DNA of 61,341 bases, the filler included, from Sphacelaria rigidula (lineage: Eukaryota): the NCBI GenBank assembly GCA_964200075.2. It is 9 parts of 9 records of this genome, joined end to end, with 100 filler letters (N's around TTAATTAATTAA, not from the genome) between each part and the next. Parts side by side here need not be neighbours in the genome. Positions count along the whole stretch, not along the records: positions 27,311 to 34,037 come from CAXNAA020018394.1; 8 more parts are not named here. The stretch is one strand, 5' to 3'. Positions 1-61,341 of the stretch are shown piece by piece. Under the pieces are notes generated by a model. The model was not told the origin of the DNA and ran no database searches. It saw only the letters and a program-made list of their open reading frames with translations. Position 1 is the stretch's first letter; each line of letters starts with the position of its first letter. The translations under genes and the position numbers were made by a program.

Positions 1-190
1 CAGTCATGGAAGCACAACAGACAGGGCATGTCTAGCCTACACACGGCATACCGCTATCAGGAAAAACAGAAGCTGTTCAGAGTGTCCTATAATCAACCAT
101 GAAAACATGGGATGCAATCCGTACGTGGTATCCACAACATACAACTGTACCAGAAACCCAACAGACAGTAATATCCCGCCCTCAACGAAA
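1..190. repeat. Dispersed repeat; second copy at ~52610-52800
   Basis: Shares GTCTAGCCTACACACG..CGCTATCAG..CTGTTCAGAG.GTCCTATA.TCAACCATGAAAA with 52633-52711 on an unrelated contig. Confidence 0.75.
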
Positions 191-311
191 ATTTGGCGCC
201 TGCTCTGCTCTTCGCATTACAAGATAACAATATGCGGGCTTCTGTAGACACAAAAGCTGTGACACTAGCCATGGTCCACATCACGGTCTGTCTCGTGCGG
301 AAGCAGAGGGT

Positions 312-363
312 TCGGTAAGGTTGATCGGTAAGGTTGATCGGTAAGGCTGATCGGTAAGGTTGA
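312..363. repeat. 13-bp tandem repeat x4 (TCGGTAAGGTTGA)
   Basis: Four consecutive units with one substitution (GCTGA in unit 3). Confidence 0.95.
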
Positions 364-458
364 CGAGGTCACGGCAGGATAGATGACGAGGGTATGTTGG
401 GCAGGGTAAATGCCGTGGCATTTACCCGCCGGGGTTTTGTGTTGCGATGGTCCGATCT

Positions 459-695
459 CCAAACTCTGAGATAGCCAATACGCTTCGGGCCGAACCATCT
501 TAGCATTATGCAGCTCACCCTTCATGCGACTCGCAAAATATATCACGGCGCTTCGCGCTTGGTGATTGACTGCGAACCTGGTCCGGCGAAAACCTGGCAT
601 GCTCCGTCCTGGCTTTGTAGGGATGCGAGGTTAATGGTCATATGACTGCGGTATGCAAGATCATGAGTACACCCCCTCCCCCCCCTCCCACCCCC
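459..695 (+). mobile_element. Family A non-coding retroelement (SINE-like), 5'-truncated copy ending at a C-tract
   Basis: CAGCTCACCCTTCATGCGACTC...CTGGTCCGGCGAAAACC...GGGATGCGAGG...GATCATGAGTACA followed by C-rich tract; ~13 copies in the window. Confidence 0.85.
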
Positions 696-1059
696 GTTCT
701 CTTTCCCAACGTCTACACGTCTTCCCTCGGCCAGATGATTGTTGCGTCAAGCGTCGCCCGGGTCGACGACGATCTACGAAGCCCGCTACTCCTGTCGCTG
801 CCGTAAAAGCTTCCGCTACTGCGACACATGCTGACGGAAATACGCCATTTCGAAATATAAATATCTGTGGTGTCCGGGGTGGCAATGTCAAGAATGTGAT
901 GAGCGGCTTGGCTATATTCGCTCTGCTCGTGCTTTTGCTGCAGGATGCGAAGGAAGGGGAATTGCTGGGCATTAGGTGAAGGAACGTTCGTGGCTGCTTG
1001 GTAAAGTGCTTGCAACATGTCAATTTTGTACCCAACTAGGGGGATGACCGGGGAAAGCT

Positions 1060-1650
1060 GGGTTGACGCAGAAACTGATGTACCTCCGTCTTTTTCTATC
1101 GGTTGTTGATTTTGGTCATTAGTCAGTGGTCGTGCGGTGTTCCCTGGATCATGTGTTTGTACCTACCTACTCTATTGTTTTGTGCCTTTGGGCTTCGTCA
1201 CTTCCGTACTCTCCTTTTCTGTTCTCTCTGTTCTCTCCCGTCTCTCTCCCTCTCATGTGTTTTGTATTATCCTGGTGTATGCAAGTCGCAGTTTGGTGCC
1301 TTGCTTCCGTAGGATTTCATGGGTAAGAGCTTATGTCCAAAGTAGTGTGGCCGACACAGAAAGAACGCAATCTGCTCCCACGGCTTTTCATTTGCTTCGG
1401 GATTGTGTATGAGCGCATGTGCTTTCGCGCAATACCTTTTTCTACCCGAATCCATGTTGCAGAGGCCGGCCATTTCTAGTTGTTACATTGTTGTCTTGGC
1501 TTTTCTTGTTTTTCCTTTTAGCCTCGTACTCTGTTTGTCTGTTCTTCCTCTCTGTGTTGTTCACTTTTTTTTAGCGAGAGTTTTTGTTTTGTTTTTATCA
1601 CGGGGTACGTCCCTTATTATCATTATTATCATTAGTGTTATTGTTAGTTT
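1060..1650. repeat. Pyrimidine-rich dispersed repeat (family B); also ~15880-16430 and ~51915-52140
   Basis: Colinear similarity: CTATCGGTT.TTGATTTTG, GTGTATGCAAG..GCAGT, TTCCGTAGG.TTCATGGG, GAGGCCGGCCA..TCTAGTT; GCAATCTG.TCCCACG shared with 51922. Confidence 0.7.
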
Positions 1651-1943
1651 GTTCGAAAAAATCAACCATAGATTTACGACCAAAACTTAAGGTCGCCTCG
1701 GAAGGGAAGGGGTTGGACGCAAGTAGTGGCGAGCTCATCGCCCTCGACTTGAATACCCCGATGCCAACGTACACCGGAAATCGCATTATTATGCTTCCAA
1801 AAACATGAGATTTCGTGACATACTATAGTTGTCAACGTTGGATTTCTCCTCTGTTGCTCAGCTCGTCGCCCCGGACCCCGTCGACTATCCTATAGTATAC
1901 TGATGCACTGATGCCAACCGCTACTGGACTTGAGGTCAACGGT

Positions 1944-2269
1944 TTAACCCTTGCATTGCCAAGGTGAGCCACCTGTTGAATCGACACCGTCTTCATTGCT
2001 TCAAGAATGGACTCGAGACCCGGATCACCCATGTTGGCGATCAAAAGGTCAACTTTTAGACGGCAAGAGTAGATCAGCTGTTGAATCGGCTTCAATTTCA
2101 CTTGAAAAAAGTGTGCATGATCCAGGTGAACTACCCTCGCGGTCCAGGGGTTAACCCTTTGACCACAAGGGGGTAGGTGATCAGTTGGGTAGGCGTCCTT
2201 GACGACATTTTTCAAGTGTAGACTGTTTCCGATTGAGAAGATCGTCTACCCTAGCGGTCAAAGGATTAT
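1944..2269. mobile_element. Three head-to-tail piggyBac-like ~100-bp MITEs
   Basis: Units 1948-2048, 2053-2150 and 2155-2265 bounded by TTAA/TCAA/TTAA/TTAT; the middle unit matches the 12727-12824 and 59791-59892 elements. Confidence 0.65.
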
Positions 2270-2796
2270 GTTCAATTATTATTTTTTTATTTTTGTCGCA
2301 CGCTAGCCCGATCTCTCGAACCTGTTGTCACAGACGCAGGCTCGTCTTTCCAAAACCATCCCTTCCATTTCTTTATAAGGGATGGAGTTCTCATCGCTTC
2401 TTCCGAGACTGGAGAAAAAGCAAAAACACAATAAATAAACAACATGAAATGAAAACAGGAAGGGCAGAGACGTCAAAAAGCAGAAGAGGAAAAACTTCCC
2501 TGGAGGTCATCGGGGTGAGGTAAAAGCAAAGCCTCAGGTTTTTTACAAAGTATACAGAAGAAGCAAATGAAGGAAAGCAAGAGAGAAGACAGAGGAGACA
2601 AGAGGGGCAAGATACGCGTCATCCACGACATGTTTCAGGTGTAGAGGATGTCGATTCAACAGATCGCATAACCTGACGATCCAAGTCGAAGGGTTACTGA
2701 GACGTAGGCGATCTGTTGAATCGCTACGATTTTACACTTGAATGATGAGGTTACTAATGCCCACTCAACAAATCGCCTACAGGCTGGTTCGGGGTG

Positions 2797-3114
2797 AACA
2801 CCCCAAGCGTACTCATCCGCAAAACCTCACGGAGGTTTGTGGAGTTGGGCTCGGAAATAATGCACACACGTACTCTGGGTAGGGCATTGCAAAACATTTG
2901 AGTTTTTTTCCATTTCGCCGGTTACCGAGGGTCCCCGGGTTTGTGGGGGTTTTCGGGCATTACATTCCGTTCTGGTACCCCCGAAAACCGGCGAAAAAAA
3001 TGAAATCCCGTCCTCAGAAAATTTCCTAGTGACCTAACGTACATGTGTGCAAAGCTTCAAAGTCTAACTCCGAACACCTGCGGGAGGTTTTGTGGATGAA
3101 TGCGCTGAGGTGTA
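2797..3114. mobile_element. Foldback MITE with long degenerate inverted arms (Tc1/mariner-like ends)
   Basis: CACCCCAAGCGTACTCATCCGCAAAACCTC..GGAGTT is inverse to AACTCC..GAGGTTTTGTGGATGAATGCGCTGAGGTG|TA; inner TTTCGCCGGTT / AACCGGCGAAA also inverted. Confidence 0.7.
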
Positions 3115-3811
3115 CCATGCTGATACAACGTCCTGACTAGTTGATTTTAGTATAGAAGGCCTCTTTTGACGTCTCCGCCTGCATCAGTGTATCGAGTTAC
3201 GCAACCAAACTTCGTACGAATGTTCCTTAGACTGCGCCGGGACAAATACATTTTTTCTTTCACAATTCTTGTTTTTTCCGTCGAAACCGTCTGTACCGGC
3301 TGCCGGGGGTCTCCATGCCTGCACCCCCGGAAGCCGGTACAGAGCAGATAATCTTTTAAACACTTTTCAACAATGATTTTTGTCCGTTTGGAGCACCAAT
3401 ACCCACGGAACTGCCAAGTTTGAGGGCGCTCTGAGTTTTTCTGTTGCAGATATAAGGAAAACCGTAGGCTCCCTGGTTCTGTGTTGCATACCATCGGAGG
3501 AAATCCGACGACTCCAAAACCACATATGACCGAAACACAACTTCTCGGATGTGTAATTCGATCCCATAGCAACCGTTTTCAAACCTGTTTTTCCGTTCGA
3601 GTCCCGAGCCGATGTCCCCTCGCCATGAGGCATGCGGAGGGTGGGCCAAAATTGGGATAGAAATTCGTATATTGAATCTCAGAACATTTTCAAGACCGCT
3701 GATTGGTAGAGACACATTTTCGTCCGTAGTGCCACCCTTATAACCCGAAAAAACATTCACCCATATCACCCTCTTCAGTTGTCCGTGGCGGTCAGTATGA
3801 TTCCGTGCATG

Positions 3812-4120
3812 CGGCTATTGGGTAGGCCTTGCGGAAGGAATTCGCTGATGGAACCAATTCTGGGTGTTTAACGTGAACCAGCCTCGTACCCTGGCGCGAT
3901 GAACGGGTTGAAAATCCTGAAAAGTTGCGCGATATCAGATTTCCAAAACCATTTAATGATTTCCCGTGTCGGTCGGCATCGGTTCATCGTGGGCCGGGTC
4001 GATGAGCTCGGGTTGGGCTTGCTCTCACATATTTCATGAGTCTTTTTTCGGATGAGGCGAAGGGCTCCTGACAATTATAACCTGAGGAATTCCATGTGCA
4101 CCCCTACCCAGAAACGCCCG
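3812..4120 (-). mobile_element. Degenerate relative of the Sola-like MITE family H
   Basis: 4021-4120 is the reverse complement of the 48716-48816 end (GGTAGGGGTGCAC...AGGAGCCCT...TGAAATATGTGAGAGC); left boundary approximate. Confidence 0.55.
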
Positions 4121-4276
4121 ATCAACGGACAGACTTTGACCGGGAAGACTCACCGAGCAACTGCGTAAGTAGGACCAAAAGGAATCAGTCTAGACTTATC
4201 ACGCTCGGATCTTTGTGGGGTGGTGGGCTCACAGGTGTTCTCCACAATGCGCAGGATGCGTTTTTTTTCTTCTCTT

Positions 4277-4505
4277 TCTTGAAAGGAAGGAGGAAACCTC
4301 ACCCAACACTTACCCCGTCAACGGATTTGTGTGCGGCTCACCCGGAGGCTCGGTCTGACTGCCTCGTGGTAGTCATGTGGGGTTGGCACCTCGAGCGTTC
4401 GGACAGCTTTGCTCAGGACAACGTGGGGTTTGAACCCACTCAACACCCTGCTAACATGACGCAGGGGACGCGCCGCCCTACTATTACCACGAGTTGGTCC
4501 AGCTG
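4277..4505 (-). mobile_element. tRNA-derived SINE family F
   Basis: Minus-strand B-box-like GGGTTCAAACCC; colinear copies at 16520-16730 and 43625-43848. Confidence 0.7.
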
Positions 4506-5442
4506 ACGGTGGTTCGCGAATGTATCCGGGCCGGGCGGTGGATAATCCGGAGCGCTGGGTGCTGAAATTTTCACACGATATTTTGATCATCGCTGAGATT
4601 TTTACACCACCAATGTTGCGCTCTTTCTGGTGCCCGCTCTAGTTGGGAGGATGTTGTGTAGATGTCACTTTGATCGGCACGGAGATTTCGGGTTTTTTTG
4701 TTCAATAGACATCAAGAGTAATCCTTAGGTGTTGTTAGTGGGGAAGGACGATGAGTCCGTGACGCGCTGTCATGTTCATTGCACTCCTGTAGGGTAATAG
4801 TATCCAAACCATATGTGCAAGCCATATTTACACATGTGGTCGAGAGGCCCCCATGCTACGGCAAATACCGTCCCAAAAATAATGAGGAACGGAGCAAGCC
4901 GCAAGGGTCTGTCTTCCCTACAGCGTGTGTTACCCATGAGTAGCACGATATCATGAGGTAGGGGAACAGGGTAGCCTGCCTGGTACACCTTCTTGCCCTT
5001 GATGGCACATACCACATGTCGCGAAGAGGTAATTTGCTTTGTCTACTCTTCAATACCCAAACTACCACAAAATGACCATCACTCAGCAGGGAAAGCGGTC
5101 GCCACCCCTTGGCCGGCCTTTCCCCATGTTGTATCGTAGAGTAAGCACGGAAGAGTTGTCCATGTTTGACGACGCCGGTTGGCAACGACGAAATGTAGAT
5201 TACGGCACAGCGTACGGGGAAGGGTAGGACGTACGGTAGGTTACGGCACCCTTGAGATGGATACGCTGGTGACCAGACAATGACACGCGCTACGTTTTCT
5301 TTTATTTCCCTCCTGCCTTGAACATTCATCTTGTGACCTTGGCTTAGTTTGGAACCATAAACAAGGACAGGTCCACCTACTGCACCGTACTTCTGAAGAT
5401 CCTCGTTGTCGGCAACTAGTTCCACGTCCGCCATCCTCTCAT

Positions 5443-5667
5443 GTGCTATACCATGCCGTTGATCTCCGCAGCAGGAGGTGGAAGTCATATAGCGGCGAAA
5501 ATAGACGGAGCGGATTATTTTCCACGATTCTCGTGTCTGCGGCTACCTCTAGTAGTAGTGCTGCTGAGTCGCACCACTGGTCGGAGGGCGGTGTGGTGGT
5601 GCCTCTGAAGGCGGCCGGCTTTCAGTACACCACGAACGTTTCCATCTCGGAGGGCAACTTCACGCTG
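5443..5667 (+). CDS. Candidate exon, possibly N-terminal part of a pepsin-like (A1) aspartic protease
   Basis: ...VVVPLKAAGFQYTTNVSISEGNFTL ends in phase 0 at a GTGAGA donor (5668); resembles the Y-x-x-x-I-x-I-G...F-x-L segment that precedes the catalytic DTGS, which is not seen in this contig; 5' boundary unknown. Confidence 0.35.
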
Positions 5668-6488
5668 GTGAGAACTCGAAATAGGTGTCATAGTTATATG
5701 TGCTTCGAAGTATTGTCGTTGCTGGTAACAGCAGTAATGGTGGTGGGTTAGTAGTGGCGGTATTGGTGGTGGTGGATTAGTGGTAGTAGTGGTGGTATTG
5801 GTGGTATTCGAGGTGGTAGTAGTAGCAGTAGAAATTGTGACTATCGTGGTCTTCGAGATTTGTTTTCGCTCTCAACGTTACAAGTAGTATTAAGGATTGA
5901 ATGGTTGACGATTTTCGCACATTTCATCCCTTTTCCCGGAACAATGCGCAAACGACGCGCGTGTAAAGCCGACCTGTTTCATTGGTTCTACTTTTTTTGC
6001 AGATCGCCACGTGTTTTTTTTCCCGCATGCTGTGTCCGGAATTCCGGGCTAGTTCAGTTCTTCCCATGCCATTACGTTACCCACCAGTTTGCGCACGTAG
6101 CACAGACGAGTACCGCCCACTGCAGTACTGTGCACTGCCCAAACGATCGGCCAGCACGCGGACGGTGATACATGAAAAACATGTGAGATCTATACTCCAC
6201 GTACTTGAACACGCTGCCCCTCAGCATCCTTCTGCGGTGCTCGAATCTCCACGTACTCTTCATGTGACCACGGCTGGACCCCTGGGAGGGCAGATGAAGA
6301 GCGACAATCAATCAAATAAATCAATCAAATATATCGAAATCCTCGCCCCCGATGAAACCTGGCGGAGCACAACTACGGCCTTTGATTAGCGTGCTTTCAA
6401 CCCTTCCCCTTGCGCGAGACCCTCTGTGCTCTTCACCCTGTACAAGCTCGGTTTCACTTCTCACCGCCCAGGCTCACGGCTAATCTTC

Positions 6489-6696
6489 CAAGGGCAGGTT
6501 AAGTAGACTATACTCAATTGCGAGGTATTTTTGAAAGGCGCACTTAAGGTACTCAAATTAGGGAAGAGTGTTGGGAGACGTGTACCCCAAAAATAACTGG
6601 AAAGCGGTCCCTACAACCCTATCCCCAATTTGTGTACTTCAAGTACGACTTTCAAAATACCCCTCAACTGAGTATACTCTACTCGACCTGCCCTCG
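6489..6696. mobile_element. hAT-like MITE family C with ~70-bp TIRs
   Basis: CAAGGGCAGG...CCTGCCCTCG ends; flanks TAATCTTC / CAATCTTT (degenerate 8-bp TSD); second copy 14620-14824. Confidence 0.8.
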
Positions 6697-6728
6697 CAAT
6701 CTTTCAAGGGTCGGACAAATAATGATTC

Positions 6729-6828
6729 NNNNNNNNNNNNNNNNNNNNNNNNNNNNNNNNNNNNNNNNNNNNTTAATTAATTAANNNNNNNNNNNNNNNN
6801 NNNNNNNNNNNNNNNNNNNNNNNNNNNN
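6729..6828. other. Artificial contig linker N44-TTAATTAATTAA-N44
   Basis: Identical 100-bp spacer with six-frame stop cassette. Confidence 0.99.
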
Positions 6829-6905
6829 AACAATGAGTTGCTTTATTCTGTGGTATCGCCACTTCCAGAGACAGCCACGGCTTTTACACTGCCTCATGGG
6901 CGCAT
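6829..6905 (-). mobile_element. Family A 5' part, cut by contig start
   Basis: Reverse complement of GCCCATGAGGCAGTGTAAAAGCCGTGGCTGTCTCTGGAAGTGGCGATACC..AATAAAGCAACTCATTG (compare 33885-33955). Confidence 0.8.
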
Positions 6906-7429
6906 ACTTTTCGCTGTGGGGGGGGCGTAGTAGCACGTAGAAGGAGCATGGCCAAGTGATCTTGCAGCGGGACCATGTAAAGAATGATATGCGAGTACAC
7001 TGACATAGAAACCCACGACCATATCTGGTACCTCTCATGCTGCCTCCGGATCGCGGTGCTCGTATTTCGTGTGGGCTCTCGAATGCCATATCTTCGGCTG
7101 GTGGTTCGCGCAGCGATCCCAACAAAATTCCCCTCAATTTGAAAACAATACTCTGCGTTTCTTCTTCAGCAAAACCGATTATCAAATGATTACTCAGGGA
7201 AACAATGTATTTTCCTCTGAGTCTGAACAAACTGGGCGCCAGCCTGAATCAGATACACTTGTAGTCGACGCACGTAAATGTGAGGTTTGTGAGCGCTGGC
7301 GCGGAGACAGACAATCTAAATCAATGGAGTATGACAATAATCATGGAAAATGACAAGCTGTCGCATGTGTCGGGCCTGTTGCAGCAGCGCCGTCTGCAGT
7401 GCTTCTCTGCAACAGAGCACAGACTGACA

Positions 7430-7654
7430 ATGCTGAGAACACTGGTTCGAGGGAGGGTCTCAAACAACACGGGCTTAGGCCTTAGCCTTGGAATTGGTCT
7501 AGGTCTAGTCATATCCTGCTCCTCTGTACCCCCGAAGTGTAAGTCGGGAGAAGTACGCAGTGAGGCGGGCGATGGCAGCGGCGGGAGTAGTGTGGATACC
7601 GAATCCAAACCCAGTCTGGGGAGCCATGAGGACGAGCCTACTTTCAGAGAGGAT
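7430..7654 (+). CDS. Candidate first coding exon of an unknown protein with a possible mitochondrial presequence; possible next exon 8366-8430 (YVDPHKIIYAVWSFSNSCVLT)
   Basis: ATG MLRTLVRGRVSNNTGLGLSLGIGLGLVISC...EPTFRED then consensus GTGAGT donor in phase 0; phase-0 CTACAG acceptor before 8366. Confidence 0.45.
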
Positions 7655-10600
7655 GTGAGTACTGCTGTAATGTCGTGGAAATTTGCCAGTGAGCGAGTGG
7701 CGCGTGGCTGAAACTGGCAAGGGATGCGATGATAACGGAATGATGCGACGTGAGGATTCAAGTTCAGACAACATTGTACAACACAGCACATGGTGCCTGC
7801 CCTCAAGTGGCACCCGCAGTCCCTTCCGAGAACATGTGAACTCATGGATTCTGTTCCGAGATTTGTTCCCTGTCCTTCTCACGCGGTTTAACCGGTTTTT
7901 GTAGGCGTAGATGGACGCTAGGAGGACATGGGCGCTCGGCAGATGTGACGCAAGATGCAAGGCAAGGTTTGAGCCAAAAGGTGTACAGCGGCAGTTGTCA
8001 TGGTTGGTTGAGGCAGTTGCACGTCTTTTGTCATCTGTGTATCACTTCTCTCTCTGTTGTGAGGACTGTGCTGTTGGGCTCAGTATTTATGCGATGGGTA
8101 GACCCACGACCCCACGACGCTGTCAATGCTCCCCAGCACGGTTTCTGTAGAAGTGTTCAAGGACGGATTGCCGTGGCGTAGCCAGTGGCTTCAGGAATTT
8201 GTGCGAGGGATACGCTAAACGCTGCGGCTCCATTCGCATTGCTTGCGTGTGAGCGAAATTGTGCTTCTACTGCTCACCTGGCTACTGGGGGCCGAGAGAA
8301 GAAATTACGGAACCTCAGGCAGATGATCAAACACCACCTGACCAGGCCAGCATCGTTGCCTACAGTACGTGGACCCCCACAAGATTATTTATGCCGTGTG
8401 GTCGTTCAGCAACAGCTGCGTGTTGACCACGTACATATACTGTGGGCGCGATAATTTTAAACTCGTCCCGAGACGGATCATGACATATCCACGACTAGTT
8501 ATGACGCTCCGCATGTGGTGGCAACGGCCTCTAAAAGTAGGCGTTCTCTCCACTGAAAACAACTAATCCGAGTCCCTGGGAAAGGCCACCCGCTCAGCGT
8601 CGAACGAGGTTCCTCGGGTATTCGAAGTATCAATGTTAGACGTTTCATGCTGTGAGCCAGATTGCGACGAACCGGTTTTACCACGAGCCTCAACGAGCAC
8701 TGACAAATCCCATCACAGCAATACCGATGTCCAGCGAGACAGTCACTACCACAGTTACAGCGTCCCCCTCAAGCTCGTGGTGATGTTTTACAGAAGTGCA
8801 GCTAGCTGTAACCCACACTAGAGGTCGATGTGTGTAGAGGTCAGGTGTCCCGCTTCGGTTCCCCAACGAACGTCCAGCAGTTTGGTGCTGCGGGCGACAG
8901 CTCCTGCCTGTACGTCGAGGTGGCCGCATACCTCTGCATACATGAATGAAGGATACTACTACACTGTACTGTGGATGCAAAATCTACAGGACATATACAC
9001 ACATATATAGCCGTCCTTCCCTTCCCCGCCATTTATGTTTTTTTATGTATACTGTAGCAGTCTTTGTGCCCAGCTCCCACAGAGCTCGCGGATAAGCGTT
9101 CTTGTCCCAATAATGTGGTTCCCGAAGAACTGAGGCGCAACCTGTGTCCGCGGCCCTCCTCCCCCCCCCCCCCGTTTCGATTGATCTTGCTATGACCTCT
9201 CTACCGGAGGACATGTGGCAGGGGCCGGCCATGTATCTGTGTTGTTGAGCTTGTTGTTGGTGTGCTTCTTTGTAGCAGGACTGGTTCTTTATCTATCTTG
9301 TTTTTTTTTATATTTTCCCTTCCCTTCCCTTCCTTTTCGATTTCTTTTTTCTTGTGCATGTGAGCTTGTATTTTGCTTTTTTTTTATCTTCCCTTTCTTG
9401 TTTCTCAGTTTACCCAGTTCTATTGCTCTATTTTTGTTTTCTCTCGAGCTTTCATAAGTGAGTCCCGTTTTATTTCCCTTGAGTACGTCTATCCTGTGAC
9501 TACGACCGAAGTCGTGGGAATAATCAGTTAACGTGCGCCGGTTAATCAAATCAGTCAAAAAGTGCAGAGCAACAGCAGGCCGGCCCACGAGGACTATGTA
9601 GAGTGCACCCGACAACGTACTGCGCAACTCCCATTTTTGAAAGCCAGAGGTATGAGCCTGCATTCCGTGTTCTTCAAAACACGATCCACACCCAAACTCT
9701 AAGTCGTGCCGAGCCCTACGATTCTCAATCCCGCCCACGTGTCCACCGCTGTATCACTCGACGGCTGCTACTATTTGGCTGAGAAGAGGTTTCCCCTCAT
9801 TGCGGATCCAGTAGCGTGAATGGTGACACATTTGTGTGCCGCGGTCCGCAACCCCTTACCCGTTCATTTTGTTTTTGATCGAAGCAATTTTTCTTAACTG
9901 TCTCAAGTGGGCGATTAAGGATCGAGCTGTGACATCAGGAACCCAAGAGATTAACATCGTCCCCGGGCTCTTGACCTCCAGGTCGTCACCAACGTGTGGT
10001 CTAAAAGAAGTGAAAGTGTGCATGTTGTTTGTTTGTATTGAATTCACGATATCCTTGGGCAGAGGCCGCAAGGGATTGAAAAGCGTCAGGCAGTCTATGA
10101 TAATCTCCAGACATGAAGCACCACGGACAGAGACAAGGCTACGAGTCGCTTGACCGCAATGGCCGGTTGCGTATGTGTTGCGATTGTAGGGACTGGGTAT
10201 GAGCTAAAGAGAATGTGGTTGCTCTCGGTCAAGGTCCGCGTGCATTTGCTTCTGAATTTATCACAAAATTCATTATCCATGGCATTGTAAAATCGATCGC
10301 TCACCTGTGTCGCGCCCGATTGAGTTCCATGTTTTCATGTGCGGCAATCAATCAACCAATCTATCTCTCGCAGTAGGATACGACATGGCGATTTAAATGT
10401 TGATATCGCCCGGCCTGTACTTGCCATTACCCACGTACTGTGGGCATGTTTCCTGTGCCTCGTACTTAAAGCACCGCCGTTTATCACTCTCTTGGTGGTG
10501 GGATTCGAATGGCCGATGTTTTGGCGGTGCACGCGCACCGGTGGTCCAATGGTACAATTGAGCCATTTGGTCGGCAAAAACGCGGGCGCGATCCCCAGAA

Positions 10601-10788
10601 GATGCATTTGAGTATTTTCTGAAACATTTTTTAATCCCAGTTTCTGCGAATCCAACAGGTCTCCTGGTGTCTGTCGGTAGAAAAGCTCTAGCCACGAGGA
10701 ACGTTCCTCACGTCCTCGGCTGGACCGTTCTCGGAGGAATACTTTGAGCGATGTGTACGCTCCGGAAGAAAGGGCGTCGTCCACAACA

Positions 10789-10986
10789 TCAGCAAGCATA
10801 TTTTGTGAGCTTTGCTCGGTTCGGTGTCTTCCCCTGCTCATCCGTGACGAAATGCGAGGCTTCCCCTCGCATCCTTTCCCACTCTTGTGAGCTTCCATAC
10901 TTCCCTACCCAGATCTCCCGGATACCAAAATTTAAGGCTTTCGCCGGGGGAGATACGGGTCGATACCTGGAGACCGCGAACTCATC
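10789..10986 (-). CDS. Candidate terminal exon of an unknown protein (DEFAVSRYRP...RAKLTKYAC*)
   Basis: TCTCTCATCAG acceptor, 65 sense codons to TGA, protein-like composition; family not recognised. Confidence 0.4.
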   Translation of the reverse strand, partial: DEFAVSRYRPVSPPAKALNFGIREIWVGKYGSSQEWERMRGEASHFVTDEQGKTPNRAKLTKYAC

Positions 10987-11899
10987 CTGATGAGAGACGG
11001 GGGTTGTCAGTGTGCCAAGCAAAAAAACAAACAAACATTAATTCGCGCTCTTTACCTCATTTCTTATTTTGGTTCAACTCGCTTGGGTTCTTGGATCAAG
11101 CTGCCGCGTGTCTCGTTTGTGGTGGTGTTGGTGTGCTGCAGTAGGAGAGATGGCCGTGAGTGCGGTACTGCGCTGCTATTTTTTCATATTGTAATCTGTC
11201 GTTCGTTCTCATCACGCCATAGGTGCGTTATTCCTGTCTTGAATGGTTCCTCGTTTTTCTCGTTGAAGCCTTTGATGTACTCCTAACTCCGATAGGAGAT
11301 TGGGTCCTTGTCACCAACAAAAAAGGGGGGGGGGGGGGGAGTTTTTTTTTTTTTCTTTCTCGGTTTCTTTTAAAAAGTTTTTTTCCGCCCACCAACTACG
11401 CANNNNNNNNNNTTTTTTTTTCGTTTTTTCTCTTGTTTCTTCTTTAGTCAGGGGTTGGGGTGTTTTTTGTTCAAAAAAAAGAGGGGGGGGGGGGGGGGGG
11501 ATGTCTTTTTTTTCGCTTGATCGATTGATTCTCAAAAGCTTATCTCGGCCCACACAGCGCGAATCTCGCATCACTTGATTTATCATCTCTTGTGCAGGCA
11601 AGATGCTCTCGTGAGCTTTCGTATTGTTTTTCAGCAGCTATCGTCTCTTGCGACAAAAGCGCAAATCGTGTTGAGCTTTCATACCAAGTATGCCGTGGAT
11701 GCTGCGTTAACTACGAACCTGTTGAAGTTGGGTTATTCCACCTTGCGATCCGCAGTTCAAGCCTGAAGCCAACCGGCCGTGGATTGTTAAGAAAAACATG
11801 CTTTTTGGCACAGAAATCGGAAATGAGGAGTGTACACCTAGACAACAGCACCCGAAGAAGATACGATGGCTACACAAACCCACATCACCGGGCTGCACA

Positions 11900-12510
11900 G
11901 ATAGACAGCGCCGTGTTCCGTCCCCATTTCTGTGCAGACGTGAACACCGCAGCAGTACAGCAGCTGAGGCAATGTCCAGCGCAGATCAAACCGTCCTCGC
12001 AGGGTTCGAACGCACCACAGTACAGCAGCTACAGCACAGAAGTGATGAGTGTGGGCACGAAGCCCGTTGCTCGTTTTACAGGAGACCCAACCGCTGACAC
12101 GACATGGCGGCTTCATCAGTGTGTAGAGAGGCTTGCGTGCGGATTACACGTCTTGTACCTACCGGGACTCAACTGCAGCGCAGCAGATCATGCAATCTCA
12201 ATCTCCAGCGCAGATCGAACCGTGTTCCCAGGGTTCAAACGCACCATGCTACAGTGTTGGCTCGGGAATGATGGGTGTGGGCACGAAACGCCTTGATCGT
12301 TGCGGAAGACAGCGTCCACCACAGACATGTTGACATATTCAGTCGACAAGACAGCACTGCGTACCGACAAGAATAATTTTGCACACAGCGGAATTACAAC
12401 AGCAATGCAGCAAGCTCAGGCAATACCAGCCCGTGACCAAGTCGTCTTTTCAAGGTCTGAAAACACCACAGTACAGTCACAGCTACAGCACAATGAGAGA
12501 GGGCGTGAGT
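11900..12510. repeat. Three degenerate ~220-230-bp tandem units
   Basis: CCAGCGCAGATC.AACCGT..C.CAGGGTTC.AACGCACCA recurs near 11976, 12205 and (more diverged) 12426. Confidence 0.7.
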
Positions 12511-12726
12511 GTGCTTGTACTTCGGTACAATAAAGAGACATTTTCCACATTCTAATTTTTTACCCGATTTTGAAATACCTTTCACTCGAGGTCGGGCGTT
12601 CAACATAGAGTGCCGATTTTGGTCGGAAACCCGCCCGCTGACCAAATTTCAATGTCGTGGGTCACTTTTATTCTTACTGGTCACTGATTTCGTTGCATAT
12701 GATATGTTTCTTCACATTTCGTTTAA

Positions 12727-12824
12727 TCCTTGGACCGTGAGATTAGTCTTTCTGGATCATGCATACTTTTTTTCACGTGAAAACGATGCCGATTCAACAA
12801 AAGACTAACCTCGCGGTCTAAGGG
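12727..12824. mobile_element. piggyBac-like MITE family E
   Basis: TTAA at 12723-12726 and 12825-12828; TIR TCCTTGGACCGTGAG / CTCGCGGTCTAAGGG. Confidence 0.8.
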
Positions 12825-12897
12825 TTAAGATAGGGCGCGATTTTGATTTTACACGAGTCCCATGGGAGTTGGTCTCGTCTCTTTTTGCAGCAGAATA

Positions 12898-13153
12898 GAG
12901 TCATGCCACGATAGGGGGTGGGAAGGGGTATCATGGGCCGTTTACTTCCACGAAATTCCACTTCAATCGCTGTTGAAAGCAGCCAACAGTTGTTCGAACG
13001 CACTTGCTCCCAATGAATAACGCTCATTCATACTGCCTTACACCGCTTTTACCCAAGTACAAGCGCACCGCGAGTGTTTAAGGTCGTTTGACGCATCTAT
13101 CAGCACATTTTCTCGTGGAATCGAACACCTCCCTCCCTATCATAGCATGGCTC
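12898..13153. mobile_element. Sola-like MITE family J
   Basis: GAGTCATGCCACGATAGGG...CCCTATCATAGCATGGCTC TIRs; perfect 4-bp TSD AATA. Confidence 0.8.
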
Positions 13154-13438
13154 AATAGCAACCGAGAAAAAAATACGGCTTGGGATCAGCCACGTCGGCG
13201 AAGGCGCAGGTCGTGAGGTTGATACGACTGAACACAACACGCATCTCCCCGCACGCCCGTTTCGAGCTTCGCTCTGCCTTCGCTCGCTCATTTTACACGT
13301 CGTCGCCTAGTGTGCTTGCACCTGTTCCTCCACCCTTTCCCGGTACAACTGGTGCCAGAGAGGAGTTAGACAAGAGCATGTCGGATTGCATTGGACTAGA
13401 TGTTGCTAACTGTCTTCATGTATTCCTGATTTTTTTTT

Positions 13439-13556
13439 GGGGGGGGGGGAGGGTGTACTCATGATTATGCACGCCATAGTCATGAGGCCATTGACCCCGC
13501 ATCCCTACAAAGCCGGGACGCAGCACGCCGGGTTTTCACCGGACCAGGCTCGCACT
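13439..13556 (-). mobile_element. Family A copy cut by contig end; 3' end abuts a G/C tract
   Basis: G-run + GTGTACTCATGAT...CGCATCCCTACAAAGCCGGGACG...GGACCAGGCTCGCACT. Confidence 0.85.
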
Positions 13557-13656
13557 NNNNNNNNNNNNNNNNNNNNNNNNNNNNNNNNNNNNNNNNNNNN
13601 TTAATTAATTAANNNNNNNNNNNNNNNNNNNNNNNNNNNNNNNNNNNNNNNNNNNN
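13557..13656. other. Artificial contig linker
   Basis: N44-TTAATTAATTAA-N44. Confidence 0.99.
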
Positions 13657-13927
13657 GCACCGTTCCTTTTGCATAAGCTTTCTTCAAATCTTTAAACCCC
13701 CCCCCCCCCCCCCCTTCTTCCTCTCTCCTTGAATCTTGTTGATTTTATATTTATGTTATTTTCTTCCCGATGTACTTTTTCTTTCGACACGTGACAACGG
13801 GCGGATGGATAATGGTGGCGTGGCAAACATGATGATGCTCGTCGTGCCTCGGCGGGGTGATGTGAAAATGGGGACACGAATGATGGTGCCGGTTGTTGTG
13901 TTTTGTGATGCTGGTGGCGGAGTACAG

Positions 13928-14078
13928 GAGACGTACTCGTATTACAGCTTGCCGTTCTGCGCGCCTGCTGAGATGATGCAAGACTTCAACAAGATGAAGG
14001 CGTCCGGTTACTTTAATTTCGGGGAGATCTTGGCGGGGAACAGGCTGAGGAACAGCGGGATCGACATCAAGTTCAAAG
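13928..14078 (+). CDS. Internal exon of a transmembrane 9 superfamily (TM9SF/EMP70, nonaspanin) protein, lumenal domain
   Basis: ETYSYYSLPFC...FGEILAGNRLRNSGIDIKFK matches the TM9SF ETYxYYxLPFC / GExLxGxxLxxS motifs; CAG acceptor and GTGAG donor. Confidence 0.9.
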
Positions 14079-14619
14079 GTGAGGTACAACAGTATGAGTT
14101 TTGTTCGTCCCTCCTCCTTCGACATGCCGCCTCTTGTCTCTGTTTTGTGCATTGCAGTACGTTACCGTTAGTTTTGTCATGATGCACTGTTGTTCTCACG
14201 GCCCATCGTTGTTGTCATTACCCACTGTTGTTGCCACAATCCATCGTTATTGTCATGGTCCACTGCTGTTGTCATGTAACGCCTGGTCTCTTTACTTGGA
14301 TTCGTCCTGATGAGTCCTGGTTGCTTCGTCCGACTATATGTAGATACTGTAGATACTCAGTAGAGTAGTACATGCCTACTTGTGCTTACTCACTACTGGC
14401 AACTCCTGATCGCTTTGCTGGGTTCCCGTCCGCAGGATTATTTGCAGTAGATATCACCATTCTCACTCGGTCCTGGTGTTGACATCGATATTCGGATCTT
14501 TAGAGGGACTGACAGTTCCAAGTTCTTCCTCGCGTGCGCATAACGCCTTCGAGTCCCTATCAGCGCCACAGGCACCGATTTGAGGTCTGCCAGCGCACAC
14601 TTTGCCTAGAACACCCTTT

Positions 14620-14824
14620 CAAGGGCAGGTCGAGTAGAGTATACTCAATTGCGGGGTGTTTTGGAAGACGTACTTGAGGTACTCAAATTAGGGTACAGTG
14701 TTGGGAGTCGTACACGAAAAATAACTGGAGAGCGACCCCTAAGACCCTGGCCCCAATTCGTGTACTTCAAGTACGACTTTTGGAATACCCCGCAATTGAG
14801 TATACTCAACTCGACCTGCCTTTG
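14620..14824. mobile_element. hAT-like MITE family C
   Basis: CAAGGGCAGGTCGAGTAGAGTATACTCAATTGCGGGGT TIR and its inverse; flanks CACCCTTT / GACCCTTT (7/8 TSD). Confidence 0.85.
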
Positions 14825-15139
14825 GACCCTTTACCCCCCTCGCCTGAGGGTTCTCGGTATGCCCTGGGTTGGGGTTAGGGTCAGAATGATCTCACCTTCG
14901 GGGGTGGCGGGAGTGGGAGTTGGAGCCCCTTGTTGCACCAAGAATTTGGAGTGGAAGTTGCCCCAAGGCGTTGGCATGAGCAGCAAATTTCATTCGAGTG
15001 CTCTTGGTGTCAACAGAATAGCACACGTGTTCGCACCACCCAATGACGTGTGGTGCCACATGCAAGCAGGCGCAAAAGCCGTGCGGCGCACCCGGGAACC
15101 CCCTTGTTTTCGTGCAATCAAACACCCCCCTCCCCACCT

Positions 15140-15287
15140 TCGTCAGGAAGGGGATAAGATGTGTGAAACGTTTTTGTGTAATGTGTAGGGGAAACCGTGA
15201 TGAGCGCCTCTGTTAGATGTAGGAGCGGGGCTCCGTCTCGCACGGGACGCGTGGTCAGTGGTCAAACGACTGAGGCAAGCAACAAGT

Positions 15288-15290
<3 letters not shown>
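15140..15290 (+). mobile_element. 5'-truncated LINE 3' end followed by a long C-run
   Basis: Colinear with 48075-48243 (GATAAGAT...GCTCCGTCTCG...GGTCAAACGACTGAGGCAAGCAACAA.TGAGT). Confidence 0.8.
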
Positions 15291-15328
<38 letters not shown>

Positions 15329-16519
15329 CGCCGCGCCGCGACACCGTAGCGGCAAAAACCCACNNNNNNNNNNGAAGGGGGGGGGCCCCCTCCCCCCCGG
15401 GACGCGGGGCCGGGGGTCAAACACCCGGGGCAAACAAAAAGGGGGCCCCCCCCCCCCCCCCCCCTCAACTCCCATCGTGCCGGGTGACTAATACAGTAGA
15501 TGTCGCGAAACACACCCTGTTAAGCCAACCGAACACGTGAAGAAAAACTGATGGGGTATCAAGTGCAATTTTGAAGATATAGTAAGAAGATAATTTGTAT
15601 CGCACATATCCGTATATTAACTAACCTGAGTGATGCCGCGACAGCCCCACTCAAAAAAAATGGCTGTTATAGTTTGAGGAGGCTAAATATTCTCGTAAAC
15701 CAAGCTGACAAAAGTCTAGCACACCAAGTATCTGGAAACTCTCATGCTTGGGATCGGTTTCGTCTTTGTCGCCCACATAAGGGGCTTCATGAAGTCTCAA
15801 ACTAGCTACTATATGGTGTATGGGCATCTTCTCAGTGTAGGGGGGGGGGGCTATCGCGGTATCACTCACCTTGACTGTATAACCCTGTATTTTACTATCG
15901 GTTATTGATTTTGTCCGTGGTCGGTGGTGTTGCGGCGTTCCCTGATTTGTCTTTTTACCTGCTTTACTGTACCGTGTCTGTGGGTTTTGTCACTCGTGCA
16001 GTTTCCTTCGCCTCTGTTCCCTCTGTATCTCTCCGCCTCCCTCTATTTGTGTTTTTTTCTCTCGCGTTGTGTGCAAGCAGCAGTGAGATGCCTCGTTTCC
16101 GTAGGGTTCATGGGCGAGAGCTCATACCCCAAATGATGTTGCCGAAACAGATGAGCCGCAGCAGTCTGAACGAAAAAATGTGATGAACGGACTGGGTACC
16201 TTAAACAAAGGGATCTATTGTGGCCTTTTTTTTTTATCTCGATTGGGTATGAATGCGTGTGCCGTTGCGCTAGACCAATTCCACCTGAAGACATCTTGCG
16301 GAGGCCGGCCACGTCTAGTTCTTGTTTTCCTTTTTCATTGTTGTTGATTTTTTTCAGTCTACTCTTCGTGTCTATTCCACCTCTCTGTTTTTCTCCACTT
16401 TCCTTGAGCGACTGCTTCCGTTTTGTTTCATCTTGGATAAATTTATCATGGGAATGATTACCACAGTAGAATCCCCAGAAGATATATATATATATATATA
16501 TGTATATATTTTTTTCTCC

Positions 16520-16730
16520 TTGAAGGGAGGGGAAACTTGACCCAACACTTACCCCGCAAGCGGGTTTGTTTGCCGATTACCCGGAGGTTCGGCTAGACTA
16601 AATGTGGGGTAGGCGCCTCGAGTGTTGACAAGCTTTGCTCATGGCAGTGTGGGGGTCCGACCCACTTACACCCTTGTCAACTTGACGCAGAGCACTCCCC
16701 GCCCTACTTTTGAGAGTTTCGGCCCGACGG
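16520..16730 (-). mobile_element. tRNA-derived SINE family F
   Basis: Colinear with 4277-4505. Confidence 0.7.
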
Positions 16731-17644
16731 AGATGAGTTGTTGTTGATGATGATGTCGATGTAGTCACGTGTGCGACAATCAATCCATGACGTGTACCCC
16801 CCTATAGTATCGGGGATATGAGGGTATTATGGTGCAATAAACAGGGGCTCTAGTCGTTGAATAGGTTGATGAAGTCACGGTGGAGCTTGTTGATTCATTG
16901 GTTATCTCACATTAGCTGACTGCAAGAATCCAGCCCGTGATGAGGAGCAGCAAAACAAAACACAGAAGAAGAAAGAAGGAAAGAAAGAGAAAAAGACAGA
17001 AGCAACAGCCACAGAAAGGAGAGAGAAAAAAGGGAGCGGCGACAAGAACAACAACGACGAACACCAACACACACAGTAACACACCGACACTAACACTAAC
17101 ACAGCTTGTGCAACAACCTGACATGTAGGTCTGAGGTAATTGATCGTCGCACATTAAGTCATCACCCCGGGGATCCGGCCGTGGTCACAAGGTAGGCGTA
17201 CCTAACCCAAGCAACAGGGAAAACGCACTTGAGAAAGGAAACACTCGAGAAAAGCTTCAAGACTGGAAAACAAGAGGGAAAAAAAACGAGTACATAACAA
17301 ACTGAATCAAACCGAGTGGTGAACAAAACAGGAGGAAAACATATCAAAACGCAGATGATCATTGACCCTTGGACAGCAAGAGTGGGTCATCAGTTGAATC
17401 CGCATCAATTTCACTTGAAAAAAGTATGCATGATCCAGGTGGATACTCTTGGAGGTTCAGAAGGGAAAGCATTTGTGTCACATATGAGATGGTTGCGTTA
17501 TCAAGATGTTTTCTTCTTTATTTTTTCCCGTCAAACCAACGCCGGCCTACCATGATGGTGGTCCAGTTACATCACATTGTGGGGGTTGGGAGAACCTCAA
17601 CTCCGCGCAAAGGGGGTGATCGTACCACTCAGAATCGAAATGAT

Positions 17645-17935
17645 GAGGCACCCATGAGGCAGTGTAACCCGTAGCTTTCTATGTAAGTGGCGCGACCAAA
17701 AAGTGAAGTTACATTGGAGGCTGTCATCCCAAATGCAAGATAATCAGTACGCTTCATGCCGAACAATCTTGGTAGGATGCAGCTCACCCTTCATGCGACT
17801 CACCGGACAAATCACGGCGCTTCGCGCTTGGTGGTTTGAGTGTGAGCCTAGTCTGGCAAAAAACCGGCGTGCTCCGCCCCGGCTTTGTAGAGATGCGAGA
17901 TCAATAACCACGGCATGCAGAATGATGAGTAAACC
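17645..17935 (+). mobile_element. Family A, longest copy (degenerate)
   Basis: GCACCCATGAGGCAGTGT...GATGCAGCTCACCCTTCATGCGACTC...GATGCGAGATCAAT...ATGAGTA; no C-run at the 3' end. Confidence 0.8.
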
Positions 17936-18222
17936 ATATCCGGCTCAATGAAGGGCTTTTGAAGTGGATGTCGTTGTCGTGAGTCATGATTCAGAGACTG
18001 AGAAATTGTGGATGATGTCACTGAGTGTACAACACAGCTCGCGCGTAGGAATATTTTTATGATTTGGAGTTTTCATCCATGTTCGTCGGTGTACTAACGT
18101 TTGAAGAACGTGACACTGTACGTTGTTTGAGTCGACAATAGTGTATTTTGATCATACTTTCAGCAACTCCGAACGCTCAGATCGTTCAAGATCCATTCGC
18201 TTGGCTGGTGTTCTCCCCACGT

Positions 18223-18330
18223 CGAGCCTGGTCCGGCGAAAACCCGGCGTGCTCCCGTCCCGGCTTTGTGGGTATGCGACGTCAATGGTCATATGACTAC
18301 GGCATGCAACATCATGAGTACACTCTCCCG
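18223..18330 (+). mobile_element. Family A 3' fragment
   Basis: GAGCCTGGTCCGGCGAAAACCCGGCGTGCTCC...CATCATGAGTACACTCTCCC. Confidence 0.85.
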
Positions 18331-18496
18331 TTGATTGTAATATCAGATGTCCTCAAGAACGAACAACGACGATACAATGGAAGAGGGTTTGCACGAAGGA
18401 AGATAAGGACTGAAAAGCGCATCATGTGCGAAGTTTTTTGCTGTTGCTGTTGCTGCTGCTGCTGCTTGTAAGATTTTTCGCGATGAGGATCAGTTG

Positions 18497-18735
18497 CAAG
18501 GGTCGAACAAATCAATGACTCGTCTGGAAATTACTTGCTTTCAGTGTAATCGATTCGAATCGTACAAATCAATCCCCAGGCTTTGTTTTCAGCGTTGCAG
18601 CCCAGGGACACGCAGCCCATACACGTGGAATGGCGCAAAAGTTGCGTGGATACCTCTCGGACTAGCGGTCAACTTCTTTCTATTGGTTGGGAAATCAGGC
18701 CTAAGAAATCATGGATTTGGTGATTTGAACCCGTG
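18497..18735. mobile_element. MITE family D (CAAGGG...CCCGTG ends); partial copies at 43985-44115 (-) and 6705-6728
   Basis: CAAGGGTCGAACAAATCAATGA is inverse-similar to TCATGGATTTG..GAACCCGTG; the reverse complement of the 5' half is at 44040-44115. Confidence 0.65.
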
Positions 18736-19384
18736 ATGATTCATCCTAACCGCGCGATCAGTTGCAGTGTTCACCGTGGGTACATGTTATCTCGTGGCCA
18801 TGTCTAGATTCGTTGTGAACCACTTGACGTGCGACAAGTAACCCAACACATGAATCAACGAGTCAACCACTCCCTGTTTTGAAAGTTCCTGGTCCGTGCC
18901 CCCTTTTTTTCCCCGCTTCTCCGTCCCGTCGTTGCTTCCAAAAGAGCGCCAGGAGTCGAGGAGTTTCTGCTCCAAGAAGCTGGTAGATCCAAACGACCGG
19001 GCGAGGTTTGTGGAGGCGGTGAGTTAAGAGTTTGAATATTCTTGGGTGCACGTCGGCATGTCAGTTGGCTCTCTTTTTGCTAGCCTCGCGTGCGTGTCTC
19101 ACACCTGGGCACATCGTTAGACCATATTTTTTTGTACATCAACAAGGCAATCTCTCTCGAACGCGTGGTCACAGATACGAGTGCCTTAATATTGGTTGTC
19201 TTCAAAGTCTGCAAACACGTTTATGCATTTGTCAAGTAGCTCTAGATCACTCAAGTGTAGCTATCAATGGGGTCGTTGTCCTGGACCCCGATGTACCGAT
19301 GCCACCTGATAACTGGTTAAAAAACGGTGATTGTCCTCGACGGACACTTACTATTTGGGGGAATTTTTGACACCTCGAAAAAGG

Positions 19385-19785
19385 TGTGGCCAATAGTTGC
19401 ACAAGGGAAAAAAATGTACTGCGTGGAGTATATATAGCCCCATTGCAACTGTTGTACACCCTGAACAATATATGGTCAATAGATGCATTAGACCAGAAGT
19501 GTACTGCATAAAGTATAGGCCTACTGCAACTATTGCCGGCCGACAAAAGTCGCAATAGACTTATACTTTATGCAGTACGTTTCTTGTCTATTGCAACTAT
19601 CGACCATATATTGTCCAAGGTGTGAACTATTGACGGAATGGTCGGCCCGTCAATAGTTGCAATAGCAAAAACATGTACTGCGTAAAGTGTGGGCTTATTG
19701 CAGCTACTGTCGGTCCCAGTCAAAAGTAGCAGTTGAAGAAAATTGTACTGCGTCAAGTATAGGCCCATTGCAACTATTGACAACA
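19385..19785. repeat. Array of five ~60-bp self-palindromic units in direct and inverted orientation
   Basis: Unit AATAGTTGCAATAG..AAAATGTACTGCGTAAAGTATAGGCCTATTGCAACTATTG; 19457-19527 is inverse to 19551-19623. Confidence 0.75.
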
Positions 19786-19934
19786 TGTTCTCTAGGGCGT
19801 GGATGTTTCCGTTTCTGTGTGGTATTAATAGTATCCACATCACCACCCTCCCCCCACTTAAGAGCATCTCCGTACCTTCTCAGATAAGGAGAGGTTTTAG
19901 AGGTAACCTCTTTCGCCGGCTAGCGGTCAGGATA

Positions 19935-20185
19935 TCTGTGTTTGTGTTGTCTCAGTTATTCTGGACGCCAGTCTATGCCTTCCGATATATGTGGGCGCAC
20001 GAGTCGGGTCACACAGGAGGAAGGACAACACGGGATTTTTTTTTCTTAGCTCTCCAGCATCCTTTTGCGGTGCTTGTCTTCTATTAATTTTTTTCGCGAG
20101 AGGGGTTCAACACTCCCTTTCCCTCGTCGACCATTGAGTCTAATCTTGTGTGCCCACGACATGGTCGCTCTCCACTATCGGGCAT
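19935..20185 (-). mobile_element. tRNA-derived SINE family I, 5'-truncated
   Basis: Reverse-complement match to 55040-55300. Confidence 0.75.
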
Positions 20186-20383
20186 TGTGATATCTGCGTT
20201 TTTTTTCCTTATAATGCCTTCTGCGTGTGTTGGATTGCCAAGCCAACAATTTCCGGAGAATACATTCCCGTGAGCTTGTGGACTCAGCTTCCCGTTCATC
20301 CACCACTTTGCCGAACTCGCCCATCCCGCTCTTCCCTCCCCAACCGAGCGCCTCCGACCGCTCATTTCTAACAACTTGAAGAG

Positions 20384-20483
20384 NNNNNNNNNNNNNNNNN
20401 NNNNNNNNNNNNNNNNNNNNNNNNNNNTTAATTAATTAANNNNNNNNNNNNNNNNNNNNNNNNNNNNNNNNNNNNNNNNNNNN
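20384..20483. other. Artificial contig linker
   Basis: N44-TTAATTAATTAA-N44. Confidence 0.99.
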
Positions 20484-21689
20484 GTGCAAGACAGATATGC
20501 CACTTCAGCCCCATATTTTGTATGAACCCCAAAATATAAAATCGGCTGTTTATTGCCTCCAGCATCCCCTACCAGAGTTGAAAGCACCGCCACTTTTCTG
20601 ACACTCGAAAATGAAATTTAGTACGTGTTACGTGCGTGCACGTGAGATGTTGAGCCAAATGTGAAAAAATATGAACGCCATATCCCGAGGGAAGCAAAGG
20701 AGTTAGATGCAGGCGCGGGTATCGATCCTTCGCCCGTGCTGCAGGAAACAATTAACGCCAACAGTCATCACTCGCTATACGCGCCGATAGTGGTTCCAAA
20801 TAAACTTGTGTTACATTCCATCTTTGCAAGTAGGTAGCGTTATGCCAAGAAGAGAAATCAAGATTGTTTGTGTTCGCCGCTTACTCGAGGCATTGTGTAT
20901 GATTGAATGCAATAATAGCCATTCCACACAATAAACTTGGATGTGGAGATCTTCCGCACGAGAACTGTGAAAGCTTAAATCCGTTTTCAGGCTGGCCCAG
21001 CTCGTGCAGTCATTTCGGTCTAAATCAGGATATTTATGGCGAATTGTCGGACTCAGCGATCTCCAACAGCTTTCCGAGCGTGTGGTTGTTCATCGCACTG
21101 AACGCTCGACCTCAAGGTGTGGGAATGGGCAAATACTGCGCGCCCGTTCCACATCCCGAAACAAAATAAAAGATTTCCGCTTACTGTTGCAGGACTTGAA
21201 CCATTTTTTCATGAGAACTTCTATGTATTCGTACAGACGTGATGATTTCAGACCGTCTGCAGGCGATTTTCTCCCGTGGTTATCTTTCAAGGACTTCGGA
21301 ACTACGGGAAATGTTTTGCGGCTAGCTGTGAGAAGACCATATATATATATATCAAATCTCCGATTCTCTGGACGTTGCCTTTTGGCATGCCAGGCTCATG
21401 TTGAACCCCGGGCAATCCCGAATCCGTACAGATTTTGGGCACAGATCTGTATGGATTCGGCAGTGCCACGGTTTGGTCGGAAAGTTAACACTCAATGTGG
21501 AGATAGTTGATGCCATTTTGTCACATATAGCCGAAAAAAAATCTACAAGAAAAGTCGCCTAAACAGGAACTGAGATTCTTAATTCCGTATAACTACAGGG
21601 ATGTTTTGGCCATTTTTTATCAATGACACTTACTTATTTCCAGATCTCGCGCAATAAACAGCCACAGAAAATTACAAGAGTCTGTAACA

Positions 21690-21920
21690 GGGCAATGCTG
21701 CGGTAGGGGTGCACTTCTTTCGCAAAATCTTGTCTGGTTCGGGGGCTCCCAACCATTCTAGATGCACAAGAATATGGGTCGGGGCATCCCCGCTTGCAAT
21801 TTTTTTTCGGGATGTCCTCAGCAAATTGAAATAGCAATCCTGGCGTGCTCTCACATATGTCATAACTCCGAACAATTCTAAGCTCAGAAATATTCGTGCA
21901 CCCCAACCGTAGCATCACTC
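21690..21920. mobile_element. Sola-like MITE family H
   Basis: GGGCAATGCTGCGGTAGGGGTGCAC...GTGCACCCCAACCGTAGCATCACTC; perfect 4-bp TSD AACA. Confidence 0.8.
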
Positions 21921-23006
21921 AACATTTGTCAAGAGAGTGATAGGGATTGATTCACGACCCCTGAGCGGCACGGAACTTGCTTAGGAAAATATCACTGTCG
22001 GGTATTTTCCTGAATTATATACCGTGGCATTCATCCCTAGCACTCGAAAGTCCTGACGTCGACAGATTTTTGAATATTAAGCAAGTGGTGCTCGGGACTC
22101 TACCCTTCGCCCCGTCTTATCGTGGTGATATGGAGTACGAATGCCGTGTATATGGTGGGTGTTGTCGACCATCAGTGGTCCCATAAACACGACTTCTCGG
22201 CTATTGAGCGACGAACAGTAGACTATAGGAACAATGCCCAGTATTTGCTCCACGAGAATGATCGGGGTGGTTTTAATCGAACGAAAACGCCAAAATGTGA
22301 AAACCCGGGGCTGCATAGTCGCAGGACGCCCGAGGGCCGGTCAGCCCATAGGTCGTCCGATATTGTACATCGATTATCCTCATTACGGTATGTTGCGCAA
22401 ATATACCCTGATCTCCAATCTTTGGGAGGAATCGTGCACTGCGATAGGCGGTCGCACGCGACAAAAACCTGTTGGAAATCGCCGACGGCGAATCAAATGA
22501 TTAAAGTGGAACCGACTCTGTTTCACGCGATGTACCGTGCGTGCAATATCCGTCTTGAGGGTAAACGCTCATCTCCAAATGCCCCAATATGAAACACGTG
22601 GGGGTTATTATGCACAACTTATACAAACCAGCCCCGATGCCTTGGTAATTTCTTGCGCATGACAGCTCACCACTTGAACATCTACCGTAGCAAGTGCGAC
22701 GTGCTCCGAGTTTTGGTAGCCGACATAGATATCCGGTGGCTGTCGTGCCACTTATGAAGCGTATGAGTTACCCCTAGTGGTCACGGTGTATCCCACACGC
22801 ATGCCCTACACACACAGCTGTCACCAAAAGTTCACAGACACACTACCTGAGCGACACGTCAGAAAACAAGGCACACCACGCTAACCATAACCACAGACGC
22901 GAATCAAGCGCGGCCATGCGTACATTTGTCGTGGGTGAAGCTTACATCGCCGTACTCTTCACAATATCGAGAAGACAAATAAAAGTCACCAGACATGGGG
23001 TTCTCC

Positions 23007-24688
23007 CTACCGTTGCGAACCTACGTCGACATCCACGACTTCCATGGCCGATGCTGCCCGGACGTCATCGGAATTCTCCAACACTTCACTGCCCTCCCCA
23101 GGAGTAACAATCCCCGGCACCAGGTGATGAAGCTGCGCTCATGGCCGTATTGTTGGGGCCGTCCTCTGAACCTTCAGGCTACCCACCACCACCTGGGTGT
23201 GGTCCTTCAACAGGCCGACTGTGAGCTTCCCGAAGGACACCTCGGTCAACTTCACCGCAAGCAGAGCTGCCTTCGCGCCAGCGTGATTCTGTCAGTGCCA
23301 CCCAAAGCACCACCGCCGCCCCTGTTCGCAGGCGGCGCTTCAGGCTTGGCGGCAACGGGGGCGGCCTTCAACGTTGCACGCAGAGTCTGGCGCGTGGCTT
23401 TCTCTCTCCTAATCGCCTGCAATAATCAGCGAATCGCACGTTGTGAAACGTCTGCAGGAAGAAGTCGTACGCTGCTTGCTCAACATCCGGGTCGTAGTTC
23501 CACTCCGGTGTGGCACGAACCCACTGCTGCAAAAAATATGGTTTCGAAAAAGCATGGCAGTACCCGGTGTTCCAATGCTGCACCACCGTGTAAAATTCCC
23601 CACCACGCGCCGGAGAACTTGCGCGATCCCCGCTCAGTTTCAACGCACCCATGGGGTACCTGAACTCGAGCATGTTGACATCCTCGATGACAGTAATCAG
23701 CTTGTCGTTCGTGGCCTGGAAGATGCCAACACGTGGTAAGACACGAGGGTTGAGCGCGGGTAACAGATGTGTCCTGTTAGTATTGGAGCACACAAAGACA
23801 GGAGAGGTGGACCGTGAGGAAAGCGCCGGCATCAGACGGAACCACGATCGCCAAAGAGCGAGGTTATACGGACCCATTGCCTTCGGTTTGTGTTACAGCA
23901 AAGCCAGGGAAGAAGCATACCCATTCGAACTTGCCTGCTCGATGGATAGATGGAAGATCGTCAGGGCCTGCTTCGCTGTGGGGGTTGGGTGGTCAGCGCC
24001 GGAGTTATGGAAACGGGCTGACGCCGCCGCCTTTACCGTCGGCTGGATGACAAACGCTGACATCTCTTCATGACGTCCGTTCTGGCGCTACTTCGTGAAT
24101 CTCGACGCTCGTGTTGAGTTGGCTGGACCCCTCATAACGGTCCGCCGTGATGCAATAAATTTATGCCAGATACGTCGAATCTTTCGGGGAGTCGCGGCAA
24201 GGCCCAGCACGGCTGTCGTCAGGGGTAGCAACCGCTGGATTTCTTCCGCCCAACGTTCGCGCACTTTACTCATCACTGTGTCGTACCGTGGCCCATGACA
24301 GGGAGGTTCCGAACATTTTTGTCGATGATCATCTTGAACTCCTGACAGGACTTCAACAACGGTGTGCGTGGGCGAGAATACAATACGCCGATAAGTTCCG
24401 GTGCCGTCATGGGCGACAAGTGCTGTAAGTGAGAAGCTGGAGGGGTGAATTTGCCGTTGGCGGGTGAACACAACAGGCAGAATAATCTATCAATGCATGC
24501 CGATAATCACGGATCCTCGTCGCGGACCAAATGACCTGCACGAGTGCGGCACGTGATGTGAACTCATGGATATTGGTACCGCCGGGTATACCGTTAAACG
24601 GAGACCTGAGGTTGTACCAAAACGAGTTAAATCGAATGCAGGTGGTTCGACTTATGGAATGTGCAGAACTTTTCTTTGCACATTTCAT
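23007..24688 (-). pseudogene. Decayed, frameshifted, apparently intronless ORF, probably mobile-element derived, with a SAP-like C-terminal motif
   Basis: Protein-like blocks in alternating frames: FNSFWYNLRSPFNGIPGGTNIHEFTSRAALVQ / PRYDTVMSKVRERWAEEIQRLL / KPYFLQQWVRATPEWNYDPDVEQAAYDFFLQTFHNVRFADYC / QAIRREKATRQTLRATLK / SFGKLTVGLLKDH. Confidence 0.5.
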
Positions 24689-25780
24689 CCGCCGGGGCTA
24701 CGAGCTGGGCCAGCCAACAATAGGTGGTTTTCTCACTCAGGCGACGCACAGCGCGATATTAGGGTTGGACGCTGAAATTTTGACAGCAGCTCTTTATGAT
24801 CAAAATGCAGAAAATCACGTCAGCAGCAAAGAAAAAAAGGAAGAAAAAAAAAAGAAGTCATGAACATTTCAAATTTCAGCAAAGACAAGATAGAATCAGA
24901 AGTCCAGCAAAGAAATGAAAATCTGCAGCTGCTCACGTGAAGTATAATTTCCGTCGGTGCAGAAGGTGTTCCTGAAATTTCAGCTCAAGAGTCGTCGAAT
25001 TGGGCCGTGCGTGTAACATTTTCCGTGACGCTGCTGCACCCCGCTAATACCCAGTGTGGGGTGATTATTGACGTAAACTCGCCGCATAAAAAATACACAC
25101 ACACACACACTCCGACACGCTATCGCTCAACGATATGAGACGCACCCGGTACTGTACGCAGTACAATAACGTCATCAGCAATACGACGCCAATCGAACAG
25201 CGATGCAGTCATTTGTCATTAGGCGGGTCTGCAGTTCACAGTGATATCCTTACATCGGGTTCATTCGGGAAACTGCAAAAGCTGTGGTGTGAGCAACTTT
25301 TAGCCGCTTCCAAGCTGGCCCAACTCGTAGCGGCAGGAGGATTGATGGACATCATGACGTCGTTCATCTGCGGCGACACGAGTCATTATTCTCGCAGCCT
25401 TATCGATGTGCATGCAACGACGCAGTCACCTCTGATGATCGGTTGCACGGCCGACGCGCTCGATTTCGAGTTTCACTACCTCACCTCTACACAAACGGGG
25501 CCAACACCGCTGGTGTTGGCCGCATGAATACCTTCAGTATCCATGGGCGGTGTCCATCGGAGTGTAGACTGCTCCCTGCGTCAACGGTCCGAGTTGGGGG
25601 TGCGGTGCAGGTGGATACAAAGGGCAAAGTGAGCGGTGTACCGTTATGTGTTGTTGTCACCCGTGCGGAGGAGTTGTTGCAGCCGTTGGGCAGTACAGAT
25701 GCTATCGCGCGGAGTCATCGAGGCCACGGTCCCTAATTCGTGTGGTACCGGGTGTACAAGAGGACAGAGCAGACCATTGT

Positions 25781-26184
25781 AAAAAATGAGGTTGTACACT
25801 CAAAGGAGGTTCAAGCCCAAAACAGTGCTGTCTTCACACTTTCGGTGATGGTGCCCGATGACTATTCTGTCGACCTGATGCCCCTCGATCGCGTAGATAA
25901 TTTTTCAGCGCATTTGACTGACTCTGTGAGCCTACAGCGCTGACCAAAACCGTCGTCTTCCCTGCTTTTCGAGGTGGTGGGGGGGGGGGGGAAGATATCG
26001 GGGGAAATGAGGGCTTCGCTCAGCCCGGTAAGCCCACAGAGTCGGTAACATGCGCTGAAAAACTATCTACGCGATCGAGGGGCATCAGGCCGACAAAAAT
26101 GTCATCGGGTACCATCGCTGAAAGTGTGAAGACAGCACTGTTTTGGGCTCGAACCCCATTTTAGTGTACAACCCCATTTTTTTT
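25781..26184. mobile_element. Foldback element: ~180-bp inverted arms around a G-run spacer
   Basis: GCCCAAAACAGTGCTGTCTTCACACTTTC..CCTGATGCCCCTCGATCGCGTAGATA.TTTTTCAGCGCA and its reverse complement at ~26050-26150. Confidence 0.85.
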
Positions 26185-27210
26185 AATTGTATGTTACAGT
26201 ACACAGTACAGTACGAGTATACAGCACAGTGCAGTACCGTACACTACACCAATACAAGAATACATCGTATGCGATACAACACACACATAAGATATACAAC
26301 ACGAAGTCTACAAGGACATGAAGTCTGCAGAATAATAGCACAAAAGTGCGGGACGAGTGGGCTCACTTCTCGTGCCTTCAAACTAGCGAAAATGAGGCCT
26401 CGTTTCACCGTTTGGCAGGGTCGTGGATGATGCCGCAAGATCCTTCAGGGGTTAATTTCAAGATTACACGCCGTTCTCCACACTACACGGGTCGATTGAC
26501 CCAAAATTTTGCACAGCGTCGGCCAACTATATGCAGAACGAGATGGCGCAGGTGTTGCAGACCTTTGATCAAAGGGACTCGGATGCACTCGCTTCTCGGC
26601 GGGGACATGCGGGTGCCGACTGCTGTCTGTACGGTGCACATCTGCCGCTGGGGGTACCGACCTTGCCACTCACCGGATGAAATGAGGAGATTCTACTTGC
26701 TCAGATGCTTGCAAACGTAGCGCAGTTGCTCCTCGTCACTTCTTGCGATCCCTCGTTGGCTGCAACTAAAGTGTTGGCGGCTGTGGTGAGTCGCACCCAT
26801 CGGCCAAACTGTTGTCCATGCCCCGTCTACATTGTCATGTTCTAACTACAAAAATTCGCGTACACTATGCCACAGCCCAAAATATATTTAATTATTTCAT
26901 CTGAGTCAGGAGGGCACAAAAATAATAGTCCTGGACCCACACTCCAATTGTTTTATTTTCGACCTCCTGAGGGGGGGGGGGGGGGGGGGGTACCCCATTT
27001 TGGATGGGTAGGTACCCCGCTGATCAGATGGACAATGACGATAGTAGGTACTGTACCGTGCAGCACGTGCCTGAACGGCTTTTCCCGGCTTGTGCAGGCT
27101 TGTGTACAAGCTGTGTATACTATGGCTGCACGGCAAGTGGTAGGGGTACATCAAGCCTTGGCTGAGCAACGTCTGTAATTGCGGTGTCTGTGTCTGTGTT
27201 GTCGTCCCAT

Positions 27211-27310
27211 NNNNNNNNNNNNNNNNNNNNNNNNNNNNNNNNNNNNNNNNNNNNTTAATTAATTAANNNNNNNNNNNNNNNNNNNNNNNNNNNNNNNNNN
27301 NNNNNNNNNN
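27211..27310. other. Artificial contig linker
   Basis: N44-TTAATTAATTAA-N44. Confidence 0.99.
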
Positions 27311-27375
27311 TACTTTGTTTACTCACGTTCTCGCGCTTCCCACGGTGGAAATCATACATTACGAAGGAAAAACCC

Positions 27376-27449
27376 AATGCATCGGGAATCGAACCCCCGT
27401 TCTTTCCATCCTGATGGCGACACTCGGACCATTACACCACCGGGGTGCA
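27376..27449 (-). mobile_element. tRNA-like head (SINE 5' end or tRNA pseudogene)
   Basis: A-box TGGTGTAATGG and B-box GGTTCGATTCCC at Pol III spacing; no clean acceptor or anticodon stem. Confidence 0.5.
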
Positions 27450-27559
27450 GCGGCAATAGTAAACACTGTCTCCCCGCATTCCAGTTGAACAACTGCTGCT
27501 CGTCATTTTGGGGAGGAAATGTTGATCAATCATGCTGTATCGAACGGGTCGAAGCTCGC

Positions 27560-27664
27560 CTGTGAGTCGAAGATCTCTAGGCATCTGGATCCCAGGCCCG
27601 CCACGGCGGTTCCAGTGGTACCGCTTTCGGGGTCGTAGTGCCCACGGATCCACAAGTCGTCAGT
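27560..27664 (-). CDS. Beta-helix protein exon 5 (TDDLWIRGHYDPESGTTGTAVAGLGSRCLEIFDSQ)
   Basis: CAG acceptor, phase 0, 35 codons; probable GC donor (CAG|GCGAGC). Confidence 0.65.
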
Positions 27665-28417
27665 CTGGATCACGACGATACAATCAACAGAGCGGAAACG
27701 GTCTCGTTCACATCCCACGGGAGATGATGATGATGATGATGGATCTGCAGAGCCAGTTCTTGAAAAGGTACATACGACTGGGAGAAAATGGAATGGAAAC
27801 TTTATTCACTTCAGCGAATCCCGAGCGGGCGGTAGTCGTCTCGGCGCGTGTGTGTTTTTCGTGAGCGCGGCGTGCGTTGCGAATCTCGAGGACTTGCGGT
27901 GGACATCCCTACCCGGAGCACATGATAAGCACTCATGCCTTTTCAACGAACAGACAATAGAGAGTTTAGAAAAACGCTTTTTTTGTCATTTAAGCCGTGT
28001 CTTTAGCACATCAGTTTTCGATCGAAAACGTGCGGTGGAGAACAAAAATCCTAATCCGATAGGTTGTAATTTCAACCATCGTCGAAAAATGCGAAGATGG
28101 TTGAAATCACACGGCCCATCACACCGGGATCTTTGTTTTTCACGACACAATTTTGATCGAAAACTAATGTGCTAAGGCACGGCCTTTGGAGATCAAATAT
28201 CTCAGGATCAGAGTGCAGATTAAAAAGACAAAACACCTCATCGAAAAGAAGTCAAGGGTATAGCACATTTGACGGAGGAAGACACAATTTTTTGTTACAC
28301 TCTGATCCTTGGATATCTGCACTCTGAAATGACAAAAAAAAAAAGAGTTTTCCGAAACTCTCTAATGCTCGATATTCCTACAAACGCCAGGGGGGCGCTT
28401 TTCAACCTTCTACTCAC

Positions 28418-28529
28418 CTTCGCGTCCTCGACGCCGTCGAAAACTACCATGGCAGGGATGTCCGTGTTTCCGGCGGCGCCCTCCTCCAGTATGATCCCCG
28501 TGTAGTACGGGGAGTCGTCGATGGAGTAC
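28418..28529 (-). CDS. Beta-helix protein exon 4 (YSIDDSPYYTGIILEEGAAGNTDIPAMVVFDGVEDAK)
   Basis: TCCAG acceptor in phase 2 completes AG|G (Arg) from the upstream exon; AAG|GTGAGT donor. Confidence 0.85.
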
Positions 28530-28996
28530 CTGGATTGAGGGGAGGAGGAGGAGGGGTGAGGAAGGGGACGACGTGGGACGACAGCGTCATGGGTGTTGGG
28601 GCAAGGTCGCGGGGGGTTAATACTGGAACGAGTGATGAGAGGGTGGAAGTCGACACAGATATACAGAACACGAAACATGATCTATCTAATGGAGTAGCTC
28701 GTGCCACCGTACGTTGGTGCTTGAGCGGGATCGTTTAGCTTGTCGCTCGCTCGCCTCCCGTCCCCCTCTCCCCTCCCCCTTCCCGCGATTCCCTGATTCT
28801 TGGTTGAAATAAGAAAAAGCAAGGCTCTATGCGACTTTCTCCACCTGGTTGCACCCCTGGAAGTAAAATCCATTCCTCTCGTGTATGCTGCACCTAGGCC
28901 CGAAGCTGAAACACCGCAAGTGTTTCACAAAAGTATCGCACACATGTGGTCTTGGTTTTCACTTTCTTGCTCTATTGTTACTACGTATTTCTGTTT

Positions 28997-29025
28997 TCGT
29001 CGGCGTCGTCGTCATCGTCGTCGTA

Positions 29026-29122
<97 letters not shown>
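28997..29122. repeat. Compound microsatellite (CGT)n(TGT)n, intronic
   Basis: Direct reading. Confidence 0.95.
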
Positions 29123-29123
<1 letters not shown>

Positions 29124-29480
29124 CATTATTATTCATTCCATTCCATCGTGGCCGGCCGTTCGTGTCCCTATTCCCGAATTCCTTCCTTTCCCTTTTATTT
29201 TGTTTTCGTTTTATTTTAGATTTTTTCTCTCTTGTTTTTGCTTAGGTTGCTCCGCTCGTTCCACACCCCTTCTTCTTTTTATTTTGTCTTCTCCCTTTGT
29301 CGAGTTTCCGCCGGCGAATGGTTCCGTTTTGTTCACCACGGGTACATTTTTAGCTTGTGACGACCGCTAGATCCGTCCCTCGGTGAACAGTTTTTAACGT
29401 GAGACAGTCAACTAATCACCGTTCAATAAAACAAAATGCCGTTACTCGCATAAGGATGTGGCATGTGCAAAACTCGTAGA

Positions 29481-29537
29481 ACCGTGACAATAACCGTGAC
29501 AATAACCGTGACAATAACCGTGACAATAACCGTGACA
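29481..29537. repeat. 12-bp tandem repeat ACCGTGACAATA x4.75
   Basis: Direct reading. Confidence 0.95.
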
Positions 29538-29599
29538 TGAAGATATCTTTGCGATGTCCTTGATCGAAGTATAGCAAAACGACCTTTTCTTCATTTCAC

Positions 29600-29727
29600 C
29601 TGCCGTCGAGGAAGACTCCCGACTTCATGAAAATGTTCCCATCGATGTAGTAGTTGCCCATCGACAGATGCACTGTTCCCGTGGCAGTTGGTTCTCCGCC
29701 CACGCAATCCACTCCATCGAAGGTGGC
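29600..29727 (-). CDS. Beta-helix protein exon 3 (ATFDGVDCVGGEPTATGTVHLSMGNYYIDGNIFMKSGVFLDGR)
   Basis: GTVxLxxGxYxIxxxIxMKSGVxLxG is the N-terminal signature of pectate-lyase-3-like/GH28-type beta-helices; CAG acceptor phase 0, GTGAAA donor phase 2; absent from the ORF track. Confidence 0.85.
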
Positions 29728-31607
29728 CTGATCATTCACGGTGTTCCGTCACATGCAACATTCCCATTACACAACGTCAAGAATTTTTCTCGCGACGGTG
29801 TTTGCTTGAGCGACCACCGGCCTGCACGGCACTCAGAGGAGTCAGATCCCTCATGTTACTAAAACCAAAGTCCACAAAACCCTTCTCTCCAGCGGTATAT
29901 ATGCTTCTAGAATATGAAGCTAAGATCTTCGCCGGAACAGGGCTACACGCTGGGTACTGACCAGCGGTCGTCACGGAATCCTTGTCCATTGTTATGCAAA
30001 TCTGGTGGTGCAAAAATGAAAACGTTATCGACTTCAGGCTGTCTCGCGTTAACCAATGCCGCCGCAAACACCAGGCGACTAACTTCCGGCGCGTTTTCTC
30101 TGTGGAGCGAGAAAAAACAGGCGTGTGCGTGTGTGTGTGCGTGCAAGTGCGTGGGACAAGAAGCGTAGGTTTCAACGTGCTACTCTTGACTGCAAACATC
30201 AATGTATCGATTCATCTTGCTCGTTTTGCGCAACAAGCACCGATAACCCTAAAGTTTCAACCATTTCCTCACCATTGCTATGTAGGGGGGCGCGCGTATT
30301 ATGGTCTTGATCCTTTCAGGCCTGAGGTCTTTTCTATCACAAAAACGAGGTCTGCTAGAGGATTAGTCCGATTGTGTACGCAACCTTGTAAACAAAAGGA
30401 ACAAACACATGCTGATCAAAACGTCTGCATGCTTAGGGACCCTGTTACTTACATCCAAAACGCGATGAGCATGAATTGGCAAGCTAACGACAATCTTAAT
30501 GTTTTCTGATCGTTGGCATGCCTTCGGAAAATGACCTGCTTCGAGCGTGCTGATCCTCAATTATAGGTAAATCGTCTCCACAAATGGTTTGAATAATCTC
30601 GTTTCCGAGAGAACTCGGGCATGAAGCTGTGAAAATACGTAATGGCTCATGTTGCATCGAAGCTCAACGAAAACGCGAAATTATCCTTACGGTGGACAAA
30701 AGCTGCATGTAGGACGACTGGACATAATGCATGTTGTGTTACTGTAAAATGACATCTGTACGCTGTAGTACTCGTTCTCATCAAACCCGTTACCTGGGTA
30801 AAATTTCTGCATGAATGTCCAATACCTGGACTTCGATAGGGGCAAGCATCGACAACTATACACCAGGTAGGTCTTTGACGACTTGTATCTGCGTGTGTGG
30901 TCTAAAACGGCTGTAGTTAATAAAGTATAAGTGTGGAGGTCGGGAGACCCCCGGTGACGGTAGGAACCGGCTTGGTGTTATGTAGTCAAGGAATGACCGG
31001 AAGTCGTGGGGTGCAGGCAAGTGGATCCCTCGGGAGAGCACGACGAGCGCAAGCGAGTTAGCCCGAAGAAAAAGTAATCCCCAGGGATAGCCAGCAGTTC
31101 GCTGGAAAGATCCCTGTTACCTTGGGGTCCCGAATCCGACTGTACAGATATGGGAGTTTCGGGGCTCCCGGGAACTACCCTTGTAACAGCCGTTCACTAG
31201 GTCACACGTCATAAAAGGGAATCTCTCCACACATGCCAAAATGGCGATCTCCACAGAAGCGTTGGTTGGGGCTATTGGGGTATTTCTCTGGTGTTATTGG
31301 GCGCCTTGTGTGTGTGTCTGTGTGTCTGTGCGAGTTTGGCCTTATCCTGTGACTTGTGTATCTCTTGACGTTACATTATTAATCCAGCAAAACAACGGAC
31401 GGTCAAAATTCCCCACACATAAAAGCAAGAAGGCCATCGGTTGATCCCTTTGTCGGCTAGGCAATAGGGTGAACATACTGCCTGCAGACGTATTGAGCAT
31501 CGATCCATGAAACCTGAAAGACCCGCAGTGGACATGCATGAGATACATATTGACATGTTTGCTCTCAAAATGTCATGAAGTGCACCATTCAACATTGCAG
31601 CGGTCAC

Positions 31608-31718
31608 CTGTTTGACCGCGCATATGGCGCCCATGATGGCCTTCTGGTCACCAGACCCCTCTCCAACGTGCTCCGGGTACTGTGACGTTTCCCAGCCGTC
31701 GATGAACGTCGATCCCAC
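31608..31718 (-). CDS. Beta-helix protein exon 2 (VGSTFIDGWETSQYPEHVGEGSGDQKAIMGAICAVKQ)
   Basis: Phase 0/0 exon; GDQKAIMGAI corresponds to the D-x-x-A-I-x-x-A-I capping helix. Confidence 0.8.
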
Positions 31719-32089
31719 CTTTAGAAGGAAACATACACGGGAGAGGTGAGGACAATCTTTGCATGTACTGTAGCGTATGGAGCATATGAGGGGCGTAGAA
31801 CACGCTCCTCAGACGTTGTCGGACGTTGTTGTCAAGTATAGAAGATAAGTATAATGTAGTTGTTGTCAGTTATTGTATATTGTTTCCTAGCGCGATCTTC
31901 TGAACGTTTCGTGGTGCATCGAAATAAGGCACAACATGGCGTGTTCTAGGACAAATTGTAGACGATACCGTCTTTTTTCATACGTATTGCATGAGGTGTG
32001 AGGCGGAGCGATATCAAGCACCACCGCGGGAAAAAATATGTCGCAAACTATGAGAAGTATATCCAGAAGAGCTATCAAGAATAAAAACT

Positions 32090-32122
<33 letters not shown>

Positions 32123-32221
32123 GATGATGTTGTTGTTGATGTTGATGATGATGATGATGATGATTATGATGAGGGTGATGATGATGACGATGATGACGAT
32201 GATGGTGATGGTGATGGTGAA

Positions 32222-32253
<32 letters not shown>

Positions 32254-32522
32254 CGATAGTGACATCGCCCCCGCTGCTGCTGCTGCTGCTGCTGCTGTTG
32301 CCTTGGGGAGCAATGTGTGTCGGGGAGTCGCACTTCGCTATCAAAGCCATGTGCCTACATTCTTCATAAAGTCATACCATGATGATGATGATGATGATGA
32401 TGACGATAGTGACATCGCCCCCGCTGCTGCTGCTACTGCTGCTGCTGTTGCCTTGGGGAGCAATGTCTGTCGTGGGGAGTCGCACTTCGCTACCAAAGTC
32501 ATGTGCCTACATTCTTCATAAA
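32090..32522. repeat. (TTG)n/(ATG)n microsatellites plus a ~150-bp tandem duplication
   Basis: (GAT)n-GACGATAGTGACATCGCCCCC-(GCT)n-GTTGCCTTGGGGAGCAATG...CCTACATTCTTCATAAAGT occurs twice (~32222-32372 and ~32378-32524). Confidence 0.9.
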
Positions 32523-32584
32523 GTTGCACCCCTATGTCCTTAATCAAAATCATGCCCCCATCGTGACGTCACGCTAAAACACGC

Positions 32585-32750
32585 CGGACTCGCCGAACAC
32601 GTCGGGGCGCTTCGCTCTTGGTGATTGAGTACGAGACTGTTCCGACGAAAACTCATCTTGCTCCACCCTGGCTTTGTAGGAATGCAAGGCCAATGGTCTC
32701 TTAGGAATACGGCATGCAAAATCATGAGTACTCCCCCTCCCCACCCCCCT
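32585..32750 (+). mobile_element. Family A copy (intronic) ending at a C-tract
   Basis: GACTCGCCGAACAC...GGCTTTGTAGGAATGCAAGG...ATCATGAGTACTCCCCC. Confidence 0.75.
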
Positions 32751-32795
32751 GGCAAAACGCCAAAACAGAAGCCAAAAATACGCGAGCATACTCAC

Positions 32796-32950
32796 CCAGT
32801 ATTCGTCGCTTGGGTTGTCGACGGGAGTGCCCAGTATTCTGGCGTCCAGCATCTTGAAACCGCCGCCCCCGCCCTCAGTACCCAACATTAAAATGGACAC
32901 GAGGTCTACATAAGCATCCGCGGGGGTATCGAATGTCCACGTCTGGTAGT
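32796..32950 (-). CDS. Beta-helix gene exon 1 of those seen (DYQTWTFDTPADAYVDLVSILMLGTEGGGGGFKMLDARILGTPVDNPSDEYW); likely end of a galactose-binding-like/CBM domain
   Basis: CAG acceptor phase 1, TGG|GTGAGT donor phase 0, joins the next exon in frame. Confidence 0.75.
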
Positions 32951-33834
32951 CTGCCGATTGTGAATCGCTTTGGCCCTGAAACGATGACGTCGTGGTATGA
33001 GCGGGAGGGCGGAAAGGTCCCATGGATGAAGGATATGTTCGATACATACTCGAGAGTATGACAGAGTGGTATTCTGCGGAGCGGAGGTTGACATCAGAGT
33101 TGTGTGCAGCATCCTTTTTACATGTACGCCAACGAAACAAGATTATTTTGGACACGTGAAGATCTTTCCGACGCAACGTGTACCGAGGTTTTTCCAAATC
33201 GCACGCCAAGCACGCACGCATCATAGCGAACTGGACAGTTGTCTTCCGGAGAAATGCAAAAGCCGCATTCCAAGGGTGCAACAGAGAAACATGTGTGCAT
33301 AACCGGTTGAATCGAAGACATACACGACTTCCTCAGCAGCTACGGTACGGGTTTCAAGTCATAACAGGAAGCGGTGGTTCAATCGAGACGGACCTCATAT
33401 CAAAACGACTTTTCCTCACAACACATTTTCGCATCAGGATGAATATTGGTAGCCCCGTACCTTATTGAAGCAACGTGTATATAAGGAATCCGACACAAAG
33501 TTCGTGTTCACAAGGGCAGATGAAAAAGCGTACATATTTGCGGTGTCTATGAGCAGAGCTGCAATGTTTCCGTCGTATGTTTTGCTTTCCCGCTCCTGAC
33601 CCAGACCGGTATCGCGGCAAAACGTAGCCCCGTCCCCCCCACCCTCCTCTCCATTTCAGGGTTGGCGTCAGTTGGTAACAACGCGGTAGAACACATCACT
33701 CACTGCGTAAGCTAGGCAACCGGGTTATCGAACTTTGTCCCGCTTGCGTTTCTTGCGGTAACCATGCGGGTGGTGAATCTTTACCATATGGTGCAGAGTG
33801 GACACTTTCTACGATGCCCCCCCCCCCCTTTCTG

Positions 33835-33860
33835 ACTAAGGCAAGCAACAAATGAGTACG
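33835..33860 (+). mobile_element. 26-bp LINE 3' tail flanked by a duplicated C11-12-TTTCTG target
   Basis: GC12TTTCTG (33816-33834) - ACTAAGGCAAGCAACAAATGAGTAC - GC11TTTCTG (33860-33877). Confidence 0.85.
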
Positions 33861-33877
33861 CCCCCCCCCCCTTTCTG

Positions 33878-34037
33878 GTGACGCACCCATGAGGCAGTGT
33901 ATAAGCCGTGGCTGTCTCTGGAAGTGGCGATACCAGAAAATAAAGAAACTCATTGTAGACTGTCATTCAAATGCAAGATACTCGGTAGGCTTCGGACCGA
34001 ACAGTCTTAGCAGGATGCAGCTCACCCTTCATGCGAC
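33878..34037 (+). mobile_element. Family A 5' half, cut by contig end
   Basis: GTGACGCACCCATGAGGCAGTGT...GCAGCTCACCCTTCATGCGAC. Confidence 0.85.
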
Positions 34038-34137
34038 NNNNNNNNNNNNNNNNNNNNNNNNNNNNNNNNNNNNNNNNNNNNTTAATTAATTAANNNNNNN
34101 NNNNNNNNNNNNNNNNNNNNNNNNNNNNNNNNNNNNN
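34038..34137. other. Artificial contig linker
   Basis: N44-TTAATTAATTAA-N44. Confidence 0.99.
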
Positions 34138-34416
34138 GAGGTTCGGGCGGAGGTCACAATGTTCTCGATGGAACATTACTCTCGTGGCTGTCGATCCCCA
34201 ATATATATTTCATGTACTCTCTATCATAGCTCAGTTGGGCAAGACATGCCAGAGGTTCCTAATCTACAAGCCCCAGGGCACCCTTGAAGATAAGATTTGC
34301 GCACACGCTGTGCAACTATCTTACAGACTTTGTTCTCATGGTACATGCAAGACCACCCATCCCCAAACCCGATATCCGGACAGCCACCAGCACAAAATCC
34401 ACACACATCATGAATC

Positions 34417-34665
34417 GAGTCATCCTACGATAGGGGGGGGGTATTTGGTTGCACGAAAAAAGAGGCTTATAAGTGTGTCAGACGACCTACCACACTCGCG
34501 GTGCGCTTGTATTTGGTTCGAAACGATGTTAATCGGCATGAATGAGCGTCACGTATCTACAACAAGCTTATCTGAGCAACCGTTGCTGCTTTTAACGACG
34601 ATTTGACCTGGAATTTCGTGCAAAAAATGGCCCAAAATACCCCCCTCCCTATCGTAGGGTGGCTC
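34417..34665. mobile_element. Sola-like MITE family J
   Basis: GAGTCATCCTACGATAGGG...CCCTATCGTAGGGTGGCTC; perfect 4-bp TSD AATC. Confidence 0.85.
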
Positions 34666-34832
34666 AATCAAACGCGCGTATTCCATACAAACTGTGTGGT
34701 TTGCCTCGTTTCGCGTAGGCTTTGCGCCGATATGCTAAATATACGAACACTCCTAACCGCCTGACCTGAACAAAAGTCAATTCTCCCAGCGCTTGCACGA
34801 CCAAAATACGACGTGGTGGTGTGTCAAGACCA

Positions 34833-37800
34833 CTACGCAAAGCGCCATACTTTCGAAACCTCTCTATCATCTATAGGAAAGGTAGTCCCCGACACCCCCA
34901 GCCCTAGGTCTTTCAGCGATCCGAATTCTTGGCCCTCCGTGTAAACATATTTCACTTTTTCGACGTCTTTGAGATCACTGAGCTGGGAAGGGGTATCTGT
35001 GGCCTTCATAACGCCGGGTACGAACACGTAGGCCCACGACCACAGGTGTCTGAAATCTTCGGGAAGGACTTGCTTTGCCTCATTTGCGATTCGCCTTTTG
35101 TCGAAGTAACGACCGCCAGTGTTGGAGAGCTTCTTCGTGAGCCAATTCTTGATGGGACCTTCATTTTCGGTTACCTTCTTCGTCTCGATACCTTTCTTGC
35201 ATTCCCGTAGTGCCTTTTCGATTGCAGGGCTGTATATACAGCATTCACGGCAGGCGCGTGTGGGGGGCGCATGGATTTGTGATCATATTACGAACATTGT
35301 GTTGCACATTCCAAATAAAGTCGTCAGCAGTACGTCTTGGGCGTATGCTTCGGCTATGACGGTCAATTATGACGTTTGTGTTAGTTGTAGCTGGGTGATT
35401 GATGCGAAGTGTGTATCTACGCATCTAATATAAACGCACATTGCTTTCTGTGAGTCGTCGTCCTGGTCGTACACCTGCACAGGCGCGAGGGATGTCTGGT
35501 ATCCGCCCGAGCTGCGTGGTTCTGTCGGAGTGCCGTGGGGTTCCTCCTCCTCAATGGCCTCGTCGTCTCCGCCCTCATCTCCGCCGTCGTCGTGGAGGTT
35601 CATCTGATTGGCCCTGGTGGACGTGAAAAAAATACGGGGAATACCGGATGAATATGATGTGCATGCATAGCCGACTTCTCGCGGGTCGAGCTGTTCGCAT
35701 TTCGGTTGGACCAGCATATAAATGGTAGCTTAGCAGTGTGATGTAATGACAAAGCCGATCGCACGACCACGGTCGCCATCACCTCCTGATAGAGTCGTCG
35801 GCCGGTGTCGCACGGTGCTTGGAGTTGACCGTCCCACTGTTGTAGGAAATCGTGGCATGTGCAGTTTTACGCTTAGTCCCGCCTTGTGCTTCCCCATTCC
35901 TGAATCGTGGTAAAACAGTCAACGTCGCGATCGGTTGTGGCATGTTAGGGTGGGGGAAGGGTGGGGGGTGGGGGGTGGAGATGTGTTGAAATCGATAACC
36001 CGAAGAGCAATTGAAAGTTTTATTATTGTCATTCACTGTCCTGAACTTGCAGGTAATGTCGGTATCTATTGAATTTCTTGAATTCACGCGGTAATCAGGA
36101 TATCAGGCATCATTTCGCATAATATAGCAGCATGTGCAAGTTCCTAAAGTTAAGAACTCTTCTTTTGGTGTAGAAGGTGCACCCCTACCATGTCGGCATT
36201 GCGACCGTGCGCACCTGCTCGTTACGACCTTCGACACAAGATCAGCCCGCTGGTTGCCGTCGCCACCCGAGTGTGTGTTACTGTTGTCTGCCGCCAGTTG
36301 CGCAGGGCCGCCTACAGCGCCGACGGGAAGTCCTTCGGGGTCGTCGTCGTCGTCGCGTACTGATAAGAGGACCGTGATCGGGTTCCGTCCTGGGACAGGT
36401 TACCCGTTCCCCCCTAGTAGTCCTAGCGAATTCAATGCATCCAAGGGGACGTGAATGGATACGGGGTCTTGAATGGTAGTCGCGGTACCCATGCGGTCCG
36501 TCCGTCTCAACCAGACGTTGTCCTTTCTAGTGTACGTGTCTGACGCCCCCGTATCTGTACGCTGGGCGTCTTGTTGCACAAGTCCACCTGTTCTGCGTCG
36601 TCCTGGGCCGAGAGTGTCTCGTCCCCTCCCATCGTTGATCCAGTCTCGTCTTCCGCGGTTGTTGATGGTATTGGTCCACGCGCCTGTGACACAAGTGCCT
36701 CAACGGCTGCCAGTCTGGCCTTCACGGCTGCCAGTCTGGCCCCTGTGAAGAACGGCTTGCCGTCGCAGGACAAGGCGTCGGTGTTTTGTTTCGTGCCCTG
36801 GAATAAGAAACCGTTCACATCCAGTGCGGATAATATTTTCTTGAACTTCTCCAGTGCCGTCCTCTCTTCATTGTCGTCACTCGTCATTCCCGCGACAAAT
36901 CTATCGACCAACAGCATCGAGAAATCTGTCGTTAGCGTCCTTCCCTGCTTGCCGCATGATTCATCCTTCTCCTTTGGAGGGTTATCTACATGGTTCGCCC
37001 AGTCGCACCATGCCTTCGCGTCGAAATCAATTTCCACGGCCGTGATGGAGACGTAGGGTAGAAGTTTGTATCCGGGCTCAAAACACGACTTAAGTTTTGC
37101 TGGAGTTGCGGTAATCGCGGCCGTCACCTTCCCTTGTTTTCCGAAGCCCCTCCTTCTCGGCTGCCCCGGCTGTAGGCTTCATAGCCTGTTTGTTGATGGA
37201 CGTGAGTAACTCTTTGTCCTGCTTCGACAAATCTTGAGTTAGCCTGCGGAAGGAGGCGACGGCGTATCGTTCCATCTCTAGAATGACTTTCCCATTTTCG
37301 CGCATGAAATGCTCCGCGTGCTTCTCGCTAACGAGACCATCCACCCCAGAATGAACTCCTGGGATCTCCTTCCGTTCTTCTCTCGACTGAAGCGGTGCGC
37401 AGTGTTTCCTCTTCGCCAGGGACGTGGCCAGAAGGACAATAATGTCTTCCCTTGCGAGTTGAAGCGCAAAACTTCTGACGCTGTTGACGGCTCCGATCTG
37501 TTTAATTTTTTCCGTGAGCTCCGGTTTGCCCTGAATCTTTGCGGACAAGCTGAACACCTGTGCAAGACACGGTGCTATGCAAGCAGAACTTCGTTTCGTG
37601 TCCCTCTTGTGTTTAGTCTGGCCTTTCTTGGCCTTCACGTTGTGGATAGGGAATAGCCGGATCGTCGAGAGATAGTGCACAAAGGAGGTCGCGGGGGCGT
37701 CAGGGGTACGCGTGTCAACGGCATATTGTGACGAATGGAGTGTTCCCATGTATAGGGTGGTGGAGTCCAAGGTCCCTCGGCACCCCCCATCACATCCGCA

Positions 37801-39288
37801 TACACCGAGAGCTATGGGTAATGTGTGTAGGTCGTGTAACTAGCCGACATTGGGATGATTCTGATTTAGCACTTACCGTGTTTGAGATTGATTTCGGTTC
37901 CCGTATGAAAGTCGATAATTTGGTCCCTGACGGCTTTCGCCTGATGGAGTATCACGTATATTGTCTACACACAAGAGGTACGGGTGAGAAAATTATCCTT
38001 CCAGTGAGGCTACGGTGTTTTTGCCATACTATCCCCTGAGGTTCCCAATATTAGGAACTCTTGATCTCATTCAAAAACGATTGCCTGATCATGTATCGGG
38101 GAGCGTACGACTACCTTTGTATTCCAACGGGCCAGGGGCATTTTCGCCAGACTGTACACGGAACTGTCCGGGCCAACGTTCTACTTGACGTGTGTGGTAT
38201 GCATCAGGTTTTACATGACGGTATGTCTATTTCATCATGTGAATTGCTATGATACACTTCCTTTATCCTGTCTCATTGCGTGTGCATCACCGTCGTGGCA
38301 TGACGACGAAAAGTAGTTTTTCGAAGGTCGTCCACAAAGGGAAGCAGGATATGGGGATTGAGGAGGTAGGTAGCATATATATATATATATATATGTCTTC
38401 TGTGATTGCAGGCGACCGATTAGGCTATATCGTGTCGTATCAAAATACAGTGTCCATTTCGTGGCTCACCGATGTTTTCTTTTATTACTACGTTCCGCAC
38501 CTTTCCTTTTCCTTTCGTTGTTGCTTGTGGTGGCGTTGGGACATTGTCTTGATCCTCGCCCAGGAGGCGTCGCATCAGAGCATCGATGATGGGCGCGTCC
38601 CTTTTTATAGCCCATGCGTACACGAGCGTGGAGAATGCTGACCCCTTGAAATGAGCTGAGTGACCAGATAGCAGGTGCTCGGTCACGTGTTCGTTAACCT
38701 TAACTTGCATTTTCCTCACCGTTTTCTTTTCCTTGTCCGTCACATCATCGCCCGCGGGGTACATGACACCTCGCTAGCCAGACCCTAGCGCCTCATCAGC
38801 ATGTGGTGTGGGATTGTGGTGGTCGACATACACTTGTCGAACGAACGACGCTGCCCGATCGACCAGTGCATACAGGCCCGGCTTCTGTATACCCCATGCG
38901 TCACGTACGATTGAGCGCGATGGCATATACATGACGAAGTCAATACTTGTTTGTTACATGTGTGAGGATTACAAGTATATATAAATATATGTTGGTGTGT
39001 ATTTGGAGGGCGTGTGAGCAGGAACCTGATTGTAGGAGTTCGTAATGTCACGAACGTGTGGCCTCACTAATAATGTGTGAATTCCGTGTTTGTTGACGGT
39101 CTCATACGTGTCAGTGCATTGGCTCGTGATGATTCTCTTATAGGATTGATTGGGGCAGGGGTTCCATATTTTAGGAACCGTATGTCAAGGCGGGTGTCGT
39201 GACATACTCTTTCTATTCCGCTATGCCATCTCGCTTTCTCCAAATCTGCAGGCAGATCGGGGAAACGAGAACCAAGCGAGGTACCGTT
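34833..39288 (-). pseudogene. Spliced orphan gene of ~850 codons with inactivating lesions; exons 39208-39288, 38501-38884, 36215-37632, 35783-35899, 35440-35613, 34833-35229
   Basis: All junctions are GT-AG and phase-compatible (0,0,2,2,2); in-frame TAG at 38774-38776, TAA at 36400-36402, frame changes near 37130 and 36585; family not recognised. Confidence 0.65.
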
Positions 39289-40863
39289 CTGACATGTGAG
39301 GTTATGTGTTGTATACATACATGGTCCATGACGAGGAAACGCTTCTCGTTTTTTTTTTCATTCAGTCGCGGCAATGTGCAGACTCGGCACAGCGCATCAC
39401 GGATATCGTGTTCTCCGGTGGCCTTGGTGGATCACCTCTGCCAAACCTCCCACGGTTAGGACAAATAAACTCAGGTTCGACTAAAAGTCATGGGATAAGA
39501 CGACTAGCGCGTACAGTTCGTCGAGAACCCTCACATGTATACAGACAACTTCTGCTTAATAAACTCAGGTGTGCAGGGCATGTGCATGCATCCCATGCGC
39601 TAGTCGTTCCAGGTGACCGCCCCTCACCTGTTGGTCACCTGCGGGTTCGTGCAGGATTTTAGACTTCATAGAGGTGGAAACTTCTGAATTCATGGGCTCT
39701 GTACCATGGGCACGTTACTCTCATCTGTGAGTCGTGGATCGTTGACCTGCACTGTATGCTATCTTGGTTCTCATTCATCTTCTGTTCACTGCGGGACCAA
39801 GAGTTGGCCATATGGTTGAATTCTGCCATCTCATGTTCGTGGGCCCTGGATACGTACTTCGAACTATGTAAATGCCACAATAAATTGACAGGTGGAGTGA
39901 CATGACATGGCCGTCCAGGACCGTTGTCCTGGCCGGGGTTACACAGTTAGAGTCAGAACCGTTACAATGGCTGAAAATGATGCCGATTCACAAAAACAAA
40001 ATTCAGCACTCCCTGAGGGTACAGTTCCCCAACGGTTAACAAACTCAGGTTCGACTAAAAGTCATCGGGTTAGGGTTAAAACCCAGGTTCGCTCGATGTA
40101 CTATGAGAGCACGACGAGTTGGATATTTTGGCGAACGCGGCGGAAGCCGGTCTCACGGCAGCTTAGGGCGGACACATCCGTGTCAGCTGCTCGAACAGCT
40201 TCGCACGGGGTTTTTACAAAAGGACAATGGGTTTTGGCTGCGTATCTCTGCGGAGATGGTTGTATTTTGAACTGCACTGCACTGCTGTATCATCATGACG
40301 AACGTTGCTGTACTCTTCTAGTCTGTTGTCGCTGTACTCGCAGTGTGATGTAAGACTGCTGTACAACCCAACTCCGCTCGCGCAGTGTTCGTTCACTGCT
40401 CTCGCAGTACTGACTTTGTCATGTGTCGTACTGCCACACTGAGACTGTAATATATCATGTTGTGCCGAATGATGAAGTGTCCTGCGCTTTCAGATTCCCC
40501 CCCGCATCGTGGGCGTATTTTTACAGCTTCACCTCCATACCCTGCTGAGGGATCTCAGAGTTTCAGTAGTGTCGAGTAATTAGAGGAGGCATTCCCGGCC
40601 TCGTGGATGGGCCTGTCGGAACTGAACCGATTCATCCACAACCTGACCGCTTTCATTGTCAATTGTATTTCGTCTCTCCATCTTACGCAAACCGCGATTA
40701 ACGTCGACAACGCTGCCAAATTTGTTTCAAGCGAGTGGAAAGTTGAGGTCAGACAGTTTATAAATGACTATTGTGAGGCAATATTTCGGGCTCAATTACC
40801 CCTACGAAGCGATTCCCTTGATTTCGATGAAGGACTACTATGTTTTTGTGTATATACATCACC

Positions 40864-40963
40864 NNNNNNNNNNNNNNNNNNNNNNNNNNNNNNNNNNNNN
40901 NNNNNNNTTAATTAATTAANNNNNNNNNNNNNNNNNNNNNNNNNNNNNNNNNNNNNNNNNNNN
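40864..40963. other. Artificial contig linker
   Basis: N44-TTAATTAATTAA-N44. Confidence 0.99.
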
Positions 40964-41335
40964 AGGGATGCGTGGTCAATGGTCAAACGACTAAGGCAAG
41001 CAACAAATGAGTACGCCCCCCCTCACCAGCCGGGGGGGGGGCGATGGTGGCGCGGCTTCGCCGCGCCACCAGATACAGGATCCTGACTGGCTTCGCCAGT
41101 ACCCAGCCCTACCGTCTCGGCTTTGTAAGGATGCGAGGTCAATGACCATATGATAATGGCATGCAAGATCATGGATACACCCCCTTCCCCTCCACCGTGA
41201 GCTCCGTCTCGAAAAGGACGCGTGGTCAGTTGTCAAATGACCGATGCAATCAATAAAGGAGTCGCCCCCCCGCGTGGTCAATGGTCAAACGACTAAGGCA
41301 AGCAACAAATGAATACGCCCCCCCCCTCCCCCGCG
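40964..41335 (+). mobile_element. Stack of four same-orientation retroelement 3' ends (LINE, family A variant, LINE, LINE), each followed by a C-run
   Basis: Tails end near 41016, 41179, 41264 and 41316. Confidence 0.85.
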
Positions 41336-41831
41336 CGCGTGCTGCAGGTAGACCCCTTCGTTCGCTGTACTATCGTTCCTTTACTCATGTAGCATCTATG
41401 GTAGGTTTATGGCAGGAGTTTTTTTTCAGTTTGTTTTCCTTGTATATCAAGTCCAGATACGTCAGTGTACAGTAGAATGTAGATAAGGTGCTTCACTTCA
41501 TTTGTCTTTCCATCTGTTGATGTTCGAACGTTCGGGAGCGAGCGATATTCCTCCGTTTATTTGAGCACAAACAGCACGGTTATGTGTGTGTGAGCGCGCG
41601 TATGTCTATGTGTCTCATGTGTCTCATGTGTGCGTGTGTTCATGTTCGTTGTTCTCGTGGTATGCTATACCGCTCTCTCAACCATGAACCCACCAAGCAA
41701 ATGCCAACGGCAGCAGCAGCAGCAACAACAACACTCTCTCGTGTGGTTCTCGCTTGTTTGCCTGTATGCATGATGCCATCCGTCTCTATTTATTTCCTCT
41801 TCACGTCCCGTCACATTCCATCCATCTGCAG

Positions 41832-41957
41832 TGTATCGACCAGTGGTTCGACGGCCCCAATCACGCGTGGTGTCCTCTTTGCAAGCAAGAGATTGTATCG
41901 AGCACTCATGCGGCCGGAGGAGGAAGGGGCAACGACCCACGCCCTGTTGCTTGGTGA
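41832..41957 (+). CDS. Terminal exon with the C-terminal half of a RING-H2 finger (E3 ubiquitin ligase)
   Basis: CTGCAG acceptor; CIDQWFDGPNHAWCPLCKQEI fits C-I-x-x-W...C-P-x-C; ends TGA. Confidence 0.85.
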   Translation, partial: CIDQWFDGPNHAWCPLCKQEIVSSTHAAGGGRGNDPRPVAW

Positions 41958-43624
41958 AGGATCTCTCCAGCGGTGACTATTCGCCGTGCTGCCCTGTTGT
42001 GCGTGCGTGCGTCGCTATCCCTGTCCATAAACCACGTATATGCATATACGATACCTCGGGCGGGGCAAAGAGAAATAAGGTCTGTATATTTTTAGTTCGG
42101 GAGATGTATGGAAGAGAAACCTGTTGTGCTCGGGGATACTGAGAAAATAAATGTGAACGTAATTTTTGGATATGAAGCGTTCGAGGTTGCTGGATGAGCG
42201 AAGAGATTACGGCAAATATATATATACATACATATATACATATATGTATGTGTATGCCTGTAATGTGCACCGCCGCTCCTTTTTTTTTTCTTTTCATTCG
42301 TTGCTGTTGCTTTTTCTTCTTTATTTTGTTTTTTACGTCGGAACATGGTTGTTTTTGAGGAGTTGATCCACTTCGTATGCTTCGTAGGGTTGCTGTCGTT
42401 TCTATTCGTTTCCTCCGCGTATATTAGTTTCAGTATGGAACGCATAGGCACACAATTGATAGTGGCATATATGCTAGATTAGTACAGACGTAATATATAA
42501 GATGCATGTATATATATATATATATATCCATAGTAGGATCTGAGGCGTATGCAGACGGAAGGAGGACGCGTTTAGTGCTGCTGCGGTATCGCGGCCACGA
42601 ACACGTTTTTTTTTGCCAGACATAAAATTGCAGGCTACTTTTATGTCTCTCTATGTACTCAGATGTGTGTTCTTTTTATTGTTGGGCGATTCATGTTTTG
42701 AGAGCAGTACCCTGTTTGTTGTTTACTACCGGCGGGTGATGATATGTACACGGTGGCACTGAACTGGCTGATGTGCGATATATGGTCCTTGGCGGAAACA
42801 GTTCAGTTTGCGCGGCGCACATTTTAGATCGTATTAATACGTACATGTATCGCCTCCCCCCCCCCCCCCCCCGGGTTTCCTTTTGACTTGCCAACAGAAA
42901 TGCAGCGGGGCTTCTTGTAAACCCCGGGGTCCCCCGCCATTTCTGAGACTNNNNNNNNNNTGGTCCTTGGGGGAAAAAGTTCAGTTTGCGCGGCGCACAT
43001 TTTAGATCGTATTAATACGTACATGTATCGCCCCCCCCCCCCCCCCCGGTGTTCCATTGTAGCTTGCAAGCAGAAGTACAGCGGGCTTTCTTGAAAACCT
43101 CGGGATCACCTGCCATTGCTGAAACTTTGAACACCATGTACGGTCTATTGGAGGGGGGGGGGGGGGCGTCCTCATCTGGGGTGTGTGTGTGTGTGGAAGT
43201 ATCATGGGCAGGGCAGATGAATGAATACCGTCAAAAAGGTGCATGTGCGTGTGTCAAGGTGGTCATTTTCCGTGTACTGCGCAACATCATGGCCTCACGA
43301 TATCTTGACGTTTTCCCCCGAGATTTGGGTCATGACTCGCCGAGGAAGCGGTTCCGAGGAGTTGTCTTGCAGTAAGCTTCATGATTTGGCCGTTATCTTG
43401 CGTGTTTTTGCGTGGTTGTGTTTTCGTATTTTGTTGGTTTCAATATCTTTCCCCCCCCCACCATCCCCGCTCGCTTCACAGGGTTAGGGATAAGCATTTT
43501 TTAATCTCCCCTGTAAGCTGTTTGAGATATTTACTCGAGGGGCATATTTTTTCGCACGTTGAGATCAATCAAGTCACGAACGATTGTTGTTGAGGTGGCA
43601 TGCTCGGCGTAGATTTATTTTGCT

Positions 43625-43848
43625 TGAAGAACGTAGGAAAACTCATCCAATATTTACCCCGCTAACAGATTCCTGTGCCGATTATCCGGAGGCTCGGTGA
43701 AATCACTGTGTGGCGGTCATATGGGATAGGCGCTTCGAGCGTCCGCAAAGCTTTGCTCAAGACTGCGAGTGGGGGAGTTGAACTCACTGTAACCCCCCGT
43801 TAACTTGGCATAGTGCAAAAGCCGCCCTACTCTCATGAGCTTTGGCCC
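43625..43848 (-). mobile_element. tRNA-derived SINE family F
   Basis: Colinear with 4277-4505 and 16520-16730. Confidence 0.7.
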
Positions 43849-46800
43849 TAGATGCATGGCGTAGATGCGACTCAAGATGGCTTGTGCTTGTTTCGTAGGA
43901 GTGAAGAGTTTACGGTTCAGACGCGTGATTGCTCAAAAGAGAGAAAAAAAGTTTACCGTGTCGGTCAAGAAATTCTCCACACAATATTTTCGCCATTCCA
44001 CGTCCCTGGGCTGCAATGCTGAAGAACAAAGCTAAAGGATTGATTCGTACGGTATGAATCAATCACACTGAAATCAAGTAATTCCCAGACGAATCGTTAG
44101 TTCGTCCGACCCTTGGAAGGGTTTCAAGTTTGTCGTTTGCTCTAGAGGGGGGGGGGGGGCGATAAACGGCGACGCCTTTTCATGGTGTGAGATTTTTGTC
44201 CACCAAGGGTGGAGGAGTGAGTGGGATGTTGACTGGCCGTGGTGACATTTCATGTGTATCCCCATTGAGCACTCGATACCGGATTCGGACCCTCGTTGGG
44301 AAGGAAGCGTTGTGTCGTGTGTCTGTCGTCTGGGTATATCTTTTTCGCCTGGGCACGTTTTTTTTTTGCCGCAAATATCATGCAGTGGGGCGTCCTTCAG
44401 CTATTTCGACTTTTGCTTCGCGTATCACCACGTCTTGTGAGGTGAGCCCAGATGTTGCTTGTGCGGCAGGCAGGTAGCGGCCTTGGGGAGGTGTTTTGGC
44501 CATGGGCATTGCCAGCGGAGGTTGTCGCTGTTACTGCTGTTGCTGCTGCTGTTGTCGTTGCCGCTTTTGTCAAAGTACACGGCCACACATCTTAAACAGT
44601 TAGTTTCGGAAGCCCGATCCCCCCCCCCCCTCCCTCCCCCCCCTCCCTTTTGTGCAACTCCAGCGTGAAACTTTGGTCCCAGTGTGAATGAATATCTGAC
44701 AAACTGCGAGAATTTCGGATGCCATTTTTTTAATCACACACAAGCACAACCCAAGTCGAAAATGAAAGCGATCGCCATGCTGAGGAAACAAGAAGCTGAT
44801 TGCGGAACGGTCGAGTCAGCTCTGATGAGTATTCGCGCCCATGACAGTAGTGGGACATCGTTCTACTCTCGAAAGTGGCCATTGATATTTTGCCAGGGCT
44901 GGGGCATGACTTTTACCTGCCCATCACGGCGAGAATTATATATTTTTCCGACATGAAAGTGCTGCACATGCGCAGGCAGCGTTGTGAATGATGACCTTTG
45001 TATATATATGTTGGTGAATATGTCGGGTGCAACGTGTGACGGGTTAGGAGTGGTGCCATGCATGTACCTCGCGTGTTTTAAAAGACAAAACGCTACAATC
45101 CTCTATATATGACAGAGAGAGTGAGAGGTACTTTTGTACCGTTTTCCGTGTGTTCGTTCTTTCGTGTAGTACGATAAAAACTTTCTCTTGTGTTTCTTGC
45201 TCTCCGCGCGGTTTCACCTTCATGTACTGACTGTACAGCTGGGTTTCTGCTGGAGGGGGGGGGTATTTATTTCGTGATTTTTGTCCCATATATGTGTCTG
45301 CCCCACCGTACGGATGCATTTGTTCTGTGCGTGTGTTCCGTGTGCTGGGGAGGTACACTCGACGCAAGTCTCGATCTCATGCAGGAGCAGGGGGAGCTCT
45401 TTCGGTTGTGCTGCGTATATGTTGTATGTGCGTGCCACCGTCCAGAGTGAGTCCTTGATTATCGTGGCACACGCGATGGTTTTGTGTGTGTATCTTCGCC
45501 CCCCCGTGACGTTTCAGGCTTCGTTCGCTTTATCCGTTCGCTTTATCCGTTTCATGCGTGTACTGTGATCAGGCTTTTGCTTGTACGCATTGGCTTTTGA
45601 ACTTTTTCTGGAAGCTCTAACGTTAAGCTGCTACGTACGTTGCGGAGAAAAAAAAAGAGTATAAGATTGTTTTCGGCGCTTACAGTCAGTAGAGAGGACA
45701 AGCCTTCGACGGGACATCGTATGATTCATTCTCTAGTTTAGTAGGAGAGGTTGGAGACCTCGAGTATGCGGTAAACGTTGATCGTCATTACGGGGTGGGT
45801 CCTTCACAGAGAGAGGAGCTGCTCGGCTGTAGTGTCGTGGGGCTTGACTGCGTTTAATCTCAGCCGGCGATATTGCTAAGAAAATCACGTCGTTCAGGTT
45901 AATTAATTTACCGTTTGACCTTGACTACAGATTGGCTCGTCTGACACTTTTATTCACTTTTCATGATGAAATGGTTGTTTGACAGATGATCCGCGCCGGT
46001 GGTCAACAAGAGGATTGAGAATGAGGTTCATGATGCGGATCTACGCTACAGGCTTCGCAGATTCAAAGATGAGATACATGAGGCCTTCGCGGTTCTTTTT
46101 TGCTTGTTGTTTTCACCTCGTTCAGATGGAGGGTCTCCTTAAGCTCACCACGAGGAAAGTCATCGTGTTCCGATAAAAATCACGATTCCCCTTACTGGAC
46201 TCGGTCATCCTACGATAGGGGGGGAAGGGAGATTTGAGCGATTTCTTCCACGAAATTCCACTTCAAGTTGTCGCTGAAGCGTTGGGTTCGGTCATCCGTT
46301 CGAGGATACATACGAATTACTTCATTAAACGTTTCTGAAATTTGCATAGTAGAGCGATCGGTATAGAACAAAGCTGAAGTGGACCCGTTTATGTTCGAAA
46401 TTGTTTTTTTCTCCTAGAAAACGTTTTGCGATTGGGAAAGGGTCAGTTTCATTCGAAGAAAATTCTCTCGGAGACTAGCAGTGTTTCTCAGAGCTTGCAA
46501 AAGCTGTAGTATCGTTCCAATTCCAATTGTAGAAAGTGAATTTGGTTTCTGCTGCGGGTAAAAATTCGACTAACCGGTTTTTTGCGACAGGATTTCCGCG
46601 ACTCGATTCTTGCGACATTGTTTTTGTCAGATTTTTTCACTCTAAAACCCCTATTGATTCCGTTTTGGGGGGGATAACGTTGTCAAACAGACACCAAACG
46701 CATCCTGCTCCAAGGAGCAGCTGGACACACAGCAGTTGCTGCTGCCTACCTGATATCATCCTCCAGATCGAAGTCTTGGGTGAGAACGCCCAGCGTTTGG

Positions 46801-47689
46801 TACCCATGTACAAAGATGATCTACATCTAGTATCATGCTCCAAAACGACGAAGGGGGCAACATCCCTGTACAGACGGTAGCAATGCTAGCGGATCTTACG
46901 TTCTGACAGTCTGGCAGCCGGCAAGTGGGTTATATGGTGTCCTTTTAGCGATATCAACTTACAGTGCACAGGAGCAGAGTTCGCAAGTGAATATTTCGGC
47001 GATTGCCTCACCTGCAGTTCGCCCAGATGTTGCGGATTTTTTTCACGATATCACTGAGTAACATCACGTACATTTACATGCGGAAATGTACCAGACCTTC
47101 CGTTACATTATCAGTGGAGATGTACCAGACCCTGCATTCTATATGGAAATGTACCCAACCATGGACAAAGATCAAAGTTTTCTACAGTCAGTACGAACAC
47201 GATGTTAGAAGTGTACTGCGCACAGTCAGTGTGCTGTGTGTGTTGTCGTCCCATCTATTCTGGATGCCGGTCTCCACCTTCCGGTACATGTGGGCGCACC
47301 AGCCGCGGCTGTGTTACCATACAGCTTCGCCCAAGATACAGGCAGCCATTACAGCGGCGGAGGCTGCCTTTCACCCCTGTGTGCGCGACCTGGGGCAAAC
47401 GCACGCTGTAGCTGCAAAACGAACAGTTAAAAAATGTGACGCAGCGATATAGCTCGTAGCGAGGGGTGATATCCTGTGTACACGTTGGCCGCAGATACTG
47501 TACAAGCGGCTGCATTCATGATGTGACGAACTGCATAGGACAACACGAAACTGATGCAGGACTGGGAGAGGCTAAGGATGTCACGTCCTGCGGTGTGCTC
47601 TGTCACCCTGTATCCTGCCGCTGTGCAGTGAGCAGGTAGTACCGCCGAACGCGTCACGCTGCGGTTGGTACGCAGTGTCGGCTCCACAC

Positions 47690-47789
47690 NNNNNNNNNNN
47701 NNNNNNNNNNNNNNNNNNNNNNNNNNNNNNNNNTTAATTAATTAANNNNNNNNNNNNNNNNNNNNNNNNNNNNNNNNNNNNNNNNNNNN
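47690..47789. other. Artificial contig linker
   Basis: N44-TTAATTAATTAA-N44. Confidence 0.99.
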
Positions 47790-48243
47790 AACTGCGATTC
47801 CGGGTGGGGGACCTGGATCTGCCAGAAAGAAGAAAGAGATATACCAGTCGTCGAAAGGAGGAGGAAGTAGATGAACAGAACTGGCCCTGTGGCAAAGGAA
47901 TGGAGAGCAGAAGTCATATAGTGGTAGGATATGAACTATACAAGGAGGAACGAGACGTGGTAGAGAGGGAAATGCAGGACGTAAAAGAAAATAGTATGAA
48001 ATCGTTTGATGCAGTAGACAGTAGGGAGAAAACGATGGCTACACCAGGAGATAGAGAGTGGCCACAGACGGCGAGACAGGACGAGGATAAGATATGCAAA
48101 AGGTCTTTGTATAATGTATGGAAGAAACGTAATGAGCGCCGAAATGTTGAAGGTGTCTCTAATAGGAGTAGAAACGGTACTCCGTCTCGAAAGGGATGCG
48201 TGGTCAATGGTCCGACGACTGAGGCAACCAACAAATGAGTACG
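47790..48243 (+). mobile_element. LINE (non-LTR retrotransposon) ORF2 C-terminus and 3' end, with degenerate CCHC zinc knuckle
   Basis: LRFRVGDLDLPERRKRY...NWPCGKGMESRSHIVVGYELYKEER...RKGCVVNGPTTEATNK*; L-R-x-x-x-G...C-x-C...E-x-x-x-H-x-x-x-x-C layout typical of post-RT LINE domains, with two Cys apparently mutated; its 3' 60 nt recur 8 times in the window. Confidence 0.8.
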
Positions 48244-48715
48244 CCCACCCCCCTCCCAATCGGCATGCATGATCATGAGTACACCCCCCTCCCAATCGGC
48301 GAAGCCTAACCGATTGCTGAGGCACAAATATTACGAAAAGTTGATAAATATGATGTGGGAAAATGCACACGAGGCAATCCCGAACAAATATTGTTTCTTT
48401 AAGCGTTTTAGGCGACGGTTCAGGGGTTCCTTGGGCGAATCAAAAACGACGTTTGATTTGGTTCAGGTTTCAGATGAACAAGCGACGTGGGCACTTTACA
48501 CGGATCGCGCCTATCTTATAGTGCAGGTAGAGGGCGCGCATGGCCGTAAAGTATACTGCTACATTCACAAGATTAATCCAGCCTTGCCCCTGAAGCATCG
48601 AACGGGTAATCGAGTTCGTCCTTCTTCATGTCGTCGAGGACCAGTATCCCCTTACCGGACTCACGTAAATACTCGACGAGGTTCTGCCCGTCGCCGCTCT
48701 ACCGGGTCAGCCTCC

Positions 48716-48971
48716 GAGTGATGCTACGGTAGGGGTGCACAAATATCTCCTGAAGTTCAAATTATTAGGAGCCCTCTATCTCATCCAAAACACGACTTAT
48801 GAAATATGTGAGAGCACGCCAGGGTTACTATTCCAATGTGCTAGAGATCTCCCGGATGAGGTTGCAAACGGGGATGCCCTTATCCATATTCTTGCGCATC
48901 TAGGATCGTTAGGAGCCGCTGAACCAGACAAGATTTTGCGCAAAAAATGCACCCCTACCGTAACATTGCTC
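48716..48971. mobile_element. Sola-like MITE family H
   Basis: GAGTGATGCTACGGTAGGGGTGCA...TGCACCCCTACCGTAACATTGCTC; perfect 4-bp TSD CTCC. Confidence 0.85.

Positions 48972-61341: not shown

Follow-up and report, generated by a model that had tools for sequence, protein, structure and literature searches.

The C-run adjoining the copies of a LINE of Sphacelaria rigidula (family A) is a pre-existing insertion target, to which a variable number of extra C residues is joined in a subset of copies. We draw this conclusion because C-runs are enriched on the 5' side of the copies, because the enrichment is strictly strand-asymmetric and because the run is present in empty paralogous sites provided by a MITE. 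Moreover, target-primed reverse transcription (TPRT) is the probable route by which this RTE-X-type LINE and its partner, family B, enter oligo-C/oligo-G in a single orientation, the G strand being nicked and pairing with a C-rich RNA. The features of the window (the whole stretch of 61,341 nucleotides that was analysed) are given in Table 1.

Table 1. Family A, family B and MITE features of the window and their positions.
Feature	Position	Strand	Remarks
Older family B copy, 5' part	33659..33801	+	MITE end sits inside; right boundary set by eye
MITE left terminal motif, supplier of the target	33803..33816	+	One base missing; 246-bp MITE
TSD, 5' copy, C12-TTTCTG	33817..33834	+	G33834 common to TSD and element
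5'-truncated family A LINE, last 27 nt	33834..33860	+	Includes ORF stop codon and 5-nt 3' UTR GTACG
TSD, 3' copy, C11-TTTCTG	33861..33877	+	C11 = 33861-33871
Family B (non-autonomous partner)	33876..34037	+	Starts close to the -300 truncation cluster; interrupted by assembly gap
Diverged family A copy, then C36	15144..15327	+	
Family A 3' end at contig start, then C7	40964..41022	+	
Chain of three tips: B, A (62 nt), A (45 nt)	41112..41326	+	Each behind the preceding C tract
Family A copy, the longest one present	47790..48243	+	ORF C-terminus 47792-48238, then GTACG
Family B tip, 22 nt (48262-48283)	48248..48297	+	Inside C tract of a family A copy
Family A 3' end at contig start, then C10	54616..54675	+	
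A copy (63 nt), C/T linker, B copy (95 nt), C tract	55812..55997	-	

As judged from its sequence, family A is an APE-type non-LTR retrotransposon (LINE) with brown-algal relatives. The element is about 5.6 kb long and consists of a 5' region of approximately 1.4-1.55 kb containing tandem repeats and a single APE-RT ORF of about 1360 aa, after the stop codon of which only a 5-nt 3' UTR, GTACG, remains; in L151, L153 and L154 the homology extends 1.35-1.55 kb 5' of the ORF, the tandem repeats included. Full-length copies were found in the assembly searched (G000, 244 Mb) in a decayed state, the whole ORF being covered and stops being present. The C-terminus encoded at 47790-48243 has 13 longer homologues, some of them named for Sphacelaria and Ectocarpus, and contains a decayed C-x-C..H..C knuckle. 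The homologues carry an N-terminal APE domain followed by a non-LTR RT (Pfam Exo_endo_phos and RVT_1 in both P0004, 1360 aa, and P0008, 1328 aa), and a profile of 15 sequences matched L1 ORF2p and L1 endonuclease structures, which bears out the first-pass annotation of the element as a LINE. The residues N173, E203, Y282, D319, N321, D386, D411 and H412 are invariant in 15 relatives, and we take them to correspond to the APE catalytic residues. The copies of family A share a fixed 3' end, are 5'-truncated, have variable TSDs and diverge by roughly 5-8%. The exact 19-mer of the 3' end occurred 4282 times in G000 and its reversed control not once. In this fragmented assembly of 27214 contigs, a large number of contig ends are located 50-90 nt into the element.

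Scans of metagenomes and of genomes yielded one relative from each, and none was found among the viral contigs searched. The relatives in L163 and L164, two contigs of other datasets, end in GAGTACG followed by C10-C13. The frameshifted homologues P0009, P0010 and P0012 continue into proline runs, an indirect sign that in other datasets, too, the C-run comes after this 3' end. The database protein P0011 is a mis-joined combination of a Gypsy element (NADAR, RT and RNase H) and the C-terminal half of this LINE.

A search with the 3' 20-mer, allowing up to 3 mismatches, detected 7 family A ends in the window and 0 in 100 shuffles, and an eighth, more diverged end (41201-41264) was detected by BLAST. 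According to the first-pass annotation, seven of the eight ends run straight into a C-run, the eighth abuts a C/T tract and none has poly(A). We found no poly(A) at any of the eight ends in the window, C-runs at 15291, 33860, 41015, 41264, 41317 and 54665, and the C/T tract at 55934 (minus strand); however, the tract at 48243 is interrupted (CCCA-C6). The family B tip at 48262-48283 is flanked by a perfect 14-nt TSD (48248-48261 and 48284-48297), and the lengths of both copies at 55812-55997 (63-nt A and 95-nt B) fall within truncation clusters.

The arrangement at 33803-33877 allows the target and the element to be told apart to the nucleotide. G33816 is the final base of the MITE end, and is followed by C12 at 33817-33828 and then by TTTCTG. 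The element is 100% identical to the family consensus over 33834-33859, and G33834 counts in both TSD and element, i.e. there is a 1-nt microhomology at the 5' junction. G33860 is the terminal base of the element itself, as 99 of 128 ends have a G after GAGTAC. The LINE tail had been described as lying between two copies of G-C11/12-TTTCTG. The duplication of the run and its TTTCT(G) extension stands, but because G33860 belongs to the element and G33816 to the MITE motif, the duplicated unit is C11/12-TTTCT(G) without the leading G. The family B copy at 33876-34037 appears to be an earlier insertion into the C-run later used by the family A copy at 33834-33860; L192 has the same MITE/family B arrangement with the family A copy absent. 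Positions 62-421 of the family B consensus align to 33659-34037. When contigs from four runs were aligned to 32530-34037, a region swamped by repeat copies, none of the pieces listed spanned the junction.

To evaluate the flanks genome-wide, we used motif-picked loci comprising 98 A and 58 B ends, with usable flanks in 80 A and 54 B copies; for the 5' side, 12 A and 12 B copies with another A or B end just upstream were set aside, leaving 68 A and 42 B solo copies. A C-run of at least 5 within 30 nt upstream was present in 43/68 A and 23/42 B copies in comparison to 116 of 3644 background windows, which for family A represents an approximately 20-fold enrichment (Fisher p 4e-44), as the first-pass reading had anticipated. 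A G-run was found on this side in only 1/68 A and 0/42 B copies, revealing strict strand asymmetry. Both proportions of C-runs lie above the share of flanks (>20% of one sequence type) by which target-specific non-LTR elements are delimited in the available text of PMC4494074. Within 30 nt 3' of family A a C-run of at least 5 occurred in 64 of the 80 usable copies, and poly(A) (A5 in the first 8 nt past the end) in 0/80 A and 0/54 B copies. Among 128 ends (the window plus L001-L100), each of the six positions after the terminal base was C in 106-117. In the motif-picked loci, C was most frequent 8-16 nt before the 5' junction. Of 127 copies, 30 were excluded owing to N or contig edges; in the remaining 97, TSDs called strictly as exact matches were identified in 28, the shuffled pairings (n = 30) giving a mean of 3.5 and a maximum of 6. 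The TSDs take in the whole run, or a portion of it, and about 4-12 downstream bases. A 5' C5 run was absent from 25/68 solo A copies and a strict TSD from 69/97 copies.

The MITE served as a multi-copy control of the target. Its terminal repeat runs on into a C-run, 33803-33828 being one such end, and 1941 exact ends consisting of the MITE motif and C4 are present in G000. The MITE copies (33803-33828, L167, L169 and others) have terminal inverted repeats with C7-C12 followed by an A-run, and their termini start with CAC and usually have GA/TC flanks. In 40 empty MITE ends the median was 8 C, and among the 20 that were not selected for C, 19 had at least 6 C; thus, empty paralogous sites carry the run. 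We also fetched 40 MITE ends with an insertion (25 A and 15 B) using a pattern with a minimum of 3 C; for 10 of the 25 A tracts this introduces a bias toward C. The run was kept on the 5' side in the 23 ends where this side was present (16/25 A and 7/15 B), one of these 5' tracts scoring 1 C owing to a double interruption. The family B 3' tracts in the MITE had a median of 5 C (at most 6 C in 9/15 vs 2/40 empty ends) and were shorter than the 5' copy in 7/7 pairs, and because of this the nick would be expected to fall inside the C-run. The family A 3' tracts had a median of 11 C, with at least 12 C in 12/25 vs 3/40 empty ends, and were interrupted in 18/25 vs 13/40 empty ends.

The assignment of the C-run to the target has to be supplemented in one respect, as several copies have more C residues on the 3' side than the target provides, or interrupted C tracts. 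In single family A cases the 3' junction has 4-11 C more than the copy's own 5' tract: L079 (3 to 11), L081 (3 to 14), L062 (3 to 7) and L206 (6 to 15). However, in paired comparisons of run lengths the 3' run was longer in 9, equal in 5 and shorter in 14 family A copies (p 0.32), and in the MITE pairs it was longer in 7, equal in 2 and shorter in 7. Since the paired lengths reveal zero net gain, the added C is an effect of a subset of copies. The longer 3' runs may reflect preferred targets or later slippage.

Another repeat with a MITE-terminus-like end, TCATCCTACGATA followed by a G-run, was observed at 34414-34643, 12925-13156 and 46204-46273 of the window and in L006, L052, L070, L093 and L114. 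It often adjoins A or B insertions. At the 5' junctions of L006 and L008 and at 60931-60937 of the window, TTAGGG-like or TTAACCC-like sequence is located beside C-runs, and may represent captured telomeric repeat or chance.

In TPRT the strand that ends in G residues at such a site, the G strand, is the primer, and priming from the G strand would follow from this geometry. In the probable sequence of events, the APE would nick the G strand within the run, and the freed GGG-3'OH would pair with a short C-rich 3' end of the RNA and prime cDNA synthesis. Slippage, or read-through from the donor copy into the C-rich TSD beside it, could supply the C-rich RNA end, and the second nick would be made a few bases past the run. 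Two C tracts would remain after each insertion as new targets, and because of this the insertions could build up chains such as those at 41112-41326 and 48243-48297. What the ORF2 protein recognises in the RNA is probably its final 65-90 nt, which lie inside the coding sequence. As far as the sequences go, either the choice of the nuclease or RNA-DNA pairing would fit as the selector of the site.

It is conceivable, although rather unlikely, that the endonuclease is fairly promiscuous or is an opener of G-rich non-B DNA, and that specificity comes from selection at priming, when pairing with the 3' end of the C-rich RNA is restricted to nicks that end in G-runs. Such a scheme would suit the copies in which very short target runs are combined with longer 3' tracts (L062, L079 and L081), the junction of L006, where the end of the run offers a matching G-CC microhomology, and the tract often being interrupted C/T rather than a pure run. 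On the other hand, the family B 3' side often has 3-6 C although the target run has 7-13, so that long runs are chosen though little pairing is needed, and in other targeted LINEs the endonuclease is the main determinant of specificity, according to the available parts of PMC4494074 and PMC3812793. That the C-run is solely an element-encoded tail and the targets are arbitrary is highly improbable: C5+ is somewhat commoner in the 3' flanks (64/80) than in the 5' flanks (43/68), and the Ectocarpus table labels RTEX-1a as '(C)n 3'' (PMC12477816, supplement, in part), but the 5'-side enrichment, the run in the empty MITE paralogues and the family B 3' tracts shorter than the target run all contradict it. 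Passive survival of short copies near C-runs, or joining of flanks at homopolymers by the assembler, deserves equally little credence, for despite the fragmented assembly with its many breaks 50-90 nt into the element and its depletion of long copies, neither would account for the strict strand asymmetry, the unique TSD tails past the run on both sides or the fact that two contigs of other datasets have the identical junction.

The 5' ends of family A are distributed unevenly. Counted from the 3' end, 45 of the 80 usable copies begin at 56-71 nt, 15 at 20-55 nt and none at 72-85 nt, and in the MITE-filled set 11/16 begin at 58-73 nt. Genome-wide, exact 19-mers numbered 4282 at -19..-1, 3823 at -60..-42 and 618 at -86..-68. 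The density of the peak at about 65 nt is nearly 7-fold that of the shorter classes. Long copies are lost at contig breaks, which raises the share of ~65-nt copies but cannot create such a peak. The last 90 nt, which lie inside the ORF, are nearly invariant in two relatives (L163 and L164): third-codon positions differ in 0/28 cases, compared with 31/130 upstream in L164 (p 0.001) and 19/130 in L163 (p 0.03). Distant homologues retain a similar C-terminal VVNG-like motif. For the isolated 68-mer a closed three-way structure was predicted, the closing pairs having p near 1.0, whereas in longer contexts a competing hairpin displaces the predicted closing helix. The folding energy of the 3' end was no better than that of shuffles (z -0.3 to -1.7), and family B has no hot spot at the homologous position (1/54 ends at 60-93 nt).

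One explanation of the cliff, which we regard as doubtful, is that not random drop-off of the RT but a defined template is responsible: the 66 nt at the 3' end of the LINE RNA would adopt a three-way fold and be either protected by ORF2p or cut by a nuclease and extended with C into a mini-template. GUGCUC would pair with GAGUAC, leaving one unpaired purine and the C residues in a manner resembling a tRNA acceptor stem. ORF2p would shield the 66 nt from 5'-to-3' decay, or a host nuclease would excise them and C would be added, and such a mini-template would explain about half of the resolved insertions as well as the C-rich primer-binding end. The data agree equally well with stalling of the RT during unwinding of the hairpin at -85 to -60 and with a template that is protected or processed. 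Three further candidates were rejected. The ~65-nt copies do not form a separate subfamily, as the -27 C/T variant was not enriched in them relative to motif-picked long copies (15/45 vs 4/19, p 0.38); compared with similarity-picked long copies the numbers were 15/46 vs 2/41. C-microhomology is not the sole cause of the cliff, since CCC lies directly upstream in 6/45 junctions only and at least 2 non-C bases are present in 31/45; the only C-rich word near the family A 3' end is at -64 to -54. No known ribozyme matched the truncation points in an Rfam search (E up to 1) of 5 loci, three with B and two full-length A, which returned only 3 weak miRNA-like matches on simple repeat. In the literature searched, with subscription journals mostly outside its range, we found neither a truncation cliff of this kind nor a near-invariant 90-nt 3' end inside an ORF.

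Family B is 561 bp long, is represented by 772 exact 20-mers in G000 and is identical to family A at 56/66 terminal 3' positions. In a tblastn search with P0004 no coding homology was detected in the family B copies of the window. Its 5' truncations cluster at 94-102 nt (9/54) and 296-305 nt (8/54). In its consensus and in L055, L074, L104 and L107, family B opens with 47 nt that repeat its own -97 motif, which is also a truncation cluster, and this suggests a boundary defined by sequence. L160 (compare 41112-41179 of the window) is an apparent A/B chimera with an A-type head and a B-type 3' end; it possibly arose by template switching inside the segment shared by A and B.

The specificity had been supposed to be undescribed, and this did not hold. 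The available part of the PMC12477816 supplement lists RTEX-1, RTEX-2, RTEX-N1 and RTEX-N2 of Ectocarpus with 'C-rich' TSDs, and its table has the entries '(C)n 3'' and '(C)n termini/TSD', with (C)n ends for the autonomous RTEX-1 and RTEX-2; the main text of the paper contains 0 occurrences of 'C-rich'. A bias of insertion to (C)n and (CA)n is also reported for Chlamys Penelope-like elements in the text available of PMC8557442. According to the same supplementary table, RTEX-1_Ec32 and RTEX-2_Ec32 resemble family A in having a single EN-RT ORF, a length of 5.5-5.9 kb, a (C)n 3' end and a C-rich TSD, and RTEX-N1_Ec32, like family B, is a partner of about 600 bp with the last 60 bp in common (83% there vs 56/66 here) and occurs in tandem. 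Thus, family A matches the Ectocarpus RTEX-1/2 group in all the features compared (ORF and size, 3' end and TSD, ~600-bp partner), which is a likeness of anatomy. The two differ in host and subfamily, the window piece being 57-59% identical to P0011 and P0008, and the RTEX-1/2 rows of the table, as available, leave the question of target vs tail unaddressed and do not mention a truncation cliff. P0011, from Ectocarpus sp. CCAP 1310/34, shares its C-terminal 20 residues with the window ORF and is 92% identical to the full-length P0008 over 475 aa. RTEX is named as a Repbase clade, with no defining features given, in the accessible part of PMC5753468.

Among other APE-type LINEs with simple-repeat targets, Waldo, Mino, Kibi and Koshi (R1 and Tx1 clades) insert into microsatellites; the targets given in the portions available of PMC3812793 and PMC4494074 are ACAY, AC, TC, TTC, TAA and TTCC/TTTC, with no case of a C/G mononucleotide run. 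The Chlamys Penelope-like elements have a GIY-YIG endonuclease and a telomerase-like RT, whereas family A combines an APE with a non-LTR RT; a Penelope-like identity was rejected, as Pfam yielded only APE and RVT_1 on P0004, without GIY-YIG. A word search of the available text of a preprint on brown-algal genomics (10.1101/2024.02.19.579948) returned nothing on a C-run LINE, and no paper devoted to a C-run-specific LINE was found in the literature search, which left subscription journals mostly outside its scope. As judged from profile matches, mammalian L1 and family A are alike in possessing an APE, an RT and a C-terminal Cys/His knuckle, the RT of L1 being only distantly related (phmmer E about 1e-20). 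L1 uses a homopolymer target strand as the primer (a T-run on poly(A)) and exhibits 5' truncation, TSDs and microhomology at the 5' junction. In contrast to L1, which relies on T/A instead of G/C, family A lacks poly(A) and has a single ORF and a 5-nt 3' UTR. Membership in the L1 clade of the poly(A) type was rejected on the grounds of the missing 3' poly(A) tail (0/80 A and 0/54 B). By analogy, family A would follow the L1 scheme with G and C replacing T and A.

The window also contains two copies (6485-6694 and 14616-14826) of a MITE-like element of about 210 bp with internal inverted symmetry, and a tandem duplication of about 146 bp as well as trinucleotide repeats (32229-32524, 29065-29123 and 32091-32262). 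The window is made up of joined contigs, and the spacers, N44-TTAATTAATTAA-N44 at 6729-6828 and in seven similar gaps, separate neighbours that are not certainly adjacent.

As the association with C-runs is already recorded in the Ectocarpus supplement, what is gained here is the mechanism and not the discovery. Family A represents a natural mirror image of L1, with a G-run primer and a C-rich RNA end, in thousands of copies and with a built-in MITE target, and with it the question of whether the endonuclease or RNA-DNA pairing chooses the site becomes testable. If the APE prefers G/C homopolymers, the known range of LINE target specificity would be widened, while the sharp 65-nt class could show how little RNA suffices for mobilisation.
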